Of a stretch of DNA of 42,997 nucleotides, positions 1 to 42,997 are shown piece after piece. Each line of letters begins with the position of its first letter. Positions within the stretch are counted from its first letter, which is position 1. Source of the DNA: a virus. The translations under genes and the position numbers were made by a program. Below the pieces are notes generated by a model. That model did not search any database. It saw nothing but the letters and a program-made list of their open reading frames with translations, and had not been told where the DNA came from. Where the stretch lies: positions 1 through 42,997 of the IMG/VR virus record IMGVR_UViG_3300045988_028876; one strand, given 5' to 3'.

Positions 1-33
1 TCGGCTCGTCAGCCAACAGACCCAGGGCTTCCC
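1..33. repeat. 33-bp direct terminal repeat, copy 1 (identical to 42965..42997)
   Basis: TCGGCTCGTCAGCCAACAGACCCAGGGCTTCCC occurs exactly at both contig ends. Confidence 0.95.
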
Positions 34-187
34 GTGGGCGGGGCTTATGCGTCCCCACATAGGCCCCACACCGCTCACAGAGGTAGCAGTAGCCGCTCCC
101 GTACTCCCGGCCATAGACACGGGCATTAGAGCCATAAGTGACAGGCCCTCCGCAGATATTACAACGGGTCGGATTGGTGTTTATCAT
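1..187 (-). CDS. DUF3268-type zinc-ribbon protein, N-terminal part (continues at 42964..42705 across the junction; about 148 aa in total)
   Basis: ATG at 187 preceded by GGAGG. Sequence MINTNPTRCNICGG..CYLCERCGAYVGTHKPRP. The frame is continuous with ORF 42705..42980 once the repeat is collapsed (187-16 is divisible by 3). Confidence 0.7.
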   Translation of the reverse strand, partial: MINTNPTRCNICGGPVTYGSNARVYGREYGSGYCYLCERCGAYVGTHKPRPREALGLLADEP

Positions 188-323
188 GGCCTGCCTCCTT
201 CCTTTCCCACTCCCTGCACCGCTGATCCGGGTCTGTGAAGTCGGCGCGGTGCGGCGAATCACCGTTAAAGCACACGCCCTGGAAGTCCTCGTACCAGGCG
301 CAGGTGGCGCAACACTTAGTCAT
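159..323 (-). CDS. small Cys-rich protein (54 aa, below the ORF-track cutoff)
   Basis: ATG 323 overlaps the stop of 316..585 (ATGACTAA). Sequence MTKCCATCAWYEDFQGVCFNGDSPHR... The stop is at 159..161. Confidence 0.4.
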   Translation of the reverse strand: MTKCCATCAWYEDFQGVCFNGDSPHRADFTDPDQRCREWERKEAGHDKHQSDPL

Positions 324-585
324 GGGCGGTCTCCTTTCGCTTTCCTCTGCTGCAAAAACTGTCCGGTTGGCTTAATATAAACGCATTGGGCGGAAAACTA
401 TACAGCTTGCAGCGCATACCAAGAGCAATTCCCGTCCAGTGCTCACACTCCCGGCAATAGCATCCACCGGCGGCGTGGACGGGGTCGATGGTGGGCATTG
501 TTTTTACATCGCAAGTAACATTTTTACATCGTTCTTTGTATTCACAGTCACAGCAGAATAGTTGCTCCGCATCAACCAGTTTCAT
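316..585 (-). CDS. hypothetical Cys-rich phage protein (89 aa)
   Basis: ORF in the leftward early operon. Cys pairs CCDCEYKERC and CYCRECEHW. Overlaps both neighbouring genes. Confidence 0.6.
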   Translation of the reverse strand: MKLVDAEQLFCCDCEYKERCKNVTCDVKTMPTIDPVHAAGGCYCRECEHWTGIALGMRCKLYSFPPNAFILSQPDSFCSRGKRKETAHD

Positions 586-928
586 GTTCGTCCTCCTTCA
601 TCAAAGCGCCGCAGTTGGGGCAGTAGTTAAACGACAATACAGCAGTAGTCCAAAAAATCTGCCCACAAACAGAACAATCCACTCTTTGCTCAACTGCCGA
701 TCTGCTAATATTGGTTTTGTCTACCCATCTCCCGTGCCTCACCTCCGCAACGTCGGCGGCGGGGGCGTTTTCCAGTAGGCTGACAAATTCGGCCCGTTCC
801 TCCTGCTGGGTATGGTGGATAGCTTTCCACGTGTCGCTTTCAGTTTGCCCGGTGCGAATATGGTGCGCTGCCCGGTCAAGCATCGCCCTTGAATATTTAA
901 GGATAGCTTCCCGCTCTATGTAACTCAT
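572..928 (-). CDS. hypothetical protein with C-terminal zinc ribbon (118 aa)
   Basis: CSVCG...CPNCG near the C-terminus. 4-nt overlap with the upstream gene. Confidence 0.6.
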   Translation of the reverse strand: MSYIEREAILKYSRAMLDRAAHHIRTGQTESDTWKAIHHTQQEERAEFVSLLENAPAADVAEVRHGRWVDKTNISRSAVEQRVDCSVCGQIFWTTAVLSFNYCPNCGALMKEDEHETG

Positions 929-1314
929 TCCTGCTCCCTCCGTAGTGCGGCTTCGGCCTCGGAGCGGGTCAGAAAGACGGTTTTGCCCACGTCTCTCGAA
1001 TCAACGACGCCCATTATGTCTGTGTTGAGCATTGTCCGCCCGTTAAGCGTTGAGAGGTCTGTCACATGGAATGAGTAAACCCGCTTAGAAGGGTAAGTGT
1101 GAAACGTCCACAAAACATCATCCCTTTTGCACGGCAGCACCACGCACAGCCCCTTGCTGTACGCCTGGGCCAGTTCACATAGTCTTTCGTATGGGCAATA
1201 ACTCAGCAATTCTGTCAGTGCATCGATTACCATTTTTTGATAGCCCGTAAGATGGTCACACGCATCTTTGCTATTAAGAATTTCCTCCAGATATTCTAAA
1301 TGCGTAAGTTCCAT
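925..1314 (-). CDS. hypothetical protein (129 aa)
   Basis: Co-oriented ORF. Its start shares a TAATG overlap with the upstream small ORF. Confidence 0.6.
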   Translation of the reverse strand: MELTHLEYLEEILNSKDACDHLTGYQKMVIDALTELLSYCPYERLCELAQAYSKGLCVVLPCKRDDVLWTFHTYPSKRVYSFHVTDLSTLNGRTMLNTDIMGVVDSRDVGKTVFLTRSEAEAALRREQE

Positions 1315-1478
1315 TATTTTTCCAATCCCTCCATCCTGGCTTTCAGTTCGATGATCTCCTCCGGCTCCAGGCCCGTTTCCTCATATGCGGCGAGGCGGTC
1401 AACGACTTCACCGCTGTATTCCGTATCGCCGATTTTGAGCCGCCATTTTCCGCCGTCAAAGCATGTCAGCCGCTTCAT
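1314..1478 (-). CDS. small protein (54 aa, below the ORF-track cutoff)
   Basis: GGAGGA SD, then ATG 1478. Sequence MKRLTCFDGGKWRLKIGDTEYSGEVVDRLAAYEETGLEPEEI... Confidence 0.45.
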   Translation of the reverse strand: MKRLTCFDGGKWRLKIGDTEYSGEVVDRLAAYEETGLEPEEIIELKARMEGLEK

Positions 1479-1479
1479 G

Positions 1480-1926
1480 TTAGTCCTCCTTCGGGCCGCG
1501 CCTTAGATACTTCGGCATACACTCAGCCCACGGGCCTAAAATGCGTTCCGCCTCGTCCAGCGCCTCGGTTTCATAGCTATGCGGCATCTCCTTGTCACTG
1601 TTGACATAGGAAAACCACATCATGGCCAGTGCTCGCTTCACCTGCTCCAACTCCGCCCGCAGCTTCTCGTTTTCGTTTTCTGCTTTAACTGCCCTGTCAC
1701 GCATAATTCTGTAATCTTGTGCCCGCATATTTCCCAATTTAGAAAGTGTTTGCAGCTTCTCATTTTCGGCCTGGAGCGTGGAAAGGGCGGTGGCGGCGTC
1801 GGTTGTCATTCGTGGAATACACTTGCTCATATCCCCGCCAGCCCAATAGGCACATTTTTTGCATTGCTCCACTTTTGGGGTACTTCCACATAAATTTACT
1901 GCCTTAATCAGCTTTTCGTAGTCCAT
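1480..1926 (-). CDS. coiled-coil protein (148 aa)
   Basis: Start chosen at MDYEK (GGGGGAG 5 nt upstream) rather than the track start at 2001. Central heptad-like region ENEKLRAELEQ. Confidence 0.6.
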   Translation of the reverse strand: MDYEKLIKAVNLCGSTPKVEQCKKCAYWAGGDMSKCIPRMTTDAATALSTLQAENEKLQTLSKLGNMRAQDYRIMRDRAVKAENENEKLRAELEQVKRALAMMWFSYVNSDKEMPHSYETEALDEAERILGPWAECMPKYLRRGPKED

Positions 1927-2036
1927 CAGGTACTCCCCCTGTTTATGGTGATTTTCGGGCTTATCGCATACAGAAGAACCAAGGTCCCAAGCCAATGCCA
2001 AAAGTCTTGAAATATAAACTGCATAACTTCAACCAT
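1926..2036 (-). CDS. 36-aa hydrophobic peptide
   Basis: AAGGAGGA 6 nt upstream of ATG 2036. Sequence MVEVMQFIFQDFWHWLGTLVLLYAI... Its stop overlaps the next start (TGATG). Confidence 0.35.
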   Translation of the reverse strand: MVEVMQFIFQDFWHWLGTLVLLYAISPKITINRGST

Positions 2037-2051
2037 CAGATGTCCTCCTTG

Positions 2052-2060
2052 TGGTATAAT
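2052..2060 (+). promoter_or_regulatory. extended -10 promoter (TGgTATAAT) for 2080..2355
   Basis: Consensus TATAAT with a TG at -15/-14. The -35 is weak. It lies about 20 nt upstream of the SD GAGGTGA. Confidence 0.5.
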
Positions 2061-2079
2061 CGCCTTGAGGTGACCAAGC

Positions 2080-2355
2080 ATGAAAGATTATAAACTCGAA
2101 ATAATTCTCTTGAAATCAATCAAATCCGCTGGCTTCATCTTCGGAGACAGCTTTGATTCCGAAATGACTACCCTCATCGGAAAATTTGAGCACCCGGAAA
2201 CTCTTACCCGTGCTGACAAAGAAACCGCGCTGAACATCTTCCGGGACGGCTACAAAAACCTAGAGAATGAAGCGATAGAAAACCGCGATCAACTGCGCCT
2301 AATGTTTGCTCTGTGTTCCGCAAGCCTGGAACTGGAACTGCAGAGGCGTGAGTAG
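2080..2355 (+). CDS. plus-strand moron, hypothetical protein (91 aa)
   Basis: GAGGTGA SD. Opposite orientation to the surrounding early operon, with its own promoter and lower GC than the flanks. Confidence 0.55.
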   Translation: MKDYKLEIILLKSIKSAGFIFGDSFDSEMTTLIGKFEHPETLTRADKETALNIFRDGYKNLENEAIENRDQLRLMFALCSASLELELQRRE

Positions 2356-2359
2356 ATCC

Positions 2360-3175
2360 CTAAAACCATCGATAATTTAGTTCGTCATCCAGCATACTCC
2401 ACCGGAAAATCTTGTCGTCTGCCGCAATCAATCCCTCATCTTCTAACTTGAATCGTCGGTCGAAGTCGTGGACGGTTTTCCCAGGCACATATCCGACCGT
2501 TTCAAAAAAGACCTCCCGCTCTCCATCTTCGGTTATGATTTCCCTCTGTTTGGTTATCGAACGACCCGGTTTGAACGTCACCGGGCTGTCCTTGTCCCAT
2601 TTGAGCATCAGCGCCCACAACTCCGGGTAGTTCTTGCGCAGGAGCCGCAATTGGCTTACACCCTGGTTGTGACAAAACCAGCATCCGCCGCGGGTCGCTG
2701 TGGTGTAGATGGGAGACAGCAGGCCGTTGTCCTCGCACCACTGCCGGCAATCGGACTCTGTCCAACCCAGCTCCACCAGCGGGGATTTTTTAGTATCAGA
2801 TAGGCTGTGAAAGCGTGCAGGTTCGTCGGCGGTGATTCCGATGTACTGGATGGCATCTCTCGGGAGCCGTCCCAGGACGTGCTGCTTTAGACGGCTATTA
2901 CACCAGGGGCCTCTCTGATAGGGCCATCCATAGATTTTCCCACCACGCTCTCCGTCGCTCTCGCAGGTCATGTAGAACACGTCCTGATAACAGCGTTTCG
3001 CTCTCCAGTGCTCCACCTCAATGCCCCACCGTGCCTTGATGATGCGGTCTGCCTTGGCCTTAAACTCCACCATCGGCGGCAGGTCGGAAGGGATGGCGTC
3101 CGTAGCCCAAACCTCAGCGTGCACGATGCGGTCAAGGGGCCAGCCCAGTTGCTCTATAGCCCCCAGGCAGGCCAA
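2360..3175 (-). CDS. PAPS reductase-family (PP-loop ATPase-like) protein, N-terminally eroded
   Basis: Motifs IGITADEPARF and RGGCWFCHNQ are typical of phage PAPS-reductase-like proteins. Only a TTG start (AAGGA SD) is available. The degenerate PP-loop LADKDS lies upstream of that start. Confidence 0.75.
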   Translation of the reverse strand: MACLGAIEQLGWPLDRIVHAEVWATDAIPSDLPPMVEFKAKADRIIKARWGIEVEHWRAKRCYQDVFYMTCESDGERGGKIYGWPYQRGPWCNSRLKQHVLGRLPRDAIQYIGITADEPARFHSLSDTKKSPLVELGWTESDCRQWCEDNGLLSPIYTTATRGGCWFCHNQGVSQLRLLRKNYPELWALMLKWDKDSPVTFKPGRSITKQREIITEDGEREVFFETVGYVPGKTVHDFDRRFKLEDEGLIAADDKIFRWSMLDDELNYRWF

Positions 3176-3211
3176 ACTGTCCTTGTCAGCTAACCATAGC
3201 TGAGACTTAAA

Positions 3212-3728
3212 ATGTGCTCAGCCATGATATACGCGCACCCCCTTTGATCTGTATCCACCAACAGGGATTTTGGGCGTAGTGGCAATTTGATTTAAACTCC
3301 AGCCCTTATGTTTTCTGTCATAAAACATGGCCTTTGATATTCCAAATTTATCGCAAAAGGTATCTACCGTATAAAGGTCACCGAGATACAAGAATTTCAA
3401 AACATTTCTTTTGTTTTTTTGCTGCTCTTGAATAGTAACCCATCTGCAATTTTCAGGGGAATATGGTCCGTGTGAATTAACCCTGTCTATTGTTAACCCG
3501 CTCTTATATCCGTTCTTCAATGCCCATTCTCTAAAATTCGCAAAATTATCCCATTCTTCGCATATTTTTACCCCATCCATCCCATACCATCTGTAATCAT
3601 GCGACTTACTATTATTGCACCTTTGACGCATTGATTTCCAAACATTATAAAGTGGAGTTCCTGATCCTCCGTGTTTAATTGGCGCCATTCTTTTCACCTC
3701 CATAACCTCAGAGATAGTATGTGCTCAG
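3212..3728 (-). mobile_element. free-standing homing-endonuclease-like cassette bounded by 10-bp direct repeats
   Basis: ATGTGCTCAG occurs at 3212..3221 and 3719..3728. The interior is AT-rich (about 28-43% GC in the 60-nt stretches I counted) against about 60% in the flanks. Confidence 0.6.
3218..3688 (-). CDS. HNH/AP2-type homing-endonuclease-like DNA-binding protein (156 aa)
   Basis: GGAGGTGA SD 5 nt before ATG 3688. Motifs GTPLYNVWKSMRQRCNN..YRWYG and LTIDRVNSHGPYSPENCRWVT (HNH-like, with Arg where the His is expected). Confidence 0.6.
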   Translation of the reverse strand: MAPIKHGGSGTPLYNVWKSMRQRCNNSKSHDYRWYGMDGVKICEEWDNFANFREWALKNGYKSGLTIDRVNSHGPYSPENCRWVTIQEQQKNKRNVLKFLYLGDLYTVDTFCDKFGISKAMFYDRKHKGWSLNQIATTPKIPVGGYRSKGVRVYHG

Positions 3729-4072
3729 GCATCGGCCTCTCCCTCTGGCGGTCGGCGGTAAAATGTATCACGGTAAAACAATTCCGTCTGAGCGAATCCC
3801 TTTGACGTAAAAAACCATATTTGTTTATATGGTTCGTCCTTAACGGTGCTTGGGAATATCCAGCCATATTTCACACTATAAACCGGATTGACTTTTGCTT
3901 CCGATTTTAGTTCTTCCCACGTCAGCGGCTTGTTCGGCGGGGTGAGGGTGGGCGCATGGACCACCATCTGCATAACGCGCCGCAGGATCGATTTTTCCTT
4001 CCCATCCTCGGTGTCGTTGTACCATGAGACGAGCGCGTTATTTAACGCATATGCGTCAATCAGTCTTAACAT
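3725..4072 (-). CDS. hypothetical protein (115 aa)
   Basis: Co-oriented ORF. Its stop lies inside the right copy of the 10-bp repeat. Confidence 0.6.
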   Translation of the reverse strand: MLRLIDAYALNNALVSWYNDTEDGKEKSILRRVMQMVVHAPTLTPPNKPLTWEELKSEAKVNPVYSVKYGWIFPSTVKDEPYKQIWFFTSKGFAQTELFYRDTFYRRPPEGEADA

Positions 4073-4244
4073 TGGTTAGCGCCTCCACTCTCTCCATCTG
4101 TTTCTTCCACGCCCACGATGTAAGCGGCGTTCCGCACTTTGGGCAGTAAACAACCCCCTTTTCAATCCAAGACGGCCAGTTAGCTTGATCTCGGCATTTC
4201 TCACATCCTGTCCACACCTTCTCCACCTGCTCCCGTGTAATCAT
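4056..4244 (-). CDS. small zinc-ribbon protein (62 aa)
   Basis: CEKC...CPKCG. ATGA-type overlap with the methyltransferase gene. Confidence 0.55.
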   Translation of the reverse strand: MITREQVEKVWTGCEKCRDQANWPSWIEKGVVYCPKCGTPLTSWAWKKQMERVEALTNVKTD

Positions 4245-5050
4245 TCAGCACCTTCCAATCTGCTCTTTGCGACCTCGAATATCGCAAGGTCGTTTTCCAT
4301 TCCGATGTATTTCCTATCGGTCTGTAAACAAGCTACTCCGATAGACCCGCTCCCCATGCAGCAATCTAGCACTGTGTCTCCTGCGTTTGTGTAAGTAAGT
4401 ACAATCTGTTCGCATAGCCACACCGGCTTTTGCGTTGGATGCAGGCATAACTTTTGTTTGTCGCTCGGCCCATATAAGACATCCCTCGGATATCTGTCTG
4501 TGCTGTCATACCCAGTTTTCGCGTAATCATGATATACTTCCCCCGTCCTACAGTTCCGCTTATGTGCCGCCGTTGAAATTTTCCGTTTGTGTCCGTGAGT
4601 TATCTGTGGATTGTAGGTCGGCGGATGGTCATAAAATATCAGGATGTTTTCGTGAGCTTTCATCGGCATTTTTTTGGCGTTCAGGTGTCCGGTTGCCTGC
4701 GTCTTTTCCCATATCCATTCGTATCGTAGCTCCTGCAGGTTACTTACACCGAGCACCTTGTCAAATGGCGTTTGAGCGAACAGAGCCTTACAGCCGCCGG
4801 GGCGGACTATTCGTTTTGCTTGTTGCCAAAACCGTTCCAAATCAATCGGGGTATCCCACCTGCAGTTTGTGGTCCCGTATGGCAAATCGGTAAAGAGAAG
4901 ATCAACGCTGTTTTCCGGCAGAGCAGGCATAAGGTCAAGGCAGTCGCCGAATAGCAGCACCCCCGCCTCCGTCAGCCGCCGAGCCGCCTCGTGATCGCCC
5001 AACAGGGCTAATTTGATGTCATCCATTGCTTTCTCAGCCTCCGCCAGCAT
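4241..5050 (-). CDS. orphan DNA methyltransferase (N6-adenine/N4-cytosine, beta-class motif order)
   Basis: TDLPYG (DPPY-like motif IV) precedes HPTQKP and DCCMGSGS (FxGxG motif I). No adjacent restriction enzyme gene. The start is uncertain (5050 or 5026). Confidence 0.88.
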   Translation of the reverse strand: MLAEAEKAMDDIKLALLGDHEAARRLTEAGVLLFGDCLDLMPALPENSVDLLFTDLPYGTTNCRWDTPIDLERFWQQAKRIVRPGGCKALFAQTPFDKVLGVSNLQELRYEWIWEKTQATGHLNAKKMPMKAHENILIFYDHPPTYNPQITHGHKRKISTAAHKRNCRTGEVYHDYAKTGYDSTDRYPRDVLYGPSDKQKLCLHPTQKPVWLCEQIVLTYTNAGDTVLDCCMGSGSIGVACLQTDRKYIGMENDLAIFEVAKSRLEGAE

Positions 5051-5116
5051 CTCCTAAACCATTCGTTCCACTTTGCGCAGTTCTCCGTTCTACAGGTTTC
5101 CGCTTTTTCACAGGTT

Positions 5117-5464
5117 TCACAGGGGCTGCCTTCCATAGCTGATTTTCACCACCCAATCATACCGCTTCTCAAACGGGATCAGCTTGTCCCCACATATCCG
5201 GGCCAGGTTCTCATCCAGCTTTTCCCTGCAATAGTCCGCGTTTGCCTTCTTGGTTAGAGCGTCGGCGTACTTGTCAAAATTCGCCTCTACCCCATGCAGC
5301 ACCCTCAAAAGCCGCTCATACCCAAACGTGTCCTTGCCCATGACCTCCGGGTCGTTGAGCGTCAGTGAGACCATGTCCATCATGAATTGGGTGTATGTCT
5401 GCTGTACAGCAATCTGGATGGCCTCCCGCTCCGCCTTGAGCCGGTCTGAGAAATTCTTACCCAT
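5117..5464 (-). CDS. hypothetical protein (115 aa)
   Basis: Start at MGKNFSD, with an ATGGGTAA overlap on the resolvase stop. The longer track ORF is rejected. Confidence 0.6.
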   Translation of the reverse strand: MGKNFSDRLKAEREAIQIAVQQTYTQFMMDMVSLTLNDPEVMGKDTFGYERLLRVLHGVEANFDKYADALTKKANADYCREKLDENLARICGDKLIPFEKRYDWVVKISYGRQPL

Positions 5465-5783
5465 CTCTTGCCTCCCACTCCCGGTATATAGCCATAAAGT
5501 CCTTCGCATCCAGGCAAACCACCCACGGCCTGTTGTTGGACCTGTGAAATACAATGGGTATCTCCCCCGGCTTTGCGTCCCGCTTGGCCTGTCCAAGAGC
5601 CTCCCGCATGTTCATGCGTTCCACATACTTGCACTCGATGTGCAGACCAGGAAGTCCCACGATGTCCGCCGCATCCCCGGTGTTCCCGCAGTATTGCGCC
5701 GTCCTGCGGCACTCATATCCCTCATCCCGCAAGAAGCGCACAAGGCTCAGTTCTCCACGCTTGCCCTTCTGTTTGCTATTCAT
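5457..5783 (-). CDS. Hjc-like PD-(D/E)XK Holliday-junction resolvase
   Basis: KGKRGELSLVRFLRDEGYECRR...DIVG...IECK matches the G-x-x-E...D...E-x-K nuclease pattern. Confidence 0.65.
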   Translation of the reverse strand: MNSKQKGKRGELSLVRFLRDEGYECRRTAQYCGNTGDAADIVGLPGLHIECKYVERMNMREALGQAKRDAKPGEIPIVFHRSNNRPWVVCLDAKDFMAIYREWEARDG

Positions 5784-5932
5784 TCTTCCATCACCACCCG
5801 CAGCAGCGCCACCGCCAGTTTGATGCGCTCCGCCGCGTCCAGATAGTCCTTCCCCGTGGCGGAGAGCAGCGCAATATCCGCCTGCCGTTTGGCCTCATCC
5901 AGCACCCGCCGCCTTGCTTCGTTTCGCTCCAT
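5780..5932 (-). CDS. small helical protein (50 aa)
   Basis: MERNEARRRVLDEAKRQADIALL... ATGA overlap with the resolvase. It also overlaps the helicase 3' end by 38 nt, so it is uncertain. Confidence 0.3.
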   Translation of the reverse strand: MERNEARRRVLDEAKRQADIALLSATGKDYLDAAERIKLAVALLRVVMEE

Positions 5933-7226
5933 CCAATTTCATCTCCCAGGTATATACTTTTCGGTCCCCGCCGCCTGCGGGATAGAAGCGCCTATCACAC
6001 TCATTGAAGTCCAGCTTCACTGGCCCCAGCGCGCCAAACTCCCGATTTTTCAATACCGTCAGGACCGTAGAGCACCCGACCTGACCCAAGCGGTCCTCCG
6101 GCACCCGCTCCACCTTGAGCACATTGTCTGCCCGGTTGGTGATGTCACCGGAGCCGCCCACGTCGTCCGCTTCCACGGAAGCCTTTCCGGTTTTTCTCGG
6201 GTGAGCCACCAGATGAACGTGGACATCTCTGCCTTTGGCAAAGGCCACCAGCCGCCCGGCAAATTCGCTCTGCGCCTGCCAGACCCCCAACTGGGCCTCC
6301 TGCTTGAGCCGTGCCGTCATGATGTTGTCCACCAAGAATGTGTCGCAGCCATACCGCCGCCGCGCGTACTCAAACAACCCCAGGATGTTGTCCTCGTCAT
6401 GGGCGTTGTCCTTGCGGATGTCCGCCAAGAACAGACAGCCATCCCACCACCTGTCGATTTCCCTTCTGGCCTCTCCATCCACGGCGAAGATCTTCCGGTC
6501 CGTTCCAGGGGCCGTCCCTGTGGTCACATAGCGGTAGCCTGCCGCCTGCTGCAGCATGGCGAGCTTAAACTGGGCCGCTGGCATCTCCCCAGAGTACACG
6601 CATACCCGGTGGGACTGGTTCACCGCGTCCAGCAGCACTTGGCTCAGAAGTGTGCTCTTGCCCTCGCCCCGCTTTCCGGTCCATACAGACAGCTCCCCGC
6701 CGGAAAACCCGCCAATCATGCTATCCAGCCCCTGGATGCCAGACAATACCCGCCTGGCGTTTTTCCGTGCCTCGGTGTCCACATCCGCCAGGTTGATTAA
6801 CCCCTGCACTGGCACCTCCTGCGCCATAAAAAGCAGTTCTCCGATGTTCCGGTATCCCCGTTTGTCGATGTACTCACGGACATTCTGACACCCTTTGAAC
6901 GCCTCCGCCGCAGGCAGCAGAACAGGCATCTGCCAACGGGCGGACAGCTCTTCCGCCGCTTCCGCCCGCCCCGGGCTGGGCGGGGCCGCCAGGAATACAT
7001 AAGGCCATTGCTGCGCCCACCCGGCACAGGCTCCCACGTCATCCCAGCTTGCAAGGGCCGACCTGCATACCGCGTTTACCGCCACAGCCTGCACATCCTC
7101 CGGGTCCAATAACCACCACAGGCCCGTCGCTTGGGCCGGGTCCATGAACTCCGGGCGGTAGAGCAGGACGTTATCTCCGAGACAGCTCGTCCCAGTAGTC
7201 ACCAAGTCCACCTCCGTCCAGTTCAT
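5895..7226 (-). CDS. DnaB-family replicative helicase (RecA-type ATPase domain)
   Basis: Walker A GKRGEGKST, Walker B FLVDNIM, and VHLVAHPRK. The start could be 7145 instead, to avoid a 56-nt overlap. Confidence 0.8.
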   Translation of the reverse strand: MNWTEVDLVTTGTSCLGDNVLLYRPEFMDPAQATGLWWLLDPEDVQAVAVNAVCRSALASWDDVGACAGWAQQWPYVFLAAPPSPGRAEAAEELSARWQMPVLLPAAEAFKGCQNVREYIDKRGYRNIGELLFMAQEVPVQGLINLADVDTEARKNARRVLSGIQGLDSMIGGFSGGELSVWTGKRGEGKSTLLSQVLLDAVNQSHRVCVYSGEMPAAQFKLAMLQQAAGYRYVTTGTAPGTDRKIFAVDGEARREIDRWWDGCLFLADIRKDNAHDEDNILGLFEYARRRYGCDTFLVDNIMTARLKQEAQLGVWQAQSEFAGRLVAFAKGRDVHVHLVAHPRKTGKASVEADDVGGSGDITNRADNVLKVERVPEDRLGQVGCSTVLTVLKNREFGALGPVKLDFNECDRRFYPAGGGDRKVYTWEMKLDGAKRSKAAGAG

Positions 7227-7764
7227 CCTCCCACCGCCCCTGGTTCAGCCAAGTGGCTGGATTTGGGATGTACTTCCCGTTATCCTTCATCCATTGGCCG
7301 CTGTGCTTTTGCGCTTCAATGGCCTGTAATAGTACATTGAGCGGGGTCTTTACCCGCCTGAACGCATTGAGCGCCGCCTTTTTCCCGACCTTCTTGGGGT
7401 AAGCCGCCCAAAACAATTCGAACGTAGCCCCCTGGGGGGTATGGGGGGACATATTGTCCTTGTCTTTGTCCTTGTCTTTGGTATGTTTCGTATCCGCTCG
7501 TATACGTTCGCATACGTCCGTATTCCATCGTACAGACACATTTTTAGCGTTCTGGCGGCATCTGGCCTCATACTTTTCTCTGTCTCTGTCTATCTGTGAC
7601 TGCCAACTCGGAAAAAGAAACCGTTCGTTCCCACGAAGCTCTGGCACTTCGCCAGTCATGCTGTATTGTAGGCATGCCTTGAGAAGTCGCCCACACTCCG
7701 CGTCGTTGAGGGGTTCTAATGCCTTTAGGTAGCTGTGATAGACATTGAACGAATCAAGTGCCAT
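7171..7764 (-). CDS. replication initiator / replisome-organizer-like protein
   Basis: FELFWAAYPKKVGKKAALNAF and YIPNPATWLNQGRWED are motifs common in phage replication proteins. It sits upstream of the helicase. Confidence 0.6.
   Translation of the reverse strand: MALDSFNVYHSYLKALEPLNDAECGRLLKACLQYSMTGEVPELRGNERFLFPSWQSQIDRDREKYEARCRQNAKNVSVRWNTDVCERIRADTKHTKDKDKDKDNMSPHTPQGATFELFWAAYPKKVGKKAALNAFRRVKTPLNVLLQAIEAQKHSGQWMKDNGKYIPNPATWLNQGRWEDELDGGGLGDYWDELSRR
7456..7479. repeat. 2 x 12-nt tandem repeat (GTCCTTGTCTTT) encoding a KDKDKDKD linker
   Basis: Read directly from the sequence, inside 7171..7764. Confidence 0.9.
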
Positions 7765-7776
7765 TGTCCCACCGCC

Positions 7777-8167
<391 letters not shown>

Positions 8168-8175
<8 letters not shown>

Positions 8176-8389
8176 GGGGTTCTTCCTCCAATCTGTACTC
8201 AGCGTAGCTCACGCTCTCGCCGTAACGGTTCTTCCCGGACACCATCCGCCGGGTGATGCGGTGCCCCTCATGCCGCAGGTCCAAAATTCTTGCCCCCAGC
8301 CGCATGATGCCCAGGTCGTTGTATGCCTGCAATGGGTTGATGCTCCCAAAATCCCGCATGTACCGGAGCACCCGGTCAGTCTGCTTCAA
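8168..8389 (-). CDS. winged-helix DNA-binding protein (HTH_39-like, 73 aa)
   Basis: TTG start with GGGAGG 7 nt upstream. Sequence LRYMRDFGSINPLQAYNDLGIMRLGARILDLRHEGH. Confidence 0.55.
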
Positions 8390-8660
8390 GATAATTCCTC
8401 CCAAACTCCCGGATAAAGTCCTCCACGGTCCAACCATTCTTGACCATAGCCTTTCGCTGCCCGTATTTGTGCAGCTCCCGCATGGTGTCTTTGTTGTTGT
8501 GGGCCGCATCTGGGCCGAAAATGTGGCATCTGTCGTGGCACAGATAGACCACCAGCCCGTATTTTTCAGACTTCTTTCGGTATGGCCCGCCGAAAATATG
8601 ATGCTTGTCCAGTGGGTCCACAGAACCATTGCGCCCGCATAGCCAGCACTCGTGCAGCAT
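8376..8660 (-). CDS. Ref-like (RecA-dependent) HNH-type nuclease family protein
   Basis: CWLCG..DKHHIFGG..R..SEKYGLVVYLCHDRCH...FGRNY resembles the family as I recall it. Confidence 0.55.
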   Translation of the reverse strand: MLHECWLCGRNGSVDPLDKHHIFGGPYRKKSEKYGLVVYLCHDRCHIFGPDAAHNNKDTMRELHKYGQRKAMVKNGWTVEDFIREFGRNYLEAD

Positions 8661-9022
8661 TATCCACCGCTCCTATTCCATTCCCGGTCTAATTGATCGT
8701 TTAGTATTTTGATTTGGAGCTTGTAGCCGTTGATGGCCTCCATAGCGGATTTATATACAACCTCCGCCACATCCCGCTCAAACCGGAGCTTTGCTATCTC
8801 CGGGTTTCCCCGGCACACATCCGATATAATCGTGACCGGGGTCCCGTTTTCCCGCTCCACAAGTATCTTCTTAGCCATTTCTACACGGTAATCGTGCTCC
8901 GCTTGGGCATATGCCCTTCCGCGTTTTCCAAGTTGAGTGATTGCTTTGTCGAGCAGCACGGTTTTCTGTCCGATCTCTTCTGTTAAGTCCGCGTCCATAC
9001 CCAGCACCTCTTCTTGTTGCAT
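8660..9022 (-). CDS. hypothetical protein (120 aa; the start may be 8998)
   Basis: Co-oriented ORF between the annealing protein and the nuclease. Confidence 0.55.
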   Translation of the reverse strand: MQQEEVLGMDADLTEEIGQKTVLLDKAITQLGKRGRAYAQAEHDYRVEMAKKILVERENGTPVTIISDVCRGNPEIAKLRFERDVAEVVYKSAMEAINGYKLQIKILNDQLDREWNRSGG

Positions 9023-9492
9023 AGAATAGATAATCCGGAGATGTTTTGTGCGTCATCATAGGCTATCTTCTCTACCTGGAAGTCGTCATAATTTTTATAC
9101 TTGCCGTTGTATTGCTTGATGTTGCATTTTTCGGACGGTATCTTGATTTTCGGGGCGCTGTAAAGCTCCGCTCCAATTCCCCACGCAAATCCAGCCCGCT
9201 TCATTGCGTCGCTGGCCTCGCCCTTTTCGGCCTCCATATTTGATTCAGTCCCAACGTTCCACTTCTGTATCCACTCTCCGGATTCTGACTTGATGGAGAT
9301 GCCGCAGTACATCTTCCCATCTATTTCCTTATATTCATTGCACCAATTCATTGGGCCAACGGTTTCATCTAAGAGCGCCGAATCGGTCCTAGCGGTTTTG
9401 TAAAGGAGCAGCTTCAACCACTTGCCTTGTTTATCGATTTCAGATACCCTACACTCGATTTCTCCCTCATTGAGCAGACGAAACATCCTCAT
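8983..9492 (-). CDS. Rad52/Sak-like single-strand annealing protein
   Basis: KGEASDAMKRAGFAWGIGAELY motif. It neighbours Gp157 and SSB. Confidence 0.7.
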   Translation of the reverse strand: MRMFRLLNEGEIECRVSEIDKQGKWLKLLLYKTARTDSALLDETVGPMNWCNEYKEIDGKMYCGISIKSESGEWIQKWNVGTESNMEAEKGEASDAMKRAGFAWGIGAELYSAPKIKIPSEKCNIKQYNGKYKNYDDFQVEKIAYDDAQNISGLSILCNKKRCWVWTRT

Positions 9493-9496
9493 ATCA

Positions 9497-9982
9497 TCAC
9501 CTCAGCTGCAGTGACTGACGCTCTACCAACTCTACCCCTGGGACCTGCGTACCGCCCTTAATCAGTGCTGTAACAGCCCGCTTGTCAATAGAGGGGGAAG
9601 CATACACCACCATATCCGGGTGTCCATTGTAATCCAGCCACTCCGCGGCGGATGTAATATCGTCCACCTCCAAAGCTGTGGACTTGCGGTAGCTGATGGA
9701 GCACCGGGCCGTTTCAAACTTCTCCCCGTCCAGTGCGAATCCGATGTACTCCCGCAGCCGTTTGGCTTTATTCTCCATAGCCTTGCGGCGCTCACTCAAC
9801 CGGGCTTCTTCCTCCTTGATGGCTTTGGCCTCCGCCTCAAGGTTCTTCACATACAGAGCCGTATTTTCAATCTTTGCCTCTCTCTCCATCTGGAGCCGTG
9901 AGAACTGCTCGTAGTCCAGCAGTTCCCCAGTTTCCGGATCTACCAGTGCTTCCAAGGCGCTGTCGATTTCGTACAGTTTCAT
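9497..9982 (-). CDS. Siphovirus Gp157-family protein
   Basis: MKLYEIDSALEALVDPETGE..., a coiled-coil centre, and CSISYRKS. The SD is GGAGGA. Confidence 0.7.
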   Translation of the reverse strand: MKLYEIDSALEALVDPETGELLDYEQFSRLQMEREAKIENTALYVKNLEAEAKAIKEEEARLSERRKAMENKAKRLREYIGFALDGEKFETARCSISYRKSTALEVDDITSAAEWLDYNGHPDMVVYASPSIDKRAVTALIKGGTQVPGVELVERQSLQLR

Positions 9983-10065
9983 ATCTATTTTCCTCCGGTT
10001 CTAAAGGGCGTTCCGGCAGTTCATATCTCTGCCCGGCCCCATTGTAGTAATACATATGTTTCTCC

Positions 10066-10093
10066 TTGCATTTTTGGATGGACGTGTTATAAT
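10066..10093 (+). promoter_or_regulatory. near-consensus promoter TTGCAT-N16-TGtTATAAT
   Basis: -35 at 10066..10071 and -10 at 10088..10093, with a TG extension. Confidence 0.55.
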
Positions 10094-10098
10094 CAATA

Positions 10099-10163
10099 TG
10101 TATGGTGCCCGTCCCCTTTGCCGCCCCTCGGTCTGCACACCGGGGAGCGGCACTTTTTATTTT
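10099..10163 (+). ncRNA. candidate ~65-nt small RNA or terminated leader (sRNA-A)
   Basis: The promoter above is followed by a 12-bp GC stem (10120..10131 / 10140..10151) and ACUUUUUAUUUU. There is no credible ORF. It is antisense to the leftward operon. Confidence 0.4.
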
Positions 10164-10164
10164 G

Positions 10165-10193
10165 TTGCTCATGGCTTTCACCCGTGATAAAAT
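10165..10193 (+). promoter_or_regulatory. promoter TTGCTC-N17-TGaTAAAAT for 10216..10389
   Basis: Extended -10, immediately downstream of the sRNA-A terminator. Confidence 0.45.
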
Positions 10194-10215
10194 TATTTTG
10201 AAAGGGGGTGAACTT

Positions 10216-10389
10216 ATGGACTTCTCCCAATACACAAAAGTAAAGGAAATAGAGGGGACCGAAAACCTGGCAAATATGCTCTACGATGGGTGGGAACTTC
10301 TGAGCGTTGCCCCAGGGACTAAAGAAAATACTGCCTACTTCCTTTACTGTGTTGGTTGGCGGGACCCTATTGACCGACTTGGGCTTTGA
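10216..10389 (+). CDS. small plus-strand protein (57 aa)
   Basis: AAGGGGGTGA SD. Sequence MDFSQYTKVKEIEGTENLANMLYDGWELLSV.. The pattern resembles small GW-containing phage proteins. Confidence 0.5.
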   Translation: MDFSQYTKVKEIEGTENLANMLYDGWELLSVAPGTKENTAYFLYCVGWRDPIDRLGL

Positions 10390-10534
10390 GGCGCCCAAGG
10401 CAAAAAAGATAAGGTTTTTCCGTTGTTGCGCAGACAGCGATCCAGTTGCCGCTGGACAGCTTCTGCGCAACTTCTTTTATGTCTTTTGTTTCTACGATCT
10501 CCACGATTTCAGATAAAACGGCTCTGTTGTCCAT
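10367..10534 (-). CDS. small protein (55 aa), possible distant paralog of 10216..10389
   Basis: GAGGAGGA SD. Sequence MDNRAVLSEIVEIVETKDIKEVAQKLSSGNWIAVCATTEKPYLFCLG. Its 3' end overlaps the plus-strand gene by 23 nt. Confidence 0.5.
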   Translation of the reverse strand: MDNRAVLSEIVEIVETKDIKEVAQKLSSGNWIAVCATTEKPYLFCLGRLKAQVGQ

Positions 10535-10551
10535 GTTGTTCCTCCTCTGAT

Positions 10552-10725
10552 TTACTTAACGACCAGCGCCACCGCCATCACCACGATGAGCAGCACCACG
10601 GCCCCTACAAACAGCCGCTGAACCCTGGCTGTCTTGATTGCCTCCCGCTTCCACCGTACCCGGCGGCTGTACTCCGCCGCCCGCTGGCTGGGTGTCCAGT
10701 CTGCGTCAATGATCTTGTCCTTCAT
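10552..10725 (-). CDS. small membrane-anchored protein (57 aa)
   Basis: GGAAGGAGGA SD. C-terminal TM segment LFVGAVVLLIVVMAVALVV. Confidence 0.55.
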   Translation of the reverse strand: MKDKIIDADWTPSQRAAEYSRRVRWKREAIKTARVQRLFVGAVVLLIVVMAVALVVK

Positions 10726-10879
10726 GCTTGTCCTCCTTCCCGTGCAGCCGCTCATGCTCTGCCCAGGTCATCCCATAAAAAGCCCGGCAAAGGTCATCCA
10801 TAACATTTCTTGCGTTGTTAAAACGGCGCTCTATTTCTTGCTTGGTGCTTGTTTCGTTTAACTGCCCATCTTTGTTCAT
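10706..10879 (-). CDS. small protein (57 aa)
   Basis: CAAGGAGGA SD. Sequence MNKDGQLNETSTKQEIERRFNNARNVMDDL... Confidence 0.55.
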   Translation of the reverse strand: MNKDGQLNETSTKQEIERRFNNARNVMDDLCRAFYGMTWAEHERLHGKEDKHEGQDH

Positions 10880-10894
10880 GACAAAAAATCCTCC

Positions 10895-10923
10895 TTGCAT
10901 TTGGCCCGGAGGAATGGTAAACT
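10895..10923 (+). promoter_or_regulatory. promoter TTGCAT-N17-TGgTAAACT
   Basis: -35 at 10895..10900 and -10 at 10918..10923. The -35 overlaps the SD of the minus-strand gene 10706..10879. Confidence 0.5.
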
Positions 10924-10929
10924 ATCCCT

Positions 10930-11005
10930 GCGAGCCCGTTGGCGTTATCAATGGGTTTCGCTGCCCTGGTCGGTGTCGTTACCACTGGCCGGGGCGTTTT
11001 TATTT
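10930..11005 (+). ncRNA. candidate ~75-nt small RNA (sRNA-B), convergent with the 3' end of the Xis-like gene
   Basis: 11-bp stem 10963..10973 / 10985..10995. It is perfect only on the plus strand, through G-U pairs. It is followed by GUUUUUAUUU. No ORF. Confidence 0.4.
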
Positions 11006-11200
11006 GGTCTTATCCGCTATCCACGCTTCGAGCTTCGGCCCGTAGATGTAGCACCACTTCGGTTTGTCTCCGCTCATAACGCAATCTCCAAACGGAAATA
11101 CCCCTTGCTGGATTCCATCCCGGATCGTATCCGGGGAGATACGTAGCCCTTCGGCCCGCAGGCGTTCAGTCGCTTCCGCAGCGGTCAACGCTTCGATCAT
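11000..11200 (-). CDS. excisionase-family / MerR-like HTH DNA-binding protein (Xis- or Cro-like)
   Basis: LTAAEATERLRAEGLRISPDTIRDGIQQGVFPFG...LEAWI matches the excisionase-type HTH pattern. The SD is CAGGAGGTGA. Confidence 0.65.
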   Translation of the reverse strand: MIEALTAAEATERLRAEGLRISPDTIRDGIQQGVFPFGDCVMSGDKPKWCYIYGPKLEAWIADKTK

Positions 11201-11214
11201 GTTGTCACCTCCTG

Positions 11215-11243
11215 TTGTCCTTCCCTTCCCGCCGTGGTATACT
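11215..11243 (+). promoter_or_regulatory. promoter TTGTCC-N17-TGgTATACT for 11266..11505
   Basis: Extended -10. It is co-linear and about 70% identical to the 10181..10225 promoter-leader. Confidence 0.5.
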
Positions 11244-11265
11244 GAGTTTGGAAGGGGGTGAATTT

Positions 11266-11505
11266 ATGGATTTCCCACCGTTTGATAGATTTAGAGAAAC
11301 TTTAACAGAAGAAAGGCTTGCTGAAATTTTTTCGGATATACACCAATTAGAAATTATCGAAATAAAGGGGTTAACTTCCGAAAATATCAGCGCCTTTATT
11401 TCAAAAATCAGGTATGATACAATTGGAGCATCTATCAGTGCGGCCATCGACCTTATAGGTGCATATCATGAATGGCTTTCGCAAGAGCTTTCGGATCGAG
11501 CTTAA
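11266..11505 (+). CDS. plus-strand moron, acidic hypothetical protein (79 aa)
   Basis: AAGGGGGTGA SD. AT-rich body, own promoter, antisense to the leftward operon. Confidence 0.5.
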   Translation: MDFPPFDRFRETLTEERLAEIFSDIHQLEIIEIKGLTSENISAFISKIRYDTIGASISAAIDLIGAYHEWLSQELSDRA

Positions 11506-11593
11506 GTTCAATTTCCCCATTCCACCGCTGGCCTTGTAGTGCAAGTACGAGGTCAGCGATTTCTTTTGCCTCGGCCTTGATAACGACCTCCAT
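11453..11593 (-). CDS. small protein (46 aa)
   Basis: GAAGGGGGTGA SD. Sequence MEVVIKAEAKEIADLVLALQGQRW... It overlaps the 3' end of 11266..11505 by 53 nt, so one of the two calls may be wrong. Confidence 0.3.
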   Translation of the reverse strand: MEVVIKAEAKEIADLVLALQGQRWNGEIELKLDPKALAKAIHDMHL

Positions 11594-11636
11594 CAAGTTC
11601 ACCCCCTTCTCCGAAATTCCGTAGAATCACCCCGCC

Positions 11637-11813
11637 CTACTGGCGGGATTCTTGTTCTCCGTTGGTGCGCTCCTTCTTTCTGCGCTTCTGGGCGGGTCTG
11701 TCTCGACACCCCTCTGCGTAACCAGCGATATAGAGTAAGGCTTCTTTAGGCAGGCCAACCAAGCTGTCGGCAATGTTTTGAGCGTCGGACAATCTTTCGA
11801 GATTTACGGGCAT
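11637..11813 (-). CDS. small protein (58 aa)
   Basis: CAGGAGGTGACAACATG, identical over 17 nt to the Xis-like gene initiation region. Basic C-terminus KRRKKER. Confidence 0.5.
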   Translation of the reverse strand: MPVNLERLSDAQNIADSLVGLPKEALLYIAGYAEGCRDRPAQKRRKKERTNGEQESRQ

Positions 11814-11851
11814 GTTGTCACCTCCTGCCGTTTCCATCTTGACAACGATTC

Positions 11852-12031
11852 TTACTTTGAAAGTAACAGAATGGTTGTCACACTCGTGATTGCAGCCAGT
11901 GCACACTGAACAACCAACAAGATGAACTTTCCCTTTTTCGTTTTCGGAAAGTTTTCCCATTCCTCATCTGTAATAGGAATATCAATCTGTCCAAACTTGG
12001 TGTTTGCCAGCCAGTCCCAAAATCGATCCAT
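11852..12031 (-). CDS. first leftward gene: small C-terminally membrane-anchored protein (59 aa)
   Basis: GAAGGAGGTGG SD. Sequence MDRFWDWLANTKFGQ..., then the TM segment FILLVVQCALAAITSVTTILLL. Confidence 0.55.
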   Translation of the reverse strand: MDRFWDWLANTKFGQIDIPITDEEWENFPKTKKGKFILLVVQCALAAITSVTTILLLSK

Positions 12032-12056
12032 CTCACCACCTCCTTCGCTTAACGAT

Positions 12057-12085
12057 ACCTTACCATAGTTTGACGAATAAGTCAA
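12057..12085 (-). promoter_or_regulatory. leftward (early lytic) promoter TTGACT-N17-TGgTAAGGT
   Basis: -35 at 12085..12080 and -10 at 12062..12057, read on the minus strand. Confidence 0.55.
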
Positions 12086-12127
12086 TACTTTTTTGTTCGT
12101 TCAGCGAAGATTTCTGTTGACTTATTC
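12070..12127. promoter_or_regulatory. candidate operators: palindrome TTGAC-N6-GTCAA (12070..12085) and an 11-bp inverted copy TTGACTTATTC (12117..12127)
   Basis: GAATAAGTCAA at 12075..12085 is the reverse complement of 12117..12127. Each copy overlaps a -35 box of the divergent promoters. Confidence 0.5.
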
Positions 12128-12145
12128 AATTCGTTGTGATTTAAT
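12117..12145 (+). promoter_or_regulatory. rightward promoter TTGACT-N17-TGaTTTAAT for the repressor gene
   Basis: -35 at 12117..12122 and -10 at 12140..12145. Confidence 0.5.
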
Positions 12146-12171
12146 AAATATCAGACAGGAGGTGTAATAAT

Positions 12172-12540
12172 GTGGAGACCATCAACGAAAGAATTGCGTG
12201 GTGTATAAAAGATGCCGGGATCAAAAAGGCTGAATTTGCTCGCAGACTTAACCTTTCACAGCCGTTTGTTTCAGAGCTGTGTTCTGGGAAAAACAACCCA
12301 AGCGACCGCACCATTGCTGATATTTGCCGCAAGTTTAATATTTCCGAGCTCTGGCTACGTACCGGAGAAGGCGAGCCCCATATTCAGAGGGACGAGGACG
12401 AAGAGTTCCTTGAAGTCATGGAACAAATCCATATGTCTGATGATGATTTGATAAAGCGGATTATCAAGGCGTATTGGTTTATGGAGGACGACGAAAAAGC
12501 CGTCATCAGAAAACTGATAGACGGCTTTACAAAAAAATAA
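12172..12540 (+). CDS. XRE-family HTH repressor (CI-like, no peptidase domain)
   Basis: GTG start 9 nt after AGGAGG. HTH segment IKKAEFARRLNLSQPFVSELCSGKNNPS. It diverges from the lytic operon and sits next to the int region. Confidence 0.8.
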   Translation: METINERIAWCIKDAGIKKAEFARRLNLSQPFVSELCSGKNNPSDRTIADICRKFNISELWLRTGEGEPHIQRDEDEEFLEVMEQIHMSDDDLIKRIIKAYWFMEDDEKAVIRKLIDGFTKK

Positions 12541-12576
12541 GGCCCCGGTTTCCCGGAGCCTTGTCGATTATTTTTT
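12539..12576. terminator. bidirectional intrinsic terminator between convergent genes
   Basis: Stem AAGGCCCCGG / CCGGAGCCTT, flanked by an A7 run upstream and a T6 run downstream. Confidence 0.6.
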
Positions 12577-12702
12577 GTGTAGTTTTTCGAGGATGAGGGC
12601 ACGTGTGAGTACAGACTTTAGATAAGTCTCGTCTTTGTTTCGATCCAAGATAAGTCCAATTTCTTTTCTGATGATATTAACAGATTCTTCCTTCGGCGTC
12701 AT
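12568..12702 (-). CDS. small protein (44 aa)
   Basis: GGGAGGAGGG SD. Sequence MTPKEESVNIIRKEIGLILDRNKDETYLKSV... It ends at the bidirectional terminator. Confidence 0.4.
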   Translation of the reverse strand: MTPKEESVNIIRKEIGLILDRNKDETYLKSVLTRALILEKLHKK

Positions 12703-12974
12703 TTAGCGCCCTCCTCCCAGTTTGTGCCCCTCCTAATCAGAATGATATAAATTTTCTAATTTTGGCACATTTTGTAGCCTCTAATTGCACTATACCCCTT
12801 TTTTCTTCCGAATTTTGTCGGAGCCTGTCAGAATTAGAAATTTTGTTCCCTGTGCTCCAAATTATAGAACGTTCGTTCTATTTATTCAAGATGGGATTCT
12901 TGCCAAAGATTGACATACTATTTTGTAGAGGTCATAGATTTTCGGTTTTTGAAGAAAAGTCCTGTTTTTTGCAC

Positions 12975-12983
12975 TGTTAAGAT
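12975..12983 (+). promoter_or_regulatory. possible extended -10 (TGtTAAGAT) for the lipoprotein gene
   Basis: Located in a 330-bp AT-rich intergenic region. An alternative TTGACA at 12910..12915 has only a poor -10. Confidence 0.3.
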
Positions 12984-13036
12984 ATTATTGTTTTCAACCG
13001 CCGGAGGGCGGTAAAAATAGAAGGAGGATAAAGTCA

Positions 13037-13978
13037 ATGAGAAAGAAACTTTTAGCAATGCTTCTGTGCGGAGTTATGGTGGTGTCACTGGCCTCCTGTG
13101 GAGAAAGCGCAGAAGAAAGCAACTCGCCTAGTCAAAACGAACCCCAGCAAACAATATCTAACGAACCGACCCAGAGCGATGACCAGGAGCCGGAAAACCA
13201 TACTCCCGAAGGCGACATCACATTTAGCGAATTGGTGGTCGTTGACAACGATGAGTGTTCCGTCAAGATTACTGGGGTTGACCCTGATGACATCTGGGGC
13301 TATACATTAAAGGCTGAATTAGAAAATAAGTCCGCAGATAAAAACTATATGTTCTCTGTTCAGAGTGCCTCCGTAGACGGTCTGCAAAGTGACCCGTTTT
13401 TTGCTACCGAAGTAGCTGCCGGCAAGAAATCTGTGAATGATATTTCTTTTACAGATTCTGACCTTGAAGAGAACAACATCTCTTTTACCGACATTGAACT
13501 TACAATCCGTGTTTATGACAGCGACGATTGGGCTGCAGATGCCGTTGCAACAGAAACCGTCCACATTTATCCATACGGGCAAGAAAGTGCGAAGGTATTT
13601 GAGCGGACTGCTCAAGATTCGGACAACGTCATTTTGGATAACGAATATGTCACTGTTACTGTAATCGGATATGATGAGGACAGCGTTTGGGGATACACCG
13701 CAGACCTCTTCCTCCAAAACAAGTCCGACAAAGAAATTATGTTTACAGTCGAAGACTCTTCTGTAAACGGTTATATGTCCGATCCATTCTGGGCCGTCTC
13801 TGTCTTGCCCGGAAAATGTGCGTTTAGTTCTATGTCCTGGTCTGATTCTGCTCTTGAAGAGATTGGGGTGGATGACGCAAGCGGCATTGAAGAGATAGAG
13901 TTCTTACTTCGTGTATATGACGGAAACGATTGGACAGCCGATGATTTTGCCAGTGAAACTATTACACTGAACCCATAA
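13037..13978 (+). CDS. secreted lipoprotein with an internal two-domain duplication (313 aa)
   Basis: Signal peptide plus lipobox MRKKLLAMLLCGVMVVSLASC. Two ~120-aa repeats share VWGYT..L.NKSDK..MF.V...SVNG..SDPF and RVYD..DW.AD. Low GC. Confidence 0.85.
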   Translation: MRKKLLAMLLCGVMVVSLASCGESAEESNSPSQNEPQQTISNEPTQSDDQEPENHTPEGDITFSELVVVDNDECSVKITGVDPDDIWGYTLKAELENKSADKNYMFSVQSASVDGLQSDPFFATEVAAGKKSVNDISFTDSDLEENNISFTDIELTIRVYDSDDWAADAVATETVHIYPYGQESAKVFERTAQDSDNVILDNEYVTVTVIGYDEDSVWGYTADLFLQNKSDKEIMFTVEDSSVNGYMSDPFWAVSVLPGKCAFSSMSWSDSALEEIGVDDASGIEEIEFLLRVYDGNDWTADDFASETITLNP

Positions 13979-14036
13979 CGCCACAAAACTTGAATAAAAT
14001 ATCCGCCCCCGGTGCTGGAACACCAGAGGCGGACAA

Positions 14037-14075
14037 GGGGCAGAAGCTTTTGTGGACCATCTGCCCCTTTATTCT
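14037..14075 (+). terminator. intrinsic terminator after the lipoprotein gene
   Basis: GGGGCAGA-N15-TCTGCCCC followed by TTTATTCT. Confidence 0.6.
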
Positions 14076-14098
14076 ACCGGAACGAAGGGGAAAAGTCA

Positions 14099-15217
14099 AT
14101 GAATTGTATGAAGTGCAAAGCAGACTTGCCAGACGGTGCGCTGTATTGCCCGACGTGCGGCAAAAAGCAAGCGCCGGAAAAGCGAAAGGCCCTAAAACGT
14201 GCCAACGGGACTGGGACTGTATATAAGCTCCAGGGCCGCAGGAAACGCCCGTGGGTGGCCGCAAAGAACAAGGTCATAATCGGTTACTATGAAAAAAAGA
14301 CGGAGGCTATAGAGTCTTTAGAACGCCTTGCCGGGAAAGACCTGACCGAACGGTACAATATGACATTTGCAGAGGTGTTTCGAGGGTGGAGCGAAGAACA
14401 TTATAAAACACTAACAAAAAGCGGGATCACTTCTTATGATATAGCCTACAATGTGTTCTCTGCGCTCCACAACAAAAAATTCCGTGATTTGCGCACCTCT
14501 GATTTTCAAGCAGAGCTGGATAAAATCAAAGGAAAATCCCACTCCACCATGTCAAAGCACAAGCAGCTTATCACGCAGATGTCTCAATGGGCCATCAGGG
14601 AAGAAATCTGCACGACCAACTTTGCAAAATTCGTCCGGTTGCCGGAGACCGTAAAGAAGGAAAAAGAAGTATTCTCCGCCGAAGAAATCAAAAAGCTTGA
14701 AGAAGATGGAAGCGAAGCGGCAAGAATCGTCCTCATGCTCCTAGCCACTGGTATGCGAATTGGGGAACTGTTTTCGCTCCCGTTAGAGGATTACCACAAA
14801 ACGTATGTTATAGGCGGGTCTAAGACGGAGGCAGGAAAAAACCGAGTCATCCCGATAAGGCCGGAGGGTCGGAAGCATTTTGAATACTTCGCCCAGCAAG
14901 CAGACGGGGCGTTACTTTTATCGGGGTACACGGGGCAAAAAATATATGCAAACTATCGAGGACGTGATTATTACCCTCTGCTAAAGCGGCTCGGAATTAA
15001 AAAGAAAAGTCCTCACGCTACTAGGCATACATACGCATCCAGAGCTGTGAAAGAAGGCATACCACCAGAGATTTTACAAAAAATATTAGGCCACGCCGAC
15101 TATTCTACTACGGCAAACGTATACACCCATATTGACATCAAAACACTTGTGGAAGCTGTTGACGTTACTAGCTCGTTACTAACAAATAAAAAGCCGAGAG
15201 AAAAAGAAAATCCCTAG
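14099..15217 (+). CDS. int: tyrosine integrase with N-terminal zinc ribbon
   Basis: MNCMKCKADLPDGALYCPTCG. Catalytic pattern ATGMRIGEL, HATRHTYAS and LGHADYSTTANVYTH. The start at 14099 has a GAAGGGGAAAAG SD. Confidence 0.92.
   Translation: MNCMKCKADLPDGALYCPTCGKKQAPEKRKALKRANGTGTVYKLQGRRKRPWVAAKNKVIIGYYEKKTEAIESLERLAGKDLTERYNMTFAEVFRGWSEEHYKTLTKSGITSYDIAYNVFSALHNKKFRDLRTSDFQAELDKIKGKSHSTMSKHKQLITQMSQWAIREEICTTNFAKFVRLPETVKKEKEVFSAEEIKKLEEDGSEAARIVLMLLATGMRIGELFSLPLEDYHKTYVIGGSKTEAGKNRVIPIRPEGRKHFEYFAQQADGALLLSGYTGQKIYANYRGRDYYPLLKRLGIKKKSPHATRHTYASRAVKEGIPPEILQKILGHADYSTTANVYTHIDIKTLVEAVDVTSSLLTNKKPREKENP
15134..15187 (+). repeat. left copies of attP-flanking direct repeats (GACATCAAA at 15134..15142; GTTACTAACAAAT at 15175..15187)
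   Basis: The same two words recur in the same order at 15371..15379 and 15391..15403. Confidence 0.8.
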
Positions 15218-15242
15218 AACCGTTGCGGCTCTAGGGATTTCT
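15212..15242 (+). terminator. weak terminator-like hairpin overlapping the int stop
   Basis: CCCTAGA-N11-TCTAGGG followed by ATTTCTT. Confidence 0.35.
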
Positions 15243-15290
15243 TGGTGGAGACTACAGAACTCGAATCTGTGACCTCTTGCGTGTGAAGCA
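15243..15290 (-). other. attP core: 3' 48 nt of a tRNA-Val(CAC) (anticodon loop to CCA); not a complete tRNA gene
   Basis: Minus strand reads tgc/TTCACAC/gcaag AGGTC ACAGA TTCGAGT TCTGT AGTCTCC A CCA. This gives a canonical T-arm, variable loop and acceptor 3' strand. The 5' half is absent. Confidence 0.75.
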
Positions 15291-15291
15291 T

Positions 15292-15363
15292 ATCAGGACC
15301 ATATTTTACGATGGTTGAAGATGGTTTGTCCTGATTTTTCAACGGTTTCACGTTCCGTGAAAC
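15292..15363. promoter_or_regulatory. two inverted repeats next to the core (ATCAGGAC..GTCCTGAT; GTTTCACG-ttc-CGTGAAAC)
   Basis: 8-bp arms at 15292..15299 / 15328..15335 and at 15345..15352 / 15356..15363. No U-tract follows, so these look like candidate protein-binding sites. Confidence 0.45.
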
Positions 15364-15370
15364 ACTTCCA

Positions 15371-15403
15371 GACATCAAAGAACAGTTTCGGTTACTAACA
15401 AAT
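15371..15403 (+). repeat. right copies of attP-flanking direct repeats
   Basis: GACATCAAA(N11)GTTACTAACAAAT. It reads DIKEQFRLLTNY*, against the integrase C-terminus DIKTLVEAVDVTSSLLTNK. Confidence 0.8.
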
Positions 15404-15413
15404 TACTAGCATT

Positions 15414-15743
15414 TTATATGCCTTGTAACTTTCTCATCACGCCATTATATACCCGTGGGTTGGCGACATGGAGCGTATCCATTAAATCATCCATGACCTC
15501 CCATACGTCCGCCTGCCTGCGTCCGGAAATGGCCCGGATAAACTCACTGTCGCCATATGCCTCAACAGACGTTGAACCGACAGCGGCGGCGGAATAGCTT
15601 GCCTCATATACAGGTTCCGCCTCCTTATGGTTCATCTGGTTTCGGATGGTGTAAAGGTTAGCCAGTTTGGCGTATGCCGGATAACTGGATTCCCCGTACT
15701 CCAAGCGGGCGATCTCAATGTCAATTTCTTTGGGGTCCAGCAT
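15414..15743 (-). CDS. cargo operon gene 8, hypothetical (109 aa)
   Basis: TAAGGAGGTGG SD. Sequence MLDPKEIDIEIARLEYGESSYPAYAKLANLYTIRNQM... Confidence 0.65.
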   Translation of the reverse strand: MLDPKEIDIEIARLEYGESSYPAYAKLANLYTIRNQMNHKEAEPVYEASYSAAAVGSTSVEAYGDSEFIRAISGRRQADVWEVMDDLMDTLHVANPRVYNGVMRKLQGI

Positions 15744-15755
15744 CGGACCACCTCC

Positions 15756-16163
15756 TTAGACCTTTTCCAGCTGGTCCATGGCCCGGCGCAGAATCTCCTT
15801 CTCCCGCTCATTTGCGCCGCCCATCATGTCCTCCATCTGCTCCATCATGTGTTCTTTGGCATCTCCACGGGAATACACCCGGTCAGGATACATCCGTCCA
15901 GTCCGGCTATACCGCCCCATGCTGTCACGCTTACGGCCCCGGTAGCTGCTGCCACGGCCATAGGTGCCACGCATATCGGCTTCCCAGTCGCCGTCCCGGC
16001 TGTATCCGTCGTCCTCTTCCAGCATCTCGATTTTATCAATATTCTTGATGGTGTCGGTCAGCTTGTGGGCAGCTTCAAGGTCTCCGGCGGACATCTCCGG
16101 CTTCTTGGCAATCTCGTCCAGCTCCATGCAGAGCTTTTCTTTCAGTTCGTGCATATATTCCAT
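15756..16163 (-). CDS. cargo operon gene 7, charged R/G/S/Y-rich-centre protein (135 aa)
   Basis: GGAAGGAGAA SD. Helical ends flank the central stretch GRGSSYRGRKRDSMGRYSRTGR. Confidence 0.65.
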   Translation of the reverse strand: MEYMHELKEKLCMELDEIAKKPEMSAGDLEAAHKLTDTIKNIDKIEMLEEDDGYSRDGDWEADMRGTYGRGSSYRGRKRDSMGRYSRTGRMYPDRVYSRGDAKEHMMEQMEDMMGGANEREKEILRRAMDQLEKV

Positions 16164-16180
16164 GTTGATTCTCCTTCCGT

Positions 16181-16582
16181 TTATGTGGTAGGCGTGGTGG
16201 TCCCGGGAGTCGTCCCATCAATGCTGGCAAGATTGTTGCTGGGAGAGCAGCACGGCTGGCCAAGCATTCGGAACGAACCGCCGGTGGGCGTGGTCACCAC
16301 ACAAACGGAGTAACGGGTGCGGGTACGGATTCCGCAAGCGGTGACCTGGGCGCAGTTGCGCTTCGTGAGCGGGTAAAGGGTCGTGCCCGTTCCAATGGTG
16401 ACGTACACAGGTGCATTGATCGTGGTCGTGTCGGGGATAGCCTGCGCCACAACAATGCAGTATTTCTCCCCGTTGTTGTATGCTCCGGCGGGTAGATTGA
16501 TTTCCAAATTTCCGCCAGTAAATGTGACCGCCTGGCTCAATACCAGATTGTCACACAGGCGGCAAACAGGTTTGCAGGACAT
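16181..16582 (-). CDS. cargo operon gene 6, Cys-rich beta-type protein (133 aa)
   Basis: TTGGAGG SD. It starts MSCKPVCRLC, has internal Cys residues and QPCCSPS, and ends in a T/P-rich tail. Confidence 0.65.
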   Translation of the reverse strand: MSCKPVCRLCDNLVLSQAVTFTGGNLEINLPAGAYNNGEKYCIVVAQAIPDTTTINAPVYVTIGTGTTLYPLTKRNCAQVTACGIRTRTRYSVCVVTTPTGGSFRMLGQPCCSPSNNLASIDGTTPGTTTPTT

Positions 16583-16592
16583 ATAAATACCT

Positions 16593-16630
16593 CCAAAAAG
16601 TCAGAGGCGACAGACGATTAGCCTGCCGCC
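16593..16630 (-). terminator. possible attenuator/terminator between cargo genes 5 and 6
   Basis: GGCGGCAG-N9-CUGUCGCC (one G-U pair), then UCUGACUUUUUGG. Confidence 0.35.
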
Positions 16631-16677
16631 CCGAAGTAATCACGGCAAAGCCGGAAGATGTAAACAGTTAGCGCAGT

Positions 16678-17457
16678 TTAGCAGCCGCAGCCACAATTGC
16701 CGTAGCTCCCGCAGGAACCATAAGCCGCCTGGCTGGCCCAAGGGTTGCAGGTCAGATAGGCCGGGGTGGGGCAAGGCCGCAGGGTGTTCACAAGGTAATT
16801 GTTCTGCGCCTGCTGGCTTGCGGCAAGCTGCAAGCCGAAAATCTGCTGGCTCTGGGCCTGGATTTGGGCATCCTTCGCAGCCATCTCCTGGGAAGTCAGC
16901 TTGTCGAGAATCGCCCGCGTGTTGGCGTTGGCGTTTTCCAGCAGGTCGCGGGTGCTCATGTTGATGGTGTTCCGGGTGTCGCAGGACTGGGTGGCGAGGT
17001 TGTAGTTGGTGTCGGCAAAACCGCGCTCCACCTGCCGCTGGGTCTGGCAGCAACAGTCGGCAAGCTGTGCCTGGACGGCGTTGTTGCCCTGCATGATCGC
17101 CATCTGGGTTGCATTGCCATTGGTCAGGATGGCGGTGTTTACGCCGTTGATCTGCTGGGCGGTGGCATAGAACCCATCACACAGGCCCTGCTGCACGGTG
17201 TCCAGCTTCCGCTCCACCTGCGCAAAGTCGGAGGCGAGGACGTAGTTGTCGATGGCACCAGAGCCGGAGGGCGTAGAGCCACCATTTCCGTTGCCACCCC
17301 AACCGCCGCGATTCCAACCACCGGCAAAGATGAAGAGGAACAAGATAATGATCCACCAGCTGCCATCATTGCCCCAGCCGTTTCCGTTACCGTTGCCGCT
17401 CGTGGAAGAGGCGGGTACAACAGGCATCGTGAAGGGGGTATCAGTTCCGAGAGACAT
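16678..17457 (-). CDS. cargo operon gene 5, membrane-anchored N/Q/A-rich helical protein with Cys clusters (259 aa)
   Basis: AAAGGAG SD. G/N-rich N-terminus, TM segment WWIIILFLFIFAGGW, the motif LADCCCQTQ, and a C-terminus CGSYGNCGCGC. Confidence 0.7.
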   Translation of the reverse strand: MSLGTDTPFTMPVVPASSTSGNGNGNGWGNDGSWWIIILFLFIFAGGWNRGGWGGNGNGGSTPSGSGAIDNYVLASDFAQVERKLDTVQQGLCDGFYATAQQINGVNTAILTNGNATQMAIMQGNNAVQAQLADCCCQTQRQVERGFADTNYNLATQSCDTRNTINMSTRDLLENANANTRAILDKLTSQEMAAKDAQIQAQSQQIFGLQLAASQQAQNNYLVNTLRPCPTPAYLTCNPWASQAAYGSCGSYGNCGCGC

Positions 17458-17514
17458 AGTATTGCTCCTTTCTGAATGTTGATATATTGCTAAATCGTGG
17501 CCACGATTAAAGCC

Positions 17515-17736
17515 TTATTTCCCGAGCATCTGCTGAAATGCCCTTGCCATGCCCTGCAATTCGTTGAATTGCGCCTGTGACATCTGGCCGGAGTTCAGAA
17601 GCTCCTGCACCTTTGCCTTTGGGTCACCCTGGAAGGTTTTTTGAAACTCGTTGAATTGCTGGATCATGCCCATCACGTTCCCCATAGGGCCAGGGAGATT
17701 GCCACCGCCCATTGCGTTGAAAAACGGATTACTCAT
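17515..17736 (-). CDS. cargo operon gene 4, G/M/N/Q-rich small protein (73 aa)
   Basis: AAAAAGGAGG SD. Sequence MSNPFFNAMGGGNLPGPMGNVMGMIQQFNEF... Confidence 0.65.
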   Translation of the reverse strand: MSNPFFNAMGGGNLPGPMGNVMGMIQQFNEFQKTFQGDPKAKVQELLNSGQMSQAQFNELQGMARAFQQMLGK

Positions 17737-18187
17737 CTGCTCCAGCCTCCTTTTTGGTTCTGGTGGTCTTAGGTGCGCTCAGAGCGTCCACACGGGCCGC
17801 TAGAGCGTCTAACTGCTCACGGGTGGCATACTCTACCGCAGGGGGCTGCGGGGCCTGTGTGGGGCTTACAGGGGCCGCTGTGGCCGTCCTCTCCACTAGG
17901 TCGTATATCTTGGTGGTGGGCTTGCCGGATGCGTCAGCTTGCTTGAGGTAGATAACAGGTGCGGTGCTGTCCCACAGGGCAACGGCACTGTTTGGGGCCA
18001 CCGGGTACTCGAATGCCGCCTGCCCGCCGGGAACCCACACAATCTGGGTGTTGTTCTGCTGCTGGGGTGGTTGTTGCATATTTTGCAACGGTTGGTACTG
18101 CCCCGCCCGAAGCTGTGCCAGCTGGTCAGGCATAGGCGGCTGATAAGGTTGGTATGGTGTATAATAAGGCTGATATCCGTATGCCAT
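17729..18187 (-). CDS. cargo operon gene 3, Y/Q/P-rich N-terminus plus a conserved-looking core (152 aa)
   Basis: MAYGYQPYYTPYQPYQPPMPDQ..., then IVWVPGGQAAFEYPVAPNSAVALWD. Confidence 0.65.
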   Translation of the reverse strand: MAYGYQPYYTPYQPYQPPMPDQLAQLRAGQYQPLQNMQQPPQQQNNTQIVWVPGGQAAFEYPVAPNSAVALWDSTAPVIYLKQADASGKPTTKIYDLVERTATAAPVSPTQAPQPPAVEYATREQLDALAARVDALSAPKTTRTKKEAGADE

Positions 18188-18189
18188 AG

Positions 18190-18555
18190 TTAGTCAGTCC
18201 TTTCCCAAAAATAGAGTACGATCTCGTTCCCGCTGTCCCAGGAGTCATAAAGCACACAGTCCCGGATACACACCACATGACCAGACAGGGCAAGGATATA
18301 GGTCCCATGCGGGTGGCTGTCCGCAAACTCCGCCACGGTCACGTCCTCCGGGGCCAGCTCCCGGCGATAGCCATGCCGCCGCAGATATGCCCCCCATGTG
18401 GCGTTAGCTGATGGCATATCCCCCATCAAGCCGCCCTCTACGCAGAGTCCCAGGTAAGTGGTGTACCAGTCCTGGTCCAGCGCCTTAGAAAGCGCTCGAA
18501 CGGTGCAATCGCCTACGTTACGCCCAGCGGGATTCGGGTTGTAATGCGTCCACAT
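18190..18555 (-). CDS. cargo operon gene 2, putative papain-like Cys-His-Asp fold protein (121 aa)
   Basis: YNPNPAGRNVGDCTVRA (Cys), SGHVVCIRD (His) and YDSWDS (Asp), in papain-like order. No signal peptide. Confidence 0.65.
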   Translation of the reverse strand: MWTHYNPNPAGRNVGDCTVRALSKALDQDWYTTYLGLCVEGGLMGDMPSANATWGAYLRRHGYRRELAPEDVTVAEFADSHPHGTYILALSGHVVCIRDCVLYDSWDSGNEIVLYFWERTD

Positions 18556-18691
18556 GGCGGTTATGTTCCTCTACCTCTGTCACATATCGTTCAAGACCGT
18601 TGTCATCTCCCTGGGCCATATACCAGAAAACCGCTTCTCTGGCACATTCGGGATTCATTCCAGTGGCAGTCAAGCGCTCCAAATAGGTCAT
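18518..18691 (-). CDS. possible cargo operon gene 1 (57 aa)
   Basis: MTYLERLTATGMNPECAREAVFWYMAQGDD... Weak SD and a 38-nt overlap with the next gene. This stretch could instead be a leader. Confidence 0.3.
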   Translation of the reverse strand: MTYLERLTATGMNPECAREAVFWYMAQGDDNGLERYVTEVEEHNRHVDALQPESRWA

Positions 18692-18710
18692 ATCAAAACA
18701 CGTCCTTATC

Positions 18711-18775
18711 TAAAAAATAAGGAGGTCCGTGGGGAGGGCGGCGACGTGTACCAACCCTGTATCCCCACGTCCTCC
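18711..18775 (-). terminator. intrinsic terminator 2 of a tandem pair (13-bp interrupted stem plus UUAUUUUUU)
   Basis: GGAGGACGUGGGGA...UCCCCACGGACCUCC, followed by TTATTTTTT on the minus strand. Confidence 0.6.
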
Positions 18776-18789
18776 ATGTCTATATTTTC

Positions 18790-18828
18790 GCAAAAAAATT
18801 CCCCGGCTGGGGTTGCTCCCAGTCGGGG
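18790..18828 (-). terminator. intrinsic terminator 1 of a tandem pair
   Basis: CCCCGACUGGG-N6-CCCAGCCGGGG (one mismatch), followed by AAUUUUUUU. Confidence 0.65.
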
Positions 18829-18839
18829 TTATGTACGGT

Positions 18840-19091
18840 TTATGCTTGATTTGTGTAAAGTTGCTTGGCGACTTCGGACACCTTCTTAAATACGTACTTT
18901 TCATGGGCGGCTACCGCTCCACGATACCAACCTAGTTCTGCCGCCACATCAATCTGGCCCCACTTATCAATATTTCGCCGCTTGGCAATCAGCTCATCGT
19001 CCCGGTGCAGGGCGGATTCATAGATAGCGGTTTCGAGTTGAGAGCGCAAGAGCTTGTCCAGCGGTTCTGGCAAATGTACTCTTGCGCTCAT
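18840..19091 (-). CDS. small sigma-70 region-4-like HTH protein (83 aa)
   Basis: ...DELIAKRRNIDKWGQIDVAAELGWYRGAVAAHEKYVFKKV resembles a region-4 type HTH. Confidence 0.5.
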   Translation of the reverse strand: MSARVHLPEPLDKLLRSQLETAIYESALHRDDELIAKRRNIDKWGQIDVAAELGWYRGAVAAHEKYVFKKVSEVAKQLYTNQA

Positions 19092-19104
19092 ATAGTCACG
19101 TCCT

Positions 19105-19419
19105 TCAACCTAGTCCAATTTTTGTCATCACAAACACAATCAGGCCTCCCACCACTGCCGAGATTACCGCCGCCACAACGGCCTCCCAGCGCTTTCCCGG
19201 TTTGCTCAGGAGGGTGTCCATTTTGCCGTCCAGGCCGTCCAGCTTATCCGTGATGGTGTCTAGCTTCGTCTCGTTGACCGCTTGCTTCGATTCCACCGTC
19301 CGCAGCCGGTCATAGATTTCAGCGTGGGCTTTCTGCCTGTTTTCTTTCTCGGACTTCATATCCTCTTCCAGCCGGTCCACGCGGGATGCCAGCACACAGT
19401 TCTTTTCACAATCGGGCAT
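19105..19419 (-). CDS. XhlA-like lysis-associated membrane protein
   Basis: GAAGGGAGGG SD. Coiled coil plus a C-terminal TM segment (WEAVVAAVISAVVGGLIVFVM), the architecture of PBSX XhlA. Confidence 0.55.
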   Translation of the reverse strand: MPDCEKNCVLASRVDRLEEDMKSEKENRQKAHAEIYDRLRTVESKQAVNETKLDTITDKLDGLDGKMDTLLSKPGKRWEAVVAAVISAVVGGLIVFVMTKIGLG

Positions 19420-19432
19420 ATAGGCCCTCCCT

Positions 19433-19756
19433 TCAAATGGGTGGTGATGGTGATGCGCTGTCATCCTCGATAAAGCCCTTTGACTTGGCCGCTTCGAATG
19501 TAATGCCGCCCTCTTTGTGGTCGCTGGCGCAGAGGCTGAAGTAAGCCTTGCAGCCAGCTATGATAATAGCCTCACCCACACCAACCCCGGCTGTCAGCCA
19601 GGCTGCTGCGGAGGTGTAGCCGTTTGTTATACACAGATACATCAGCGCTAGACATTCTTGCACGATGACGAACCCAGACAGAATGGTCAGCACTGCGATG
19701 ATCTTGTGCCACTCCAGCTTTTTGCGGCGCTTGAGCCGCTTACCCACGGCGCTCAT
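19433..19756 (-). CDS. multi-TM membrane protein, holin-like by position (107 aa)
   Basis: Basic N-terminus KRLKRRKK, then 2-3 hydrophobic segments. It lies directly downstream of the endolysin. Confidence 0.5.
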   Translation of the reverse strand: MSAVGKRLKRRKKLEWHKIIAVLTILSGFVIVQECLALMYLCITNGYTSAAAWLTAGVGVGEAIIIAGCKAYFSLCASDHKEGGITFEAAKSKGFIEDDSASPSPPI

Positions 19757-20513
19757 CGTACCGGGCGAAGAGTGCGCCCACCTGCTCCCGGGTGATTAGG
19801 TCCTGGGGATAGGTCACCGCGCCGCCAGGTTTGAAGATTCCAAGAGCCTCCACAGCGGCCTGGTCCTGCTGCTGGAACCAGTCGCTGGCCGGCTGCTCCC
19901 GCAGCTCCTGTCTATAGCGCTCCATGTTCTCCTTGAATTTCTCATAGCTGTCCATTTCAAGTTCCTCCTTGACATCATTCCGGAAATCATCCATGCTCTT
20001 TCCAAACCGGGGAAACCAGTGTTCCACGTCCCCGTGATTGCTGGCAATGCCTAACCTGGCCCCCTCTGCGTGGCAGATCACCACACCGTCCTCCATGGGG
20101 TCCAGCCCGTACATCTCACAAAGATAGGCCGTCAGCTCCACCGCCTCCCGGTAGACGGCGGCGAAATACTCCGGGTCTGTCAAGTCGTCCTCGCAGATCT
20201 CGAAGGAGATATGGGTGCTGTTTGCGTCGTCCCCGCAGTGCCAGCCCCGCATATTCCAGGGAAGGGTCTGATAGGTGGCAACGCTTCCGTCCGCCAGCAG
20301 CCCGATAAAGGCGTGAACACAGGCCCCCACGCCGGGGCGGTTCCAATCGTTGTTGTTCTGGTTCACGCCCAAAAGGCCGTCGTCCGGGCCGACATAGCGT
20401 TTCAGGTTCGGGTTTTCCGCCCCGGTGCTGTGGACCATCACCCCCTTGGGGGTAATCCAGCGGTTGGCCTTGTAGCAATCATTCTCCGTCAGATAGAGCT
20501 GGTGCAGGTTCAT
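19740..20513 (-). CDS. endolysin: N-acetylmuramoyl-L-alanine amidase (Amidase_2/PGRP-like)
   Basis: VMVHSTGAENP..., VHAFIG and WHCGDDANSTHISFEICED. The start at MNLHQ has a GGGGAGGG SD. Confidence 0.88.
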   Translation of the reverse strand: MNLHQLYLTENDCYKANRWITPKGVMVHSTGAENPNLKRYVGPDDGLLGVNQNNNDWNRPGVGACVHAFIGLLADGSVATYQTLPWNMRGWHCGDDANSTHISFEICEDDLTDPEYFAAVYREAVELTAYLCEMYGLDPMEDGVVICHAEGARLGIASNHGDVEHWFPRFGKSMDDFRNDVKEELEMDSYEKFKENMERYRQELREQPASDWFQQQDQAAVEALGIFKPGGAVTYPQDLITREQVGALFARYDERRG

Positions 20514-20514
20514 G

Positions 20515-20718
20515 CTATCCCTCCCCGTCCAGTACATTCTGTACCTTCTGGCTCTGAGTCCCGAAGTAGAACGCGATTATCACTGCGTAGATGGTCATGA
20601 AGTCCTGGGAAATTTGATTGGTGCAGGCCATGTAGGCGAATACCGCCGTCAAGGCCAGCGTCACCAAAGACTTGACCGATAGAAGGGTCGATAATCGTTT
20701 GATGATGTTGTCCATCAC
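20515..20718 (-). CDS. holin (two TM segments, 67 aa)
   Basis: SVKSLVTLALTAVFAYMAC and FMTIYAVIIAFYFG, with a charged C-terminus. Immediately upstream of the endolysin. Confidence 0.75.
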   Translation of the reverse strand: MMDNIIKRLSTLLSVKSLVTLALTAVFAYMACTNQISQDFMTIYAVIIAFYFGTQSQKVQNVLDGEG

Positions 20719-20951
20719 TTGACCTCCTTCCAGTCCTCGGCCAGCATATCGTCTGCGTTGGCTACCCAGTTATCCACAATGCGGCGGGAGGATACCAAGA
20801 TGAATTTTGTTCCCTCGCTTACGTCCACCGTATCCCCCTTGACGGAGCGGTAGCAGATGCCCGTAGTCAGGGCCACGTATTGGTCCCGCCAGGATGCACG
20901 GGCGATTTTAGAGCCGGATTTGGCTTTTTCGATGGCTTGTGAAAATGTCAT
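20715..20951 (-). CDS. DUF2829-family protein (the family that includes anti-Thoeris Tad2)
   Basis: AAAGGAG SD. MTFSQAIEKAKSGSKIARASWRDQYV...NWVANADDMLAEDWKEV matches the F..A....G.k.aR..W ... W.....D.lA.DW pattern. Confidence 0.6.
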   Translation of the reverse strand: MTFSQAIEKAKSGSKIARASWRDQYVALTTGICYRSVKGDTVDVSEGTKFILVSSRRIVDNWVANADDMLAEDWKEVK

Positions 20952-21019
20952 TGCTTGCTCCTTTCCGGGCATTGCGCCCTGTTGTCAATTTCCTGCCACT
21001 CTCAAGGCGGGGTTATTTT

Positions 21020-21343
21020 TTATGAGAGTGTGACGGTGGAGTCGGAATAAAATCCAACGAGCAAAAACGAAGAAACAACAGACCCTGGGGCACTGATTGC
21101 CGTATAATCAAACGAGCCTGTTCCTGTCACGGACAAAGAAGAGGAACCGTTATTTTTTATAAGCACAGAGTTACCGGATTGGAGCTGTATTTCGGCGTTT
21201 CCGCCCTCCATGATGTTTTGGCTAGAAACTTGTCCATTGTGCGAATAATAAATATCAATATCCGCTCGTCTTACCCCATTTTCGATATGGACCGTCACCG
21301 TCTCTACGCCGCCTTCCCCGCCCACAATCGGATTCAAAATCAT
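21020..21343 (-). CDS. small beta-rich protein after the tail fibre gene (107 aa)
   Basis: ATGA overlap with the fibre gene stop. Lower GC. Sequence MILNPIVGGEGGVETVTVHIENG... Confidence 0.5.
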   Translation of the reverse strand: MILNPIVGGEGGVETVTVHIENGVRRADIDIYYSHNGQVSSQNIMEGGNAEIQLQSGNSVLIKNNGSSSLSVTGTGSFDYTAISAPGSVVSSFLLVGFYSDSTVTLS

Positions 21344-23292
21344 GCTGACACCCCCTGCATCCGAATATTTACGTTGATATCCTCCGTGGGCACAGAGTCG
21401 CAGGAAAAGATCAGGCTGTTGGCCGCCTGAGAAGTACACCACACGCCAGCTGCCGCCCATCTGTCAGCGGAAGGCTTGTTTGCCGGGCATACGTCAACAA
21501 TTTGGGCCGAGCTGTCAGCCAGGATGCCATTCACCGTCACCGTTTGCTCTCCTTTGCGCCATCCATCAGTGGTGAGGGTCACAGTGGTGGTTTTGGGCTT
21601 CAGTGCATCAATGGTGGGGCAGTTGAGGATATCTATACCGTTTAGATTAAAACCATTTAAGGATAGAGAGGCATATTTAGATGCTTCATCACTCTGCGGG
21701 AGGAAAATAATCCGGCCATATTGGACTTCTAAGCGCGCGTATCCAGACCCGCCAGAAGAAGGATTGTTCTGCCCAATCATTACCCCGTCAAATCCCAAAG
21801 TGCCCTTCGCATTTTCAATAAATCCTTTGTCTTTTAGGGTAATATCCCCCGTCATCGTCCCGCCGGACAGCTTCAAATACCTTGCATCGGCATCGTCCTG
21901 GCTCATGCCCGTCTCCGGTGCGTCCTGCCACGCTTGTCCATCGTCGGTCTTGGTCAATACTTGGCCAGTGGTGCCGCCAGAGACAGCGGGCATTGCCCCC
22001 ACCTCCGCCGCCGTGGTCCCGTGGGGGTTGCCCGTGGTCTGGCTGTGGTCATATGCTGTCTTGCCACGGTCGCCACGGTAGGCGGTGCTGGATGTCTCGC
22101 CCAGGGCCAAACTCGGGGAGATCTCCACATACTGGGTGCCGCTCCAGCGGTAGGTCAGGTTGGTGTCCTCGGCAATGTAGATCTTGCCGTCCTCTCCGGT
22201 GGCGGGGAACGCTGACAGGCTGTCATACTCCACCACGTCGTCCACATAGCTGGGTAGTTGGGACGTGGGCACCTTTCCACTGGAATCCAACTCGGCAACG
22301 CCGCTTGCGGCCCCCTTCTGGCTGGCAGGGATGGCACCTACATCCGCCGCTGAGGGCATCCAGGTATCGGGCCTAGCTCCCACCTCGGCGGCTGTGTACG
22401 TGGGCTTGCTGGGCGATTTGGCCCATCCTGGAACAGTGGGGTCTGTCTCCGTGTACCCGGTAATAAACCCGCTGTCATTGGTCAGGTCGCTGACCTTTGT
22501 GGGGATACCTTCCTTCACATCTTGCAAGGCGATGTATACCCCGCCGCTCTGAACGGGGTTTTTACTGCCCTGGGTGGGCGTTGCGTCGGTGATGATGGTC
22601 ACATCCTCCACCGCTTTGTCCACATAATCAAAGATGTCTGCGTTCTTGTTCTGCGGGTCATAGACACTTTTGAGCATGTCGCCTGAGCCAATTCCATCCA
22701 TGCCGTTGTAGACGGTAAATGTGCCAATGGGCGCATCCTCGCTGTCGTACATGGTGTATGTATCCGTAGTGCCTGCCGCCCCGGTCCCGCTGGTGCGCTC
22801 GATGCGGGAAACGCTGGTGCCGGGGTCGCCTTTGGGTCCGGTACTTCCGGTATCGCCGGTCTCGCCTTTCAGCCCGGCGAACGCAAAGGAAAACACCTTC
22901 GCTGTGTCCGGGCCGCTGGCGGTCACCTTAACGCTGGGCGTTCCCGTACTCTCGTCCACTGTGGCGGTAGGAGTGCCGAACCCAGCCGCCGCTCCGGGAT
23001 CGCCCTGAGGGCCAGTATCGCCGGGGTCACCCTTGTCGCCTTTCTGCCCCTGCTCACCTTGATTGCCCTGGGGGCCGGTGTTTCCGGTATCACCCTTGTC
23101 GCCTTTTTCACCGGGGGCGGCAAGCTGCATCCAGTTCACTCCGTCGTTGCTTGGCATGACCCCTTGCACGTCTTTCAGGGCCATATAAGAGCCGCCGCCA
23201 TATGCCACGATATCCAGTACCACATACGCGGTCCCTTCGTTGTAATCGCCTTTAGGTGTGCAGGACACCTTACCCAAAACCGTGTTAGGCAT
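21340..23292 (-). CDS. collagen-repeat tail fibre protein (650 aa)
   Basis: Two Gly-X-Y tracts (GEKGDKGDTGNTGPQGNQGEQGQKGDKGDPGDTGPQGDPG and GLKGETGDTGSTGPKGDPG). Late operon position. Confidence 0.8.
   Translation of the reverse strand: MPNTVLGKVSCTPKGDYNEGTAYVVLDIVAYGGGSYMALKDVQGVMPSNDGVNWMQLAAPGEKGDKGDTGNTGPQGNQGEQGQKGDKGDPGDTGPQGDPGAAAGFGTPTATVDESTGTPSVKVTASGPDTAKVFSFAFAGLKGETGDTGSTGPKGDPGTSVSRIERTSGTGAAGTTDTYTMYDSEDAPIGTFTVYNGMDGIGSGDMLKSVYDPQNKNADIFDYVDKAVEDVTIITDATPTQGSKNPVQSGGVYIALQDVKEGIPTKVSDLTNDSGFITGYTETDPTVPGWAKSPSKPTYTAAEVGARPDTWMPSAADVGAIPASQKGAASGVAELDSSGKVPTSQLPSYVDDVVEYDSLSAFPATGEDGKIYIAEDTNLTYRWSGTQYVEISPSLALGETSSTAYRGDRGKTAYDHSQTTGNPHGTTAAEVGAMPAVSGGTTGQVLTKTDDGQAWQDAPETGMSQDDADARYLKLSGGTMTGDITLKDKGFIENAKGTLGFDGVMIGQNNPSSGGSGYARLEVQYGRIIFLPQSDEASKYASLSLNGFNLNGIDILNCPTIDALKPKTTTVTLTTDGWRKGEQTVTVNGILADSSAQIVDVCPANKPSADRWAAAGVWCTSQAANSLIFSCDSVPTEDINVNIRMQGVSA
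22993..23112 (-). repeat. collagen-like Gly-X-Y repeat tract (40 aa); a second tract lies at 22822..22875
   Basis: Uninterrupted G-X-Y periodicity in the translated ORF. Confidence 0.9.
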
Positions 23293-23776
23293 TGATACTC
23301 ACCTCCAAGAATCCGTTCACCAGGCTAAATACAGGACCGCTGTACCCATCTGGCGTGGTCATAGTCAAGATGCCCGTCTCCGGGTCTATTGCGAATGTGG
23401 CAAACATAACGTCGCCCCGTGCGCTCTCGCCCGTGTCCACGTATTGCCCCGTCTCAGCGTCCCACGTCCACCATGTATCGTTCTGTATGATGGGGGGCTT
23501 TCCGCTGTACTGCTCCGCCTTGTCGGCGCTGTCAGCGGCTTCCTCGGCGCTCTGGGCGGCGTTCTGCTCAGACTTGGCGGCGTTGGTTGCGCTCTGTGCC
23601 GCCTGCGCCGCCGCCTGCTGGGCCGGGGCTACGTACCGGCTCACCGCCTTGACCGCAAACCCCTTCCATTGCGCCCCGGTGGTTTTCATGGCTACGCCCT
23701 GCTGTTCGCAGACGAACAGGGAATCATCGTCTACCGTTTGGGCTTGTGGCAGGGAGCCTATCTGTTTGTCAGCCAT
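23285..23776 (-). CDS. tail fibre-associated structural protein (163 aa)
   Basis: N-terminus IGSLPQAQTVDDDSLFVCEQQGVAMK, followed by an A/Q-rich coiled segment. Confidence 0.6.
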   Translation of the reverse strand: MADKQIGSLPQAQTVDDDSLFVCEQQGVAMKTTGAQWKGFAVKAVSRYVAPAQQAAAQAAQSATNAAKSEQNAAQSAEEAADSADKAEQYSGKPPIIQNDTWWTWDAETGQYVDTGESARGDVMFATFAIDPETGILTMTTPDGYSGPVFSLVNGFLEVSINA

Positions 23777-23915
23777 CCTTGTTTTCCTCCATGAGTGAGA
23801 TTGCCCGTTTGAGCTTGGTCCGGACTGCCGCCATTACGTCTACTACATCGCCGCTCACTGCCAGGGTGGACAGGATTGCCAGCGCGTCAGTTACTTCCTT
23901 CTTGGCTTGTTCCAT
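23769..23915 (-). CDS. small protein (48 aa)
   Basis: TGGAGG SD 9 nt upstream. Sequence MEQAKKEVTDALAILSTLAVSGDVVDVMAAV... Confidence 0.4.
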   Translation of the reverse strand: MEQAKKEVTDALAILSTLAVSGDVVDVMAAVRTKLKRAISLMEENKDG

Positions 23916-25452
23916 TGATTTTTGCCTCCAACTGTTTAATCTTGGCCCACATGATAGCGATAAACTCCATATAGCGCAGCATCTGTAGTTCATTGCCTTC
24001 CGTGTCCACGTCCTTGCACCAGGCCGCCAGCTCCAAGTCGGACACCCCATGAGCATCCATGGCCTCTTTGACGTTCTGGGCAATGAATCCAGTATGGTAT
24101 CGGTCGCTGGTGCCGTTGTCCATCTTGTAGATAACCGGGACAATATCGTCCATCATGTCGATGTACTTTTGGGGAATCTCGGCGATATCGTGTTTGATGT
24201 TCTCGTCAGAGGTCTGGATCTCCGCCGTATAGGAGTACACTGCCTGCCACATGCCAAGACTAGAATTGCCCAGGTTGGCCGCTGTGCCGGACGGGCAGAA
24301 GTTATTGCACGACACCGACATATTGCGACCGACCATCTGAACGGAACAGCTACCGGATGCCAGGTACAGGTTGCCGCCAGAAATCAACTGCAACCCTGTC
24401 GTTGTACTGGAGCCAACTGTGATATATCCAACTTGCGATCCATAATCATTCAGGATTCCGATTGTTCCGCCCCGCAGTGTGGAGGCGGTCACCGTCCCGG
24501 TCATGAGTTGGGTCCCGTCAATGTAGGTCGTCCCAAGGTATTTCCAGGCGGAGACTGTGCTGTTCGCCGAGTTCGCTGTGGCCTGCGCGGAACTGGCTAA
24601 ACTGTACGCATTGCTGGCCGTGCTTTGGGCTGAACTGGCGGCGTTGTATGCGCCGTCAATCTCGTTCTGCGTGTCTTGCGCCAAATCTCCCCAGGTGATA
24701 GCCCCACTCAGGTTAATTTGGTTTGCCGTCAGTGTCCCGTTGATGTTCGCCGCGTTGACGATCAGGGTGTCCGTTTCCACGGATGATCCCTTGATTTTGG
24801 TCGTTCCCGTGGAGTCTGTCACTGTCAGGCCGTCGATGGTGAGGGACAACTCCGAAAACTCTCCGTCTAATCCATTTACCCTGCCTGTTATGTTCTCTAG
24901 CTCTACCGCAAACTCGGTCGATAGCCCTTTTAATTCGTTTTCTACCTCTAGGCGGATTTGCTCGGAGGTTTTTGTGATTAGAGAACGTGTTTGAGCCAGC
25001 TGGCGGTTTGTCTCTTTTCGCTCCCTGGTTTCATAGGGGTATTCGTCGTCGATTTCATCGGATTCGGGGGCCGAAATAGTTGGGGCGCAGGCACGGTCAA
25101 ACTGCATATCTGCCGAGGCGATTACGGAATAGATTCCGCCCACCGTAACAGCGTCTCCAAGCTCTGCCGCCGGGTCAAGTAAAGCGTCCTCCGCCGTATA
25201 CGGCTGGTAGCTGTAATTTTTGACGGCGGCCAGGATACTGTCTGCCATCGCCTGGGACCCCCAGGGACAAGCGACCTCCAGAGTTCGCCCCGTATCATCA
25301 CCGGATGTATAATAGTTACCGGAATCCACATTTAAGATGACCCTGCTGATATTCGACGGCACATCTCCCGTTTCTAACTGCGCCGCCAGGTTTCCAAGAA
25401 ACACTTTGTCAGACAAGGATGCGGTCACCTCCAAACGTAATGGCAAAGCCAC
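23887..25452 (-). CDS. tail fibre/spike protein with a C-terminal intramolecular-chaperone (peptidase S74) domain
   Basis: SDENIKHDIAEIP...YHTGFIAQNVKEAM...LRYMEFIAIMWAKIKQLEAKI. An alternative TTG start at 25416 follows a GGAGGTGA SD. Confidence 0.8.
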   Translation of the reverse strand: MALPLRLEVTASLSDKVFLGNLAAQLETGDVPSNISRVILNVDSGNYYTSGDDTGRTLEVACPWGSQAMADSILAAVKNYSYQPYTAEDALLDPAAELGDAVTVGGIYSVIASADMQFDRACAPTISAPESDEIDDEYPYETRERKETNRQLAQTRSLITKTSEQIRLEVENELKGLSTEFAVELENITGRVNGLDGEFSELSLTIDGLTVTDSTGTTKIKGSSVETDTLIVNAANINGTLTANQINLSGAITWGDLAQDTQNEIDGAYNAASSAQSTASNAYSLASSAQATANSANSTVSAWKYLGTTYIDGTQLMTGTVTASTLRGGTIGILNDYGSQVGYITVGSSTTTGLQLISGGNLYLASGSCSVQMVGRNMSVSCNNFCPSGTAANLGNSSLGMWQAVYSYTAEIQTSDENIKHDIAEIPQKYIDMMDDIVPVIYKMDNGTSDRYHTGFIAQNVKEAMDAHGVSDLELAAWCKDVDTEGNELQMLRYMEFIAIMWAKIKQLEAKINGTSQEGSN

Positions 25453-26107
25453 CCTCTTCCACCAGATAATTCGTTTCAGCCGGGATATCTCCGAACTTCA
25501 CCAGCAGCAGCTTCCCCTCGTCGGTGATAATCCAGTTCCCAGCGTTGGATACGGCGATATAGCCCAGCACCTCCCGCATGGTCAAATCCCCGTTTTCGTC
25601 CACGGGGTAGTCCACAGGGAAAGCAGTGGTCAGAACCGTTCTCGGGTCCACTTCCACCCCCATGCGGTAGGCGATGTCATCCACGGCGTCTGCTTGGGAC
25701 ATGGGCCAGTTTTCCGTGTCATAGTCTGAGTTGAGCCACACGGATTCCGCTTTCAACATAGCGTCATACCCGGTAATAGTCAGGCTTCCGGTCCGCTTGT
25801 CCTTCGCTCTGGTGGAAACAAAAAACACGCCTTTGGGTATCCACTCAGAAAACTGTTCAGCCAGTGCCAGCCGGACAAACACCTTGATTTGCGCCTGCCG
25901 GGGGATAGTACCAATGGGCAAGATTTCAAGGTCAATCTGCCGGGCGACGCAGTTCCCGATACCAGGCGTGGTATACAGGCCGCCGGAGGTGCGAACAGAA
26001 ACGATATTCCCCTGACCATACTCTGTTCCAGCAATAACAATCTTTGTTTCCTTGTGGTGATTCGGGTTAGAAAGAATCTGTTTGTATAATTCGCTTGTCT
26101 GCTGCAT
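25409..26107 (-). CDS. tail component (232 aa), baseplate/Tal-side position
   Basis: Assigned by synteny between the tape measure and the fibre genes. Confidence 0.55.
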   Translation of the reverse strand: MQQTSELYKQILSNPNHHKETKIVIAGTEYGQGNIVSVRTSGGLYTTPGIGNCVARQIDLEILPIGTIPRQAQIKVFVRLALAEQFSEWIPKGVFFVSTRAKDKRTGSLTITGYDAMLKAESVWLNSDYDTENWPMSQADAVDDIAYRMGVEVDPRTVLTTAFPVDYPVDENGDLTMREVLGYIAVSNAGNWIITDEGKLLLVKFGDIPAETNYLVEEGGFAITFGGDRILV

Positions 26108-26472
26108 TATTTCGCCCTCATCTGCATCTCTCCGCCTTTATAGTACCGCTTGCCGTTAACAGATCTCAGCCCAAAAGTGGCTTCCAAATTGCTGGTCAGC
26201 CGCATGGTCCGCACCAGGTCTGCGGCGGTATACGGGTCGGTGAAGGTTACGGTCTGCGTCTGCTCCGCCAGGGCATCATAGACGGACGAGGCCAAATCGT
26301 CATCCAGGGGAAGCAGAGAGAAGTCCACGATGGCCCGTTTGGAGGCGGAAAAAGGATGCTCTACGTTGTCCAGGGTGGTGATGACCTTCTGATAGGTCAC
26401 CTCCCACTGAACAGAATAGGTAGAAAGCCAATCATGCAGGTCAAGGTTTCCGATTTTCAGTGTTACGTCCAT
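26107..26472 (-). CDS. tail component (121 aa), distal-tail position
   Basis: Assigned by synteny, immediately after the tape measure gene. Confidence 0.5.
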   Translation of the reverse strand: MDVTLKIGNLDLHDWLSTYSVQWEVTYQKVITTLDNVEHPFSASKRAIVDFSLLPLDDDLASSVYDALAEQTQTVTFTDPYTAADLVRTMRLTSNLEATFGLRSVNGKRYYKGGEMQMRAK

Positions 26473-26480
26473 GCTCTCAC

Positions 26481-28409
26481 CTACAAAGCGTACGCTCTCC
26501 GCTTGTTCCGGTTGTACCGATAGGCTGTCTCGCCAATAACCTTGTCATTAAGGACGGACTGGACCACGATAGTAAAATCCTGACCAATGGATGCCGCCAC
26601 ATTTTGGAGTGCAGAGGAAATCCCTCCCTGAGAACGGGCAAGGCCGGAAGAAGCAAGGTCCACTGTGGCCGTCCCGAAATCCATTCCGTTTTCGATGTCT
26701 CGGCGGATGCTGTCATATTCGCTGTCCCAGCCTTTTTCTACGCCAAGCGCCATATTTTCGCCGATGCCGGCAAATACCTTTGACGGGGATTTAATCCCTA
26801 GCAGGCTCTTTACTCCGCCAACCAGGCCATCCCATAAGCCGGTGAACCAATTCACAAGGCTTCCCCATATATTTTTTATTCCTTGCCAAATTCCGTTGAC
26901 TATATCTTCTCCAATGCCAACGAACCAGTTCCAAACGCCAGAAAATATGTCGGTCAGCTTGTTCCAAAGGCCAGAAAAGAAATCTCCCCAACCGGAGAAA
27001 ACGCCCTTGATTGCTTCCCATGCGCCCTTAAAATCTCCAGACAAGACAGATTCAACGACAGAGAAAATGCCTTTTATTGTGTTCCAAATGTTTTGGAAAA
27101 ATCCTGTCGCGGCATCCCAAACCGTTTTGATTGCGCTCCATGCAGCCCTGAAAAATCCACCAAGGACATCAGCTACAACAGAAAAAACGCTTTTAATTCC
27201 TTCCCATATTGCCTCAAAATATGGTTTTACAGCGTCCCAAATGGATTTAATCCCTTCCCACGCCTGTGAAAAGACATTTTTGATTCCTTCCCAAATCGGT
27301 TCAACAGCCGCGCGAAACTCATCATTTGTATTCCAAAGGGTTATCACCGCAGTTGTAACACCAGCGATAAGTGTAGCAATCAGGACAAATGGGTTTGCGT
27401 TCATTACTGCGTTTAATGCCGCCTGCGCAATGGTTTGTCCTTCTGTTGCAACTTTGAGCGCATCAATCACACCAGATATAGCTGACGCGGCCTTATAGGC
27501 AACAACAGCTGTCGTCGCGGCAACAATCACCGGAGACAATGCGATAAATTTGTCTATCAGGCCCTGTATTCCGTTCATGAGTTGGTCAACGTCAATCCCT
27601 GCAATAAATTCTGCAAGTTTTGTGCTAACCGATTCAATAGCGGGTGAGAATTGTTCTAAAAGTGCGTTTTTTACTTTTGAAACAGATTCCCCTATTTTCG
27701 CTAGAGAGGCATCCATTTTTGCTTGGTTGTTTCGGCTCTCCACCAGCGCCTCATTGTTTCTGTAAAATGCGTCGCTGGCCTCATCATAAGTTCCGGCCAG
27801 CGTCTCCATGATAAGCTGGTTTCGGTCACTTTCCGAGGAACATTCAGCTAGTTTCTCATTAAAATCGTCCTCAGAGATCCCCGCCCAGTTGAGTGCGTCG
27901 GCCAGCACGCCAGTGACTTGTCCAACCTTTGCCGTCTCATTGCTGGCCTCGATCAGACCCTCAATGGGAAGAGAATCGCCGAACGTACCAGCCACGCCGG
28001 CGGCAATATCTGTCCAGGTAGAAACATCCTCCGCACTGTCCGCCAGCTTTGCCAGGAGCTGGCTTGCCTCTGTAGCGGTATCCGTATCCCCCAATATGCC
28101 ATAAAAGGCATTGTACGCCTGCTGTGCCGTCTCAGCGCCATATCCAGCCGCCTCAAAAGCGGTGTTTAGCTTTCCCATCGCTACCCTGTATTCCTCGGTG
28201 GAGGATTCCAGGGCCAGAAGGCCACCAACTGCAGCACCAGCCGCCGTTGTGATGGCTCCAATACCAGCCGCAGCCACTTTTCCAGCCTTCGCAATTCCGC
28301 TCTTTAGCTTGGAGGCGAGGCTGTCCCCGCTTTTGGATACATCCTTTACGCCGCTGTCATACTCGCTGGTGTCCAGGCTGATTTTCGCAAACAGGTCAAA
28401 TAGGTTAAT
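26481..28409 (-). CDS. tape measure protein (about 642 aa) with a probable non-canonical ATT start
   Basis: The in-frame N-terminus INLFDLFAKISLDTSEYDSGVKD is TMP-like. AAAGGAGG lies 8 nt before ATT 28409, and a TGA lies 5 codons upstream. W/F-periodic repeats (WEGIK..). Confidence 0.75.
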   Translation of the reverse strand: MNLFDLFAKISLDTSEYDSGVKDVSKSGDSLASKLKSGIAKAGKVAAAGIGAITTAAGAAVGGLLALESSTEEYRVAMGKLNTAFEAAGYGAETAQQAYNAFYGILGDTDTATEASQLLAKLADSAEDVSTWTDIAAGVAGTFGDSLPIEGLIEASNETAKVGQVTGVLADALNWAGISEDDFNEKLAECSSESDRNQLIMETLAGTYDEASDAFYRNNEALVESRNNQAKMDASLAKIGESVSKVKNALLEQFSPAIESVSTKLAEFIAGIDVDQLMNGIQGLIDKFIALSPVIVAATTAVVAYKAASAISGVIDALKVATEGQTIAQAALNAVMNANPFVLIATLIAGVTTAVITLWNTNDEFRAAVEPIWEGIKNVFSQAWEGIKSIWDAVKPYFEAIWEGIKSVFSVVADVLGGFFRAAWSAIKTVWDAATGFFQNIWNTIKGIFSVVESVLSGDFKGAWEAIKGVFSGWGDFFSGLWNKLTDIFSGVWNWFVGIGEDIVNGIWQGIKNIWGSLVNWFTGLWDGLVGGVKSLLGIKSPSKVFAGIGENMALGVEKGWDSEYDSIRRDIENGMDFGTATVDLASSGLARSQGGISSALQNVAASIGQDFTIVVQSVLNDKVIGETAYRYNRNKRRAYAL

Positions 28410-28457
28410 GGGTGCCGCCTCCTTTCACGGCACCGCTTAGCCCTTCCCTGCCACCAC

Positions 28458-29092
28458 TTAGGCAGAGGCGATTTTATTCTTCATTTGCGTAATGATTTCT
28501 TCTGGTGTTCTGGTTTCCTCCGGTTTCGGGTCAGATATGTCCGCCCACCGTTTGGCGATGTAGTCCCCCCGCCCAATGGGCGCAATATTCCGCGAGATGC
28601 TTTGCAAGCAATCAGCAACATAGGACTGGTACAGTTCTGCTCTATGCCGCTCTTTGATAACAGTGGGGAGCGCCGCCAAAATGGCCCTTGCTCCCATTCC
28701 ACGAACGGACAGGAGGCAGAGGATTACTCTGTCTCGTCCTCCTGCCCAAACGATCTGAAAAAATCCAGCAACGCCTTGTCTTTAAAAACGGTGCGAATCT
28801 GCGAAATAGTCATCAGGATATTTTGTTTTGCCACCGATTCAGCTGTCGTTTCGTTCAGAATGGCAAGGATACCAAACACATCAGTTCTATGGTCTTTCAG
28901 TAGCGCAGGGGCCAAAGTAGCGCATTTCTTCGCCGCATAGGTGTACAGCTCCGCCACGCTCTTGCCCTTGCTGTCAAACTTCTTGCCCAGCTCGTCCAGT
29001 AGGGCCTTGTCCCCGGTGATATTAGCGATATAAGGCGTCAACTCGCACAGCACGTCCGCCGCCTGCTCGGTAGTCAGTTCAGATATTTTCAT
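28458..29092 (-). CDS. tail assembly chaperone G-T fusion product (-1 frameshift at 28763..28757)
   Basis: The -1 frame opens 6 codons before the slippery site and runs to 28458. This is the canonical position between the major tail and tape measure genes. Confidence 0.6.
28724..29092 (-). CDS. tail assembly chaperone (G-like, 122 aa)
   Basis: Synteny. Acidic C-terminus. Confidence 0.65.
   Translation of the reverse strand: MKISELTTEQAADVLCELTPYIANITGDKALLDELGKKFDSKGKSVAELYTYAAKKCATLAPALLKDHRTDVFGILAILNETTAESVAKQNILMTISQIRTVFKDKALLDFFRSFGQEDETE
28757..28763 (-). promoter_or_regulatory. -1 slippery heptamer U UUU UUC
   Basis: The minus strand reads GAT TTT TTC in the G frame, which fits X XXY YYZ. 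Confidence 0.6.
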
Positions 29093-29098
29093 GTGTTA

Positions 29099-29671
29099 TC
29101 AATCCTCCGAAGGCGCGGCGCTGTAAAACTCCATGGGCATGGTTTCTTGAGCATCAATGGACACATGGCCGGTCAGTTCCACAGACACCTGCCCTTTTCC
29201 ATTCTTGGTAGTCTGGAGCGTAAAGCCACCAGTGGACAGGGCGTTTTTCAGGCATACGGCCACCATGCCGCCGTCCGCACGGTCGCCTACCCACCACAGG
29301 TCGGAGAAATCGGTCTGCTTCAGGTCCCGCCGAGGTGTGACTTTGGTAGTATCGGAAGTTCCAATGTCCGCTGCGCCCAGCGCCAACTGGATAGACTCCG
29401 GGGACGTGCCGAGTGAGGTAAAAGACATTTTGCACTCCCAGCCGTCCAGATGCTTCAGTTCCATCATATTGGTCGGACAGTTGTCCACATCCTCGCCCAT
29501 GTCGGAATAGGTAGGAACGCAGGAAATATTGATGCCGCCGGTGGTGGGGCACACAATGTCAGCATCCTCCGGTGCCGTTGGCGTAGATGGAGTAAATTTC
29601 TTTAGAACAACCCCCGCGTCAAGCTGCATTTCCTCAAAGGTGCTCTGCGGGATGACTGTAAATTTGCCCAT
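29099..29671 (-). CDS. major tail protein (190 aa)
   Basis: Synteny, directly upstream of the chaperone pair. Size and beta-rich composition fit. Confidence 0.65.
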   Translation of the reverse strand: MGKFTVIPQSTFEEMQLDAGVVLKKFTPSTPTAPEDADIVCPTTGGINISCVPTYSDMGEDVDNCPTNMMELKHLDGWECKMSFTSLGTSPESIQLALGAADIGTSDTTKVTPRRDLKQTDFSDLWWVGDRADGGMVAVCLKNALSTGGFTLQTTKNGKGQVSVELTGHVSIDAQETMPMEFYSAAPSED

Positions 29672-29684
29672 AAGGGCCTCCTTT

Positions 29685-30053
29685 CTAGCTGAATGTCAGG
29701 TATTCAGCAGTGATGTTGATGTATCGTCTTTTTATTGCCGGGTCATCCTGGTACACAAGGCTCTGGCACCAGGGGGAGCCGCGTTTCAGCCAGATATACC
29801 CCTCGTCACAGGGGATGTACACGCCACCGTAGCCAATGCGTTTGGACAACTCCTGGGCCTTTTCATCTGGAATAGCCTCGCTCTCCGTGCGAAACCATAG
29901 GTTGACCGTCAGGCCGATTTCCCCGGCGTCAAAGGCCCCGTCGGTGTATTCATAGGTTCCGTAGGGCATGAGCACATCGTTTGGCACGGAGGACGCCCGG
30001 TAAAAGGGCATAAACTCATTGAACCAGGTATAGAGGGCTTTGTTTTTGGTCAT
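29685..30053 (-). CDS. tail terminator / tail completion-like protein (122 aa)
   Basis: ATGA overlap start at MTKNKALYTWF. Assigned by synteny. Confidence 0.5.
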   Translation of the reverse strand: MTKNKALYTWFNEFMPFYRASSVPNDVLMPYGTYEYTDGAFDAGEIGLTVNLWFRTESEAIPDEKAQELSKRIGYGGVYIPCDEGYIWLKRGSPWCQSLVYQDDPAIKRRYINITAEYLTFS

Positions 30054-30442
30054 AGTGCGCCAGCCTCCTGCCATGCCCGAATGAGCTTCGGGCCTTGCTT
30101 TGCCACCCAGTCTACCATTTCCTCGTTTGTGGCCCACTCGCTATTTTCGGCAAGACCACTTTCACACAAGAAAGCGTGGACAATTTCGTGGCGGAGGTTT
30201 TTCTGCTCTTGTAGTTCTAACTTGCCTTTACTGTCTGGCTCTCCCCGTTTGTAATTCTCCACCACAATTTCTTTCGTGGTTTCATCGCAGAAGCCGTCGC
30301 AGTCTTTCAGGCGGGGTTCATCCTGTTCGGAGACAAAAGATACTGTATACTCCGTCCCCAAAACATTTACTGTATTTACATCAGCGTAGACACACTCATA
30401 TCCGCCTTGCCCGTCTGGAATTCTATCCACAACTTTCCTCAT
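30050..30442 (-). CDS. HExxH-motif protein in the head-tail joining module (130 aa)
   Basis: RHEIVHAFLCESGL (HExxH). ATGA-coupled to both neighbours. Confidence 0.55.
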   Translation of the reverse strand: MRKVVDRIPDGQGGYECVYADVNTVNVLGTEYTVSFVSEQDEPRLKDCDGFCDETTKEIVVENYKRGEPDSKGKLELQEQKNLRHEIVHAFLCESGLAENSEWATNEEMVDWVAKQGPKLIRAWQEAGAL

Positions 30443-30789
30443 GTGGTCAGCGACCACCTCTCCGCCGTGAAGTATTTCAGCGGCAACGTGGAGGACTTGG
30501 GGGCTTCCTTATCCGCCGGGTTAGAGGTCACGCGATAGGTTTTCCCGGTGGTCTTGTCCTTAAATACGTCGTTATACTCAATGGGTACGGCCTTATCCAC
30601 CAGGGCGGAGTACAGGCTGGTCACGCCCTCCTTTTCCGCCCGCCGGGCCTCCATGGAAGTATCCAGGGCCTGATAATTGGTGAACTCTGCCCCCTCCGTC
30701 CACTCCACAAGGAAACCGCCAGCGCCGTCAGGCACACGCTTTTTCTCCATCAAGACACAGGTGCGGGCAAAATCATCCAGCAGGCTCAT
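30439..30789 (-). CDS. head-tail adaptor / head closure-like protein (116 aa)
   Basis: GGAGGG SD plus an ATGA overlap. Assigned by synteny. Confidence 0.55.
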   Translation of the reverse strand: MSLLDDFARTCVLMEKKRVPDGAGGFLVEWTEGAEFTNYQALDTSMEARRAEKEGVTSLYSALVDKAVPIEYNDVFKDKTTGKTYRVTSNPADKEAPKSSTLPLKYFTAERWSLTT

Positions 30790-31208
30790 ATAATCCCTCC
30801 AATCCTCCGCCATGCGTTCAGGCGGCTCTTAAATACGTCCTGCCAGCCTACAGTCACGCCGCTGGAATTGGTGGCTTTGCTGTATGAGTATCCGCCGAAA
30901 CTCTCGCTGGTGTACGGCCCAGGAGCGCCGTTTTTTTCGTTCCATGCGGCGATTTCATCCGCCAGGGCAATCACCGCTTTTGGTACGGCCAGCACCCACA
31001 CGGCCCCGGTAAAGGTCTCTCCGGTCATGTCATTCGCCGGGTACTGGTGGAGCCCATCGTTAAAGACCGACCCCACCACCCGGAAATACTGCCCATCTTG
31101 CAGAAAGGGCAGCGTGAGCCGCCCGTCCTGCACTATGAACTCTCCGGAGTGGATGCCGTCAGGCACCAAAAACCAGTTGTTCAGGTGTCGCAAAACTTCT
31201 TCAAGCAT
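30786..31208 (-). CDS. head-tail connector-like protein (140 aa)
   Basis: GGAGGG 7 nt before ATG 31208. It is the first gene after the capsid gene. Confidence 0.55.
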   Translation of the reverse strand: MLEEVLRHLNNWFLVPDGIHSGEFIVQDGRLTLPFLQDGQYFRVVGSVFNDGLHQYPANDMTGETFTGAVWVLAVPKAVIALADEIAAWNEKNGAPGPYTSESFGGYSYSKATNSSGVTVGWQDVFKSRLNAWRRIGGII

Positions 31209-31223
31209 CACGCCGCCCTCCTA

Positions 31224-31505
31224 TCAGGTTGATTTTGTAACTGTAACGGTATATACCTTCTGCGCCGAACCGTTCTTCACGGTGATGGTCAGGGTGTTGG
31301 TTCCCTCCGCCCAGGTCGCCGCCGCGCCATTGCTTACGGGCGTTTCTCCGTTCAGGATGGTCACAGTGGCGCTCTCGTCCTCCGGCGTTGCCGTCACGGT
31401 GTTCGTTGCATTAGTCGTTGTGGCTGTGTACTCCGTCGTATCCGGGTCAAACGTCGGAGTGAGTGTCAGCGCGCCAATCGTCAGCCCCGAGAGGCGCGCT
31501 GTTAA
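31224..31505 (-). CDS. Ig-like (cadherin-like beta-sandwich) domain ORF with no start codon, reached by a -1 frameshift from the capsid gene
   Basis: LTARLSGLTIGALTLTPTFDPDTTEYTATTTNATNTVTATPEDESATVTILNGE...TLTITVKNGSAQKVYTVTVTKST. The first ATG/GTG/TTG in this frame is about 38 codons in. Confidence 0.6.
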   Translation of the reverse strand, partial: LTARLSGLTIGALTLTPTFDPDTTEYTATTTNATNTVTATPEDESATVTILNGETPVSNGAAATWAEGTNTLTITVKNGSAQKVYTVTVTKST

Positions 31506-32431
31506 CCCCCCGCCGAAACAGTAATTTTGGCGATACCGTCCAGATATTCAGCCCACAGTTTCATGCCCATAATGGCGTAAGTCTCTCCCACAGCAGTGCT
31601 GTAATTGCCCTGTGCATGGAAGCCAATTAGGTTGGTTTCACCCTGCACAGTGTAATTCAGTCCGAGCCGTGCAAACTCACTGTCGCCGGGGTCGGCATAA
31701 TAGAGGTCGATATTCTCCACAGGAGTGGCAATCACAGTGTTCCGCGCAATGGCGGTATTTCCGGAAACAGTAGCAGGCAGCAGGAGCAGGGTGGAATAGC
31801 CCATGAAGTCCTTGACGTAGTTGATGCCGAACTGGGTCTGGACGGTAATGTCAGCCGTGCCCAGGTAGTCGTAGGCATCAAGGATATTCGCAAAACCCAC
31901 CACGGAGGTGACATCCTTTGCCATAACCGCAAACTTATTCAGCACTTCGCCCTGCGCCTTAGCAAGTGCGGCCTGCCAGGTGGTTGCCGTACCAGTGAGA
32001 GATCCAGTATTCAGGAAGGTGTAGAAGTCTCCAAGCACCACATTCTGGAGCTTGGTCAGGAAAGCGTCGTCGCTCTTTTCCACGGCGATCTCTGCGCCGT
32101 ACTTGTCTACGTCCTCGATGGGCACGGCCTTGGCGTATTTCTTGATGGTCAAATCGTCCTTGGTGGCCTGTTTGATGGTCGCCTTGCTGTACGGGATTAC
32201 TTCGCCAGCACCCACGTCGCCGTCCTCCAGGGTCACGTCGGCAGTGTAGGAAATCAGTTGGGTGCCGGGGGCCTTTCGAATGGGCCGCATAATGCCCAGG
32301 ATAGTGCGCAGCGCATCCCAGTTGTCGTTAAACCGGGTAACGAAGTCCACCTCTCGGGCCGTCACGCTGGTATAGGTATTGGGGAGGGAATCCCTTGGAT
32401 TGGTAAGGCTTTCAACTTTCGTAGCAGCCAT
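31502..32431 (-). CDS. major capsid protein (309 aa)
   Basis: Follows the scaffold gene. Size and composition are typical of HK97-fold capsid proteins in SPP1-like modules. Confidence 0.8.
   Translation of the reverse strand: MAATKVESLTNPRDSLPNTYTSVTAREVDFVTRFNDNWDALRTILGIMRPIRKAPGTQLISYTADVTLEDGDVGAGEVIPYSKATIKQATKDDLTIKKYAKAVPIEDVDKYGAEIAVEKSDDAFLTKLQNVVLGDFYTFLNTGSLTGTATTWQAALAKAQGEVLNKFAVMAKDVTSVVGFANILDAYDYLGTADITVQTQFGINYVKDFMGYSTLLLLPATVSGNTAIARNTVIATPVENIDLYYADPGDSEFARLGLNYTVQGETNLIGFHAQGNYSTAVGETYAIMGMKLWAEYLDGIAKITVSAGG
31505..31511 (-). promoter_or_regulatory. -1 slippery heptamer G GGG GGU immediately before the capsid stop codon
   Basis: The minus strand reads GCG GGG GGT TAA. 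The -1 frame reads GGG GGG TTA ACA... Confidence 0.55.
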
Positions 32432-32446
32432 GTAAATTCATTCCTT

Positions 32447-33070
32447 TCATGTAATTTGGTTTTCCATTAGCGCCTTTTGACGCTCAGAAGCGGACAGAAC
32501 ATACCGGCCATGATCGTCTTTTTTGTAAATGTCCGCCTTTGTCATAGCCGCCGCTCCAGGGCTGGCCGGAGGCCTTGCGGTATCTGCGCCTTTTTTGGTA
32601 GTAGTCTCAATAAAATCAGACCACTCGCCTTTGATGCTCTCTGTGAGTTTGTCCGCATCCTTGACAGCACCTTTATCATCCAGTTCCACGCTGTCCACAT
32701 CGGACACACGGAGTACGGCGTCCAGCCGCTTCTCGCTTACTCCGGCCTGCCTCAAAAGCTCCCGGTACGCCTTTTCCTTTGCGTTGCGGGTCTCTTTCTT
32801 GGTTTGTTCGCCTTTATAGGCTTCGAAATCGTCCTTGAGAGCCTGATACTTGGTCTTCCACTTTTCGGCGGTTGTTGCGCTGTCCTCGGCGGTCTGCTTC
32901 TCGGTTTTCAGGGCTTCGATCTCTTCGAGCTTCTTGCTGTACCGCTCTTTTTCCACGAACTCCCTGCCAACGGAGGAACTGACGGCCTGCGCCAGCTTGG
33001 CAACGGCATCGGAGGGGATAGACCCATCCTCGCTGGTGTATTTCTTGATAATGCTGTCGATGTCGAACAT
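32447..33070 (-). CDS. scaffolding protein (GP20-like)
   Basis: Highly charged coiled coil (KKLEEIEALKTEKQTAED...), directly upstream of the capsid gene. Confidence 0.75.
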   Translation of the reverse strand: MFDIDSIIKKYTSEDGSIPSDAVAKLAQAVSSSVGREFVEKERYSKKLEEIEALKTEKQTAEDSATTAEKWKTKYQALKDDFEAYKGEQTKKETRNAKEKAYRELLRQAGVSEKRLDAVLRVSDVDSVELDDKGAVKDADKLTESIKGEWSDFIETTTKKGADTARPPASPGAAAMTKADIYKKDDHGRYVLSASERQKALMENQIT

Positions 33071-33259
33071 GATTACATTCCTTTCTCGCTGTTACGGGCG
33101 CTACCCTAAGAATGTTTATATAAAACCCGCAGAAGTGGGCTTTACCAAAAAGAAAAAGGAGCCAATTTACAAGAAATTCTTGCAAATCAGCTCCACTTAG
33201 CCCTTCCGCCTAAACGCTTATAGGCGGGAACAATATTCGATTGCTATGTATTTATTTTA

Positions 33260-33418
33260 TCATTTTCCTTTTGAAAAATCAATCAAATCTTCTTTTATTG
33301 TTCCAATCACTTCCCGCCTAACTCGAACAATTCTTATTCCATCTTTGACAGGTCTAAACTCAACACATTCTTTATTTCCCAAAGCCGAATTTATTTTCTC
33401 AATGATCTTTTCATCCAT
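33260..33418 (-). CDS. AT-rich small protein (52 aa)
   Basis: ATGGATGA overlap with the upstream gene. Sequence MDEKIIEKINSALGNKECVEFRPVKDGIRIVRV... Lies in a ~230-bp AT-rich segment. Confidence 0.4.
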   Translation of the reverse strand: MDEKIIEKINSALGNKECVEFRPVKDGIRIVRVRREVIGTIKEDLIDFSKGK

Positions 33419-33824
33419 TTTTTAATTCATCCTCTATGATATTCCGGTAGGTTTGTGCGTGGTCGGCTACAGCCGGTTTCAGAAACGGTTGCGCCGGGTT
33501 TCCTGCCGTCCAATGCCAGTTCCCCTCATCGTCCTGATAGACCCATGGCGTTGGGCGTCCACCTTCTGCGTATTTTCCGGTTCCAAGCTCCACATAGGTG
33601 GCATACTCCATATTCGTCCCGATGTACACCGCTGGCTCACCGTCATCTACTGAATGGGTGATACTGTTCCGTAGCCTTCCAGTGTCAACAGGTGCAAGGT
33701 CTTTCGCGTACCCCTCCGCCTGACTCCCGCAGCGTTCCAGAGCCCGCACAACGGCGTCGTTCATGGCGTTCAGCACTTCGGCACTGTAATCATTAAATAC
33801 CACACCGCCCAAATCCTTAGCCAC
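33411..33824 (-). CDS. HK97 gp10-family protein
   Basis: LAPVDTGRLRNSITH...MEYATYVELGTG. Confidence 0.7.
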   Translation of the reverse strand: MAKDLGGVVFNDYSAEVLNAMNDAVVRALERCGSQAEGYAKDLAPVDTGRLRNSITHSVDDGEPAVYIGTNMEYATYVELGTGKYAEGGRPTPWVYQDDEGNWHWTAGNPAQPFLKPAVADHAQTYRNIIEDELKNG

Positions 33825-34833
33825 GGCTTTTCACCCACCTTTTCCACTGCTCATAGGTCATTTCTTCCACGACCACATTCTTGCCCGTCTTAGGGTCGCG
33901 CACACGCATTTTGCGCGGCTCCGCTTCGATGCCCGGCGCTTCTACCGTTCGCATGGTACAGCGGCAATTATAAACATTAGCCGGTTTTGCCCTCGGGTCT
34001 CCTGGATAGCGTATCTTCCCCAGTTCTGAGGTAAATTGTTCATCCCAGTCCACCGTCTGTCCGTCCAGCTTCTGGTGGCTGTGACGGGTGCGTCCGTCCT
34101 TTGTTGCAACCCAACGTTTTCTGACCTTTACGCCCATATCAGAGGCGGCTTTGTAGCTGTCCATGCGCCCGGCGTTCTGCGCCCCGGTAACTGCCGTTCT
34201 AGCCGCTCTCACGGCGCTGGCCCGGTTCATTTCGAATACTCTGGCTTGCAGGTCGGTGGCGATCTTGCCCACGCTCTTGCCCTGCAAAAGCCCGCTGGTG
34301 ACGCTCTTGGTGATCTGCTGCTTGCCCCATTTCAAATCAATTCCCCGTTTTAGGGCCTTTTTCTTGGGGTAGTAGGGCATCAGGTCAGGTTCTTCTACAA
34401 TGAGACGCCGCACTGTAGATTCATCCCACAGGGTAAAGCCCACGTTTCCGGACACTTTCTCGATAGTGTACGCTGCATAGTTGCGGTTGAGTGAGTAGAT
34501 CTCCGGTGTGGCGTCGTTGACATAGGCAATAGCCACTTCGTTGGCCTTTGTCATGCGCTCGGCTATCTTCTCCCGCAGGGTTTGGTAACGCTCTCCCCGG
34601 CCGATCTGGTTGAGCCGCCAGCGCTTGTAATCGTCCTCTGTCCAAGTCTTGCCGTTGACCTCGGTGCCAATGAGGGCTTTCATTTCTTCATCCCGCTTGC
34701 GGAAACTCTCAAAATAGGATTTGACGGTTTCGTCCAGCTCGTCCCACGCCTCACGGTAAACTCTTGCTATGCGACGTTCGAGTTTGGCCAATTCTTCATC
34801 CGTCCACTGGTGCGCCTGGTCCGGTTTCGCCAT
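33817..34833 (-). CDS. head morphogenesis protein (SPP1 gp7 / Mu F family)
   Basis: RKRWVATKDGRTRHSH...NVYNCRCTM. Follows the portal gene. Confidence 0.85.
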   Translation of the reverse strand: MAKPDQAHQWTDEELAKLERRIARVYREAWDELDETVKSYFESFRKRDEEMKALIGTEVNGKTWTEDDYKRWRLNQIGRGERYQTLREKIAERMTKANEVAIAYVNDATPEIYSLNRNYAAYTIEKVSGNVGFTLWDESTVRRLIVEEPDLMPYYPKKKALKRGIDLKWGKQQITKSVTSGLLQGKSVGKIATDLQARVFEMNRASAVRAARTAVTGAQNAGRMDSYKAASDMGVKVRKRWVATKDGRTRHSHQKLDGQTVDWDEQFTSELGKIRYPGDPRAKPANVYNCRCTMRTVEAPGIEAEPRKMRVRDPKTGKNVVVEEMTYEQWKRWVKSRG

Positions 34834-36244
34834 CCTCTGTCACCTCAGTTTCCTCCTGCTGTGGGGAGTCCGGATTTTCCTCCACCCGTTCCATCTCTTC
34901 CGCCTGCTTGCGCTTCATCAACTCATCATATTGGTCGGCATCGCCGTTAATGGTCAGCAGTTTCTTGGTGATATACTTGTCGTCGTAGTAATCCGCACCC
35001 ATTAGGATGGTCTGAGTTTCTTCCGATTTGTTGATGATCTTGTTGCGGGTGTAGCTCGGTTCGTCGTCAATCCCGGCCAAGACCAGAATCCCTAGAATGA
35101 ACTCCGTCACGCTGGCCTCAAAGTCATCCACTTTCAAATCCAGCGGCGTGTAGGTGGCCGCAATGGCTGTGGCCGTCTGGTTTCCCGCCGATACCGCCGA
35201 GCTGTCAAACGCTTGGAAATCCTCGTACAGCTTGCGCTTGAGCATATCAATGGTGGCCTCTGTGCCCTGGAACGGCGCTTCAATGGTACGCGGCTCCGCT
35301 GTCGCTCCCACGTCTCCATCACTTCCAGCATGGGCAATATGCGATGTCCGCACCTTGTCCAAAAACTTTGCGTCGTCAAGGTCATCCATGCCGCCACAGT
35401 TGGTCAGTACCCAATAAATCAGATTCCCTTCATCCACATTGTTGACCATATTGGAGGTACAAAGGTCTAGCGCATCCACAGTATTCCGCTTCCCCGTCAG
35501 CTCTGACAGTGCGTCCTCTCCGTTTTTCAGCGGCACGATGGGGAAAGACGGATAATTCTGCCCATCGTAAATCTCTGTTCCATCCGCCTGAGAGGTGCGC
35601 AGGCGCAGCACATAGGGACGCTTTTCCTTCAGGACGGTCATGTCCTCGCCTTTGCGCCGGATATAGTCCGTGTATCCGTCCACCTCGTACAACGTTGCCC
35701 GCAGCGGCTTGTCCTTCTCCACCTGCCAAAACCGGATTCCCGCCATCAACGCGCCGTTTTCCTCGTCATAGAGCGGCACAAACTCCCGCAACTTGAACAC
35801 TTCCAGATGATCTAAGTTCCAGAATCCAAAGGCCACGCCTGCAACCAGGGCATACTTCCCAGCCCTAACCATTTCCAGGTCAAATTTCTTTCCAAGCCTG
35901 TCCTTTGTGGCGTCATCCTGGAAGGTCACGCCATTTCCGAGAAGGTAGGAAACCTCTTGCCGCACGTCAAAGCCAAAAAACGAGGACGCGATCTTGTGAT
36001 TTGCCGTATACATATCCTTATGGGCGCGGCCTTGCATGTCATATATGATTTTTTCATAGCGGTTAATAGTGGGATTTTCGCCTTTAAAATACAGTTCGGC
36101 ATCCACCGCCACCTGATAAGCCTTGCTGCCTTCATGCTCATTGATCGACCGCCAGATAAAATCCATTCTGGCCTTTTCATCTTCACCCACAGCAAGCAAA
36201 TCTTGATATGTAAGCAAAAAATCACCTCTCCCACAGCGGGACAT
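34796..36244 (-). CDS. portal protein (SPP1 gp6-like)
   Basis: Size and position after terL. N-terminal region ...INEHEGSKAYQVAVDAELYFKGENPTI. Confidence 0.88.
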   Translation of the reverse strand: MSRCGRGDFLLTYQDLLAVGEDEKARMDFIWRSINEHEGSKAYQVAVDAELYFKGENPTINRYEKIIYDMQGRAHKDMYTANHKIASSFFGFDVRQEVSYLLGNGVTFQDDATKDRLGKKFDLEMVRAGKYALVAGVAFGFWNLDHLEVFKLREFVPLYDEENGALMAGIRFWQVEKDKPLRATLYEVDGYTDYIRRKGEDMTVLKEKRPYVLRLRTSQADGTEIYDGQNYPSFPIVPLKNGEDALSELTGKRNTVDALDLCTSNMVNNVDEGNLIYWVLTNCGGMDDLDDAKFLDKVRTSHIAHAGSDGDVGATAEPRTIEAPFQGTEATIDMLKRKLYEDFQAFDSSAVSAGNQTATAIAATYTPLDLKVDDFEASVTEFILGILVLAGIDDEPSYTRNKIINKSEETQTILMGADYYDDKYITKKLLTINGDADQYDELMKRKQAEEMERVEENPDSPQQEETEVTEDGETGPGAPVDG

Positions 36245-37418
36245 ATTGCGGTTGTCCTGCTTTCCGCATCTTGTATCTCAGCACGGTCATCACAAAATAC
36301 CGTATGTCATCCATAGCATGGTCGTTCTCCTTGATGGGCTTGTCCTCCGTGGATTTGTCATCCCAGCGATACAGGCCGAACTCCCGAATCGAATTTTCGC
36401 AGCTACGATGGATTTTTATTGCTCCGTCATTGAGTAACTGGCTGGTCGTCTGTATCCCTGGAATTACATCGTTTTTCGCGCCCCTGACTCGGAATTTCTT
36501 GTGCTTTTTGATCGTCTCTATAAAGGCATCCGCTGATGGGTCTACAATGACAGCTTGTATTGTGTATTCCCCAGCAAGACGTTCCAATTCTTTATAATAT
36601 TCCTCCGGGCTTTTTGTGTTCATAGATTCGCGCCCGCAATAATAATATTCTCGTATTCGCGTGGCTTGTTTCCCGTTCCAACACCACAGCCCAGCAGAGA
36701 ACGGATTATGTGTTCCATAGTCGCAGGAAATGTAATATTCTCCCCCGTCTGGCACCGTGTCCACAATGTTGCCTTCGCCAAACCTGTAAATAAGGCCATC
36801 CGCTTGGCACCACAGTCCCAAGATATAGCGGTCATAATAAACCGTCCCAGCGTATTCCTTTTTCAGTTCCTCCACGACACGGACCGGAAGCACCCCGTCA
36901 TCTATGACATAGGACTGTTGGTAAATGTCAGCGTCGCTATCCAGGAACTTTTTGAACCAATGCTCCGGGTTGTCTGGGTTGCACGTCCCGTCAAAGTGGG
37001 AGTGTTCACAGCGAAGACGGCTTTTGAGCATTTCAAAGACCTCTTGGCTCCACGTCGTAATCTCATCACCGTACACATACTCAAAGGTCGCCCCCTGAAT
37101 ACGGGAAACGTGCTTTTTGTTGTCTGCGCCCAGCGCATAGACTTTTTTCCCAAACAGTTCCACGGTATTATCACTGCGAATATTGCCCACGTTTCCCGGC
37201 CACCACTGACGCATAGGCTCCAAGATATTTCGCTCTAAAGTTCCGCGAGTGTTTCCCAGTAAGACGAGTAACCCTTCTCCTCTCGCGGCCTCTATCCGCT
37301 TCGGTATGGTGACAACAAAATCCAAAAAGCTCTTTCCACTGCCTGTCGCCCCTGTCTTGACGTTCCAGCGGTGATTGCAGTTTTTCAGGTATTCCAGTTG
37401 CTTTTCAGTCAATGGCAC
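36222..37418 (-). CDS. terL: terminase large subunit (PBSX-type)
   Basis: Walker A GATGSGKS and YGDEITTW, with a nuclease-domain C-terminus ENDHAMDDIRY. Confidence 0.93.
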   Translation of the reverse strand: MPLTEKQLEYLKNCNHRWNVKTGATGSGKSFLDFVVTIPKRIEAARGEGLLVLLGNTRGTLERNILEPMRQWWPGNVGNIRSDNTVELFGKKVYALGADNKKHVSRIQGATFEYVYGDEITTWSQEVFEMLKSRLRCEHSHFDGTCNPDNPEHWFKKFLDSDADIYQQSYVIDDGVLPVRVVEELKKEYAGTVYYDRYILGLWCQADGLIYRFGEGNIVDTVPDGGEYYISCDYGTHNPFSAGLWCWNGKQATRIREYYYCGRESMNTKSPEEYYKELERLAGEYTIQAVIVDPSADAFIETIKKHKKFRVRGAKNDVIPGIQTTSQLLNDGAIKIHRSCENSIREFGLYRWDDKSTEDKPIKENDHAMDDIRYFVMTVLRYKMRKAGQPQYVPLWER

Positions 37419-37896
37419 TTGGAATCCCCTCCAGCAGTTCCCGTGCTTTTTTCAGTGCGTCCGTGTCACCGGGAATTTCGGGCTTATCCCGCCACTTGTC
37501 CGGGCGGCGGTTTTTGAGCCAGAAGATCTGCGCGGTCGTGTCCGCCGGGACATGGCGGATTGTCTGGATGATCTTCGTCCCATCTTTATCAGACTTTTCG
37601 ATTCTTTGTTCCTGATAGTCATACCCAAGTGCGCGTTTTAACAGCGCATTTTCCACTTGGATGTCCACAACTTCCTTGCCCTTTTTTAAGGACTCGGAAA
37701 TCTTAGGGTATTTGTTCTTCCAATCGTACAAAGTTGCTGGGTTTATACCCATCTTCCCGGCCAACTGCTCGTCAGTCAGGCCATCCCTGGCCCAGCCCTC
37801 TAAGAGAGTAAGCCCATCCGGTTCCAGCCAACGTTGATATTTACCTTTTGCCACAACGGACTTACCACCCCTTTCTGTAAAATTCCCTCTTGACAT
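37405..37896 (-). CDS. terS: terminase small subunit
   Basis: HTH segment DEQLAGKMGINPATLYDWKNKYPK, and FWLKNRRPDKWRDK. The start is uncertain (no SD at 37896; GTG at 37854 follows GGGGTGG). Confidence 0.78.
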   Translation of the reverse strand: MSRGNFTERGGKSVVAKGKYQRWLEPDGLTLLEGWARDGLTDEQLAGKMGINPATLYDWKNKYPKISESLKKGKEVVDIQVENALLKRALGYDYQEQRIEKSDKDGTKIIQTIRHVPADTTAQIFWLKNRRPDKWRDKPEIPGDTDALKKARELLEGIPSAID

Positions 37897-37918
37897 TACG
37901 TCCAGTTGGCCGTATTAT
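37890..37918 (+). promoter_or_regulatory. strong promoter TTGACA-N17-TATTAT for 37953..38225
   Basis: -35 at 37890..37895 (overlaps the terS ATG) and -10 at 37913..37918. Confidence 0.6.
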
Positions 37919-37936
37919 ATTCATGTCCACTTGGAC
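37900..37936. promoter_or_regulatory. two copies of the pseudo-palindromic operator GTCCAnTTGGnC flanking the -10
   Basis: GTCCAGTTGGCC at 37900..37911 and GTCCACTTGGAC at 37925..37936. Outer 9-bp arms TTACGTCCA / TGGACGTAA. Confidence 0.5.
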
Positions 37937-37952
37937 GTAATGAGGTACACCC

Positions 37953-38225
37953 ATGACTGACAACTTTGAATTTAAGGGTAAAACAGAAGTGATCCACGGA
38001 ATCACGTTCGAGGACGTGCCATCCGAAGCTCAGATATTGGCCGCGAGGCGGGCCGAGCTTGGCTTGTCCCAGCAGGAGGTAGCTGATAAAGCCCACATCC
38101 TGCTCCGCCAGTACCAGCGCTTTGAATCGGGGGAGCGTGACCTTTCCAGCTCTTCATTCCGAATCGCCATGGCTGTGTGCGACGCTTTGGAACTGGACCC
38201 CCATCGTTTTTGCGCCCCTGTCTAA
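37953..38225 (+). CDS. XRE-family HTH regulator (90 aa), monocistronic
   Basis: RRAELGLSQQEVADKAHILLRQYQRFESGERD. It has its own promoter, operators and terminator. Confidence 0.8.
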   Translation: MTDNFEFKGKTEVIHGITFEDVPSEAQILAARRAELGLSQQEVADKAHILLRQYQRFESGERDLSSSSFRIAMAVCDALELDPHRFCAPV

Positions 38226-38232
38226 GTCTCAT

Positions 38233-38262
38233 CCGCTCAGCTTAACTGCTGGGCGGTTTTTT
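38233..38262 (+). terminator. intrinsic terminator
   Basis: CCGCTCAGC-ttaact-GCTGGGCGG followed by TTTTTT. Confidence 0.7.
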
Positions 38263-38306
38263 ATCGTGCCTGATGCACTGCGTCATAAATATTTTCAAAT
38301 TATGTA

Positions 38307-38334
38307 TTGACAATTACATATTTTATGCTATAAT
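38307..38334 (+). promoter_or_regulatory. near-consensus promoter TTGACA-N16-TGcTATAAT
   Basis: -35 at 38307..38312 and -10 at 38329..38334. The inverted repeat ATGTA-N8-TACAT spans the -35. Confidence 0.65.
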
Positions 38335-38363
38335 AATCTCATGAAACAAAGGAGGCCAAACCG

Positions 38364-38600
38364 ATGAAAGAGCGATTTGAAGAAATGACCCTCGACCAGC
38401 TCGATGCCATCCATGATGTGATGTGCTATCTATACCCTCCTATGGAGGGCATGGATGAGACCGCCGCCCGTCTGTGGCATGACCTTGAGGATGTTCGCAC
38501 CCAAAAGTTTACCGAATACCAATCCAGTGATGAGTATAAGCAGAAGTGCTCCGAGACCGACGAACTGTACAAGTCTCTTTTTAAGGGGGTGTCCCAATGA
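38364..38600 (+). CDS. small strongly acidic protein (78 aa)
   Basis: AAAGGAGG SD. By my count 18 D/E against 9 K/R. ATGA overlap with the next gene. Confidence 0.65.
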   Translation: MKERFEEMTLDQLDAIHDVMCYLYPPMEGMDETAARLWHDLEDVRTQKFTEYQSSDEYKQKCSETDELYKSLFKGVSQ

Positions 38601-39073
38601 CCAACCGCGAAGCTTATGTGTTCGGCTGGGTGTTTGGCCGCCTCAACGCTGGAGCCGAAGAGGACATCGGCGGCGACACCACTCTAGCTTGCCAGCGTCC
38701 ATTTTCCGCCAGCGCCAAGGTAGTCTCGGACGCTCAACGGCTCGGCATCCTCAAAGGCAACCTTAACAATCAGGTGGGCGAGGCCCTGTGCGAGATAGTC
38801 AGCATCGAGCCTGAGATGGACGGCGGCTCCGAGAAGTGCCAGCCTCTGGAGATACAAGGCTCCTGGCAGCTCGGCTATTTTGCAGGCCGGGCCAAGAGGC
38901 CCCTGGCAGGGGAAGCGTTTGATATCTCCGCCGCCCGCCGGGCCAAAAAGCTGACTCAGGCCCAGCTTGCCGACCAGATGGGCGTTGACCAGGCTCTTGT
39001 CTCCCGCTGGGAATCCGGCAAGGTCAGCCCAAACAAAGACAATCTTTCGAGGTTAAAAGAGATCCTTCTTTGA
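38597..39073 (+). CDS. protein with a C-terminal XRE-type HTH (158 aa)
   Basis: C-terminal KKLTQAQLADQMGVDQALVSRWESGKVSP. The N-terminal ~100 aa are uncharacterised. Confidence 0.7.
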   Translation: MTNREAYVFGWVFGRLNAGAEEDIGGDTTLACQRPFSASAKVVSDAQRLGILKGNLNNQVGEALCEIVSIEPEMDGGSEKCQPLEIQGSWQLGYFAGRAKRPLAGEAFDISAARRAKKLTQAQLADQMGVDQALVSRWESGKVSPNKDNLSRLKEILL

Positions 39074-39077
39074 CGCG

Positions 39078-39104
39078 CCGCCCCTCCGGGGGCGGTTTTC
39101 TTTT
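39078..39104 (+). terminator. strong intrinsic terminator
   Basis: CCGCCCC-tccg-GGGGCGG followed by TTTTCTTTT. Confidence 0.8.
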
Positions 39105-39285
39105 AGCGGGGGCGCTCATAAATAAGATCGGTGGAGCACGGCGGTCCTGCCCCGCCCGCGCCCTATTGGCAGTGCTCCATATAGCCCTCATCGGGCTATG
39201 CTGTGGGTTGTTCCCGGCTTTGCCCACTGGCCGGACAATTTGATACCCCCTGTGTCCCTCCTGTGGGTTCAGGGGGGTGTCTACA
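39105..39285. other. GC-rich ORF-free segment with at least four stem-loops
   Basis: GGAGCAC..GTGCTCC enclosing GGCGG..CCGCC. Also ATAGCCC-tcatc-GGGCTAT, CCGGC..GCCGG and CCCCCTG..CAGGGGG. Confidence 0.4.
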
Positions 39286-39585
39286 TCACGCCAAGCAAGC
39301 ATAACAAAAGTCCAAAATAACAGCGCCTTTGTTTGTTATCGTCATTTTGTTTGTGCTTTTATCCCACTCACACTGCAAATACCCCGAACGTGCCTCTTTA
39401 CCTGGAGTGCAAAACGTCATATATTGGTTGTCTGTGCTTCTAGGTGAGGCATATATAAGAATCAAATTTGTTCCGCTGGGGACGCTCATAATCATAGAAT
39501 TAGATGCAGTTATGTTCCCATAACTATTTCCGTTCTCTGTGAACCCCGCTCCAGAGCTTCCCCCTACCATCGACTGAAAAATCAC
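39286..39585 (-). CDS. AT-rich moron, hypothetical beta-type protein (99 aa)
   Basis: GTG start 6 nt after GGTGA. Visibly lower GC than the flanks. Confidence 0.5.
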   Translation of the reverse strand: MIFQSMVGGSSGAGFTENGNSYGNITASNSMIMSVPSGTNLILIYASPRSTDNQYMTFCTPGKEARSGYLQCEWDKSTNKMTITNKGAVILDFCYACLA

Positions 39586-39632
39586 GTTCCGTCACCGCCT
39601 TTCGGCGTTTTGACGGTCAGGAGATCAGAACG

Positions 39633-39641
39633 CCCCCCCCC
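39633..39641. repeat. C9/G9 homopolymer tract in the intergenic region upstream of 39286..39585
   Basis: Nine consecutive C on the plus strand. Confidence 0.9.
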
Positions 39642-39662
39642 ATTGCCAGAAAATGGTATTGT

Positions 39663-39881
39663 TCATTTTGACGACCTCTTTCCTTCATGTTCGTTCCACC
39701 GCTTGGCACACTCAGCGGCTGCCTTTTCGTCTGCCATCTTGGAAGCATGTGTCCAATTTCTCACCGGGATAGTGTCGGATTTTCTCCCGCAGACCGGACA
39801 TTGCAGGTAAACTTTCCTTTCATTCTCCACATAGAGTGCCATCGGCGTTTCCCCACAGCACCTGTTGAACACAATGTCCAT
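39663..39881 (-). CDS. Lar-family-like zinc-ribbon (restriction alleviation-like) protein (72 aa)
   Basis: GAGGTGA SD. NRCCGETP...LQCPVCGRKS...AAAECAKRWNE matches the CxxCG..CxxCG..A..WN pattern. Confidence 0.5.
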   Translation of the reverse strand: MDIVFNRCCGETPMALYVENERKVYLQCPVCGRKSDTIPVRNWTHASKMADEKAAAECAKRWNEHEGKRSSK

Positions 39882-40074
39882 GTTGATCACCTCTTGTTGG
39901 TCCCGCCGCCGCCCTCATGCGGACGGGAGCGGGGTATAAAGCACCACCACATGGATGATGCCTTGTCCGGCATACACCGGACTTCTCTGGAGCCGAGAGG
40001 CGGTAATGAGCCGCCACGACCTCGCCGCCGTTCCCATGGCTGCGGTCCGGTCTTCTGCTCAAGCACTCGGCGTA

Positions 40075-40257
40075 TCAAAACTCGCTTTTTGCTATCTTGT
40101 CCCGTTTCTTCATGAGCTTTTGGGATTCTTTTGCTGCACTTCTGTTTGCTTTGCACTGATTGCAGTTGTTCTTGTTTTTACAAAACCAGCACCCGTCCTG
40201 CCCCCACCAGTACCAGTCAGGCATAGAAGGTCTTGGCTTGCGCTTCGCCTTTCCCAT
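40075..40257 (-). CDS. small basic Cys-rich protein (60 aa)
   Basis: GGGGG SD. Sequence MGKAKRKPRPSMPDWYWWGQDGCWFCKNKNNCNQCK... Confidence 0.5.
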   Translation of the reverse strand: MGKAKRKPRPSMPDWYWWGQDGCWFCKNKNNCNQCKANRSAAKESQKLMKKRDKIAKSEF

Positions 40258-40272
40258 GTTGCCCCCAGTCAC

Positions 40273-40732
40273 ACAATTTCGGCAGAGGACGTTAAACTAG
40301 GATAATCCGTCTGCCTATAATGCCTAGTATCACATTTGCGCTCATCAGCTTAAGATTGTCACACCATATTGGCATACCCGTATACAGGCACACATGGCAG
40401 TTTTCAGCGGGTAAGCGCTTTGCGGTCCAGCCACCTAGGATGCAGCGTCGCAATGCCGCCGGGCCGGGACCACCGGGGCAGGTCATAGCTGCCACCGCTT
40501 CCGCCTCCATGACAGGCGGGTGCCATTTCCTTCTCCGGACCCGTTAGGCACTCTTGGGTTGCCCGGTATAGTGTCTTTCCACAGTCATTTGCCGCATGGA
40601 GGGTGCGACCCTCCGGCCCTGATAAGTGGGCTGGTTCGACTGTGCGGCATATAGTGCCCAACCGATTTTCACGGGGCCGCCGGAGCGGAGCCGCTTTTGC
40701 GGGCTGCGGCTTATGTAAAGGAGGCGAGGAAT
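40273..40732. ncRNA. candidate large structured non-coding RNA region (strand unresolved)
   Basis: About 460 nt with no credible ORF in any frame. Many GC helices, for example GGAGGGT-gcg-ACCCTCC at 40599..40615, GGCAG..CTGCC and CCGC-aaaa-GCGG. A consensus TATAAT sits at 40316..40321 on the plus strand. Confidence 0.35.
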
Positions 40733-40772
40733 GAGAGAAAGGGTGTAGAGGCTTGGATGGACCTCTACACCC
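40733..40772 (-). terminator. intrinsic terminator after the XRE gene (11-bp perfect stem)
   Basis: GGGTGTAGAGG-N10-CCTCTACACCC followed by TTTCTCTC on the minus strand. Confidence 0.65.
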
Positions 40773-40843
40773 TATATTGTCGCATGGCATATCTTTTTCG
40801 CCCACCCAAATGGGTGAAGTCTATATGTTTCGGCAGGATACGA

Positions 40844-41071
40844 TTAAGGTTTATTCTCTCTTTCTCCGTCGTCCCAGCAGAAATCGTCCAAGCCGATGTG
40901 ATAGTGGTTTGCGATCTTCTTCAGTTCAGTTAATCTAGGTTCTCTTTCGCCCCGTTCGTACCGTCTCAGAGTGTTTGACCCAAGCCCCATAAGCTCTGAT
41001 TTGATTTGCATGCTAATGACTGGCCTTTCTCTCTCTCGGAGCCTCCGCAGGCGCTTTGCGAACTCACTCAA
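40844..41071 (-). CDS. XRE-family HTH protein (75 aa)
   Basis: TTG start 7 nt after GAGGAGGG. Sequence FAKRLRRLRERERPVISMQIKSELMGLGSNTLRRYERGEREP. Confidence 0.7.
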   Translation of the reverse strand: MSEFAKRLRRLRERERPVISMQIKSELMGLGSNTLRRYERGEREPRLTELKKIANHYHIGLDDFCWDDGERENKP

Positions 41072-41074
41072 GGG

Positions 41075-41248
41075 CTATCCCTCCTCATGCTGTCCACCCT
41101 CTTCGTCCACCAGATCAAGAACATACGTCTCCAAAGCAGATTCAACCTTAAAGCTTCTGGAAAACAAACGTTTCTTTTTCTTCTGGCGGAAAACTGTGAT
41201 TGATATGCCGACGGTATCATCAGGGACACGCAGTTTGTACTCTTTCAC
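41075..41248 (-). CDS. small protein (57 aa)
   Basis: GTG start in a GTGA overlap with the upstream stop, with GGGGGG 6 nt upstream. Confidence 0.4.
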   Translation of the reverse strand: MKEYKLRVPDDTVGISITVFRQKKKKRLFSRSFKVESALETYVLDLVDEEGGQHEEG

Positions 41249-41553
41249 TGTTTGCCCCCCATCTCCATAAACTTCCGGCACATGGCCGCAACCTGGATGG
41301 CCTCGCAGGCAAGGTTTTTGGCGTACGCCATCATCACGAAAACATAATCTCGTGGGTCACCATTACCGCAGATTGCATCCCATGTACGCTTCTGTTCCTC
41401 ATAGATGGCGGTCAGCTCATATCCGCACTCCTCAATCTCCTCCTGGATCACCGCCCACCCCTCATGTGCCGAGTGGAACTGTGGGAACCGCTCATTGGCT
41501 GCGGCAAGCTCCTTGTCTACCAGGACGCGGACATCTTGTTCAACGGCGTTCAT
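41245..41553 (-). CDS. hypothetical helical protein, possibly MazG-like all-alpha NTP-PPase (102 aa)
   Basis: FPQFHSAHEGWAVIQEEIEE resembles the HEG..V..EE..E motif. The assignment is tentative. Confidence 0.45.
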   Translation of the reverse strand: MNAVEQDVRVLVDKELAAANERFPQFHSAHEGWAVIQEEIEECGYELTAIYEEQKRTWDAICGNGDPRDYVFVMMAYAKNLACEAIQVAAMCRKFMEMGGKQ

Positions 41554-41831
41554 TCCTTCACCTTCTCTCTCAGCCTATTCAGATAAAACAGCGCTTTGTC
41601 CAGGTCCTGCGCTTGATTTCCCTTAAGAGGTGACCTCCAAATATACTTGACCGCCTGCCATGCCAGACCGGCCTGCACTGTGTCCTGGTATCCCATTACC
41701 ATGCTCTCTAGCGCGTCTATACACTCGACAGACCCGGCGGTGTAGTGGGGTGGATCGTTGACCATATCGGGCTGATTGCCCCAAACGCTGACCAAATATT
41801 CGTCTGGCACTGCAAAATTTTCTTCGCTCAT
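41550..41831 (-). CDS. DUF3310-family protein
   Basis: NDPPHYTAGSVECIDALE...WQAVKYIWRSPLKGNQAQDLDKALFYLNRL. Confidence 0.78.
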   Translation of the reverse strand: MSEENFAVPDEYLVSVWGNQPDMVNDPPHYTAGSVECIDALESMVMGYQDTVQAGLAWQAVKYIWRSPLKGNQAQDLDKALFYLNRLREKVKE

Positions 41832-42181
41832 CGAGCACCTCCGATGATCTCGTCAAGGGTGTAGGACTGTCCGGGCTTAATGCTGGGGAACAAGTCCTCG
41901 TTGATATACAGGTGGTCAAACACCAGGGTAGATCGCTCCCCGAGGTTGGGTGTCCGCCTGATAGCCCCATCCCGCCCAAACACACGCTTAATGGTCTTGG
42001 CATCCTCCACCTCCCGCTGGGTGAAGCGGGGCTTGTCTGTAAGGTCCCAGTCACAAGGATTCGATGTCATCCTGCAAAGTTTGTTTTTGGCGCTAAATGG
42101 ACACTCAGAAACGCAAGTCCCGTATTTAGAACAACATTCCTTGACCTCTTCCAGCGTCCAGTCCTTCAACGGCTTGTCCAT
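41828..42181 (-). CDS. hypothetical Cys-rich protein (117 aa)
   Basis: Co-oriented ORF with an ATGA-type overlap. Confidence 0.6.
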   Translation of the reverse strand: MDKPLKDWTLEEVKECCSKYGTCVSECPFSAKNKLCRMTSNPCDWDLTDKPRFTQREVEDAKTIKRVFGRDGAIRRTPNLGERSTLVFDHLYINEDLFPSIKPGQSYTLDEIIGGAR

Positions 42182-42194
42182 GTTGGCCTCCTTC

Positions 42195-42701
42195 TTATTC
42201 TACACACCGAAGTTTATTCCACATCTCAACAGACGCACCAGACAGACCGCAACAGGTGCAGTAGACTTCTTCCGATAGAGTATATTGCAGTGAATCTGCT
42301 GTCTCTTTTCGCTTTACAGTTACATCAACACATGGAATAGATCCACAATTTGGACAATCCTGCACTTCGTATGTCCCCATAACAGGGGCGCTTACTTTAT
42401 TCATTTTCATTTCATTAACCTCCATATTTCCGTTTTGATAGTCATCCTCCACCGCCTCATAACCCATCAGGCGGGCGGCTTCATGGGGGTGAGCCTCGCA
42501 CCAGGCCAGGCAGTCCAATGGAGCTTTTTTATTTAGCGGGCAGACACCGCACGTTTCATACCTATAGCAAAAATCATCCTGCGCTTCCTCGATGCTCATC
42601 TCAACCGTCTTTCTAAGCTTCATGTTTTTCCTCTTTTCTTCCTCCCAATCCACGGCAGTAACCATCCAAAGGTCAGCGCACCGGCGATATAGCCAAGCCA
42701 T
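42195..42701 (-). CDS. Cys-rich protein with a Lar-like C-terminal zinc ribbon (168 aa; an alternative start at 42623 gives 142 aa)
   Basis: C-terminal DCPNCGS...YCTCCGLSGASVEMWNK. N-terminal CGVCPL..CLAWCEAHPHEAARLMG. Confidence 0.6.
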   Translation of the reverse strand: MAWLYRRCADLWMVTAVDWEEEKRKNMKLRKTVEMSIEEAQDDFCYRYETCGVCPLNKKAPLDCLAWCEAHPHEAARLMGYEAVEDDYQNGNMEVNEMKMNKVSAPVMGTYEVQDCPNCGSIPCVDVTVKRKETADSLQYTLSEEVYCTCCGLSGASVEMWNKLRCVE

Positions 42702-42704
42702 AGT

Positions 42705-42997
42705 TCACTGCTCATGGTCGGCCTCCTCAAAATGGATTCTCCCGCAGTTGTCATACTTCATCTGCTTGTGCTGTACGCCTCTCAAGATGATGTACGCCCG
42801 CCTAAGCTGGCCGATGTCGAAGTAGCCGAAATGGCAGTCCTCAACTGGTATCTCCATCTCGTGGGCCAGCCAGCAGTAAAGGTCGTGCCGCTTCTTTCCG
42901 GCTTTTGGTTTCCCTTTCCAAAAGCTATCAAAGATAGCATGGCACATCTTTTTCCCTGTCCGCATCGGCTCGTCAGCCAACAGACCCAGGGCTTCCC
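42705..42997 (-). CDS. DUF3268-type zinc-ribbon protein, C-terminal part (continues from 187..1)
   Basis: ...ALGLLADEPMRTGKKMCHAIFDSFWKGK...EDCHFGYFDIGQLRRAY. There is no in-frame stop between the contig end and 42705. Confidence 0.7.
   Translation of the reverse strand, partial: EALGLLADEPMRTGKKMCHAIFDSFWKGKPKAGKKRHDLYCWLAHEMEIPVEDCHFGYFDIGQLRRAYIILRGVQHKQMKYDNCGRIHFEEADHEQ
42965..42997. repeat. 33-bp direct terminal repeat, copy 2
   Basis: Identical to 1..33. Confidence 0.95.

Follow-up and report, generated by a model that had tools for sequence, protein, structure and literature searches.

What is the function of eight small minus-strand genes that stand between the lysis genes and the attachment site of a siphovirus? 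The question arises from a viral DNA of 42,997 nucleotides (IMG/VR record IMGVR_UViG_3300045988_028876; "the window" refers to this whole stretch), in which an original prediction, made from the sequence alone, had placed the eight genes in a lysogenic-conversion slot and had regarded the function of all of them as unassignable. The latter statement holds, since family, structure and PADLOC searches for characterised homologues of every component found none.

All eight predicted ORFs were recovered at precisely the positions given for them (Table 1). Shine-Dalgarno sites had been claimed for the confident ORFs; reading the sequence, we found a GGAG/AGGA-type site 6-12 nt upstream of every one of the eight, including g57, which had been considered tentative. 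Related loci were gathered with g133 as bait, which biases the set towards close relatives, and a homologue of g57 recurs in 64 of these 98 loci. This recurrence and the number of database homologues (4803 for g133, at least 7961 for g259, 1848 for g121) identify the eight ORFs as real genes and not chance reading frames. The peculiar compositions are likewise as described: g259 combines 11 cysteines, a WWIIILFLFIF hydrophobic segment, a CCC cluster and a CGSYGNCGCGC tail, g133 starts with MSCKPVCRLC and counts 9 cysteines, g152 is rich in A/P/Q/Y and g73 in Q/G/M/N, and g135 has an R/G/S/Y centre.

Table 1. Features of the gene block and its surroundings (positions counted from the first letter of the window).
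Feature	Position	Strand	Description
Amidase_2 endolysin	19740-20537		family match
Hydrophobic 107-aa ORF	19433-19756		holin position; position and hydrophobicity
XhlA-like protein	19105-19464		family match
g83	18840-19091	minus	83-aa KorA/TrfB-like helix-turn-helix protein
Intrinsic-terminator-like hairpin and T-run	18792-18828	minus	ends lysis/g83 transcript; read from sequence
17-nt element	18776-18792	minus	TGCGAAAATATAGACAT here, TGCGACAATATAGACAT in most loci; directly 5' of RAGATH-31
RAGATH-31 structured RNA (Rfam RF03101)	18721-18775	minus	followed by UUAUUUUUU
GGACGUGU	18698-18705	minus	overlaps g57 Shine-Dalgarno; last 7 nt GACGUGU
g57	18518-18691	minus	57-aa ORF; small acidic helical protein
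g121	18190-18555	minus	121 aa; minimal papain-fold Cys-His-Asp protein, optional add-on
g152 (slot A)	17729-18187	minus	152 aa; Y/Q/P-rich
g73 (slot B)	17515-17736	minus	73 aa; M/Q/N/G-rich
g259 (core)	16678-17457	minus	259 aa; Cys-rich helical, one hydrophobic segment
Terminator-like 12-bp hairpin	16604-16632	minus	g259/g133 gap
g133 (core)	16181-16582	minus	133 aa; Cys-rich small beta-sandwich
g135 (slot E)	15756-16163	minus	135 aa; acidic helical ends, R/G/S/Y-rich centre
g109	15414-15743	minus	109 aa; variable last gene
attP core	15243-15276	minus	34 nt, 3' end of host tRNA-Val(CAC)
Terminator, 16-bp hairpin and T-run	15207-15241	minus	separates converging cassette and integrase
Tyrosine integrase	14096-15217		family match

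The genomic context is as claimed, with the block flanked by lysis genes on one side and attP on the other. The 34-nt attP core was found as an exact match in 104 genome-contig stretches, with Oscillospiraceae or unclassified Clostridia in nearly all of their titles, and according to ARAGORN this match falls at the 3' end of tRNA-Val, an identity that confirms attP. On the lysis side, a family search with the 107-aa ORF gave no match, and the label "holin" therefore reflects position and hydrophobicity only. The hairpin in the gap between g259 and g133 is possibly an attenuator or an mRNA stabiliser.

The unit starts upstream of the eight genes, with g83, and the head of the cassette consists of this KorA-type helix-turn-helix gene, a terminator, a conserved 17-nt element and a RAGATH-31 RNA. 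A g83 profile comprising 14 homologues matched TrfB/KorA when compared with structures (E 1.7e-6), the Pfam family KORA was matched by 9 of the 14 profile members, and most related loci have a g83 homologue upstream of their module. Judging from these similarities g83 is probably the transcriptional regulator of the cassette. Two tandem terminators had been proposed to separate the block from the late operon. The first is a plausible intrinsic terminator, with a stem that varies in sequence among loci and keeps its self-complementarity; the second turned out to be the RAGATH-31 RNA. Between them, the 17-nt element has a near-identical sequence in the majority of 40 distinct upstream regions; about 9 of its 17 positions never vary, and no conserved -35 is evident near it in these regions. 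We regard it as a candidate -10 region and/or operator. The extended -10 suggested earlier for positions 18617-18625 lies inside g57, was not reported by a promoter scan and is without support.

The RAGATH-31 match covers model positions 1-54 of 54 and scores 78.7 bits (gathering score 71.8; E 7e-15); the hairpin alone has an energy of -32.9 kcal/mol, and one of its stem pairs is G-C, A-U or G-U, depending on the locus. In all loci that have g57 and sufficient upstream sequence, it precedes the first module gene by about 83 nt. Its terminal loop, ACACGUC, is complementary to the last seven nucleotides of GGACGUGU (duplex energy -9.0 kcal/mol). Both loop and complement are invariant in 40/40 distinct sequences and therefore show no covariation, and in 38/40 the complement lies between hairpin and ATG, 15-18 nt from the former and 4-6 nt from the latter. 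Pairing of the two would form a candidate pseudoknot that may occlude the g57 ribosome-binding site. At the gathering threshold, RAGATH-31 and g57 were absent from 21 more divergent module-bearing loci that were scanned, hence the RNA gate is lineage-specific.

The eight genes had also been described as one co-adapted module, to be checked by co-occurrence across relatives. Five slots are indeed conserved, occupied by proteins of the g152, g73, g259, g133 and g135/DUF7841 types: in the bait-selected loci slot A is filled in 95/98, slot B in 92/98 and slot E in 76/80, and g259 and g133 are adjacent in nearly all loci long enough to show both, g133 almost always being directly downstream. The remaining three genes are optional and fall outside the module in this sense. 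Of these, g57 is a lineage-restricted first gene for which family searches gave no match, g121 (phrog_3754) is present in only 11/98 loci, and g109 is variable, with a homologue in 7 loci and a DUF7841 protein at its position in other cassette copies (a swap seen between L110/L113 and L111/L112). The slot E protein g135 matches phrog_28802 (E 7e-15) and is often swapped for, or paired with, a DUF7841 protein; most loci carry an R/Y/D/G-rich protein with the DUF7841 domain in its place.

In slot A, g152 (phrog_21718) has a disordered N-terminus, a conserved domain of about 50 aa, a short coiled coil and a charged tail, and hhalign relates it to the slot A proteins of locus L082 and of the Clostridium perfringens phage PMQ04 (97% probability, E ~1e-11). 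In slot B, g73 matches phrog_22984, and its hhalign comparison with the commoner slot B family, that of L082, was not significant. Comparison of that family (L082 and PMQ04) with the N-termini of crAss, Bacteroides and archaeal g259 homologues revealed by eye a shared motif, A-[LM]-[LM]-Q...G-x-[ND]-P...[LM]-[LM]. The papain-like reading of g121 fits its AF2 model (pLDDT 95.9), and its best Foldseek PDB matches, although weak, are all clan-CA-like, with Josephin-2 at E 0.07 and probability 0.91; ComA C39 peptidase, staphopain, Tae4 and CHAP were also matched. Within the g121 family H93 and D104 never vary, and at least 90% of the members keep C17.

Our analysis shows the block to be one representative of an accessory cassette that is self-contained and exchanged horizontally among tailed viruses. 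An identical g259 protein is encoded on three different phage backbones and on an element that ends beside host feoB, spoIVB and spo0A, and it is indexed in 1307 blocks of the searched collection. Homologues of g259 occur in viruses of Crassvirales, C. perfringens, Bacteroides, Enterobacter and archaea. The whole module recurs in the same order in the cultured C. perfringens phage PMQ04, whose annotation lists no integrase; three or four slots are found in two families of Crassvirales, 0-1.2 kb after holin and endolysin genes, and in a plaque-forming Bacteroides uniformis phage. Among the culturable carriers are the C. perfringens phages PMQ04, CPD1 and 17DYC and the B. uniformis phage C3_41T2LP. 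Viruses of Methanomassiliicoccales carry g259 homologues, with no other slot recognised. The position of the cassette varies, from after the lysis genes (own lineage, Crassvirales) to among recombination genes (B. uniformis phage, PMQ04), and in the Enterobacter phage N5822 a g259 homologue follows the tail fibre gene. Where the source of a carrier is recorded, it is mostly a gut or faecal sample. The cassette is very common and uncharacterised, and its carriers, which infect gut bacteria and archaea, include temperate viruses and others that are apparently non-temperate. That its carriers are both temperate and without annotated integrase speaks for a viral function and not for a lysogen-specific conversion gene set, and the lysogenic-conversion slot of the original prediction finds no support.

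The two core proteins are the most informative. From its N-terminus, g259 (phrog_16490, E 2e-42) comprises an acidic, G/N-rich tail, a single hydrophobic segment, and an N/Q/A-rich helical domain with a Cys-rich tail, the helical domain bearing the motifs GLCDGFY, CCC and RPCPxPAYxxCNPW. The family forms 2350 clusters at 50% identity; among representatives the hydrophobic segment is present in 124/130 and CCC in 114/124, with a mean of 9.8 cysteines. The N-terminal flank is acidic (mean 2.9 D/E versus 0.6 K/R), which favours an N-out/C-in orientation; the M-rich motif fused to the g259 N-terminus in other lineages argues for a cytoplasmic N-terminus. At locus L079 the g259 gene is split exactly at CCC by a group I intron carrying a GIY-YIG endonuclease, and group I introns of this kind usually target critical, expressed sites. 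In the g133 family seven cysteines are invariant, and C10 and C83 are conserved in at least 90%. The g133 AF2 model has a pLDDT of 65 (core 74-86; one good model of five) and matched no PDB fold; in BFVD it matched family members and stretches of about 100 residues of collagen-like and tail-fibre proteins, and the fold also resembles one crAss protein carrying DUF7841. Neither g133 nor any other partner of g259 has a signal peptide, and g133 also lacks a lipobox.

Our best guess, put forward tentatively, is that the cassette encodes a membrane-attached, cysteine-linked multi-protein assembly made during lytic growth. Its expression would be gated twice, by g83 acting on the conserved 17-nt element and by the leader, since transcripts would have to pass the RAGATH-31 hairpin and U-tract, whose loop could base-pair with the first gene's ribosome-binding region. 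We infer that g259 enters the cytoplasmic membrane via its single hydrophobic segment and, likewise, all physical interactions that follow. It would form a long N/Q-rich helical stalk, and its CCC cluster and Cys-rich C-terminal tail would bind g133 by disulfides or shared metal ions to yield a stalk-and-knob unit. The M-rich motif would be provided in trans by g73, while the Tyr/Gln/Pro-rich g152 and the Arg/Gly/Tyr-rich g135/DUF7841 proteins may scaffold or cluster the complex. Where encoded, g121 may process or cross-link a component as a papain-fold enzyme. The assembly would most likely act at the membrane in lytic growth; with no signal peptides in the partners, an extracytoplasmic stalk-and-knob would need holin-dependent release. 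Against the model speak the conflicting signs for the orientation of g259, the moderate quality of the g133 structure prediction, the varying place of the cassette in its carriers and the want of a characterised homologue for any component. A disulfide-linked envelope or appendage-like assembly had been envisaged before; its envelope or membrane version is possible, and the appendage finds no match among solved structures.

A role in lysis, with the membrane protein and its partners adjusting when or how completely the envelope is disrupted, or acting right after hole formation, in a layout likened to holin regulators or spanins, appears unlikely. The neighbourhood speaks for it, as the cassette lies directly downstream of amidase, putative holin and XhlA-like genes here, in L082 and in Dulem virus 33, and directly after holin and LysB-like genes in Suoliviridae. 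In a Steigviridae phage it follows the endolysin at a distance of 1.2 kb, and in PMQ04 it follows the holin at 3.3 kb. A coiled coil that contains Cys and is anchored in the membrane, together with a small Cys-containing partner, recalls Rz/Rz1, and for partners devoid of signal peptides holin lesions would be the only way to an external domain. However, the hosts range from monoderm Firmicutes through diderm Bacteroidota and Enterobacter to wall-less archaea and have no envelope barrier in common; the missing lipobox and signal peptide of g133 do not fit; an annotated LysB-like protein, which we take to be a spanin equivalent, is already present in crAss-like genomes; and in the B. uniformis phage, N5822 and L112 the module lies away from lysis genes. 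No cassette protein matched a known spanin or endospore-appendage family.

Equally, we find it improbable that the cassette is a moron-type unit with its own promoter, whose membrane complex would give the carrier superinfection exclusion or anti-phage defence. Its attP-proximal place after a terminator, its own regulator-like gene and leader RNA, its movement among phage backbones and its presence at the edge of a non-phage-like element beside host genes would all suit such cargo, as would the g259 homologue between tail genes and integrase in the archaeal virus vir215. Known exclusion proteins such as T4 Imm, P22 SieA and HK97 gp15 are membrane proteins, too. These known functions are, however, single small proteins, as opposed to a conserved five-gene set rich in disordered proteins, and the module also resides in integrase-unannotated phages and Crassvirales inside co-directional late or early gene blocks. 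Family searches found no nuclease, ATPase, NADase or other effector domain in the cassette proteins, and PADLOC, which matched none of them to a known defence system, speaks against the defence cargo of the original prediction.

Very unlikely, finally, is a split fibre on gut-virus particles (or a set of assembly factors) with g259 as trimeric coiled-coil shaft and g133 as detachable knob, e.g. for adhesion: the BFVD matches of g133, the gut or faecal origin of most source-recorded carriers, the position next to virion genes in Crassvirales and after the tail-fibre gene in N5822, and the crAss annotators' labels "spike protein/glycoprotein" or "outer capsid protein/viral fiber" would agree with it, but these labels rest on remote coiled-coil similarity and not on experiment, the strongly hydrophobic W/I/L/F segment between Gly runs in nearly all g259 representatives is atypical for a soluble fibre, the cassette of the siphovirus studied here lies outside the structural block, behind lysis genes and a terminator, and the family, spread over records labelled myo-, sipho- and podovirus as well as crAss-like viruses, does not track virion architecture.

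Our analysis shows that the eight minus-strand ORFs lying next to attP (g57, g121, g152, g73, g259, g133, g135 and g109, each number giving the length in amino acids) constitute a conserved, mobile cassette with five core genes and lineage-specific regulators. For comparison, 108 loci with relatives of g133 were fetched; g133 was the bait and close relatives dominate this set. Where a locus is long enough to include both genes, g259 is nearly always found immediately upstream of g133. With the proteins of the window as queries, the other cassette genes appear sporadic. A prophage of Muriventricola aceti (L082) holds the same kinds of proteins, different in sequence, in the same slots, and slot occupancy was scored with queries from three variants. 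Slot A (g152-type) is filled in 95 of 98 loci, slot B (g73-type) in 92 of 98 and the downstream slot E (g135/DUF7841-type) in 76 of 80, in 68 of them by a DUF7841 protein; together with g259 and g133, these co-linear genes show slot occupancies of 92-97%. By comparison, g57 recurs in 64/98 loci, g121 in 11/98 and g109 in seven. Co-occurrence across related loci, which the original prediction of one co-adapted module expected of all eight genes, thus holds for the five co-linear core slots and does not extend to the variable g121 and g109 or, in full, to g57. The three variants share homologous proteins in slot A (hhalign 97%); for the slot-B and slot-E variants hhalign gave no demonstrable homology. 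Neither g109 nor g135 as a diverged DUF7841 protein, nor g73 as a homologue of an 80-aa protein of L082, reached significance in hhalign, and all three are taken as analogous slot occupants only.

The assembly collection indexes the window's g259, unchanged in sequence, in 1307 blocks. Identical g259 occurs in three phage backbones and in one element abutting the host genes feoB, spoIVB and spo0A, and among such copies the last gene alternates between g109 and a DUF7841 protein. In the host-abutting locus (L112:1748-7585 and 12232-16373) the cassette follows a 1945-aa LPD3-domain protein, with lysis genes and integrase not nearby; this copy probably marks the terminus of a mobile element of another kind. 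Another copy, in Dulem virus 33 (PP511792), is co-linear except at L001:7615-8253, where an int-alpA RNA (RF02996) and an opposite-strand ‘endonuclease’ gene are inserted and separate the homologues of g259 and g73.

The window itself is a siphovirus-type prophage or phage with terminase, SPP1-type portal, Amidase_2 endolysin and tyrosine integrase; one of its fibres is collagen-like and one carries an S74 chaperone domain. Its minus strand carries, in order, amidase, 107-aa ORF, XhlA-like gene, g83 (an 83-aa gene) and the eight ORFs. All eight were found exactly where they had been predicted, each preceded by a GGAG or AGGA Shine-Dalgarno motif, and the compositional features ascribed to their products are correct. 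Judged from sequence, all eight are real genes, including g57, which had been called tentative and whose recurrence among related loci speaks in its favor. Homologue counts are 4803 for g133, at least 7961 for g259 and 1848 for g121. The 95 nt that separate g259 from g133 contain a GC-rich hairpin of 12 bp with a weak T-run, which may give the two cassette halves different expression levels. The predicted neighborhood of attP was settled by an exact-match genome search: 34 nt match the 3' end of tRNA-Val(CAC) exactly in 104 genome-contig stretches, nearly all titled Oscillospiraceae or unclassified Clostridia, and the block therefore abuts attP. ARAGORN and Rfam gave no partial tRNA at this site.

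Coordinates of the cassette and neighboring features in the window
Feature	Position	Strand	Remark
Amidase (Amidase_2 endolysin)	19740-20537	-	
Hydrophobic 107-aa ORF, holin position	19433-19756	-	No family match
XhlA-like protein	19105-19464	-	
g83, 83-aa gene	18840-19091	-	KorA/TrfB-type HTH
Terminator	18792-18828		Hairpin plus T-run
RAGATH-31 (RF03101)	18721-18775		
Eight-ORF block	15414-18691	-	
Hairpin between g259 and g133	16604-16632	-	
attP core	15243-15276		3' end of tRNA-Val(CAC)
313-aa ORF	13037-13978	+	No Pfam match

Two tandem terminators had been proposed upstream of the block. The first is an ordinary terminator-like hairpin plus T-run, with a stem that varies in sequence among loci and keeps its self-complementarity; the second is the RNA motif RAGATH-31 (score 78.7 bits, gathering threshold 71.8, model positions 1-54 of 54). 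The leader was compared in 40 distinct versions of the upstream region from related loci. A 17-nt element directly 5' of RAGATH-31 is near-identical in most of these versions, and the 7-nt terminal loop ACACGUC is invariant. The sequence GGACGUGU always follows 15-18 nt past the hairpin, overlaps the Shine-Dalgarno sequence of the first gene and sits 4-6 nt before its ATG in 38/40 versions. The complement of the loop persists even in front of another first gene (L062, L008) and is therefore part of the RNA element. Across loci, one pair of the stem is seen as G-C, A-U and G-U; several of our pairing and motif-similarity statements rest on invariant sequence without covariation. The leader could terminate transcription at its own U-tract and might also sequester the first ribosome-binding site. 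Whereas Rfam lists RAGATH-31 only as an sRNA of unknown role, here it is a cassette leader of fixed position with a U-tract and an RBS-complementary loop. A literature search found no mention of the motif and no functional information. RAGATH stands for RNAs associated with genes associated with twister and hammerhead, and RAGATH-31 is reportedly one of the motif series from the Weinberg and Breaker laboratories. In line with the origin of the name, a related viral contig has a hammerhead ribozyme of type II (RF02276, 47.6 bits) at L081:10902-10967, about 6 kb downstream of the module.

The gene preceding this leader, g83, encodes a putative KorA-type DNA-binding regulator according to profile matches to PDB 2n5g and 5ckt (E 1.7e-6, about 56 residues); Pfam KORA matches 9/14 of its homologues, with the individual sequences below the curated cut-off. 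In this lineage, expression of the cassette would be gated by g83 and RAGATH-31. The extended -10 suggested inside g57 found no support in a promoter scan.

Relatives of the cassette occur far beyond this lineage. Searching GenBank phages by tblastn with g259 and its relatives revealed g259 relatives in six cultured Clostridium perfringens phages. In one of them, PMQ04, the whole module is present in the same order, all genes co-directional, 3.3 kb after the holin; the annotation of PMQ04 contains no integrase. In two families of Crassvirales the g259 homologue is annotated as ‘spike protein/glycoprotein’ or ‘outer capsid protein/viral fiber’. The gene order in cr125_1 and cr53_1 is holin, LysB-like gene, DUF7841 protein (Pfam E 2.8e-43, with an R/G/Y/D tail), g259 homologue and small beta-rich protein, and the small protein of cr116_1 retains the C-x-P-x-C motif of g133. 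Module genes lie among the recombination genes of a plaque-forming Bacteroides uniformis phage, and in Enterobacter phage N5822 a g259 homologue follows a tail-fibre gene. Two Methanomassiliicoccales viruses also carry a g259 homologue; in vir215, which showed no recognisable member of the other slots, it lies between tail genes and integrase. The cassette is thus restricted neither to temperate phages nor to one envelope type, the ‘virulent’ status of PMQ04 and the crAss-like genomes being inferred from annotation. A profile search of 1.84 billion representative proteins places the g259 family in 2350 clusters (50% identity), and the best 150 of these consist entirely of stand-alone proteins of about 120-340 aa.

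Ahead of the hydrophobic segment, the g259 proteins of crAss-like, Bacteroides and archaeal viruses have an M-rich motif that resembles the slot-B motif of Firmicutes phages (compared by eye with the slot-B family of L082 and PMQ04). From this common motif we tentatively suggest a physical link between the slot-B protein and the g259 N-terminus. In one locus (L079:6349-7905, IMGVR_UViG_3300045988_114747) a group I intron (RF00028, 62 bits, 7337-7597) with a GIY-YIG homing-endonuclease ORF splits the g259 homologue exactly inside CCC (‘...QNCC|’); the second exon continues in the same reading frame and ends ...GCGCGC. Group I introns of this type usually sit at critical sites of expressed genes, and the position inside CCC therefore marks this motif as a critical site of an expressed gene. 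The crAss-like genome cr125_1 (NC_055900) has many in-frame TAG codons in late genes, the g259 homologue included, consistent with stop-codon reassignment in that lineage, so that table-11 translations give false stops there.

We infer that the cassette products assemble into a complex attached to the membrane. Its centre would be g259 and g133, linked through conserved cysteines, with disordered scaffold proteins around them. The cassette adjoins lysis genes in three distant lineages, which points to a lytic-cycle function near lysis time, although this adjacency is not universal. Most carrier viruses with a recorded source derive from gut or faecal samples. A more specific picture, doubtful in its full form, would be a hitherto unrecognised type of device common to bacterial and archaeal viruses: a membrane stalk (g259) and a knob (g133), joined by cysteine-bound metal or disulfides, embedded in a prion-like (Tyr/Gln/Pro) and Arg/Gly/Tyr-rich scaffold, possibly as a membrane-tethered condensate, and switched here by RAGATH-31, acting as an orphan riboregulator, and a KorA-type repressor. 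The orientation of the stalk is ambiguous: the N-terminal flank of g259 is acidic with almost no K/R, which favors N-out/C-in, whereas the fused M-rich motif argues for the opposite. The model of g133 is of moderate quality (pLDDT 65, core 74-86), and Foldseek found no significant match among PDB folds (best E 0.34). In BFVD it matches its own family, stretches of about 100 residues in collagen-like and tail-fibre proteins (E 4e-4 to 1e-2, TM about 0.45-0.53) and a crAss-like protein that carries DUF7841. A duplication of the window's own fibre tips was rejected, as g133 has no significant similarity to any other window ORF, and so was a radical-SAM-like CX3CX2C motif at its N-terminus, where the spacing is not kept (MSCQYC in PMQ04) and the protein is a 133-aa beta-sandwich.

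None of the known systems with which it was compared accommodates the cassette in full. Like morons (lambda bor/lom, sie genes at att), it is attP-proximal with the integrase adjacent, bounded by a terminator, equipped with its own regulatory region and swapped among backbones, and to this extent the proposed location is borne out. In contrast to morons, however, the module also occurs in PMQ04, which has no annotated integrase, in Crassvirales and in the plaque-forming B. uniformis phage, and the g259 gene in archaeal viruses; it comprises five conserved genes instead of one or two. That the cassette is exclusion or defence cargo, as originally suggested, fits this location, but we consider it unlikely: no toxin, defence or exclusion domain was found in the cassette proteins, and ten proteins searched against PADLOC-DB v2 gave only chance-level matches (E 0.0035 or weaker) and hit none of its models.

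An accessory role in lysis is also improbable. The cassette has in common with spanins (Rz/Rz1, P2 LysB/LysC) an N-terminal membrane segment, a long Cys-containing helical domain, a small Cys partner encoded downstream and frequent adjacency to holin and endolysin genes, and in this lineage and in Crassvirales architecture and position fit an inner-membrane partner, with g259 topology ambiguous and no homology. Unlike the spanin partner, g133 begins MSCKPVC and has neither signal peptide nor lipoprotein signal, hosts include monoderms and archaea, three more conserved partners are present, and neither sequence nor profile similarity to spanins was seen in the cassette proteins. A virion fibre is less plausible still. 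Stalk-and-knob fibres such as collagen-like phage tail fibres, with BclA and C1q-type knobs as analogues, resemble the long N/Q-rich helical g259 and the fibre stretches matched by g133; here, however, shaft and knob are separate polypeptides and the shaft has a membrane-type hydrophobic segment. An appendage-like assembly had been suggested as well, and Ena (DUF3992) endospore appendages share a small beta-rich subunit, N-terminal Cys residues and hosts with spo0A and spoIVB, but cassette homologues are also found in viruses infecting Bacteroides, which do not sporulate, and g259 homologues in archaeal viruses. Moreover, g133 gave no Pfam match at E up to 1, no PDB sequence or profile match and, with its model at pLDDT 65, a best PDB fold that is not Ena. 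The ‘sporesilk’ (alpha-ENA) idea for g133/g259 fails likewise in Pfam, PDB sequences and PDB folds, and the protein of the sporesilk paper is unrelated. A spore-coat reading (GerQ-like g152, transglutaminase-like g121, YjcZ-like g259 N-terminus) yielded no family matches and conflicts with the same Bacteroides and archaeal occurrences.

Catalogues already contain the component families (PHROGs, DUF7841, RAGATH-31), in each case as ‘unknown’ only. The eight proteins found no family in Pfam, NCBIfam or PADLOC, and PDB sequences searched by sequence and by profile (g259, g133, slot A and g121) returned nothing. Clear PHROG matches exist for g259 (16490), g152 (21718), g73 (22984), g121 (3754) and g135 (28802), with E 1e-15 to 1e-42 and every family of ‘unknown function’. 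Literature searches on DUF7841, RAGATH-31 and the cultured carrier phages found no functional information and no account of the module or its RNA link. We call the module novel in the sense that no characterised relative of any kind was found, and not in the sense of a new mechanism. The g259 family spans phages of Firmicutes, Bacteroidota (including Crassvirales) and Enterobacter as well as archaeal viruses. Learning what it does would provide an annotation for thousands of genes of the gut virome in one step. RAGATH-31 gains a concrete genetic context, a fixed leader position with the first-gene RBS as candidate target, which makes its role directly testable. Experiments are feasible in cultured carriers: the C. 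perfringens phages PMQ04, CPD1 and 17DYC and B. uniformis phage C3_41T2LP.

Among the accessory genes, g121 had been described as having a papain-like Cys-His-Asp order, and this order is kept in its homologues (C17...H93...D104, with H93 and D104 invariant and C17 in at least 90%). Its model is confident (pLDDT 95.9), and its nearest PDB folds are all papain-like, though weak (E 0.07-0.6, TM 0.3-0.5): Josephin-2 (E 0.07, probability 0.91), the ComA C39 domain, staphopain, Tae4 and CHAP. Bacteriocin/RiPP processing by a C39-like g121 was rejected, as no transporter or precursor-like gene is present and g121 is missing from most copies. Outside the cassette, the 313-aa ORF immediately precedes the integrase in the same orientation and also accompanies the integrase in the sister phages L110 and L113. 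In L113, whose cassette is identical, a Tad2-like gene (PF11195, anti-Thoeris family) is located just before the amidase (L113:6507-6743).

Follow-up and report, generated by a model that had tools for sequence, protein, structure and literature searches.

The window, by which we mean the whole 42,997-nucleotide stretch of viral DNA analysed here, belongs to a temperate phage that infects gut Clostridia and has Flavonifractor phage Chenonceau among its relatives. The window encodes terS and terL, an integrase, a CI-like repressor and an endolysin, and contains neither cas genes nor a CRISPR array. Between positions 38307 and 39104, on the plus strand, a sigma-70 promoter drives a two-gene cassette that ends at an intrinsic terminator. 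The promoter (38307-38334) has TTGACA at 38307-38312, TATAAT at 38329-38334, a 16-nt spacer and a TG dinucleotide at 38326-27. Its score is 12/12, the -10 element being of the extended kind, and it is the sole match at one mismatch or fewer in the 43-kb window, where 0.01 would be expected by chance. The first-pass annotation had written it as TTGACA-N16-TGcTATAAT; the promoter itself stands, and only the notation needs correcting, as the 16-nt spacer already contains the TGc.

Two putative 20-bp operators, neither assigned to a strand, overlap this promoter. Operator O1 (38301-38320) is the palindrome-ended sequence TATGTAttgacaatTACATA (TATG-N12-CATA), which encloses the -35 hexamer and includes an inverted repeat with 6-bp arms, TATGTA (38301-06) and TACATA (38315-20). 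Operator O2 (38324-38343; TATGctataataatctCATG) has the same consensus, TATG-N12-CATA, and lies over the -10 hexamer and the predicted start site. Its right half-site is degenerate in the window; across loci O2 is conserved. The inverted repeat reported in the first-pass annotation is genuine, and turns out to be part of a pair of conserved operators, one over the -35 and one over the -10/+1 region. In this one sequence the repeat does not rise above chance (fold z = -0.94), and we count it as real because it is conserved across 33 unique promoters from 90 loci. In this set O1 is near-invariant and its flanks are random, and about 45 bp of promoter core hardly vary from one cargo type to another. 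At locus L158, the O1 site is a perfect palindrome with 9-bp arms (TATGTATTT/AAATACATA). The fifth position of O2 is A:T in 18 unique promoters, C:G in 5 and mismatched in 9 (9/32), with a T:A version in L089, a pattern that suggests weak covariation.

A ribosome-binding site read from the sequence (AAAGGAGG, 38348-38355, plus strand), which contains AGGAGG, lies 8 nt upstream of the ATG of orf78 (38364-38600, plus strand). This gene encodes a 78-aa, acidic, all-helical ORFan with a pI of 4.48 and a computed net charge of -9, the value that had been estimated for it by counting. It overlaps the next gene, orf158 (38597-39073, plus strand), by 4 nt (ATGA), so that the translational coupling proposed earlier holds. 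The 158-aa product of orf158 is the constant last gene product of the cassette and consists of a Cas11c-like N-terminal domain followed by an XRE-type HTH domain. The intrinsic terminator (39077-39104, plus strand) has an 8-bp stem with 7 G-C pairs and a 4-nt loop (39077-39096), followed by the tail UUUUCUUUU; its folding energy is -18.9 kcal/mol. Similarity to the relative L007 stops at 39107. No Rfam match was found in 37000-42997, and the fold of 39100-39290 reached only z = -2.1. Further along, a 75-aa CxxC protein (39663-39890, minus strand) was considered as a Lar-like restriction alleviation protein, an identity left unsupported by BLASTP (E = 0.2).

The cassette had been placed just upstream of terS, and here the first-pass annotation was mistaken: the two are not directly adjacent, since a separate unit (37890-38262, plus strand), outside the conserved core, intervenes. 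The cassette thus fills the space where a minus-strand block has ended and the late (terS) block has yet to begin, and it is not part of an operon. The intervening unit encodes orf90 (37953-38225, plus strand), a 90-aa XRE HTH protein, and has its own promoter (37890-37918, plus strand, 11/12), terminator (38233-38256, plus strand) and inverted repeats (TTACGTCCA at 37896-904 and TGGACGTAA at 37932-940), which differ from the cassette operators. It travels with the cassette in phages with different terminase and capsid modules and is absent from most other cassette loci.

Relatives of the cassette are found in prophages or on viral contigs, that is, in mobile elements. There the cassette lies at the att-proximal end of the prophage, flanked on one side by the host junction or integrase and on the other by the endolysin, and in most relatives it is antisense to the lysis genes. 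Lysogenic-conversion genes that have nothing to do with anti-defence also typically occupy this 'moron' position. Two of the prophage insertions, L206 and L209, place the cassette beside a complete type I-C operon (cas3-cas5d-csd1-cas7-cas4-cas1-cas2), with CRISPR repeats beyond cas2 in L209. Self-targeting was considered for the latter, and its three visible spacers, a small sample, match none of the phage loci compared.

Comparison of about 100 related loci revealed a modular organization. The promoter and the orf158 gene are constant, and the gene or genes between them come from at least 8 unrelated ORFan families, which occur in shuffled combinations and always upstream of the HTH gene in the same transcript. 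Among 93 classified loci, written from promoter (P) to HTH gene with the cargo families in between, the architectures were P-[B]-HTH (51 loci), P-[G][A]-HTH (14), P-[A]-HTH (9), P-[E]-HTH (7), P-[H][A]-HTH (6), P-[D]-HTH (2), P-[H2][E]-HTH (2), P-[C]-HTH (1) and P-[G][E2]-HTH (1), where family A is that of orf78; L090 and L091 carry additional cargo. Operons closed by at least five other types of HTH regulator likewise begin with family G. In L086 the family A protein is identical to that of the window (dS 0.02) and the HTH gene is just 67% identical (dS 0.56), a difference that puts a recombination junction between them. The guilt-by-association pattern sought for the HTH gene is thus present, with at least 8 unrelated small-gene families as neighbours, and the variable partners whose absence would have spoken against the first reading are there beside a constant regulator gene.

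In the loci compared, every change of HTH type is accompanied by a change in the predicted operator. Regulators with an SRWESGKV-type HTH are paired with TATGTA..TACATA, those of the NIRQ type with TACGCYAAT/ATTRGCGTA or ATAGGCTAA/TTAGCCTAT, and a 160-aa type with an N-terminal HTH with TACTTG/CAAGTA; for every HTH type, the sites lie inside near-consensus core promoters. This co-variation offers comparative support for autorepression through the putative operators. The O1 motif is unique in the window, and in L206 it likewise occurs only at the cassette's own promoter; a role for orf158 as a repressor of the host cas operon was rejected on these grounds.

The cargo proteins are all ORFans of 61-175 aa, mostly acidic (pI 4.1-5.1), and on reading of their sequences, rather than by a transmembrane predictor, are without long hydrophobic stretches. 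The orf78 protein has no match in Pfam, PHROGs, PADLOC, NCBIfam or the PDB sequences. Its AF2 model, obtained as the first-pass annotation had advised, consists of four helices (pLDDT 89.8) and matches no PDB fold by Foldseek (best E = 1.8). An exhaustive HMMER search of 1.8 billion proteins returned only 9 representatives; all searches for a known family or fold gave either close relatives or nothing, and no paper containing the peptides was found in a literature search. The cassette family is common, as the exact orf78 protein alone is found on 242 metagenomic contigs, annotated on every one of them as hypothetical. Both orf78 (dN/dS 0.09-0.26) and orf158 (0.09-0.15) are, judged by these ratios, under purifying selection. 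Among the PDB sequences (which include solved anti-CRISPR proteins, or Acrs), Pfam, PHROGs, NCBIfam and PADLOC, no cargo protein was recognized as a known Acr, defence or solved protein, and an anti-defence role for orf78 is consequently suggested only by association. Absence of Pfam and NCBIfam matches means, in addition, that the cargo has no recognizable enzymatic domain. A Cas origin for the other cargo and regulator proteins was also considered and rejected: 25 proteins compared by BLASTP with the seven Cas proteins of L206 gave a best E of 0.012, over short stretches.

The C-terminal HTH domain of orf158 (aa 111-153; 38927-39055, plus strand) matches Pfam HTH_3 with E = 1.5e-11, in agreement with the first-pass annotation. 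That annotation took the protein for an autoregulator, a reading that is incomplete, as the N-terminal two thirds of the protein is a Cas11c homolog. In the PDB, the HTH domain matches P22 C2, HigA, MBF1 and other generic XRE domains. Similarity to anti-CRISPR-associated (Aca) regulators, in the form of Aca3 (9vt3, E = 0.08) and Aca10 (7xi5, Foldseek E = 0.55), is of the generic XRE-HTH kind and no better than that to P22 C2 or HigA, so that in this PDB comparison orf158 falls outside Aca1-Aca14. Proteins of the orf158 family are 158-161 aa long; the protein has relatives in 216 clusters at E <= 0.001, with 61-97% identity among the 120 matches listed. AcaFinder defines a candidate Aca operationally as an HTH protein of fewer than 150 aa (PMC9765179) and would discard orf158 for its length.

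The N-terminal domain of orf158 (aa 1-105; 38597-38911, plus strand) is acidic. Its residues 2-101 show homology, by profile alignment and predicted fold, to Cas11c, which forms the C-terminal domain of Cas8c (Csd1) in type I-C systems; the AF2 model of the whole protein has a pLDDT of 87.9. A local hhalign comparison with Cas11c gave a probability of 94.5% and E = 7e-8 over 93 columns at about 26% identity, and the tool version of hhalign gave 89.7% and E = 1.9e-6. The hhalign score of 47.1 compares with 12.0 +/- 2.4 (maximum 18.2) for 60 column-shuffled controls; shuffled, reversed and unrelated-alignment controls together scored 12-18 vs 47 for the real pair. The two sides share a motif near the N-terminus, Y-x-[LF]-G-[RW]-[LV]-F, and one near the C-terminus, Q-G-[SA]-[FW]-Q-L-G-Y-[YF]. 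Much of the signal is carried by the second, QGSWQLGY in orf158; with it removed, the score falls to 18.1 (E = 0.016), about level with the highest-scoring shuffled controls, and the alignment is still collinear. The top PDB sequence match of the domain is itself a type I-C 'Cas11' (8g9s_H; hmmsearch E = 0.11, weak), and Foldseek matched it to Cas8c in a type I-C Cascade entry (8dej_I; E = 0.43, weak).

Several properties set the viral domain apart from its host counterpart. Pairwise BLASTP finds the similarity only at E = 0.018, and the Pfam Cas_Csd1 family (PF09709) does not match orf158 at E < 0.1. The net charge of the viral N-terminal domains is -1 to -8 vs +3 to +8 for host Cas11c, a reversal found in all 14 of the 14 viral members compared. 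Lacking the PF09709 match, the cas-operon location and the basic surface, the orf158 domain is best described as a derived homolog of the Cas8c C-terminal domain rather than a bona fide Cas11c. The collinear alignment of about 90 residues and the helical-bundle fold are nonetheless shared by the two, whereas the viral domain is phage-encoded and fused to an HTH. In L155 and L156 the Cas11-like domain is retained and the HTH domain and operator are swapped, which argues that it has a function of its own. Other phages have standalone versions of the domain's fold (BFVD matches of 98 and 107 aa), which suggests that it can act without the HTH. Homology to Cas11c points specifically to type I-C CRISPR and makes orf158 the strongest effector candidate of the cassette.

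We consider, with a probability of roughly 0.6, that the region is a self-contained, autoregulated operon of the anti-CRISPR (acr-aca-like) type, in which the "Aca" is also a Cas-derived poison subunit. The host-type, near-consensus promoter would fire without a phage factor, giving a transcript that covers the variable slot, here orf78, and the constant last gene. The XRE HTH of orf158 would bind the two TATG-N12-CATA operators as a dimer, in the role of an Aca; because these overlap the -35 and the -10/+1 region, binding would shut the promoter once orf158 accumulates. The N-terminal domain, a diverged and charge-reversed Cas11c, may enter the host Cascade or compete for it as a defective subunit, so that the R-loop would not be stabilized or Cas3 not licensed, an Acr role like that of AcrIB4. 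The orf78 protein would be a second, independent inhibitor.

The acr-aca-like layout recognized at first reading gains from the variable cargo, the constant HTH gene and the operators that track the HTH type. As in acr-aca operons, small, exchangeable and unrelated genes precede an HTH gene in last position, on one strand and with tiny gaps; the operons are prophage-borne, and regulator and cargo recombine both ways (PMC9410906; PMC9765179). A near-consensus promoter with conserved inverted repeats in its core is a further likeness, such repeats having been described for all tested Aca families (PMC9410906). The orf158 operon differs in that its regulator lies outside the Aca families and carries an extra 100-aa domain, and in that no cargo is a known Acr. 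In fact, none of the operon's proteins is homologous to an experimentally validated Acr in the PDB sequences, Pfam, PHROGs, NCBIfam or PADLOC; the sole Acr link is the homology of the orf158 N-terminal domain to the Cas region from which AcrIB4 derives.

[quoted passage not shown] It blocks type I-B immunity, acting upstream of DNA binding with Cascade assembly retained (bioRxiv 10.1101/2023.06.24.545427), and a later study mentions the proposal that it takes the place of Cas11 (bioRxiv 10.1101/2025.06.06.658234). Both AcrIB4 and the orf158 domain are encoded by phages or mobile elements, away from a cas operon, and come from the Cas11-equivalent C-terminal part of a type I Cas8. The source is I-C (Cas8c/Cas11c) for orf158, whereas it is I-B (Cas8b/Cas11b) for AcrIB4; the similarity is about 26% and visible to profile methods only, in contrast to 38% by BLAST; and the orf158 domain is fused to an HTH, its inhibitor role being putative. 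The locus combines an orphan cas homolog in a mobile element with an anti-defence-like cluster, a feature of the class of AcrIB3, AcrIB4 and AcrVIA2. None of the 24 orphan viral cas8c hits of the AcrIB4 study (Table S3) is on a contig carrying the orf158 family.

Listeria AcrIIA1 offers a second parallel, as it combines a Cas9 inhibitor with an HTH autorepressor (PMC9410906). In AcrIIA1, and putatively in orf158, the autorepressor of the locus and a second, effector-directed domain are joined in one polypeptide, and each is a conserved anchor gene beside variable genes, acr genes in the case of AcrIIA1 (PMC9410906). The two proteins have no sequence similarity, and orf158 differs in its reversed order, with the HTH C-terminal, in its presumed target, type I-C Cascade rather than Cas9, and in the Cas origin of its second domain. 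By analogy, then, a poison subunit that is also the autorepressor would probably unite the principles of AcrIB4 and AcrIIA1 in one protein.

Other readings of the locus have to be weighed against this. The cassette might be a generic lysogenic-conversion ('moron') cassette in which orf158 is only a transcription factor, an idea we regard as unlikely. Dimerization, or ligand binding, could have been all that the Cas11-like fold was exapted for, and it is similarly unlikely that the variable small proteins act on host physiology or on phage development instead of immunity. The att-proximal end of a prophage is the classical position of conversion genes, and most relatives carry the cassette there, antisense to the lysis genes and with a promoter and terminator of its own; the lack of any cargo resembling a known anti-defence protein and the distance of the Cas11c similarity point the same way. 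However, small, acidic, exchangeable ORFans behind a constant autorepressor are a signature of anti-defence loci, and the cargo here is just such a rapidly exchanged set. Conversion also sits poorly with a domain taken specifically from a CRISPR effector subunit, charge-reversed in every viral member, and kept when the HTH and operator were swapped. Expression in the lysogen as a superinfection-exclusion or defence cassette under HTH control is improbable. A host-type promoter should work in lysogens and the cassette is insulated at a prophage end, but the only PADLOC defence-family match is to the generic HTH domain, the 61-175-aa cargo has no recognizable enzymatic domain, and the Cas11c-derived domain would be left unexplained. 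We give next to no credence to a type II toxin-antitoxin system in reversed order (HigBA/MqsRA-like), with orf78 as toxin and orf158 as antitoxin. A small gene translationally coupled to a following XRE-HTH gene, and weak matches to HigA, MqsA and HipB, recall such a system, but the matches are confined to the generic HTH domain and orf78, strongly acidic and helical, resembles no toxin, by fold or by family. Antitoxin and toxin have to fit each other, yet this highly conserved HTH protein has at least 8 unrelated upstream partners; with no conserved cognate toxin, the identity was rejected.

The Cas11c-like domain may instead have to do with sensing. That it is a sensor, in addition to being a poison or in place of it, is a rather doubtful proposition: docking on Cascade would pull the repressor off O1 and O2, and operon output, cargo inhibitors included, would be titrated to the cell's content of CRISPR effector. 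The occurrence of the Cas11-like domain with two HTH/operator systems, in L155/L156 and in the orf158 family, is what selection for such coupling would be expected to produce. Slightly less probable is the stricter form, in which the domain is not inhibitory at all and the cargo genes, expressed in proportion to Cascade, are the real inhibitors. A Cascade-subunit homolog fused to two types of HTH, each with its own operator, and a cargo slot always upstream in the same transcript would suit it. The idea is entirely inferential, though, and we know of no precedent for a Cascade-sensing regulator; the standalone domains of other phages also speak against it, and the poison-subunit model is simpler and has an experimental precedent in AcrIB4. 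If sensing does occur, a mimic of a Cascade subunit joined to an autorepressor would constitute a target-responsive anti-CRISPR circuit.

If the poison-subunit reading is true, orf158 would be an inhibitor derived from Cas11 (the Cas8 C-terminal domain) and directed at type I-C, the subtype on which tools for deleting long stretches of genome are built. Anti-CRISPRs of the "viral cas gene" class, a recent discovery, would then reach beyond Listeria and type I-B, and orf158 would be, to our knowledge, the first known case of a Cas-derived domain fused to the repressor of its own operon. Existing pipelines would miss it, because AcaFinder admits only HTH proteins under 150 aa and because its BLASTP E-value of 0.018 falls short of the cut-off (E < 1e-4) with which orphan viral cas genes were sought by BLAST in published work. 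No fewer than 8-20 cargo families, none of them annotated, adjoin an orf158-type gene, which, if the reading holds, would provide a new anchor for the discovery of anti-CRISPR and anti-defence genes in phages of gut Clostridia.

The cassette (38301-39104, plus strand) lies in the genome of a temperate phage, which carries an integrase (14012-15217), a CI-like repressor (12172-12540) and an endolysin (19740-20537) in the window annotation. The near-consensus promoter reported in the first-pass annotation is present, with a 12/12 sigma-70 match from TTGACA (38307) to TATAAT (38334) and an extended -10 TG; the TGc belongs to the 16-nt spacer rather than following it. Such a site is unique in the 43-kb window even at one mismatch (0.01 expected). 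The strongly acidic 78-aa protein is encoded by orf78 (38364-38600; net charge -9, pI 4.48), the end of which overlaps the start of orf158 (38597-39073) in the ATGA coupling described earlier. Pfam HTH_3 places the C-terminal HTH of the 158-aa product at residues 111-153 (E = 1.5e-11), and the terminator is in place (39077-39096 plus U-tract, -18.9 kcal/mol). For both genes, dN/dS values of 0.09-0.26 indicate purifying selection. The nearest isolate to the window, Flavonifractor phage Chenonceau, has no region matching 37873-39897.

The cassette was said to sit just upstream of terS (37405-37896, minus strand; PHROG terminase small subunit, E = 4e-61). It is close to that gene without directly adjoining it, as a separate plus-strand unit (37890-38262), in which a promoter and a terminator enclose a 90-aa XRE-HTH gene, orf90, lies in between. 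The orf90 promoter (11/12) overlaps the terS start, and its terminator is stable (-17.7 kcal/mol, z = -6.75). The palindromes of this promoter, TTACGTCCA...TGGACGTAA together with GTCCAnnTGGAC-type sites at about 37899-37910 and 37925-37936, are unrelated to those of the cassette. The orf90 gene accompanies the cassette at the early/late junction in phages with different terminase and capsid modules and is missing from most other cassette loci; it could be a second autoregulated regulator, or it could control the late operon. Beyond the cassette terminator, a G+C-rich intergenic stretch of ~190 bp (39100-39290) extends to the 3′ end of a convergent 99-aa minus-strand gene. No Rfam family matches this stretch and its fold is only modestly stable (z = -2.1); similarity of the window to two relatives, L008 and L086, persists across it as far as about 39686. 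Next to the cassette, the minus strand encodes two small proteins rich in cysteine (CxxC; 39663-39890 and 40075-40272). The terminal '...KRWNE' motif of the former recalls Lar-type restriction-alleviation proteins; this identity is not supported by a BLASTP comparison with the annotated Lar-like protein of Chenonceau, which is not significant (E = 0.2). Weak Lar_restr_allev matches occur near the cassette in L005 and a few kb off in the related phages L199-L202.

The orf78 family is very small (36 clusters at 90% identity; 9 representatives in 1.8 billion proteins). The orf158 family is large, with 216 clusters matching at E <= 0.001, and among the matches listed (120 of the 216 clusters) every one is full length. 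A 158-aa profile provided 80 viral and 36 genome loci, to which metagenomic contigs were added, and at each locus we identified the genes that separate the HTH gene from the promoter. The guilt-by-association check proposed in the first-pass annotation had a positive outcome: the HTH gene adjoins unrelated small upstream genes across loci. These interchangeable genes fall into lettered cargo families, at least eight in number, orf78 being cargo A. Cargo B (61 aa) is found at 51 loci, G with A at 14, A alone at nine, E (142 aa) at seven, H with A at six, D (175 aa) and H2 with E at two each, and C (87 aa) and G with E2 at one each; L090 and L091 hold additional cargo in the slot. No cargo family matches Pfam, PHROG, NCBIfam, PADLOC or PDB sequences, and all except G are acidic (pI 4.1-5.1). 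In L086 the cargo A protein is identical to that of the window (dS 0.02) and the HTH gene is 67% identical (dS 0.56), which places a recombination junction exactly between them.

Cargo G, a basic 97-aa protein (MYNKHEIM...YTNAWNRKR..., pI 10), is encoded by the first gene in 44 viral operons whose remaining genes differ. At least five kinds of terminal regulator close these operons, among them the orf158 family, a 172-aa variant, 59-aa and 68-aa XRE proteins, a 144-aa C-terminal-HTH protein and N-terminal-HTH proteins of ~160 aa. The same shuffled cargo-by-regulator pattern characterizes the described network of acr and aca genes (PMC9765179). The cargo G operons (L132-L175, e.g. L149, L151, L153, L159, L162) make up a broad family of small-gene operons from gut phages and hold many more ORFan genes, each HTH regulator having its own core-promoter palindrome. 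Some relatives have a further same-strand gene 3′ of the HTH gene (L132, +752..+1162 after cargo G; L152, L153; L130, L131; L209, 10445-10801), either for a very basic 117-136-aa protein (four CxxC pairs, pI 10.1) or a 118-aa ORF, which may be extra cargo beyond the regulator.

When the promoter regions of 90 loci (33 of them unique) are compared, a core of ~45 bp, TATGTATTGACAAnnnCATATTTTATGnTATAATnnnnnCATaAA, is near-invariant, and both of its flanks are unconserved. The conserved bases outside the promoter hexamers are four TATG/CATA half-sites, which we read as two putative 20-bp operators: O1 (38301-38320), enclosing the -35, and O2 (38324-38343), covering the -10 and the predicted start site. 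The inverted repeat noticed earlier, TATGTA (38301-06)/TACATA (38315-20), is not significant when the window sequence is taken alone; its conservation across loci, together with the perfect O1 palindrome (9-bp arms) in L158, indicates that it is real. The strongest evidence that the orf158 HTH would bind O1 and O2 is a natural experiment, in which the palindrome changes with the HTH type. In cargo G operons with another HTH type the core promoter is just as good, and a different palindrome occupies the same place: NIRQ-type HTH domains pair with TACGCYAAT/ATTRGCGTA or ATAGGCTAA/TTAGCCTAT, and 160-aa N-terminal-HTH regulators with TACTTG/CAAGTA. Because the predicted sites overlap the -35 and -10, repression by occlusion is implied, a mode demonstrated for Aca proteins (PMC9410906). 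Elsewhere in the window and in L206, including its cas operon, the operator motif is absent, and regulation thus appears to be autogenous. That the architecture is modular and autoregulated is highly probable.

The AF2 model of orf158 is confident (pLDDT 87.9). Every strong Foldseek match in the PDB is confined to the ~50-residue HTH domain. The one long match covers 112 columns (TM 0.44 when normalised to the whole query; probability 0.98, E = 0.43) and is to the type I-C Cascade of D. vulgaris, entry 8dej; the chain concerned, I, is modelled over 535 residues, a length from which we take it to be Cas8c. A first comparison with Cas8c of the host in which cassette-bearing prophages lie beside a type I-C operon set QGSWQLGYF against QGSFQLGYY (pairwise BLASTP E = 0.018). 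The N-terminal-domain alignment was widened to more diverse members, including some at 33-58% identity, and compared with 121 aligned Cas8c C-terminal sequences, many of which begin at an internal MSLNPD... methionine and so look like free-standing Cas11c. In hhalign, orf158 residues 2-101 aligned with nearly all of Cas11c over 93 collinear columns (Prob 94.5%, E = 7e-8, score 47.1), against scores of 12.0 +/- 2.4 (max 18.2) for 60 column-shuffled templates, 11.6 for a reversed template and about 12 for unrelated helical alignments; in a second run the values were Prob 89.7% and E = 1.9e-6. Without the C-terminal motif the score falls to 18.1 (E = 0.016) with the alignment still collinear, indicating that part of the signal is concentrated there. 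Among 177,635 PDB sequences, the N-terminal-domain HMM has as its top match, end-to-end, 8g9s_H, the "Cas11" of type I-C Cascade, and it also recovers Cas8 of that entry. With three independent methods agreeing on one small family, the domain is very likely homologous to Cas11c.

Each of the 14 viral members compared has an acidic domain (net -1 to -8, pI 4.5-6.1); the Cas8c C-terminal/Cas11c sequences from the database search (n=21) are basic (net +3 to +8, pI 8.9-10.0). The window contains no cas genes or CRISPR arrays, which makes orf158 an orphan, diverged cas-derived gene, a Cas11c homolog rather than a bona fide Cas11c. Human-gut phage proteins in BFVD share its fold at ~21% identity (A0A8S5MN34, A0A8S5U7E3, A0A8S5LWF5, A0A8S5MS93), some full length (157, 165 aa) and some the N-terminal domain alone (98, 107 aa), and Cas11-like phage proteins, HTH-fused and standalone, may therefore extend beyond the orf158 family. 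These standalone proteins, and the retention of the Cas11-like domain with a different HTH and operator in L155/L156, argue that the domain has a function of its own. In two prophage insertions the end that carries the cassette has a complete type I-C operon as its neighbour, at a distance of 0.6-1.5 kb (cas3-cas5d-csd1-cas7-cas4-cas1-cas2; L206, 163-7856; L209, 1-8057). L209 additionally shows array repeats, TATTTCAATCCACGCTCCCCATGAGGGGAGCGAC, whose sequence is I-C-like. In L207 and L208 this type of prophage occupies another chromosomal site.

Judged from sequence, the cassette has the operational and regulatory marks of an acr-aca operon save for a known-Acr homolog, of which none was found in Pfam, PHROG, NCBIfam, PADLOC or PDB sequences, and regulator length, orf158 (158 aa) exceeding the AcaFinder filter of <150 aa. 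The regulator belongs to no described Aca family in comparisons via PDB sequences and Foldseek. A published tblastn survey of orphan viral cas genes (E < 1e-4) found 24 viral cas8c matches, nearly all assigned to Lachnospirales where a host is given; none of the 24 contigs coincides with an orf158-family contig, and at a BLASTP E of 0.018 the family would have escaped that limit.

In type I-C and I-B systems an internal start in cas8 gives rise to Cas11, which runs along the Cas7 backbone and keeps the displaced DNA strand stable (summarised in bioRxiv 10.1101/2025.06.06.658234). [quoted passage not shown] By analogy with these two proteins, orf158 could be poison subunit and autorepressor in one. 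The promoter would fire either when the phage enters or during lysogeny, the Cas11c mimic, its DNA-facing charge reversed, would compete for Cascade, and the HTH domain would close the promoter once the protein had built up, with orf78 as an additional inhibitor. An anti-CRISPR or anti-defence function for the operon has a probability of about 0.6. The part given to orf78 is tentative, at slightly less than even odds, and is suggested by its association, acidity and ORFan status; the structure prediction proposed earlier gave a confident helical AF2 model (pLDDT 89.8), for which Foldseek found no similar fold in the PDB (best E = 1.8).

A plain moron cassette, its Cas11-like domain exapted for dimerisation, would agree with the att-proximal position but fits neither the charge reversal nor the anti-defence-like turnover of cargo, and is unlikely. 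The repeated fusion of the domain to a repressor leaves room for a regulator that senses Cascade; such a circuit is compatible with the fusion but has no known precedent and is wholly inferential, and we consider it improbable. An exclusion or defence cassette, for which PADLOC gives no support, is more improbable still, and the variable partner contradicts a toxin-antitoxin pair, leaving that reading scarcely credible.

The acr-aca-type reading is thus supported and sharpened by the variable partners, the core-promoter repeats and the Cas11c homology of the "Aca". What appears to be new is a candidate Acr derived from type I-C Cas11 and fused to its own Aca. The orf158 gene anchors a hypervariable cargo slot in phages of gut Clostridia, and the cargo G operon family represents a large unannotated pool of candidate anti-defence genes.

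Follow-up and report, generated by a model that had tools for sequence, protein, structure and literature searches.

The minus strand at approximately 40270-40784 of the window (the whole stretch of 42,997 nucleotides analysed here, positions 1 to 42,997 of IMG/VR virus record IMGVR_UViG_3300045988_028876) is supported as the gene of a non-coding RNA, about 500 nt long, with a modular and highly folded structure. The region is non-coding and conserved, and the helices of three of its modules, named A2, B and C, are maintained by compensatory changes, including those of a pseudoknot and of a 7-nt loop-loop pair. With no match in Rfam 15 and no description of it found in the literature, this RNA family is previously uncatalogued. 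A large structured RNA had been proposed for this region from the sequence alone (the original prediction), and this is borne out by helices covarying in three modules, the absence of a coding signal and the many homologues.

Domain architecture and covariation

The features of the element are listed below in their order along the minus strand, together with the evidence for each.

40776..40784, minus strand: promoter-like element of the extended -10 type, TGcGACAAT; hexamers at the same place in homologues
40741..40772, minus strand: T0, GC-rich hairpin of 11 bp; sequence and equivalents in relatives
40714..40740, minus strand: single-stranded pyrimidine tract with CCUCCUU (40718-40724); kept in upstream regions
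40657..40713, minus strand: A1, hairpin cluster with GCCGC..GCGGC, CCGC-UCCG-GCGG and CCC..GGG; likeness to relatives
40590..40649, minus strand: A2, tRNA-shaped three-way junction; 25-sequence alignment and compensatory pairs
40473..40588, minus strand: B, pseudoknotted core; model R1, covariation and RNAalifold
40571-40582, minus strand: P1 of B, GUG-GAAAGA-CAC
40535-40566, minus strand: P2/P3 of B
40547-40551 with 40520-40524, minus strand: pseudoknot of B, GUGCC with GGCAC
40501-40519, minus strand: P4 of B, CCGCCU-GUCAUGG-AGGCGG
40474-40497, minus strand: P5 of B, GGCAG-CUAUGAC-CUGCC
40424..40471, minus strand: I, optional insert hairpin, GGUCC..GGACC with an inner hairpin; presence or absence in relatives
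40338..40418, minus strand: C, the most widespread domain; 20-sequence alignment and covariation
40281..40328, minus strand: D, 3' pseudoknot-like domain, ACUAGG/CCUAGU interleaved with GGCAGA..UCUGCC; shared with relatives

The GC helices named in the original prediction were all recovered: GGAGGGT-cgc-ACCCTCC lies within A2 (40590-40649), GCCGC..GCGGC around CCGC-aaaa-GCGG within A1 (40657-40713), GGCAG-N7-CTGCC at P5 (40474-40497) and GGCAGA-N23-TCTGCC at D (40281-40328). Homologues, the collection of which had been proposed with it, revealed compensatory changes in A2, B and C. The independent events are modest in number, and the sample is phylogenetically shallow, with most homologues at 78-95% identity.

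A2 consists of a closing 'acceptor' stem of 7 bp (UGCCGCA/UGCGGCA) and two arms, GCCC-loop-GGGC and the 6-bp GGAGGG-UCGCA-CCCUCC. Across 25 distinct sequences 94.7% of the alignment cells were paired, compared with 44-52% when the partners were slid, and three pairs changed in a compensatory manner (13/63 from AU to CG, 46/60 from GC to AU and 47/59 from AU to GC). The module retains just the acceptor-like stem and the two arms and is closed on itself; unlike a canonical tRNA, it has no D arm, canonical T loop or CCA. Neither a tRNA nor a tmRNA was found in the window by ARAGORN, and the tRNA model RF00005 gave no match on 40100-41000 at E up to 10. Of the features of a tmRNA, the CCA is missing, and neither a start or resume codon nor a tag frame is conserved. 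In other loci the site of A2 is held by genuine tRNAs, and an arm of A2 is similar to an arm of an odd tRNA.

Core B starts with AUGAC at its 5' end and is matched by model R1 at 40471-40589 (minus strand) with 133.7 bits. In 40 distinct sequences, 95.7% of the cells were paired and eight pairs were altered on both sides, against about 40% paired and two doubly altered pairs in the slid controls. P1, the pseudoknot helix and P4 were recovered independently by RNAalifold. The hairpin loops of P4 and P5 are complementary across all 7 nt; this loop pair occurs in three states (G.U, A-U and G-C) and complementarity is kept in all three variants. The stem of P4 is wholly swapped to CCGACA/UGUCGG in some relatives, and a variant designated B2 is closed by UGACU/AGUCA. 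Pairing of the 5' UGAC of B with the P4 loop is possible as well, but in the type found in the window it would be outcompeted by the 7-nt P5 loop. A candidate long-range pairing of ACACUAUA in B with UAUGGUGU in C was rejected, as it showed no consistent covariation. The insert I that follows B is missing in Flavonifractor phage Castelnaud and in many loci, and is present in loci L005, L013, L018, L064, L176 and L235.

Domain C has a closing stem of 12-13 bp, a covarying inner helix and a variable apical part of 12-52 nt. Its internal loop is invariant, with GAAAACU on the 5' side and GUGACAAU(C)UA on the 3' side. Over 20 distinct sequences 93.0% of the cells were paired and nine of the 18 pairs were altered on both sides; none of 500 shuffles reached the observed values, and slid partners gave 30-51% paired cells. 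Domain D is common to L028, L063, L112, L176 and L235, and a compensatory change was found in L063, where CUAGG/CCUAG has become CUCGG/CCGAG. There is no terminator after D, and the next ORF begins at 40257.

At the other end, the 11-bp perfect hairpin T0 (GGGTGTAGAGG/CCTCTACACCC) is present as predicted at 40741-40772. It had been taken for a terminator bounding the RNA; on the transcribed minus strand it stands at the 5' end and is not a 3' bound. T0 is here taken as the putative 5'-terminal hairpin of the transcript, and it may be an attenuator because UUUCUCUCAUU comes next. Its equivalent in Castelnaud has another sequence (GAGGCGUGGAGGU/ACCUCUGCGUCUC) with G.U pairs on the minus-equivalent strand, and most loci have an equivalent of the type GGGAGCG..CGCUCCC. 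The pyrimidine tract comes behind it. Of 64 distinct upstream regions, 52 contain CCUCCU or CUCCUUU, in most cases 33-61 nt ahead of A2; the version of L064 reads UCACCUCCUU. The CCUCCUU of the tract equals the motif at the 3' end of 16S rRNA. On the opposite strand a gene starting from AAGGAGG-N-ATG was considered and discarded, having only five codons in the window and no conservation. A1 shares 85% identity over about 80 nt with an unannotated stretch of Dulem virus 33 and is present in L111, while in other loci its place is taken by another long hairpin.

Strand, transcript start and coding potential

The functional strand, which the original prediction had left open, is the minus strand, because neighbouring tRNA genes are co-oriented with the element, G.U pairs fit the minus strand only and promoter-like elements lie upstream on that strand. 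A tRNA gene was located within 1.2 kb in 54 of 105 distinct loci, and all 72 of the tRNA genes neighbouring homologues within this distance have the orientation of the element. Such G.U pairs were seen in P4, P5, C and the pseudoknot. The consensus TATAAT that had been pointed out on the plus strand does exist at 40316-40321, but is on the wrong strand to matter.

At the place of the promoter-like element TGcGACAAT, homologues carry NANAAT hexamers (TATAAT, TAAAAT, TAGAAT, GATAAT, GAAAAT and GACAAT), the weak ones having TGn just before. A promoter scan of the region itself gave two sites against 1.3 expected. In L064 the scan returned TTGATA-17-TATAAT with TG (11 of 12 matches) on the strand of the element, 6 nt before the equivalent of T0. 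From these positions, transcription in the window would start at about 40768-40773.

The minus strand folds at -220.2 kcal/mol (z = -3.30), none of 100 dinucleotide shuffles being as stable; the plus-strand fold has a z of -2.57. The earlier view that no frame gives a credible protein held up in the codon-position split, the indel lengths and the Pfam search. The sole long ORF is indeed the one at 40404..40805 (minus strand, 133 aa, rich in R, P and G), and no Pfam family was matched by it or by the other internal ORFs. Variable columns of the homologues were split 24/20/19 over the codon positions. Indels among the homologues were of 1 nt (55), 2 nt (35), 3 nt (5) and 8 nt (4), 90 of 99 thus being 1-2 nt long. 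A test for a protein gene on the element showed no kept reading frame, no 3-periodicity and indels that are mostly not multiples of three; the region is RNA-like and not protein-like because of its substitution pattern. A small ORF starting at an AUG within B behind the SD-like GGAGAAGG was also rejected, since its start is not conserved (ATG, ACG, GCG, GTG, TTG, TAG and AAG all occur); the 45 nt after this AUG are invariant at every codon position.

Distribution, modularity and proposed role

Homologues were found in more than 200 IMG/VR gut phage contigs, gathered with exact sequence patterns and hence biased towards the conserved motifs. Three scans of viral sequences gave 76, more than 119 and more than 119 loci, respectively. 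The element is also present in Castelnaud and in Oscillospiraceae prophages, and the host range seen is limited to the Oscillospiraceae. Its place is in the DNA-packaging region, adjoining phage tRNA genes or interspersed with them. Some phage contigs, and likewise Oscillospiraceae genomes, have domain C without B. Among the GTDB species genomes, 26 matches to two core-B patterns were due to chance, and model R1 finds nothing in any of the 26; true matches came from the domain-C pattern only, all of them in Oscillospiraceae and all without B. A viral catalogue lists 10,006 candidate RNAs of 30-151 nt (PMC10690425), and pieces of the present RNA may be among them. The motifs of the present RNA are absent from the first 200 of the 408 supplementary files of a human-microbiome catalogue.

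The modules are shuffled among phages, with true tRNAs inserted exactly at the module borders. In some loci there is no gap (0 nt) between a tRNA-Arg and the B that follows, and 5 nt separate a module E from the start of a tRNA-Met; ahead of B-type modules there is always A2 or a tRNA, including the odd tRNA. Modules abut without spacers: P5 is followed directly by the closing stem of C, and 1-2 nt lie between A2 and B. Natural deletion variants consist of A2-P4-P5-C only or of P1-I-C-D only.

The element probably encodes a stable RNA that acts in trans and is made and processed together with the phage tRNAs. The co-processing is suggested by the tRNA-Arg abutting B, the tRNA-Met behind E and the A2 or odd tRNA preceding B; action in trans, rather than as a leader, is suggested by the position of the element: some phages have it ahead of terS/terL, others between terL and portal. 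Transcription would begin at the T0 hairpin under an extended -10 promoter of the element's own and yield one precursor shared with the phage tRNAs. This precursor would be trimmed by the tRNA-processing enzymes, with RNase P cutting 5' of A2 and of the flanking tRNAs and 3' tRNA maturation enzymes at the other side. The processed RNA, compact and stable, would persist and act in trans. Its working surfaces are expected to be the invariant single-stranded elements, namely the loops GAAAGA and GUCAUGG/CUAUGAC, the CCUCCUU tract and the internal loop of C, which could serve either folding or self-assembly or the binding of a component of the host's translation or tRNA machinery. Put forward more tentatively is the possibility that A2 is a tRNA-derived scaffold fused to pseudoknotted domains, of which the fully complementary 7-nt loops and the invariant internal loop drive the formation of a defined higher-order RNA particle or dock tRNAs or the ribosome. 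If true, the phage would gain control over the host tRNA or translation machinery or over tRNA-targeting defences.

The alternative of a cis-acting leader of the late (packaging/head) operon, in which read-through into the downstream genes or their translation is governed by the promoter-proximal terminator T0 together with a long structured 5' UTR, is rather unlikely. Q-type or put/EAR-type processive antitermination and attenuation would be examples of such control. The element does lie behind an XRE-type regulator gene and ahead of packaging genes in the window and at many loci, a hairpin with a U-rich tail comes immediately after its promoter-like element, the attenuator-like T0 would fit a regulatory role, no terminator separates D from the next ORF and the window copy is without tRNA. 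However, the downstream gene differs by locus (a 60-aa ORF, BRO-N, terS, portal or tRNAs), a second group of phages has the element between terL and portal, modules are shuffled with true tRNAs embedded between them, and domain C is found in other contexts in bacterial genomes. Moreover, an antiterminator RNA must precede the terminator which it suppresses, and T0 is upstream of the whole element. The basic, Cys-rich 60-aa ORF downstream was dismissed as an obligatory partner, as it co-occurs in only 10 of 137 loci.

Also improbable is an array composed of small RNAs independent of one another and of decayed tRNA genes, i.e. tRNA-island debris and mobile modules without a single large RNA and maybe with little function. 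The many combinations in which modules occur, sometimes alone, the resemblance of A2 to a degenerate tRNA and the tRNAs between modules in some loci would fit such an array. Against it stand the lack of spacers between modules, the constant presence of A2 or a tRNA ahead of B-type modules, and the invariant loops and internal loops and compensatory helices across more than 100 distinct loci, which indicate selection.

Comparison with known RNAs

The two large phage RNAs to which the region had been likened are GOLLD and ROOL. GOLLD is a large RNA of phages and prophages located in or near tRNA islands, in which tRNAs sometimes lie in the variable 5' or linker part and conservation is higher in the 3' domain (PMC12286853). 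The present RNA also occurs with tRNAs between its modules, and its 3' domain C is the most widespread. The layout is comparable, with C conserved, A2, B, E and I variable and tRNAs in between, but the domains themselves are unrelated to those of GOLLD, which is longer (more than 800 nt compared with about 500 nt for the RNA in the window) and has other helices and pseudoknots. The restriction of the hosts seen here to the Oscillospiraceae is a further difference from GOLLD. ROOL has a mean length of 581 nt, multiple junctions and pseudoknots, and is found near tRNAs in phages and prophages, its function being unknown (PMC5737381, PMC12286853). Size, junctions, pseudoknots and the phage or prophage setting near tRNAs are shared by the present RNA. 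In contrast to ROOL, entire domains can be exchanged or absent in the present family, which is far more modular and has long invariant stretches where ROOL has few highly conserved nucleotides. Both GOLLD and ROOL were recently found to form RNA-only cages (PMC12286853).

The likeness to ROOL and GOLLD holds for the genomic setting (phage, inside or beside tRNA islands, with embedded tRNAs), but membership of these families fails, as no Rfam 15 model scores. No family of Rfam 15, which includes ROOL, GOLLD, tRNA and tmRNA, matches the element. For ROOL (RF03087) and GOLLD (RF01998) no match was obtained at the gathering score on the window or at E up to 10 on 40100-41000, nor in 20 further loci (E up to 1) or 14 loci (gathering score). 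The other known classes that had been suggested, besides tmRNA, gave the same result: HEARO, raiA, RNase P and group I and II introns were matched neither at E up to 10 in the region nor at the gathering score on the window. Rfam searches of 34 homologous loci and L064 returned tRNAs and unrelated phage motifs only. The stretch P5-I-C scored 21.6 bits (E = 0.018) with cow-rumen-3 (RF03083), far below the gathering score of 86.7; this weak match takes in a AAAAACUACC-like segment followed by a hairpin and was not repeated in L064 or the 34 other loci, and the resemblance was treated as chance or very remote.

A strongly diverged ROOL or GOLLD missed by the Rfam covariance models would share the phage setting, the tRNA islands with tRNAs in the variable 5' part, the conserved 3' domain, the pseudoknots and a length of several hundred nucleotides, but is very unlikely given the failure of both models even at these permissive E-values. 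A DNA-level site (cos/pac, origin or attachment site) or a small protein gene would fit the adjoining packaging genes and the open frames, which exist because of the high G+C content, and is scarcely credible in view of the strand-specific compensatory pairs with G.U, the varying position relative to terS/terL, the unconserved AUG of the sole SD-preceded frame, the missing 3-periodicity, the 1-2 nt indels and the lack of a Pfam match.

A stable RNA co-processed with tRNAs has a precedent in the species 1 and 2 RNAs of phage T4 (rnaC/rnaD), small stable RNAs of unknown function that are co-transcribed and co-processed with the phage tRNAs. These are single-domain RNAs of about 120-140 nt, unrelated in sequence to the present RNA, so that the likeness is in concept only. 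Fusion of a tRNA-shaped domain to another functional RNA is known from the MALAT1/mascRNA handles, from tmRNA and from the bacterial Y RNA YrlA. By analogy with these, RNase P, RNase Z or further factors that bind tRNA could be recruited through A2.

Few bacterial and phage RNAs that lack a known function are as large as GOLLD and ROOL, both of which occur in phage tRNA islands. Besides these two, the trans-acting RNA proposed here would make a third, unrelated class of large phage RNAs associated with tRNA islands. If a third RNA, unrelated to both, shares their genomic habit, the combination of a large folded RNA with phage tRNAs would be a recurrent solution rather than a curiosity, and a comparison of the three could reveal common features. 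The family is suited to functional work, being modular, with natural deletion variants, a tRNA-derived domain and short invariant loops that can be mutated. A cultivable and inducible system exists in prophage Castelnaud, carried by Flavonifractor plautii YL31 from the OMM12 mouse consortium.

Locus and modules of the window copy

The gap at 40273-40843 of the window is flanked by two minus-strand genes. Beyond the downstream one, the same strand encodes a probable terminase small subunit (its sole match is HTH_Tnp_1) as well as the large subunit and the portal protein, in agreement with the proposed location between early and packaging modules. The helices listed in the original prediction, the 133-aa R/P/G-rich ORF and the plus-strand TATAAT were all recovered at their places. 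Its reading as a large structured RNA was supported and sharpened, the feature being real by its conservation, paired helices and noncoding pattern.

Features of the window copy, in 5' to 3' order of the RNA
40844-41071, minus strand: XRE-type HTH gene (Pfam HTH_3), upstream of the gap
40776-40784, minus strand: promoter-like TGcGACAAT
40741-40772, minus strand: T0, 5' hairpin
40714-40740, minus strand: pyrimidine tract, including CCUCCUU
40657-40713, minus strand: A1, hairpins common to Dulem virus 33
40590-40649, minus strand: A2, tRNA-shaped three-way junction
40473-40588, minus strand: B, pseudoknotted core
40424-40471, minus strand: I, optional insert hairpin
40338-40418, minus strand: C, domain with invariant internal loop
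40281-40328, minus strand: D, pseudoknot-like domain
true start at 40257, minus strand: small ORF, downstream of the gap

A very basic, Cys-rich ORF of 60 aa (40078-40257, minus strand, MGKAKRKPRPS...CWFCKNKNNCNQCK...) directly follows the RNA. It matched no Pfam family, was present downstream of the element in 10 of 137 loci and on the Muriventricola aceti chromosome, and might encode an RNA-binding zinc-ribbon-like protein.

Conservation, strand and folding

Upon BLAST comparison with isolated phages, the element matched an unannotated stretch of Dulem virus 33 and a region of phage Castelnaud, a prophage of Flavonifractor plautii, located between a 'transcriptional regulator' and the HNH, terS and terL genes and covered by three tiny phanotate ORF calls. 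At 2831-3331 of Castelnaud, the GenBank 'hypothetical protein' CDSs WAK79708-WAK79710 overlap the RNA element; these are probably false gene calls. Three scans of IMG/VR with exact patterns gave 76, at least 120 and at least 120 contigs. Among the matches listed, core block B was present in about 135 loci after removal of chance hits, and of 60 further loci about 45 look genuine, with domain C present. In a scan of 185,579 species genomes, core B was not detected and domain C was detected in Oscillospiraceae only (Pseudoflavonifractor, Muriventricola, Oscillibacter and MAGs). The locus on the chromosome of Muriventricola aceti H5_61 (L235, NZ_JAOQKF010000002.1) lacks P2-P5, and its I, C, D and downstream ORF are nearly identical to those of the window, an indication of the lineage that hosts the window's phage.

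As predicted, no frame encodes a credible protein. Variable columns in the core alignment were spread evenly over the codon positions (24/20/19), 90 of 99 indels measured 1 or 2 nt, and relatives have ACG, GCG, GUG, UUG, UAG or AAG in place of the sole AUG that follows a Shine-Dalgarno-like sequence, thus ruling out a protein gene. The internal ORFs of the element matched no Pfam family.

The strand, left open in the original prediction, is the minus strand. With homologous loci oriented accordingly, ARAGORN located 72 tRNA genes within 1.2 kb of the core, all on the element's strand and none on the opposite one; the neighbouring tRNAs were confirmed by Rfam. Many conserved pairs are G.U on the minus strand and would be C.A on the other. 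In most loci a −10-like hexamer (TATAAT, TAAAAT, TAGAAT, GATAAT, GAAAAT or GACAAT) stands just 5' of the first hairpin; where the hexamer is weak, TGn precedes it, as is characteristic of extended −10 promoters. In a homologous locus, L064, the promoter scan revealed TTGATA-17-TATAAT with TG, matching at 11 of 12 positions and ending six bases upstream of the corresponding hairpin. Given this strand, the predicted terminator exists as a hairpin, T0 (40741-40772), with which the RNA most probably begins at its 5' end; T0 may also function as an attenuator. Between T0 and A1, the single-stranded tract contains CCUCCUU (40718-40724, minus strand), the same sequence as the 16S rRNA anti-Shine-Dalgarno end. 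Of 64 distinct upstream regions, 52 have this motif (in L064 as UCACCUCCUU, 4787-4796). It could pair with Shine-Dalgarno sequences.

In folding, the minus strand surpassed 100 of 100 dinucleotide shuffles (z = −3.30; plus strand, z = −2.57), and the minimum-free-energy fold of the window sequence alone recovered T0, the A2 junction, P4 and P5. Covariation, a proposed check, was observed among collected homologues in B (8 pairs changed on both sides), C (9 of 18 pairs doubly changed) and A2 (3 compensatory pairs), counts reflecting a limited number of independent events because the sequences are fairly close relatives fetched by exact patterns.

For B (40 distinct sequences; P1, P2, P3, pseudoknot, P4, P5 and the loop-loop pair), 95.7% of cells held standard pairs, versus 38-44% and 1-2 doubly changed pairs when 3' partners were slid by 1-3 columns. 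The pseudoknot helix, found independently by RNAalifold, is the best supported of B (pair 42/71: UA 30, CG 8, GC 1, UG 1; pair 40/73: CG 34, UA 6). In diverged relatives, P1 changes from GUG/CAC to GCUG/CAGC, GCG/CGC or CCCCG/CGGGG around a constant GAAAGA loop, and P4 is fully swapped (CCGCCU/AGGCGG to CCGACA/UGUCGG) around a constant GUCAU loop. The P4 and P5 loops are complementary at 7 of 7 bases, the single wobble position being G.U, A-U or G-C depending on the phage. In domain C (20 distinct sequences), 93.0% of cells were paired (slid controls 30-51%), and none of 500 shuffles attained any of five measures, a control not to be read as a probability. One position of the inner helix of C takes six pair types, and the apical part of the domain ranges from 12 to 52 nt, with no change in any sequence in the internal loop strands GAAAACU and GUGACAAU. 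In A2 (25 distinct sequences), 94.7% of cells were paired.

Module shuffling and tRNAs

The modules are freely recombined among relatives, without spacers where they abut.

Module orders in homologous loci
A2-B-C: Castelnaud
A2-B-E, or tRNA-hairpin-B-E-tRNA: relatives (E, a module of some relatives)
A2, tRNA-Arg, B, C: relatives, the tRNA ending 0 nt before B
A2-P4-P5-C: minimal form, relatives
P1-I-C-D without P2-P5: homologous locus L176 and L235
second core type, closed by UGACU/AGUCA: relatives
C with quite different 5' partners: relatives

In four loci (L005, L018, L046, L055), the place of A2, about 130-210 nt upstream of B, is taken by an unusual tRNA of 81 nt, whose anticodon loop has 6 nt and whose variable region is long (ARAGORN label 'tRNA-??? 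(aa)'). The anticodon arm of this tRNA is similar to the one in A2, which makes it probable that A2 is a tRNA in decay.

In an Oscillospiraceae MAG (L232), a tRNA-like gene about 200 nt upstream of the C domain is interrupted by about 75 nt, including a P5-like hairpin, GGCAG-AGUCUAUGGCGAC-CUGCC. The interruption may represent an insertion resembling an intron, or an intermediate stage in the origin of the element's modules.

Possible function and known RNAs

The best-supported explanation, which we consider fairly probable, is a stable, multi-domain RNA acting in trans. It would be transcribed from its own promoter as part of a tRNA precursor and trimmed by tRNA-processing enzymes, and its invariant loops would serve as contact surfaces. 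Computation shows the noncoding status, the strand, the helices and the shuffling of modules; use of the promoter, processing, stability and action in trans are inferred from these. Two speculative ideas are held most likely for its action: folding or self-assembly via the 7-nt loop pair, by analogy with the kissing loops of ROOL and GOLLD particles, or action on the tRNA/translation machinery or on tRNA-attacking nucleases, suggested by the domain of tRNA origin and by the tRNAs that constantly accompany the element.

A cis-acting leader or attenuator is rather unlikely, as the setting varies: the element follows an XRE-type gene upstream of the small and large terminase genes (window, Castelnaud, L003, L005, L150) or lies between the large terminase and portal genes (L013, L016, L064, L105), which speaks against a leader dedicated to a single gene. 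An array of separate small RNAs is improbable. The element resembles ROOL (RF03087) and GOLLD (RF01998) in where it lives, and GOLLD also in holding tRNAs and in its conserved 3' part; a diverged member of either is very improbable, the element belonging to none of the 4227 Rfam 15 families. A DNA site or protein gene is hardly credible, given the variable setting (against a cos or pac site) and the noncoding pattern of substitutions and indels. We would place the element with the large phage RNAs associated with tRNA islands. By ARAGORN, it is not a tRNA or a tmRNA. No published description was found; the catalogue of PMC10690425, with 10,006 unnamed viral candidates, may include fragments of the element.

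Between the RNA and the terminase genes, a 158-aa HTH_3 protein (38597-39073, plus strand) is encoded divergently amid minus-strand genes. The window's phage has a second, known candidate RNA, RAGATH-31 (RF03101), matched over its full length at 18721-18775 on the minus strand (78.7 bits; gathering score, 71.8). In related phages, known candidate RNAs occur at other genome positions, namely skipping-rope, int-alpA and GP20-b (L013 5829-5969, L064 2309-2449, L008 7124-7193, L005 3402-3472 and L003 4598-4661).
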